Virus record (IMG/VR): IMGVR_UViG_2558860472_000007
Strand: one strand, 5' to 3'
DNA: 10,207 bases
Source of the DNA: a virus
Taxonomy: Duplodnaviria; Heunggongvirae; Uroviricota; Caudoviricetes
This document shows, one piece after another, positions 1-10,207 of this stretch (the stretch's first letter is position 1; the number at the start of each line of letters is the position of its first letter). The translations under genes were made by a program, and so were the position numbers. The notes below the pieces were generated by a model. It searched no databases, was not told where the DNA came from, and worked only from the letters and a program-made list of their open reading frames with translations.

Positions 1-198
1 CAGCAACTGATTAATCAGGCCAACGATTATATGAACAGTAAACAATGGCCTGGTAAAGCGGCTATTGGTCGTCTGAAAGGTGAGGAACTGGCGCAATATA
101 ATCTGTGGCTGGATTATCTGGACGCACTGGAGCTGGTCGATACTTCCAGTGCGCCAGATATTGAATGGCCTACGCCTCCGGCAGTTCAGGCCAGATGA
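1..198 (+). CDS. Tail fibre assembly chaperone (P2 gpG / Mu U-like), 3' end only; gene starts upstream of the window
   Basis: Frame 1 reads open from position 1 to TGA at 196..198: ...QQLINQANDYMNSKQWPGKAAIGRLKGEELAQYNLWLDYLDALELVDTSSAPDIEWPTPPAVQAR. The C-terminal motif (LDYxDAL...D.S.AP.I.WP) matches that of the complete chaperone-like ORF at 170..772 on the other strand. Absent from the ORF track only because there is no in-window start codon. Confidence 0.75.
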   Translation, partial: QQLINQANDYMNSKQWPGKAAIGRLKGEELAQYNLWLDYLDALELVDTSSAPDIEWPTPPAVQAR

Positions 199-772
199 CA
201 TCCGGCGCGGTGCTGGTATCTGTTGCCGTCACCGCGTCAATGTAATCCAGCACAGCGTTAAGCCGGGTTGTTTCTGCCTGCGTCAGTTTACGTCCGGCCT
301 GCAATTTCAGTTGAATCAGACTGATGGAAGCCATTGCAGTATCAATCAGCGACTGGCGCTGTGCTTCTGCTGCATCTACTGCGGCGCTATGCTGTGCCTC
401 AGTATCGGTCACCCATTTCTCACCATCCCATTTATCGTATGGCGTTAATGGGGCGATAGTGGTTGTATTTTCAGGGTAATCACCCGGAGCGGTGATTTCT
501 TTTGATTCTCCTGTTTTGGTGCTATAGACCGTTTCACCGCGATGGTCTGGCACATACTCCCATGAGTTTAAATCTGCTGAACGGCAGATTGCATAACCAG
601 CTTTATGTATACCTGGTGCATCTAAACAAGAACATGCCGGGATACCGACGCCAACAGCAAGATATTCAGTTGATGTGGAAAGATATTCCCGCGTCTTGCT
701 GTCGTAGTTAAACACGGTCACATCACCCGCTACCGTGGCAATCAGTTCGCTGTTTAATTTTGCCTGTGCCAT
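170..772 (-). CDS. Alternative tail fibre assembly chaperone (inverted copy, Mu U'-like)
   Basis: 200-aa ORF ending ...RLNAVLDYIDAVTATDTSTAPDVIWPELPEA, paralogous at the C-terminus to the + strand partial gene at 1..198. Its ATG overlaps the stop of the upstream fibre-tip cassette (TAATG on the - strand at 770..774), suggesting translational coupling. Orientation opposite to the rest of the tail operon. Confidence 0.8.
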   Translation of the reverse strand: MAQAKLNSELIATVAGDVTVFNYDSKTREYLSTSTEYLAVGVGIPACSCLDAPGIHKAGYAICRSADLNSWEYVPDHRGETVYSTKTGESKEITAPGDYPENTTTIAPLTPYDKWDGEKWVTDTEAQHSAAVDAAEAQRQSLIDTAMASISLIQLKLQAGRKLTQAETTRLNAVLDYIDAVTATDTSTAPDVIWPELPEA

Positions 773-1290
773 TATGCAGCCCTCACAATGAAGTTAAATG
801 CGACGTTGCGCGGCCGGTTTTCAGTGGCAACAGGAACGATTTTAGATGCATCAAAGCTAAAGTTTACAGTCCCATTACCTGTCCCTGAAGGTGCAAGAGT
901 TAATCCTAAAGTTTGTGACACATTCTCAACAGTGACGCCAAATGCACCATCACAATAGATACTTGGGTACAATTGAGTATTACCAAACTTGCCAATTATA
1001 TTTCTGATGGCATCGCCCTGCGATGATAAGATTGCACGCCCAACATCAACCCCGCGCCCGTCATCCCAGCCGCGAATAAATTCACCGCGTAAATCAGGCA
1101 ATTTATTTGTCGGGTAAGCCTTTGCCAGTTCCGGGTATTCTTCAGCAGAAAAAGCCGCACCATTGCATTTCAGCCAGCCTGTTGGCGGAGTGGCTGAAGG
1201 CCACGGAACAGGCACACCAACAGGCAATGCAGAGCCTTCTCCCAAACCAACGTTTATGAAAATGCAGAGATAACGGCTAACTGGCATCAT
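772..1290 (-). CDS. Alternative tail-fibre C-terminal (receptor-binding tip) cassette, probably silent in this orientation; the functional unit likely runs from the crossover site (about 1236) to the stop at 772
   Basis: 172-aa ORF with a tail-fibre tip / tail-collar-like motif (PWPSATPPTGWLKCNGAAFSAEEYPELAKAYP...). The recombination site at 1237..1262 lies inside its 5' end (encoding IFINVGLGEG). The ATG at 1290 is probably fortuitous: in Mu G / P1 C-type systems the variable cassette is expressed only when fused to the constant fibre N-terminus by inversion. Confidence 0.7.
   Translation of the reverse strand: MMPVSRYLCIFINVGLGEGSALPVGVPVPWPSATPPTGWLKCNGAAFSAEEYPELAKAYPTNKLPDLRGEFIRGWDDGRGVDVGRAILSSQGDAIRNIIGKFGNTQLYPSIYCDGAFGVTVENVSQTLGLTLAPSGTGNGTVNFSFDASKIVPVATENRPRNVAFNFIVRAA
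1237..1262. other. DNA-invertase crossover site (gix/pix/hix/cix-type, 26 bp)
   Basis: TTCTCCCAAACCAACGTTTATGAAAA fits the Gin-family consensus TTNTCNNAAACCNNGGTTTNNGANAA (recalled from memory) with one mismatch (C for G at the first base of the right half-site). It sits 55 bp upstream of the invertase ATG and at the 5' boundary of the inverted fibre cassette. Confidence 0.65.
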
Positions 1291-1317
1291 CTCCGGTTTT
1301 TATTCAGGGGATCCATC

Positions 1318-1911
1318 ATGCTTATTGGCTATGTCCGCGTATCAACAAATGACCAGAACACGGAATTGCAGCGTAACGCGCTGGAGTGCGCAGGATGTGA
1401 GCTGATTTTTGAGGACAAAATCAGCGGCACGAAGTCCGACAGGCCGGGACTGAAAAAACTGCTCAGGACATTATCGGAGGGGGATACACTGGTAGTCTGG
1501 AAGCTGGACCGGCTGGGGCGTAGTATGCGGCATCTGGTCATTCTGGTTGAGGAGCTGCGCGAACGCGGCGTTAATTTTCGCAGCCTGACGGATGCTATTG
1601 ATACCAGCACGCCGATGGGGCGTTTTTTCTTTCATGTGATGGGTGCCCTGGCCGAAATGGAACGAGAACTCATTGTCGAGCGGACACGCGCCGGACTGGA
1701 AGCGGCCAGAGCCAAAGGTCGTATTGGTGGCAGACGTCCGAAACTCACCGCGAGTGAGTGGGAGCAGGCCGGGCGGTTGTTGGCTGCAGGGGAATCACGT
1801 CAACGCGTGGCACTGATTTTTGATATTGGCCAGTCCACGCTCTATAAAAAATTCCCCGCCTCCGTGACAAAAAATAAATTGTGTCATCCCTTAGCCAACC
1901 GGGACAAATAG
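1318..1911 (+). CDS. Serine-recombinase DNA invertase (Gin/Pin/Hin/Cin family)
   Basis: 197-aa ORF MLIGYVRVSTNDQNTELQRNALECAGCELIFEDK...GDTLVVWKLDRLGRSMRHL...FRSLTD.IDTS.PMGRFFFHVMGALAEMERELI.ERT..GL..A...GRIGGR.PKLT. Serine-recombinase catalytic motifs (YVRVST, VWKLDRLGRS) plus a C-terminal helix-turn-helix region, with near-identity at the N-terminus to Gin/Pin as I recall them. GGAG-type RBS upstream. Confidence 0.95.
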   Translation: MLIGYVRVSTNDQNTELQRNALECAGCELIFEDKISGTKSDRPGLKKLLRTLSEGDTLVVWKLDRLGRSMRHLVILVEELRERGVNFRSLTDAIDTSTPMGRFFFHVMGALAEMERELIVERTRAGLEAARAKGRIGGRRPKLTASEWEQAGRLLAAGESRQRVALIFDIGQSTLYKKFPASVTKNKLCHPLANRDK

Positions 1912-1970
1912 CCTGACATCTCCGGCACAACTGAAAATATCACTCACCCATTAACCACGGAGTTAAACGG

Positions 1971-3161
1971 ATGAGTGACTATCATCACGGCGTGCAGGTG
2001 CTGGAGATTAACGACGGCACCCGCGTCATTTCCACCGTATCCACCGCCATTGTCGGCATGGTCTGCACGGCCAGCGATGCGGATGCGGAAACCTTCCCCC
2101 TCAATAAACCGGTGCTGATTACCAATGTGCAGAGCGCAATTGCAAAGGCCGGTAAAAAAGGCACGCTGGCGGCATCGTTGCAGGCCATCGCCGACCAGTC
2201 AAAACCGGTCACCGTTGTCGTGCGTGTGGAAGACGGCACCGGCGACGACGAGGAAGCGAAACTCGCGCAGACCGTTTCCAATATCATCGGCACCACTGAC
2301 GAAAACGGTCAGTACACCGGACTGAAAGCCCTGCTGGCGGCGGAGTCGGTTACCGGTGTTAAACCGCGTATTCTCGGTGTGCCGGGACTGGACACCAAAG
2401 AGGTGGCGGTTGCACTGGCATCAGTCTGTCAGAAGCTGCGCGCTTTCGGGTATATCAGCGCATGGGGCTGTAAAACCATTTCCGAGGTGAAAGCCTACCG
2501 CCAGAATTTCAGCCAGCGTGAGCTGATGGTCATCTGGCCGGATTTCCTCGCATGGGATACGGTCACCAGTACCACCGCCACCGCGTATGCCACCGCCCGT
2601 GCGCTGGGTCTGCGTGCCAAAATCGACCAGGAGCAGGGCTGGCATAAAACGCTGTCCAACGTCGGGGTGAACGGTGTTACCGGCATCAGCGCATCTGTAT
2701 TCTGGGATTTGCAGGAGTCCGGCACCGATGCTGACCTGCTTAACGAGTCAGGCGTCACTACGCTGATTCGTCGCGACGGTTTCCGATTCTGGGGTAACCG
2801 TACCTGCTCTGATGACCCGCTGTTCCTCTTTGAAAACTACACCCGCACCGCACAGGTACTGGCCGACACGATGGCTGAGGCGCACATGTGGGCGGTGGAC
2901 AAGCCCATCACCGCAACGCTGATTCGTGACATCGTTGACGGCATCAATGCCAAATTCCGTGAGCTGAAAACAAACGGCTATATCGTGGATGCGGCCTGCT
3001 GGTTTAGCGAAGAATCCAACGATGCGGAAACCCTCAAGGCCGGAAAACTGTATATCGACTACGACTATACACCGGTGCCTCCTCTCGAAAACCTGACCCT
3101 GCGCCAGCGTATTACCGATAAATACCTGGCGAATCTGGTCACCTCGGTTAACAGCAATTAA
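1971..3161 (+). CDS. FI: Contractile tail sheath protein (P2 gpFI)
   Basis: 396-aa ORF MSDYHHGVQVLEINDGTRVISTV..., same length and recognisable sequence as P2 FI; GGAG RBS 8 nt upstream; first gene of the FI-FII-E-T-U-D block. Confidence 0.95.
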   Translation: MSDYHHGVQVLEINDGTRVISTVSTAIVGMVCTASDADAETFPLNKPVLITNVQSAIAKAGKKGTLAASLQAIADQSKPVTVVVRVEDGTGDDEEAKLAQTVSNIIGTTDENGQYTGLKALLAAESVTGVKPRILGVPGLDTKEVAVALASVCQKLRAFGYISAWGCKTISEVKAYRQNFSQRELMVIWPDFLAWDTVTSTTATAYATARALGLRAKIDQEQGWHKTLSNVGVNGVTGISASVFWDLQESGTDADLLNESGVTTLIRRDGFRFWGNRTCSDDPLFLFENYTRTAQVLADTMAEAHMWAVDKPITATLIRDIVDGINAKFRELKTNGYIVDAACWFSEESNDAETLKAGKLYIDYDYTPVPPLENLTLRQRITDKYLANLVTSVNSN

Positions 3162-3173
3162 GGAGCCTGACCG

Positions 3174-3692
3174 ATGGCAATGCCGCGCAAACTCAAGTTA
3201 ATGAACGTCTTTCTGAACGGCTACAGCTATCAGGGCGTCGCAAAGTCCGTCACGCTGCCAAAACTGACCCGTAAGCTCGAAAACTATCGCGGTGCGGGGA
3301 TGAACGGCAGCGCACCGGTAGACCTCGGCCTTGATGACGATGCGCTGTCAATGGATTGGTCGCTCGGGGGCTTCCCGGATTCGGTTATCTGGGAGCTTTA
3401 CGCCGCAACCGGTGTGGATGCCGTACCGATTCGTTTTGCAGGCTCTTACCAGCGTGACGATACCGGCGAAACGGTGGCCGTCGAGGTGGTCATGCGTGGA
3501 CGTCAGAAAGAAATCGACACCGGCGAGGGTAAACAGGGAGAAGACACTGAGTCGAAAATCTCCGTGGTCTGCACCTATTTCCGGCTGACGATGGACGGTA
3601 AGGAGCTGGTCGAAATTGACACCATCAACATGATTGAGAAGGTGAACGGCGTCGACCGGCTGGAGCAACACCGCCGCAATATCGGCCTGTGA
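3174..3692 (+). CDS. FII: Tail tube protein (P2 gpFII)
   Basis: 172-aa ORF immediately after FI with an AGGAG RBS; length and position match P2 FII. Confidence 0.93.
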   Translation: MAMPRKLKLMNVFLNGYSYQGVAKSVTLPKLTRKLENYRGAGMNGSAPVDLGLDDDALSMDWSLGGFPDSVIWELYAATGVDAVPIRFAGSYQRDDTGETVAVEVVMRGRQKEIDTGEGKQGEDTESKISVVCTYFRLTMDGKELVEIDTINMIEKVNGVDRLEQHRRNIGL

Positions 3693-3748
3693 TTTTCATC
3701 CGGTCAGCCTGGCTGGCCGGTTAACCCTGATTCAGAAGTGAGAAAACC

Positions 3749-4024
3749 ATGAACAAAGAAAATGTCATTACCCTGGACAATCCGGTCAAACGTGGTGAGC
3801 AGGTTATCGAACAGGTCACGCTGATGAAACCCAATGCCGGGACGCTACGCGGTGTCAGTCTGGCTGCGGTTGCAAACTCCGAAGTCGATGCACTGATTAA
3901 GGTGCTGCCGCGCATGACGGCACCGATGCTGACCGAGCAGGAAGTCGCCGCGCTGGAACTGCCTGACCTTGTGGCGCTGGCCGGTAAGGTGGTCGGTTTT
4001 TTGTCGCCGAACTCGGTGCAGTGA
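3749..4024 (+). CDS. E: Tail assembly chaperone gpE (zero-frame product)
   Basis: 91-aa ORF MNKENVITLDNPVKRGEQVIEQV... in the position between the tube and tape-measure genes where a tail assembly chaperone gene is typical; ends shortly after a T6G slippery run. Confidence 0.88.
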   Translation: MNKENVITLDNPVKRGEQVIEQVTLMKPNAGTLRGVSLAAVANSEVDALIKVLPRMTAPMLTEQEVAALELPDLVALAGKVVGFLSPNSVQ

Positions 4025-4176
4025 CGTTTCCGAAAAATCTCTCGGTCGATGACCTGATGGCGGATGTGGCAGTGATATTTCACTGGCCGCCATCAGAACT
4101 GTATCCCATGAGCCTGACCGAACTCATCACATGGCGCGAAAAGGCGCTCCGGCGAAGCGGAAACACGAATGAGTAA
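3749..4176 (+). CDS. E': gpE+E' fusion made by a programmed -1 ribosomal frameshift at T TTT TTG (3997..4003); about 142 aa
   Basis: The -1 frame is open for 57 further codons directly after the slippery heptamer (FFVAELGAVTFPKNLSVDDLMADVAVIFHWPPSELYPMSLTELITWREKALRRSGNTNE) and stops at 4174..4176, overlapping the T start at 4169. This is the conserved tail-chaperone frameshift arrangement (P2 E/E', lambda G/GT). 85 + 57 = 142 aa. Confidence 0.8.
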
Positions 4177-6616
4177 CAATGTAAAATTACAGGTATTGCT
4201 CAGGGCTGTTGACCAGGCATCCCGCCCGTTTAAATCCATCCGCACAGCGAGTAAGTCGCTGTCGGGGGATATCCGGGAAACACAAAAATCACTGCGCGAG
4301 CTGAACGGTCAGGCATCCCGTATTGAGGGATTTCGCAAGACCAGTGCACAGCTCGCCGTGACTGGTCATGCACTTGAAAAGGCACGGCAGGAGGCCGAAG
4401 CCCTTGCCACACAGTTTAAAAACACCGAACGTCCGACCCGTGCTCAGGCGAAAGTGCTGGAATCCGCAAAGCGTGCGGCGGAGGACTTACAGGCGAAATA
4501 TAACCGCCTGACGGATTCCGTTAAACGCCAGCAACGGGAACTGGCCGTTGTGGGAATTAATACCCGCAATCTTGCACATGATGAGCAGGGACTGAAAAAC
4601 CGTATCAGTGAAACCACCGCACAGCTTAACCGGCAGCGCGACGCGCTGGCGCGTATCAGTGCGCAACAGGCAAAACTTAACGCAGTCAAACAGCGTTATC
4701 AGGCCGGAAAGGAACTGGCCGGAAATATGGCCTCAGTAGGCGCTGCCGGTGTGGGGATTGCGGCGGCGGGAACGATGGCCGGAGTTAAGTTGCTGATGCC
4801 CGGTTATGAGTTTGCGCAGAAAAACTCAGAATTGCAGGCCGTGCTCGGAGTGGCAAAAGACTCCGCCGAAATGACCGCACTACGCAAACAGGCGCGCCAG
4901 CTCGGCGACAATACCGCCGCCTCGGCGGATGATGCGGCCGGTGCACAGATAATCATCGCGAAAGCGGGTGGGGATGTTGATGCCATTCAGGCGGCAACGC
5001 CGGTCACGCTGAATATGGCGCTGGCGAACCGCCGCACGATGGAAGAAAACGCCGCCCTGCTGATGGGGATGAAATCCGCCTTTCAGCTTTCAAACGATAA
5101 GGTCGCTCATATCGGGGATGTTCTCTCCATGACGATGAACAAAACCGCCGCCGATTTTGACGGCATGAGCGATGCGCTGACCTATGCCGCACCTGTGGCA
5201 AAAAATGCCGGTGTCAGCATTGAAGAAACCGCCGCAATGGTCGGGGCGCTGCATGATGCAAAAATCACAGGCTCAATGGCGGGGACGGGAAGCCGTGCCG
5301 TGTTAAGCCGCCTGCAGGCACCGACGGGAAAAGCATGGGATGCACTCAAAGAGCTTGGCGTGAAAACCTCAGACAGCAAGGGAAACACCCGGCCAATATT
5401 TACCATTCTGAAAGAAATGCAGGCCAGTTTTGAGAAAAACCGGCTCGGTACTGCCCAGCAGGCTGAATACATGAAAACTATTTTCGGGGAGGAGGCCAGC
5501 TCAGCCGCCGCCGTGCTGATGACTGCCGCCTCAACCGGAAAGCTGGACAAACTGACCGCTGCGTTTAAAGCCTCAGACGGGAAGACTGCCGAGCTGGTAA
5601 ATATCATGCAGGACAACCTCGGCGGTGACTTTAAGGAGTTTCAGTCCGCTTATGAGGCGGTGGGGACAGACCTGTTTGACCAGCAGGAAGGCGCACTGCG
5701 TAAGCTCACGCAGACGGCCACAAAGTATGTGTTAAAACTCGACGGCTGGATCCAGAAAAACAAATCACTGGCGTCAACCATCGGCCTCATTGTCGGTGGC
5801 GCGCTGGCGCTTATTGGCATCATCGGTGCCATTGGTCTTGTAGCCTGGCCGGTTATCACTGGCATCAATGCCATCATCGCGGCAGCAGGCGCAATGGGGG
5901 CAGTCTTCACGACGGTTGGCAGTGCTGTTATGACCGCCATCGGGGCGATTAGCTGGCCGGTTGTGGCCGTGGTGGCCGCCATTGTCGCCGGGGCGTTGCT
6001 TATCCGTAAATACTGGGAGCCTGTCAGCGCATTCTTTGGCGGTGTGGTGGAAGGGCTGAAAGCGGCATTTGCGCCGGTGGGGGAACTGTTCACGCCACTT
6101 AAGCCGGTGTTCGACTGGCTGGGCGAAAAGTTACAGGCCGCGTGGCAGTGGTTTAAAAACCTGATTGCCCCGGTCAAAGCCACTCAGGACACCCTGAACA
6201 GTTGCCGTGACACGGGGGTCATGTTTGGGCAGGCACTGGCTGACGCGCTGATGCTGCCGCTTAATGCGTTCAACAAACTGCGCAGCGGTATTGACTGGGT
6301 ACTGGAAAAACTCGGTGTTATCAACAAAGAGTCAGACACACTTGACCAGACCGCCGCCAGAACTCAAGCCGCCACGTATGGCAGCGGTGGTTATATTCCG
6401 GCGACCAGCTCTTATGCAGGCTATCAGGCTTATCAGCCGGTCACGGCACCGGCTGGCCGCTCTTATGTAGACCAGAGTAAAAACGAATATCACATCAGCC
6501 TGACGGGTGGTACTGCGCCGGGGACACAGCTTGACCGCCAGTTACAGGATGCGCTCGAAAAATACGAGCGGGATAAACGTGCGCGCGCCCGTGCCAGCAT
6601 GATGCATGACGGTTAA
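4169..6616 (+). CDS. T: Tail tape measure protein (P2 gpT)
   Basis: 815-aa ORF with a coiled-coil-like N-terminal region, a long hydrophobic Gly/Ala/Ile-rich central block and a C-terminal region; size and position match P2 T. Confidence 0.95.
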   Translation: MSNNVKLQVLLRAVDQASRPFKSIRTASKSLSGDIRETQKSLRELNGQASRIEGFRKTSAQLAVTGHALEKARQEAEALATQFKNTERPTRAQAKVLESAKRAAEDLQAKYNRLTDSVKRQQRELAVVGINTRNLAHDEQGLKNRISETTAQLNRQRDALARISAQQAKLNAVKQRYQAGKELAGNMASVGAAGVGIAAAGTMAGVKLLMPGYEFAQKNSELQAVLGVAKDSAEMTALRKQARQLGDNTAASADDAAGAQIIIAKAGGDVDAIQAATPVTLNMALANRRTMEENAALLMGMKSAFQLSNDKVAHIGDVLSMTMNKTAADFDGMSDALTYAAPVAKNAGVSIEETAAMVGALHDAKITGSMAGTGSRAVLSRLQAPTGKAWDALKELGVKTSDSKGNTRPIFTILKEMQASFEKNRLGTAQQAEYMKTIFGEEASSAAAVLMTAASTGKLDKLTAAFKASDGKTAELVNIMQDNLGGDFKEFQSAYEAVGTDLFDQQEGALRKLTQTATKYVLKLDGWIQKNKSLASTIGLIVGGALALIGIIGAIGLVAWPVITGINAIIAAAGAMGAVFTTVGSAVMTAIGAISWPVVAVVAAIVAGALLIRKYWEPVSAFFGGVVEGLKAAFAPVGELFTPLKPVFDWLGEKLQAAWQWFKNLIAPVKATQDTLNSCRDTGVMFGQALADALMLPLNAFNKLRSGIDWVLEKLGVINKESDTLDQTAARTQAATYGSGGYIPATSSYAGYQAYQPVTAPAGRSYVDQSKNEYHISLTGGTAPGTQLDRQLQDALEKYERDKRARARASMMHDG

Positions 6617-6630
6617 GGAGGTGACGAAAA

Positions 6631-7110
6631 ATGATGCTCGCGTTAGGTATGTTTGTTTTTATGCGCCAGACGCTGCCACACCAGACCATGCAGCGTGAAT
6701 CAGATTATCGCTGGCCGTCAAATTCCCGTATCGGTAAACGGGATGCCTACCAGTTTCTCGGTGTGGGTGAGGAAAACATGACGCTTGCCGGTGTGCTTTA
6801 TCCTGAACTGACCGGCGGAAAGCTGACGGTGACCACGCTCAGACTGATGGCAGAGGAAGGCCGGGCGTGGCCGTTGCTGGATGGCACCGGCATGATTTAC
6901 GGCATGTATGTCATCAGCAGGGTGAGTGAAACAGGGAGTATTTTCTTTGCAGACGGCACACCCCGGAAAATTGATTTTACGCTGTCGCTCACCCGCGTTG
7001 ATGAATCACTGGCCGCGCTTTATGGCGATATCGGTAAACAGGCGGAATCGCTCATCGGTAAGGCTGGCAGTATGGCGACCAGATTCACGGGTATGACGGG
7101 GGCGGGATAA
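6631..7110 (+). CDS. U: Tail protein gpU
   Basis: 159-aa ORF with an AGGAGG RBS 9 nt upstream; length and position match P2 U. Its stop overlaps the D start (TAATG). Confidence 0.9.
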   Translation: MMLALGMFVFMRQTLPHQTMQRESDYRWPSNSRIGKRDAYQFLGVGEENMTLAGVLYPELTGGKLTVTTLRLMAEEGRAWPLLDGTGMIYGMYVISRVSETGSIFFADGTPRKIDFTLSLTRVDESLAALYGDIGKQAESLIGKAGSMATRFTGMTGAG

Positions 7111-8273
7111 TGCTGGATGCGCTGACATTTGATGCAGGCAGTACACTGACGCCGGATTATATGCTGATGCTCGACAGCAGGGATATTACCGGCAATATCA
7201 GCGACCGTCTGATGAGCATGACCCTGACGGATAACCGGGGCTTTGAGTCTGACCAGCTTGATATTGAACTGAATGATGCCGACGGGCAGGTCGGGCTGCC
7301 GGTTCGTGGCGCTGTCCTGACGGTGTATATCGGCTGGAAAGGTTTTGCCCTGGTATGCAAAGGGAAATTTACCGTTGATGAGGTCGAACACCGGGGCGCG
7401 CCGGATGTGGTCACCATCCGCGCCCGGAGTGCAGATTTTCGCGGGACGCTCAATTCCCGCCGTGAAGGCTCCTGGCATGACACCACGCTCGGTGCGATTG
7501 TTGAGGCGATAGCCTCCCGTAACAGGCTGGAAGCCAGTGTCGCGCCGTCACTGGCAGGAATTAAAATCCCGCACATCGACCAGTCGCAGGAGTCCGACGC
7601 GAAATTCCTGACCCGTCTTGCAGAACGCAACGGCGGTGAGGTGTCGGTAAAAATGGGAAAACTGTTGTTTCTCAAAGCGGGGCAGGGGGTGACGGCCAGT
7701 GGTAAAAAAATCCCGCAGGTCACCATAACCCGCAGCGACGGCGACCGCCATCATTTTGCGATTGCTGACCGTGGAGCCTATACCGGCGTAACGGCAAAGT
7801 GGTTACACACCAAAGACCCGAAGCCGCAAAAGCAGAAGGTAAAACTGAAACGCAAAAAGAAAGAGAAACACCTGCGCGCACTGGAGCACCCGAAAGCGAA
7901 ACCGGTCAGGCAGAAGAAAGCGCCTAAAGTACCGGAAGCGCGCGAAGGTGAATACATGGCCGGTGAGGCTGACAACGTTTTTGCCCTGACCACGGTATAT
8001 GCCACAAAAGCGCAGGCCATGCGCGCCGCTCAGGCGAAGTGGGATAAACTGCAACGGGGCGTTGCGGAGTTCTCCATCAGCCTGGCTACCGGTCGGGCAG
8101 ATATTTACACGGAAACACCGGTCAAAGTGTCTGGCTTTAAGCGCGTCATAGACGAGCAGGACTGGACAATCACTAAGGTGACACACTTTCTGAATAATTC
8201 CGGCTTCACGACGTCCTTAGAGCTTGAGGTCAGGCTTTCTGATGTGGAGTACGAAACAGAAGATGATGAGTGA
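7110..8273 (+). CDS. D: Tail protein gpD
   Basis: 387-aa ORF, same length and position as P2 D, translationally coupled to U; contains an internal lysine-rich stretch. Confidence 0.9.
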   Translation: MLDALTFDAGSTLTPDYMLMLDSRDITGNISDRLMSMTLTDNRGFESDQLDIELNDADGQVGLPVRGAVLTVYIGWKGFALVCKGKFTVDEVEHRGAPDVVTIRARSADFRGTLNSRREGSWHDTTLGAIVEAIASRNRLEASVAPSLAGIKIPHIDQSQESDAKFLTRLAERNGGEVSVKMGKLLFLKAGQGVTASGKKIPQVTITRSDGDRHHFAIADRGAYTGVTAKWLHTKDPKPQKQKVKLKRKKKEKHLRALEHPKAKPVRQKKAPKVPEAREGEYMAGEADNVFALTTVYATKAQAMRAAQAKWDKLQRGVAEFSISLATGRADIYTETPVKVSGFKRVIDEQDWTITKVTHFLNNSGFTTSLELEVRLSDVEYETEDDE

Positions 8274-8354
8274 TGTTTTTATTTTATCTGTTTGTTTTAT
8301 AAGGATAAATTAACTAAAATGGCACCATCAACAAAACCGGAAGAGGTGCTCGCG

Positions 8355-8573
8355 ATGTTTCATTGTCCTTTATGCCAGCATGCCGCACATGCGCGTACAA
8401 GTCGCTATATCACTGACACGACAAAAGAGCGTTATCACCAGTGCCAGAACGTGAATTGCAGCGCCACGTTCATCACTTATGAGTCGGTACAGCGATACAT
8501 CGTGAAGCCGGGAGAAGTCCACGCCGTAAGACCGCACCCGTTGCCGTCAGGGCAGCAAATTATGTGGATGTAA
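8355..8573 (+). CDS. ogr: Ogr, zinc-finger late-gene transcriptional activator
   Basis: MFHCPLCQHAAHARTSRYITDTTKERYHQCQNVNCSATFITYESVQRYIVKPGEVHAVRPHPLPSGQQIMWM, 72 aa with a Cys4 zinc-finger arrangement (CPLC...CQNVNC), recognised as P2 Ogr / E. coli OgrK. The ORF track extends this to 8292 (93 aa); I take the internal ATG at 8355 as the start because it gives the canonical 72-aa protein. Confidence 0.9.
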   Translation: MFHCPLCQHAAHARTSRYITDTTKERYHQCQNVNCSATFITYESVQRYIVKPGEVHAVRPHPLPSGQQIMWM

Positions 8574-8584
8574 TTACAAACAGG

Positions 8585-8610
8585 AAGCCCCTCAGTCGAG
8601 GGGCTTTTTT
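8585..8610 (+). terminator. Rho-independent terminator downstream of ogr
   Basis: Perfect 7-bp GC-rich stem GCCCCTC / GAGGGGC with a 4-nt loop (AGTC), followed by TTTTTT (8605..8610). Confidence 0.75.
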
Positions 8611-8674
8611 GTCGATGTGGTCAATGTGTGGACGTGACCAGAAATAAATCCTTTTATTTCATTGTATTACGCGT

Positions 8675-8701
8675 AAAAAATAAGCCCGTGTAAGGGAGAT
8701 T
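8675..8701. other. Candidate P2-type attachment core (attR), coinciding with the 3' end of cyaR
   Basis: AAAAAATAAGCCCGTGTAAGGGAGATT matches the P2 att core as I recall it (from memory, not verified). It lies exactly at the transition from phage genes to host genes. Confidence 0.6.
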
Positions 8702-8761
8702 ACACAGGCTAAGGAGGTGGTTCCTGGTACAGCTAGCATTTTATGGGTTATGTTTTTCAGC
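8675..8761 (-). ncRNA. cyaR: CyaR (RyeE) Hfq-dependent small RNA
   Basis: Minus-strand sequence GCTGAAAAACATAACCCATAAAATGCTAGCTGTACCAGGAACCACCTCCTTAGCCTGTGTAATCTCCCTTACACGGGCTTATTTTTT matches CyaR as I remember it: the CACCUCCUUA anti-Shine-Dalgarno-like motif, and a terminator hairpin (GCCUGUGUAA / UUACACGGGC) followed by a U-tract. The gene lies downstream of yegQ, as in E. coli. Confidence 0.8.
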
Positions 8762-8768
8762 GAAACGG

Positions 8769-8811
8769 ATGATAACCTTAATAAATACAGCTGTATGTGA
8801 TCGGTTTCTAA
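8769..8811 (-). promoter_or_regulatory. cyaR promoter: candidate -10 element and class II CRP site
   Basis: On the - strand, TATCAT sits at -13..-8 relative to the inferred cyaR 5' end (plus coords 8769..8774). A CRP-like site TTAGA-N6-TCACA (plus coords 8796..8811) is centred near -42, consistent with the known cAMP-CRP dependence of cyaR. Exact transcription start is inferred. Confidence 0.5.
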
Positions 8812-8845
8812 GAATTTTCCATCCGGGAAAAATAATCGAAATTAA

Positions 8846-10207
8846 TCACTTACCGTGGGGATTACGCGTGGTTTCCCCGGAGAAATTACGCATCAGCAGC
8901 GCGTAATTGAGCTCAAGATCCTGCGGGACCGGGAGCCACACAGTATAACCATCGCCTGGTGCTATCGGCATAGCTTCGCCTTTGGCGTTTTCCATGTGCT
9001 CAAGGGTAAAATTAATGTTGCCTTGCGGCGTCATCAGCTCAAGGCTGTCGCCAACGGAGAATTTATTTTTCACCGCTACCGCCGCGAGGTCCCCCTTGCG
9101 CTCACCGGTAAACTCACCAACAAACTGCTGGCGGTCAGAAACTGAATAACCGTATTCGTAGTTCTGATAATCGTCGTGAGTATGACGACGCAGGAAACCT
9201 TCAGTATAGCCACGATGCGCCAGACCTTCCAGAGTTTCCAGCAGGCTGGTATCGAACGGTTTTCCCGCAGCGGCGTCATCGATAGCTTTGCGGTAAACCT
9301 GTGCGGTGCGTGCACAATAGTAGAAAGATTTGGTACGACCTTCGATTTTCAGCGAATGCACGCCCATTTTGGTCAGGCGTTCTACATGGGCGATGGCGCG
9401 CAGATCTTTCGAGTTCATGATGTAAGTGCCGTGCTCATCTTCAAACGCGGTCATATACTCGCCCGGACGCTGGGCCTCTTCGATCATAAACACTTTGTCG
9501 GTTGGTGCGCCGATACCCAGCGTCGGCTCAACATTTTGCACCGGAATCGGCTCGTACTTGTGTACGATGTTGCCAACATCATCTTCTTTCCCTTCCTGGA
9601 CGTTGTACTCCCAGCGGCAGGCGTTGGTGCAGGTGCCCTGGTTCGGGTCGCGCTTGTTGATATAGCCAGAGAGCAGGCAGCGACCGGAGTAGGCCATGCA
9701 CAGCGCGCCGTGAACGAAGATCTCGATCTCCATATCCGGCACCTGATTGCGGATCTCTTCAATCTCTTCCAGCGACAGCTCGCGAGAGAGGATCACGCGG
9801 GTCAGGCCCATTTGCTGCCAGAATTTCACCGTCGCCCAGTTCACGGCGTTAGCCTGCACCGAAAGGTGGATCGGCATTTCAGGGAAGTGCTCACGCACCA
9901 GCATAATCAGCCCTGGATCGGACATAATCAGCGCATCCGGCCCCATTTCCACCACCGGTTTCAGGTCACGGATAAAGGTTTTCAGCTTGGCGTTGTGCGG
10001 TGCAATGTTGACCACGACATAAAACTTTTTCCCCAGCGCGTGGGCTTCATTGATGCCGAGCTGAAGATTTTCGTGGTTGAATTCGTTGTTGCGCACACGC
10101 AGGGAATAACGCGGCTGGCCCGCATAAACAGCATCTGCGCCATAAGCGAAAGCGTAACGCATATTTTTCAGCGTTCCCGCCGGGGAAAGGAGTTCCGGTT
10201 TAAACAT
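8846..10207 (-). CDS. yegQ: Peptidase U32-family protein YegQ/TrhP (tRNA U34 hydroxylation)
   Basis: 453-aa ORF MFKPELLSPAGTLKNMRYAFAYGADAVYAGQPRYSLRVRNNEFNHENLQLG... recognised as E. coli YegQ. Its start codon is the last three bases of the window, so the promoter is outside. Confidence 0.93.
   Translation of the reverse strand: MFKPELLSPAGTLKNMRYAFAYGADAVYAGQPRYSLRVRNNEFNHENLQLGINEAHALGKKFYVVVNIAPHNAKLKTFIRDLKPVVEMGPDALIMSDPGLIMLVREHFPEMPIHLSVQANAVNWATVKFWQQMGLTRVILSRELSLEEIEEIRNQVPDMEIEIFVHGALCMAYSGRCLLSGYINKRDPNQGTCTNACRWEYNVQEGKEDDVGNIVHKYEPIPVQNVEPTLGIGAPTDKVFMIEEAQRPGEYMTAFEDEHGTYIMNSKDLRAIAHVERLTKMGVHSLKIEGRTKSFYYCARTAQVYRKAIDDAAAGKPFDTSLLETLEGLAHRGYTEGFLRRHTHDDYQNYEYGYSVSDRQQFVGEFTGERKGDLAAVAVKNKFSVGDSLELMTPQGNINFTLEHMENAKGEAMPIAPGDGYTVWLPVPQDLELNYALLMRNFSGETTRNPHGK

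Follow-up and report, generated by a model that had tools for sequence, protein, structure and literature searches.

The locus examined here raises the question of whether the tail-fibre genes that lie beside a DNA invertase gene, at one end of a viral sequence, form a switch by which one fibre tip and its chaperone are exchanged for another, and whether the segment concerned occurs in both orientations in nature. The sequence (hereafter the window) is a stretch of 10,207 nucleotides from the IMG/VR record IMGVR_UViG_2558860472_000007. An earlier note on this DNA had likened the architecture of its first 1,911 positions to that of the Mu G, P1 C and e14 P segments, a comparison that has proved apt. 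In the reading adopted here, which we hold at a probability of about 0.93, an invertible tail-fibre segment of 1,865 bp extends into the window with its right-hand 1,249 bp, and the invertase gene completes positions 1..1911.

Prophage setting and crossover sites

The window is the right half of a P2-like (Peduovirus) prophage, integrated beside the host gene yegQ (Table 1). The late-region order of P2, i.e. V W J I H G - FI FII E E' T U D ogr - att, is matched according to the annotation of Escherichia coli ABW_A19 and of phage pro483, and in both of these the switch occupies the same position, H-G-switch-FI; the pro483 module at this G/FI place also contains an annotated 'DNA invertase'. A 27-mer at positions 8675..8701 is att-core-like, the core sequence with which it is compared being the one we take to be that of the attachment site. 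The closest match to the whole window among complete E. coli genomes is 98%. An exact 81-nt pattern from the window occurs in 10 IMG/VR contigs, none of them more than 97.9% identical, and gave no match in species-representative genomes.

Table 1. Features of the window, with positions counted from its first nucleotide
Feature	Position	Strand	Supporting detail
Tail-fibre assembly gene, 3' end (Caudo_TAP)	1..198	+	PF02413, E=2.7e-17; last 65 codons
Second assembly gene, complete, 200 aa (Caudo_TAP)	170..772	-	Pfam, E=5.5e-33
ORF with Phage Tail Collar domain	772..1290	-	PF07484, E=6.6e-16
Silent tip cassette, 158 codons	772..1249	-	GLGEGSALP... to stop
Right crossover site, 26 bp, pix-type	1237..1262	+	
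Serine DNA invertase gene, 197 aa, Pin/Gin/Cin family	1318..1911	+	Resolvase, E=2e-52; HTH_7, E=7.7e-13
Putative recombinational enhancer (sis element), invertase codons 7-30	1336..1407	+	Homology to P1 cin enhancer
FI tail sheath gene, P2 type	1971..3161	+	Phage_sheath_1 and related Pfam domains
FII tube	3174..3692	+	
E/E'	3749..4176	+	TTTTTTG at 3997..4003, E/E' junction
Tape measure T	4169..6616	+	
U	6631..7110	+	
D	7110..8273	+	
ogr	8355..8573	+	Ogr zinc finger domain
Host gene yegQ/trhP	8846..10207	-	

The right crossover site reads TTCTCCCAAACC-AA-CGTTTATGAAAA. It is the same in every base as the e14 site beside pinE in E. coli K-12, and its 12-2-12 layout is shared with gixL and gixR of Mu and with cixL and cixR of P1, as found in the reference genomes. 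Strand exchange is predicted at the central AA, between positions 1249 and 1250, and the tip cassette would therefore span 772..1249, its first codons, G-L-G-E, being supplied by the inner half-site. The cassette had originally been placed from 772 to about 1236; its presence, and the crossover site at its 5' end, are upheld, but its end has been moved to 1249. The parts named in the earlier note are all there, at the positions it gave or no more than a few bases away.

That the window begins inside the segment, as the earlier note had recognized, is borne out by the position of the partner site. Since the left half of the segment lies outside the window, we infer the left site from the locus of E. 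coli ABW_A19 (NZ_CP067307.1; locus coordinates denoted L001), which was used to read this half and is 100% identical to window positions 1..2614. An inverted copy of the crossover site, proposed to be sought within 3 kb upstream, is found there inside the tail-fibre gene H (L001 8372..8397, TTCTCACATACC-TT-GGTTTGGGAGAA), some 615 bp before the window opens. From the position of this partner it follows that the invertible segment is 1,865 bp long, extending over L001 8385..10249, which corresponds to window -615..1249. The genome from which the window itself derives should thus carry the site TTCTCACATACCTTGGTTTGGGAGAA about 615 bp upstream, within its gene H.

The two sites constitute the top inverted repeat of the ABW_A19 region (L001 8372..8398 versus 10236..10262, the latter being window 1236..1262), and 1,837 nt separate the arms. 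The perfect inverted repeat measures 14 bp only; the corresponding 14-mer, TTCTCCCAAACCAA, is present in exactly two copies, inverted with respect to each other, in 20 kb of the ABW_A19 locus, where 0.12 would be expected by chance. On their inner sides the two sites repeat each other perfectly in inverted orientation, and from these halves each tip takes its opening codons, G-L-G-E; the core dinucleotide, read from the conserved half, is AA at both. A search with the half-site plus core for a third crossover site, such as would make a multi-state shufflon like the E2348/69 prophage or p15B, revealed none in these 20 kb, where ABW_A19 has the identical fibre/invertase module, and the window holds a single copy. 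With two sites only within these 20 kb, the ABW_A19 copy is therefore a simple, two-state version of the switch.

Fibre tips, gene H and chaperones

In ABW_A19, gene H occupies L001 7558..8736 and is followed by a chaperone gene at 8758..9198. The constant part of H comprises 276 codons and bears the PF12571 N-terminal tail-fibre domain. In the orientation of the window, its tip belongs to Gp53-like_C and the silent tip to Collar; these are separate Pfam families, which is consistent with recognition of different receptors. Each tip is followed by its own chaperone, both within the segment. The expressed chaperone is full length in ABW_A19 (146 aa), lies inside the invertible segment and has a C-terminus nearly identical to that of e14 TfaP; its gene is the plus-strand assembly gene whose 3' end had been recognized in the window up to position 198. 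The second, different assembly gene that had been described as convergent with it is likewise confirmed by its Pfam domain (Table 1). The two genes overlap by 29 bp, and their products are 37.5% identical, over the C-terminal ~70 aa only. The silent chaperone exhibits 92.5% amino acid identity to e14 TfaE over 200 aa, and the silent tip 57% to e14 StfE, the N-terminus being conserved and the distal part divergent.

The silent tip cassette has neither a start codon nor a promoter of its own. When the segment is flipped in silico, the constant part of H runs in frame into the silent tip (...LTYLGLGEGSALPVG...IVRAA*, the product being also given as ...LTYLGLGEGSALPVGVP...IVRAA*) and ends at the stop codon of that tip, after which the TfaE-like chaperone gene follows in the sense orientation. 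The native and the flipped forms of H are both open to a stop, and both are annotated as tail proteins, the native one in ABW_A19 having 392 aa and the flipped one in E. coli UTME-13 having 434 aa. The earlier proposal that inversion swaps both the expressed tip and its chaperone is thus supported by this in-frame flip and by UTME-13, which carries the segment in the flipped state.

The open reading frame at 772..1290 could alternatively be regarded as an independent, separately expressed tail protein of 172 aa, rather than as a silent cassette. PGAP/RefSeq indeed annotates it as 'phage tail protein' (WP_023568727.1), and an ATG is present at position 1290. The first 14 codons, however, are not part of the segment, but occupy the stretch that separates the crossover site from the invertase gene; the GGAG that precedes the ATG abuts it directly, with zero spacer; and the protein would be devoid of PF12571, the domain which the constant part of H supplies. 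Furthermore, the e14 counterpart, stfE, is annotated as a pseudogene, and in UTME-13 the same codons belong to the 434-aa H. A separate protein is consequently very unlikely. As the 14 opening codons lie outside the segment, this part of the frame, together with the ATG at 1290, is best explained as an artefact of ORF calling. The frame is thus read here as a silent tip, extended in annotation beyond the crossover point.

Orientation among strains and the invertase

The right junction that would result from inversion was constructed and then searched against complete E. coli genomes, among which UTME-13 has it at 100% identity in a single contiguous piece. A base-by-base comparison of this strain with ABW_A19 shows that all 1,865 bp of the segment are the exact reverse complement, with 0 mismatches, between identical flanks, and that the two sequences differ solely between L001 8399 and 10235, strictly within the inverted repeats. 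At the UTME-13 locus, the chaperone proteins are identical but are encoded on swapped strands, H has 434 aa, and the invertase protein (WP_001605738.1) is common to both strains. The perfect agreement over 1,865 bp points to a very recent inversion. Among the IMG/VR relatives, one (L008) also has the segment in the opposite orientation.

The four possible junctions were counted in complete E. coli genomes as single-place matches with coverage of at least 80%. The native left junction was found in 30 genomes and its flipped form in 189, and the native right junction was present in 230 and its flipped form in 108. Since all four types are represented, both tips occur in expressed as well as in silent positions. 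The segment inverts, and the support for this consists of differences between strains, i.e. at the level of the population.

Such differences might in principle originate without the invertase, either by RecA-dependent recombination between short inverted repeats or by errors of assembly. Inverted repeats can recombine, and assemblers collapse mixed populations to a single orientation. A perfect repeat of 14 bp, however, is far short of the substrates that RecA uses efficiently, and the breakpoints fall precisely at a canonical invertase site, next to an invertase gene that is intact. ABW_A19 and UTME-13 are, moreover, both finished assemblies, and a mixed-population artefact would in itself mean that inversion is active. 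This origin of the two orientations is accordingly regarded as extremely improbable, and site-specific inversion is retained as their explanation.

The invertase gene is intact, lies outside the segment and keeps a fixed orientation. Its assignment to the Gin family, made from the sequence in the earlier note, is corroborated by identities of 87% to PinE, 77% to Gin and 79% to Cin. The Pfam Resolvase domain covers residues 3-135 and HTH_7 residues 138-181; the catalytic serine S9, together with R7, D64, R65 and R68, is invariant with respect to Pin, Gin and Cin. The best match among solved structures is Gin (3uj3, E=6.8e-94), compared with E=3.5e-33 for gamma-delta resolvase, and the protein thus appears nearer in sequence to characterized invertases than to resolvases. 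Catalysis of the inversion by this enzyme is probable, and dependence on Fis and an enhancer may be expected from sequence likeness to the characterized systems. When positions 1336..1407 are set against the 72-bp enhancer annotated in P1 cin, 59 of the 72 bases agree and no gap is required, yet the stretch is also conserved coding sequence, and its function as an enhancer is for that reason treated as putative. The candidate 15-bp Fis cores, which were placed by eye, are separated by 47 or 49 bp according to the register chosen, where a spacing of 48 bp was sought.

These properties also bear on the possibility that the locus is a frozen relic, in which the invertible architecture has been preserved while the switch is dead, the invertase being unexpressed or the enhancer decayed, such that the two orientations reflect old events. 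A simple scan of 1263..1317 disclosed no convincing sigma-70-like promoter for the invertase directly upstream of the gene; the second half of the enhancer region has been judged by homology only; and some relatives, such as L010 from IMG/VR, have lost the greater part of the invertase gene. Against this stand the intact invertase reading frame, which keeps all of the residues invariant among Pin, Gin and Cin, the matching core dinucleotides of the two sites, and the flipped copy in UTME-13, in which 0 mismatches have accumulated over 1,865 bp. A dead switch is therefore considered unlikely, and the description that follows is that of a functional one.

The proposed mechanism begins with the late operon, whose transcription of H originates outside the segment; the gene reaches the 26-bp crossover site at codon ~276. 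In the present orientation, the constant part of H continues into the gp53-like tip, followed by the 146-aa chaperone, whose 3' end opens the window. The collar-type tip and the TfaE-like chaperone meanwhile remain silent on the opposite strand, because they are without a promoter and without the N-terminal part of H. The invertase may then pair the two inverted sites, probably assisted by host Fis bound to the enhancer in the invertase's own gene. Cleavage at the central AA/TT dinucleotide and rotation of the strands by 180 degrees would flip the segment, thereby placing the constant part of H in frame with the second tip, with the second chaperone co-transcribed. As a result of such flipping, we propose, a population of lysogens could release virions of two receptor specificities.

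Relation to known switches and biological meaning

Of the systems available for comparison, the P segment of e14 provides a detailed counterpart. The gene order is the same, namely the constant part, tip, tfa, convergent tfa', silent tip, site and invertase; the convergent tfa genes also overlap by 29 bp; the right-hand sites are identical, as are the inner half-site and core at both ends; and the segment measures ~1.8 kb in both. To judge by these features and by the identity of the silent chaperone to TfaE, this module and the P segment of e14 are in fact closely related. The two nevertheless differ in several respects. The e14 element is lambdoid, whereas the present one resides in a P2-like myovirus prophage, between G and FI. 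The expressed tip and chaperone are other ones, the tip here being gp53-like and the chaperone 55% identical to TfaP; the distal half of the silent tip has diverged; and the invertase has a C-terminus that is 13 aa longer than that of PinE.

The likeness to the G segment of Mu, with Gin, and to the C segment of P1, with Cin, lies in the layout of Sc, Sv and U plus an inverted Sv' and U', in the 26-bp sites with a 2-bp core, and in the presumed placement of the enhancer at the 5' end of the invertase gene. Their segments are longer (3 kb in Mu and 4.2 kb in P1) and bear other tips, and in P1 the invertase gene is situated on the other side, where cixL overlaps its 3' end. The Hin/hix system, responsible for flagellar phase variation in Salmonella, employs an invertase of the same family and a Fis/enhancer mechanism; Hin flips a promoter, unlike the coding cassettes that are exchanged here.

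Among P2-like phages, pro483 exhibits the corresponding order of H, tfa, tfa', tip, DNA invertase and sheath, at ~92% DNA identity. In the P2-like prophages of E. coli E2348/69, phase-variable inversions of ~1.8 to 2.2 kb have been documented by sequencing and PCR, including one prophage with three sites and four variants (PMC4272514). These prophages differ from the present element in their tip alleles and, in the case of the three-site prophage, from the two sites in 20 kb and the two states of the ABW_A19 copy. A survey of P2-like hotspots reports that this locus frequently harbours a DNA invertase whose neighbouring genes are inverted (bioRxiv 10.1101/2024.10.15.618418). The locus is thus an ordinary member of the long-known Din-family invertase tail-fibre switches, of the e14/Pin subtype. 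It adds no new concept to the paradigm of the Din invertases or of the tail-fibre switch.

A wider reading of these relationships is that silent tip, chaperone, site and invertase form a portable module, recently moved between lambdoid elements (e14 and HK97-like side tail fibres) and P2-like myoviruses, in which its point of insertion is the G/FI hotspot of P2. Given that the crossover sites are identical, its invertase could possibly also act in trans on the e14 segment or on those of further prophages that share the cell. This proposal is speculative and on balance doubtful; if it were true, the switching of fibres would be coupled across co-resident prophages.

For the two-state switch itself, the consequences concern both annotation and biology. 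The 172-aa 'phage tail protein' reported by automatic pipelines is to be understood as a silent cassette, and one and the same prophage will appear in different assemblies with a 1.9-kb stretch inverted, which should be taken neither for a rearrangement nor for a misassembly. The prophage is able to produce fibres of two types, and both pairs of tip and chaperone should be weighed in the prediction of host range and in the engineering of such phages.

Module exchange and the state of the invertible segment

The prophage locus of E. coli ABW_A19 (L001) is identical to the window over positions 1..2614 (100%), after which the identity falls to only about 97-98%. The drop occurs at ~2615, within the tail sheath gene FI, and the ABW_A19 prophage adjoins fieF/pfkA rather than yegQ. 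This break, together with the different neighbours of the prophages, shows that the fibre/invertase module was swapped between two P2-like prophages at different integration sites, with its breakpoint within FI.

Among the IMG/VR relatives, L008 (IMGVR_UViG_2877923215_000001) carries the segment at 4192..6024 in the orientation opposite to that of the window. At ~4371 in L010 (IMGVR_UViG_2740892118_000002), the gene for the TfaE-like chaperone adjoins the equivalent of window position 1751, and the invertase gene is reduced to its final ~160 nt; the fibre of this relative appears to have been frozen by deletion.

Gene calls, frameshift motif and prophage right end

Features of the window
Feature	Position	Strand	Remark
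Silent tip cassette ORF	772..1290 (L001 9772..10287)	-	RefSeq/PGAP: independent 172-aa 'phage tail protein' WP_023568727.1
E and E+E'	3749..4176		P2-type tail-assembly chaperone pair
Hairpin and T-run	8586..8611		terminator-like; downstream of ogr
27-mer AAAAAATAAGCCCGTGTAAGGGAGATT	8675..8701		att core-like; downstream of ogr
yegQ/trhP	8846..10207	-	host gene, beyond the 27-mer

The initial 14 codons of the WP_023568727.1 ORF lie outside the invertible segment. In E. coli UTME-13, where the segment is inverted, the ORF for the other tip is called as a 'gp53-like domain-containing protein', an artefact similar to the WP_023568727.1 call. Immediately upstream of the E stop codon stands TTTTTTG (3997..4003), the slippery heptamer for a programmed -1 frameshift of E/E+E'.

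Positions 8574..8845 form the right end of the prophage. The 27-mer corresponds to the P2 att core, and E. coli K-12 keeps a P2 remnant (ogrK) at the same location, beside yegQ/trhP.

Links to e14 and lambdoid phages

The convergent chaperone genes overlap on opposite strands by 29 bp (170..198), exactly as do tfaP and tfaE of e14, and the C-terminal residues of both chaperones are therefore encoded by the same DNA. HK97 and HK106, two lambdoid siphoviruses, carry side tail fibre (stf) and tfa genes whose DNA is 92-95% identical to that of the silent tip and TfaE-like chaperone (118..1258); this shows that tip and chaperone cassettes have been exchanged horizontally between unrelated phage types.

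Follow-up and report, generated by a model that had tools for sequence, protein, structure and literature searches.

What recombination, if any, takes place at a 26-bp sequence that lies inside an apparent tail-protein reading frame and a few dozen nucleotides upstream of a DNA invertase gene? We addressed this question in a stretch of 10,207 nucleotides (the window), which covers the tail genes of a P2-like prophage of E. coli that ends next to yegQ/trhP. An earlier note, made from the same sequence, had described the 26 bp as a crossover site of the Gin/Hin/Cin/Pin type. The features needed at the outset are these:

1237..1262: invertase-proximal 26-bp crossover site, TTCTCCCAAACCAACGTTTATGAAAA, established by exact sequence check
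1237-1248, 1249-1250 and 1251-1262: inner half-site, core dinucleotide AA and outer half-site of that site
1318..1911, + strand: DNA invertase of 197 amino acids, a Pin/Gin/Cin-type small serine recombinase (PF00239, E=2e-52; PF02796, E=7.7e-13)

The crossover site

The two 12-bp half-sites, TTCTCCCAAACC and TTTTCATAAACG (the latter being the right half read on the opposite strand), match at 8 of 12 positions and enclose the 2-bp core AA. Both the coordinates of the site and the 55 nt that separate it from the invertase ATG at 1318 (spacer 1263-1317) proved to be exactly as first described. For recognition of such sites we used a degenerate family pattern, TTNTCNNAAACCNNGGTTTNNGANAA, from which the site differs by a single mismatch; at up to three mismatches this pattern is expected to match 0.01 times per window, and its scan revealed one site in the window. 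As positive controls we scanned Mu, where the only matches were the annotated G-segment boundaries, 16 kb of P1, where they were the annotated cixL and cixR and nothing else, and the e14 region of E. coli K-12, where two sites were matched. Given this low expectation and the clean results with Mu, P1 and e14, the match is far above chance, and the comparison with a consensus that had been named as a possible refutation left the assignment standing. Moreover, the e14 site beside pinE is identical to the window site at 26/26 positions and the flanks are homologous on both sides. This identity, the adjoining Pin-like invertase and the inverted partner described below bear out the original assignment to the Gin/Hin/Cin/Pin type, with two half-sites and a 2-bp centre. 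Judged by its sequence, 1237-1262 is a classical Pin-type crossover site of a known system and shows no departure from such systems; the only mildly new item at the locus is a strictly conserved block in the spacer, which is a testable candidate for the invertase promoter.

The invertase and its probable enhancer

Alignment of the invertase gave 87% identity with Pin, 79% with Cin and 77% with Gin, and the protein matches the Mu Gin structure 3UJ3 over residues 1-182 (E=6.8e-94); no specific invertase family of NCBIfam scored above its cut-offs. The reading frame is intact and encodes an N-terminal resolvase-type catalytic domain and a C-terminal helix-turn-helix; in the alignment, the nucleophilic S9 and all residues invariant among Pin, Gin and Cin are conserved. 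In Hin, Q151, R154 and L155 together with basic residues at 47, 48 and 51 contact Fis or the enhancer, and these residues are conserved only among invertases (PMC3798978). Their equivalents in the window protein, whose numbering is offset by one residue, are Q150, R153 and L154 and K46, K47 and R50, all of them present. We also noted that the C-terminus is 13 residues longer than that of e14 Pin (1864-1911, ending in VTKNKLCHPLANRDK) and that this tail is unrelated to the tails of Gin and Cin.

The 5' part of the invertase gene contains a further feature:

1336..1407: probable recombinational enhancer (sis), by homology to the P1 cin enhancer

The annotated enhancer of P1 cin (gene nt 19-90) is identical to window positions 1336-1407 at 59 of 72 nucleotides. 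A crude motif score identified two Fis-like 15-mers in this region, at 1339-1353 (GTATCAACAAATGAC) and 1388-1402 (GCGCAGGATGTGAGC), which are both conserved in the invertase gene of the window and in pin, gin and cin, and whose centres are 48 nt apart. Fis sites of such enhancers follow a 48-bp spacing rule. The proximal 15-mer lies ∼97 bp from the centre of the crossover site, and in the Hin system the enhancer is ∼100 bp from the proximal site (PMC3798978). These observations suggest that 1336-1407 is probably the recombinational enhancer, with two putative Fis sites.

The invertible segment and its partner site

Since the window starts inside the invertible segment, the partner site cannot be within the window. 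We therefore turned to E. coli ABW_A19, in which positions 1-2613 of the window are found without a single difference (locus L001; window position = L001 position - 7000). An inverted-repeat scan of L001 5000-8400 gave, as the top-ranked pair reported for the fibre region, the window site and a partner, TTCTCACATACCTTGGTTTGGGAGAA, at L001 6372-6397. This is 604-629 nt before the window start and inside the 392-aa fibre gene H, so that the inverted upstream partner that had been predicted is indeed present, with a matching core. From ABW_A19, with identity over 1-2613 only, we infer that the partner and the constant part of the fibre are placed in the same way upstream of the window. The features of the segment are as follows:

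1..1250: right-hand ∼1.25 kb of the invertible segment (100% reverse identity to E. coli UTME-13)
1..198, + strand: 3' end of the expressed (ON) tail-fibre assembly gene, inside the segment (PF02413, E=2.7e-17; L001 CDS 6758-7198)
170..772, - strand: tfaE-like tail-fibre assembly gene, co-switched with the silent cassette (PF02413, E=5.5e-33; annotated tfaE)
772..1250, - strand: silent (OFF) fibre-tip cassette with a tail-collar domain (PF07484 Collar, E=6.6e-16)

When both sites are written in the same sense, they share the core and inner half-site at 14/14 positions (TTGGTTTGGGAGAA) and differ in their outer halves. On the + strand the distal core reads TT and the proximal one AA, which is one dinucleotide in inverted orientation. 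From core to core the segment measures ∼1.87 kb, and its left ∼615 bp precede the window. When we inverted the segment in silico from core to core, both sites were regenerated and the fibre changed from ...LLTYLGLGE-AAKRNVG... (392 aa) to ...LLTYLGLGE-GSALPVGVPVPW... (434 aa), in frame, so each orientation has an intact in-frame fibre gene. It had been proposed that inversion joins constant and variable fibre parts in frame, and this holds for the 434-aa reading frame obtained in silico, which is also annotated as a gene in UTME-13, where the segment is flipped. The silent cassette, which in the window orientation is without an N-terminus of its own, fuses in frame to the constant H after inversion; it corresponds to the C-terminus of the 434-aa UTME-13 fibre and is homologous to e14 StfE and to the tip of HK97 Stf. 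Thus alternative C-termini are placed on a constant N-terminus and the matching assembly gene is switched together with its tip, as in the tail-fibre host-range switches of Mu (G), P1 (C) and e14 (P).

The minus-strand reading of the site, in frame with ORF 772-1290 (which begins MMPVSRYLCIFINVGLGEGSALP...), is (I)FINVGLGE(G), and it had been suggested that the whole site encodes FINVGLGEG within the fibre. This is correct for the core and inner half (VGLGEG...), but the 'IFIN' codons belong to the outer half, which stays beside the invertase. As the outer half-site never moves from the invertase gene, the site is half coding and half intergenic.

In RefSeq the silent cassette appears as a stand-alone 171-aa 'phage tail protein' (L001 7772-8287), the ATG of which lies outside the invertible segment. 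HK97, a phage that lacks an invertase, carries TTCTCCCAAACCAAGGTTTGTGCGAG in its stf gene (L115 2637-2662); this codes for NLGLGEG and has the same inner half-site and core as the window, and the DNA of the two tips is ∼92% identical. The HK97 sequence indicates that the crossover site falls at a junction of fibre-gene modules that is itself conserved.

The genes downstream of the invertase encode sheath, tube, E/E', tape measure, U, D and ogr. Two overlapping tail-assembly ORFs (3749-4024 and 4021-4176), annotated in L001 as tail assembly protein and GpE family protein, occupy the place of the P2 genes from which E and E+E' are made by programmed frameshifting. A gene for an ogr-type zinc-finger late activator (8292-8573) lies at the prophage end, directly followed by host yegQ/trhP on the - strand (8846-10207), in the neighbourhood that in E. 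coli K-12 contains the cryptic P2 remnant ogrK. The window is a mosaic relative to sequenced genomes: after its identity with ABW_A19 up to 2613, there are 456 mismatches across the next ∼6.4 kb (2614-9000), and the ABW_A19 prophage adjoins fieF. Within the set of complete E. coli genomes the best whole-window identity was 98%.

Natural inversion of the segment

A 400-bp query that spans the in silico inverted junction matched E. coli UTME-13 at 400/400 positions. In this strain the gene set is the same but the segment is flipped: the 434-aa fibre gene is followed directly by the tfaE-like gene, both on the + strand, while the other cassette is on the - strand beside the same invertase protein, WP_001605738.1. 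Window positions 1236-3583 are collinear with UTME-13 with one mismatch, and positions 1-1262, when reversed, show four mismatches, all of which are in the outer half-site (1251, 1254, 1256 and 1260). Since the mismatches are confined to the outer half, the reversed match is 100% up to position 1250, which places the exchange within 1236-1250, the inner half and core. A reversed segment that is 100% identical between flanks that differ by one base implies a very recent inversion.

Both arrangements are common. Among complete E. coli genomes, when at least 80% of the query had to be covered, there were 960 records with the OFF junction (tip-site-invertase) and 356 with the ON junction (H constant-site-tip). 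UTME-13 and the frequency of both junctions in E. coli provide natural, as opposed to experimental, evidence that the segment inverts. For the e14 pinE segment and for fibre segments of P2-like prophages inversion has been shown by sequencing and PCR, and the e14 remnant still inverts in culture (PMC4272514). One practical consequence is that assemblies of such strains may differ by a ∼1.9-kb inversion at zero evolutionary distance, as the window and UTME-13 illustrate.

Distribution of the arrangement among related loci

We surveyed 79 IMG/VR loci with related invertases together with reference loci, 81 in all. In 76 of these a site precedes the invertase ATG by 53-55 nt, and 46 of the 76 have the identical 26-mer. 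Where there was enough upstream sequence (57 loci), exactly two sites were present in 52, and the cores of the pairs were AA/TT in 49 and GA/TC in 2 of Mu type. Paired sites were mostly identical at 14/14 positions of the inner half and core and at ∼7/12 positions of the outer halves. Immediately inside the segment, the first 10 bp belong to one of a few unrelated classes, and the flank outside is conserved, a combination of variable inside and conserved outside that is the signature expected of cassette exchange at the site. Three site-like matches occurred in 2 of the 57 loci, and in 3 pairs the second site was in direct orientation. In two viral contigs (L048 1273-1298 and L055 1932-1957) this second site has core AA on the same strand as the proximal site; these direct sites could reflect either a further site beyond the fetched flank, as in a multi-site shufflon, or an arrangement prone to deletion.

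The conserved spacer block and expression of the invertase

The spacer between site and invertase contains one strikingly conserved element:

1282..1290, + strand: invariant block TGGCATCAT, candidate extended -10 (TGn + CATCAT) of the invertase promoter

The block, in the form TGGCAT[C/G]AT, is invariant in 58/58 distinct site-plus-spacer sequences, those of Mu and e14 included, while the 19 nt that precede it vary freely. We then scanned one genome per species with a variable gap between site and block. At the 17 loci where an invertase gene follows, which represent nine enterobacterial genera, the gap was 17 nt in every case. The 13 matches without a recognised invertase start had gaps ranging from 10 to 23 in eleven cases and a gap of 17 in two, namely a Kluyvera locus (L090) whose invertase start was not matched by our pattern and a cyanobacterial locus (L100).

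As a promoter the block would match the -10 consensus at 4/6 positions, and the implied -35 at 1262-1267 (ATGCAG), which matches at 2/6, would have 1 bp in common with the site, namely its last base. Transcription would then start at about 1296-1298, upstream of a candidate ribosome-binding site, AGGGGA, at 1306-1311. A consensus scan of 1100-2000 found no sigma-70 promoter, in agreement with the earlier failure to identify a clear -35/-10 pair in 1263..1317. We consider it possible, though somewhat less than an even bet, that this block acts as a weak extended -10 promoter for the invertase gene. As the -35 position abuts the site, site-bound invertase could modulate its own synthesis. It is a good deal less probable, and we put it forward as a speculation, that TGGCAT[C/G]AT is an extended -10 with the site at about -60 to -35 and that occupancy of the site, or its capture in an invertasome, feeds back on invertase synthesis. 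If this were so, the state or occupancy of the switch would be coupled to recombinase dosage, an idea that may well be found already in older Mu or e14 papers; outside those papers, the retrievable records and literature yielded nothing on such coupling or on mapping of the gin, pin and cin promoters. Since we found no usable literature, what we say of these promoters is taken from annotated records.

The proposal of autoregulation had drawn on Mu and P1, in both of which the equivalent site was said to overlap the invertase promoter. Mu and e14 do have the layout of the window. The P1 record contradicts the precedent: cixL overlaps the 3' end of cin, cixR is located in S, and the predicted promoters are upstream of cin. 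In that upstream region (L004 7590-7615) we noted a degenerate cix-like sequence, TTTCCACACATACTGGTTTTTGTTAA, which has a good right half and extends across the -35 and -10 of the predicted promoter P1cin, so that in P1 it is only a degenerate sequence that overlaps this promoter.

Other readings of the block were considered and set aside. A terminator-like hairpin at 1279-1298 was discarded, since the spacers of the window, e14 and Mu fold no better than shuffled sequences (z ∼0). A sigma-54 promoter of the form TGGCAT-N5-CTGCT fits the spacers of e14 and Mu by eye (GG-N10-GC), but an extra base in the class to which the window belongs places GG where GC is required. The block might also have been conserved as an ATG start on the minus strand; this was uninformative, as the frame is open in 31/32 variants with ∼5 codons free to vary. 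The block offers a concrete and cheap test of the transcription start of the invertase and of its autoregulation.

Proposed mechanism and alternative explanations

We regard it as very probable that 1237-1262 is the invertase-proximal site of a Pin-type, Fis/enhancer-dependent inversion switch of fibre tips in a P2-like E. coli prophage. Such a switch would select between two tail-fibre tips, which are paired with separate assembly chaperones. In the orientation of the window the collar-domain tip (772-1250, - strand) and tfaE (170-772) are disconnected and silent, with the other tip fused to H. By analogy with the established mechanism of the family, dimers of the enzyme would bind both 26-bp sites and join the Fis-bound enhancer, probably 1336-1407, in an invertasome on supercoiled DNA. 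Both strands of the 2-bp core would be cut by Ser9; one dimer pair would turn by 180 degrees, and religation would need matching AA/TT cores. This need for matching cores would enforce inversion, and the identity of the inner halves and cores would ensure that both sites are regenerated and that the switch is reversible. The locus thus has the appearance of a working Pin-type host-range switch in a P2-like prophage, a result that carries little weight beyond annotation.

Four other explanations deserve consideration. The site could be a true Pin-type site in a switch that is now frozen, its invertase unexpressed or inactive or its partner lost. The partner was seen in ABW_A19 rather than in the window itself, no canonical promoter was found by our scan, and many prophages of this kind are defective, e14 being a remnant. 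Yet even the e14 remnant still inverts in culture (PMC4272514), the invertase frame of the window is intact with S9 and all Pin/Gin/Cin-invariant columns in place, and the comparison with UTME-13, with 1-1250 100% identical to the flipped segment and the flanks one base off, speaks for a very recent inversion; a fossil switch is therefore quite improbable. More radically, the 26 bp might be a mere site-like coding motif (...LGLGE...) at a junction of fibre modules, unused in recombination, for HK97 stf with its TTCTCCCAAACCAAGGTTTGTGCGAG (NLGLGEG) indicates that an inner half and core can simply be part of a coding region in a phage without an invertase. Against this, the outer half is conserved although it lies outside any fibre reading frame, the site keeps its distance of 53-55 nt from the invertase gene in 76/81 loci, an inverted partner is present and the orientation polymorphism breaks within the site. 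The flipped locus of UTME-13 effectively refutes the coding-motif explanation, to which we attach a negligible probability.

ORF 772-1290 might also be an independent short tail-protein gene that starts at ATG 1290 or 1287, in which case the site would be plain coding sequence of that gene and TGGCATCAT would be its start region (ATGATGCCA = Met-Met-Pro). RefSeq has the 171-aa 'phage tail protein', and the frame from the ATG through the site is open in 31/32 distinct variants. However, an open frame says little here, since only ∼5 variable codons separate two blocks that are conserved on other grounds, and these would be free of stops by chance in ∼79% of cases. The first codon is ATC in 9/32 variants, Mu included, which leaves one ATG; no leftward promoter was evident in our scan; and the natural ON form joins the constant H at the core. 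We find this explanation about as improbable as the fossil switch, and the minus-strand 'phage tail protein' of 171-172 aa (772-1287/1290) is most likely an annotation artefact that represents a promoterless alternative C-terminus of the fibre. A multi-site shufflon, in which at least three sites serve several alternative tips, is known from plasmid p15B and from one EPEC P2-like prophage, in which three inverted repeats give four variants (PMC4272514), and our survey included the two loci with three site-like matches and the three pairs with a direct second site (two of them L048 and L055). But the window has one site, exactly two were present in 52/57 related loci, and two were found both across the 16-kb L001, even at up to five mismatches, and in the inverted-repeat scan of 5000-8400, so we judge a shufflon at this locus to be slightly less probable still.

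Comparison with known systems

One of the closest known systems is the P segment of e14 (stfP-tfaP / tfaE-stfE / pinE). Its proximal 26-bp site is identical to that of the window and its distal site shares the core and inner half, TTGGTTTGGGAGAA; the cassettes are alike in type, with tfaE and a collar-domain, StfE-like tip, the invertases are 87% identical, and spacers of 54 nt in e14 and 55 nt in the window both contain the TGGCATCAT block. The two systems differ in that e14 is a lambdoid remnant whereas the window belongs to an intact-looking P2-like myovirus prophage beside yegQ/trhP with a constant fibre part of P2 H type. In addition, the outer half of the distal site is TTCTCACATACC in the window and CTCTCGAAAACC in e14, the window invertase is 13 aa longer at the C-terminus, and the second cassette is a different one with a gp53-like tip.

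The G segment of Mu has the same layout, in which the constant part of S is followed by gixL, Sv-U / U'-Sv', gixR and then a 54-nt spacer to gin. Its invertase is 77% identical, and the enhancer region within the gene and the TGGCATGAT block are conserved. Mu departs from the window in its GA/TC core, its gix sites, which are perfect inverted copies, its 3-kb segment and its other fibre tips. The C segment of P1 resembles the window in its AA/TT core, half-site family, invertase (79%) and enhancer (59/72). It is unlike the window in that cin is on the other side, with cixL over its 3' end, in that the TGGCATCAT block is lacking, and in that the predicted cin promoters are upstream of cin, away from the functional cix sites.

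The fibre segments of other P2-like prophages (EPEC E2348/69 and pro483) agree with the window in phage type and in location, with the fibre genes on one side and the tail sheath gene on the other. Prophage pro483, with an annotated DNA invertase, has a 92% match to window positions 1-2000, and for the EPEC P2-like prophages inversion has been shown experimentally (PMC4272514). Cassette content varies among these prophages, however, and one EPEC prophage has three sites. The Hin/hix system of Salmonella flagellar phase variation, which we compared by description, likewise has two 26-bp sites, Fis-contact residues in the recombinase and a Fis-bound enhancer inside the recombinase gene ∼100 bp from the proximal site (PMC3798978). 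In contrast to the window, the element that Hin inverts is a promoter and not a pair of coding cassettes, and the hin gene is located inside the invertible segment.
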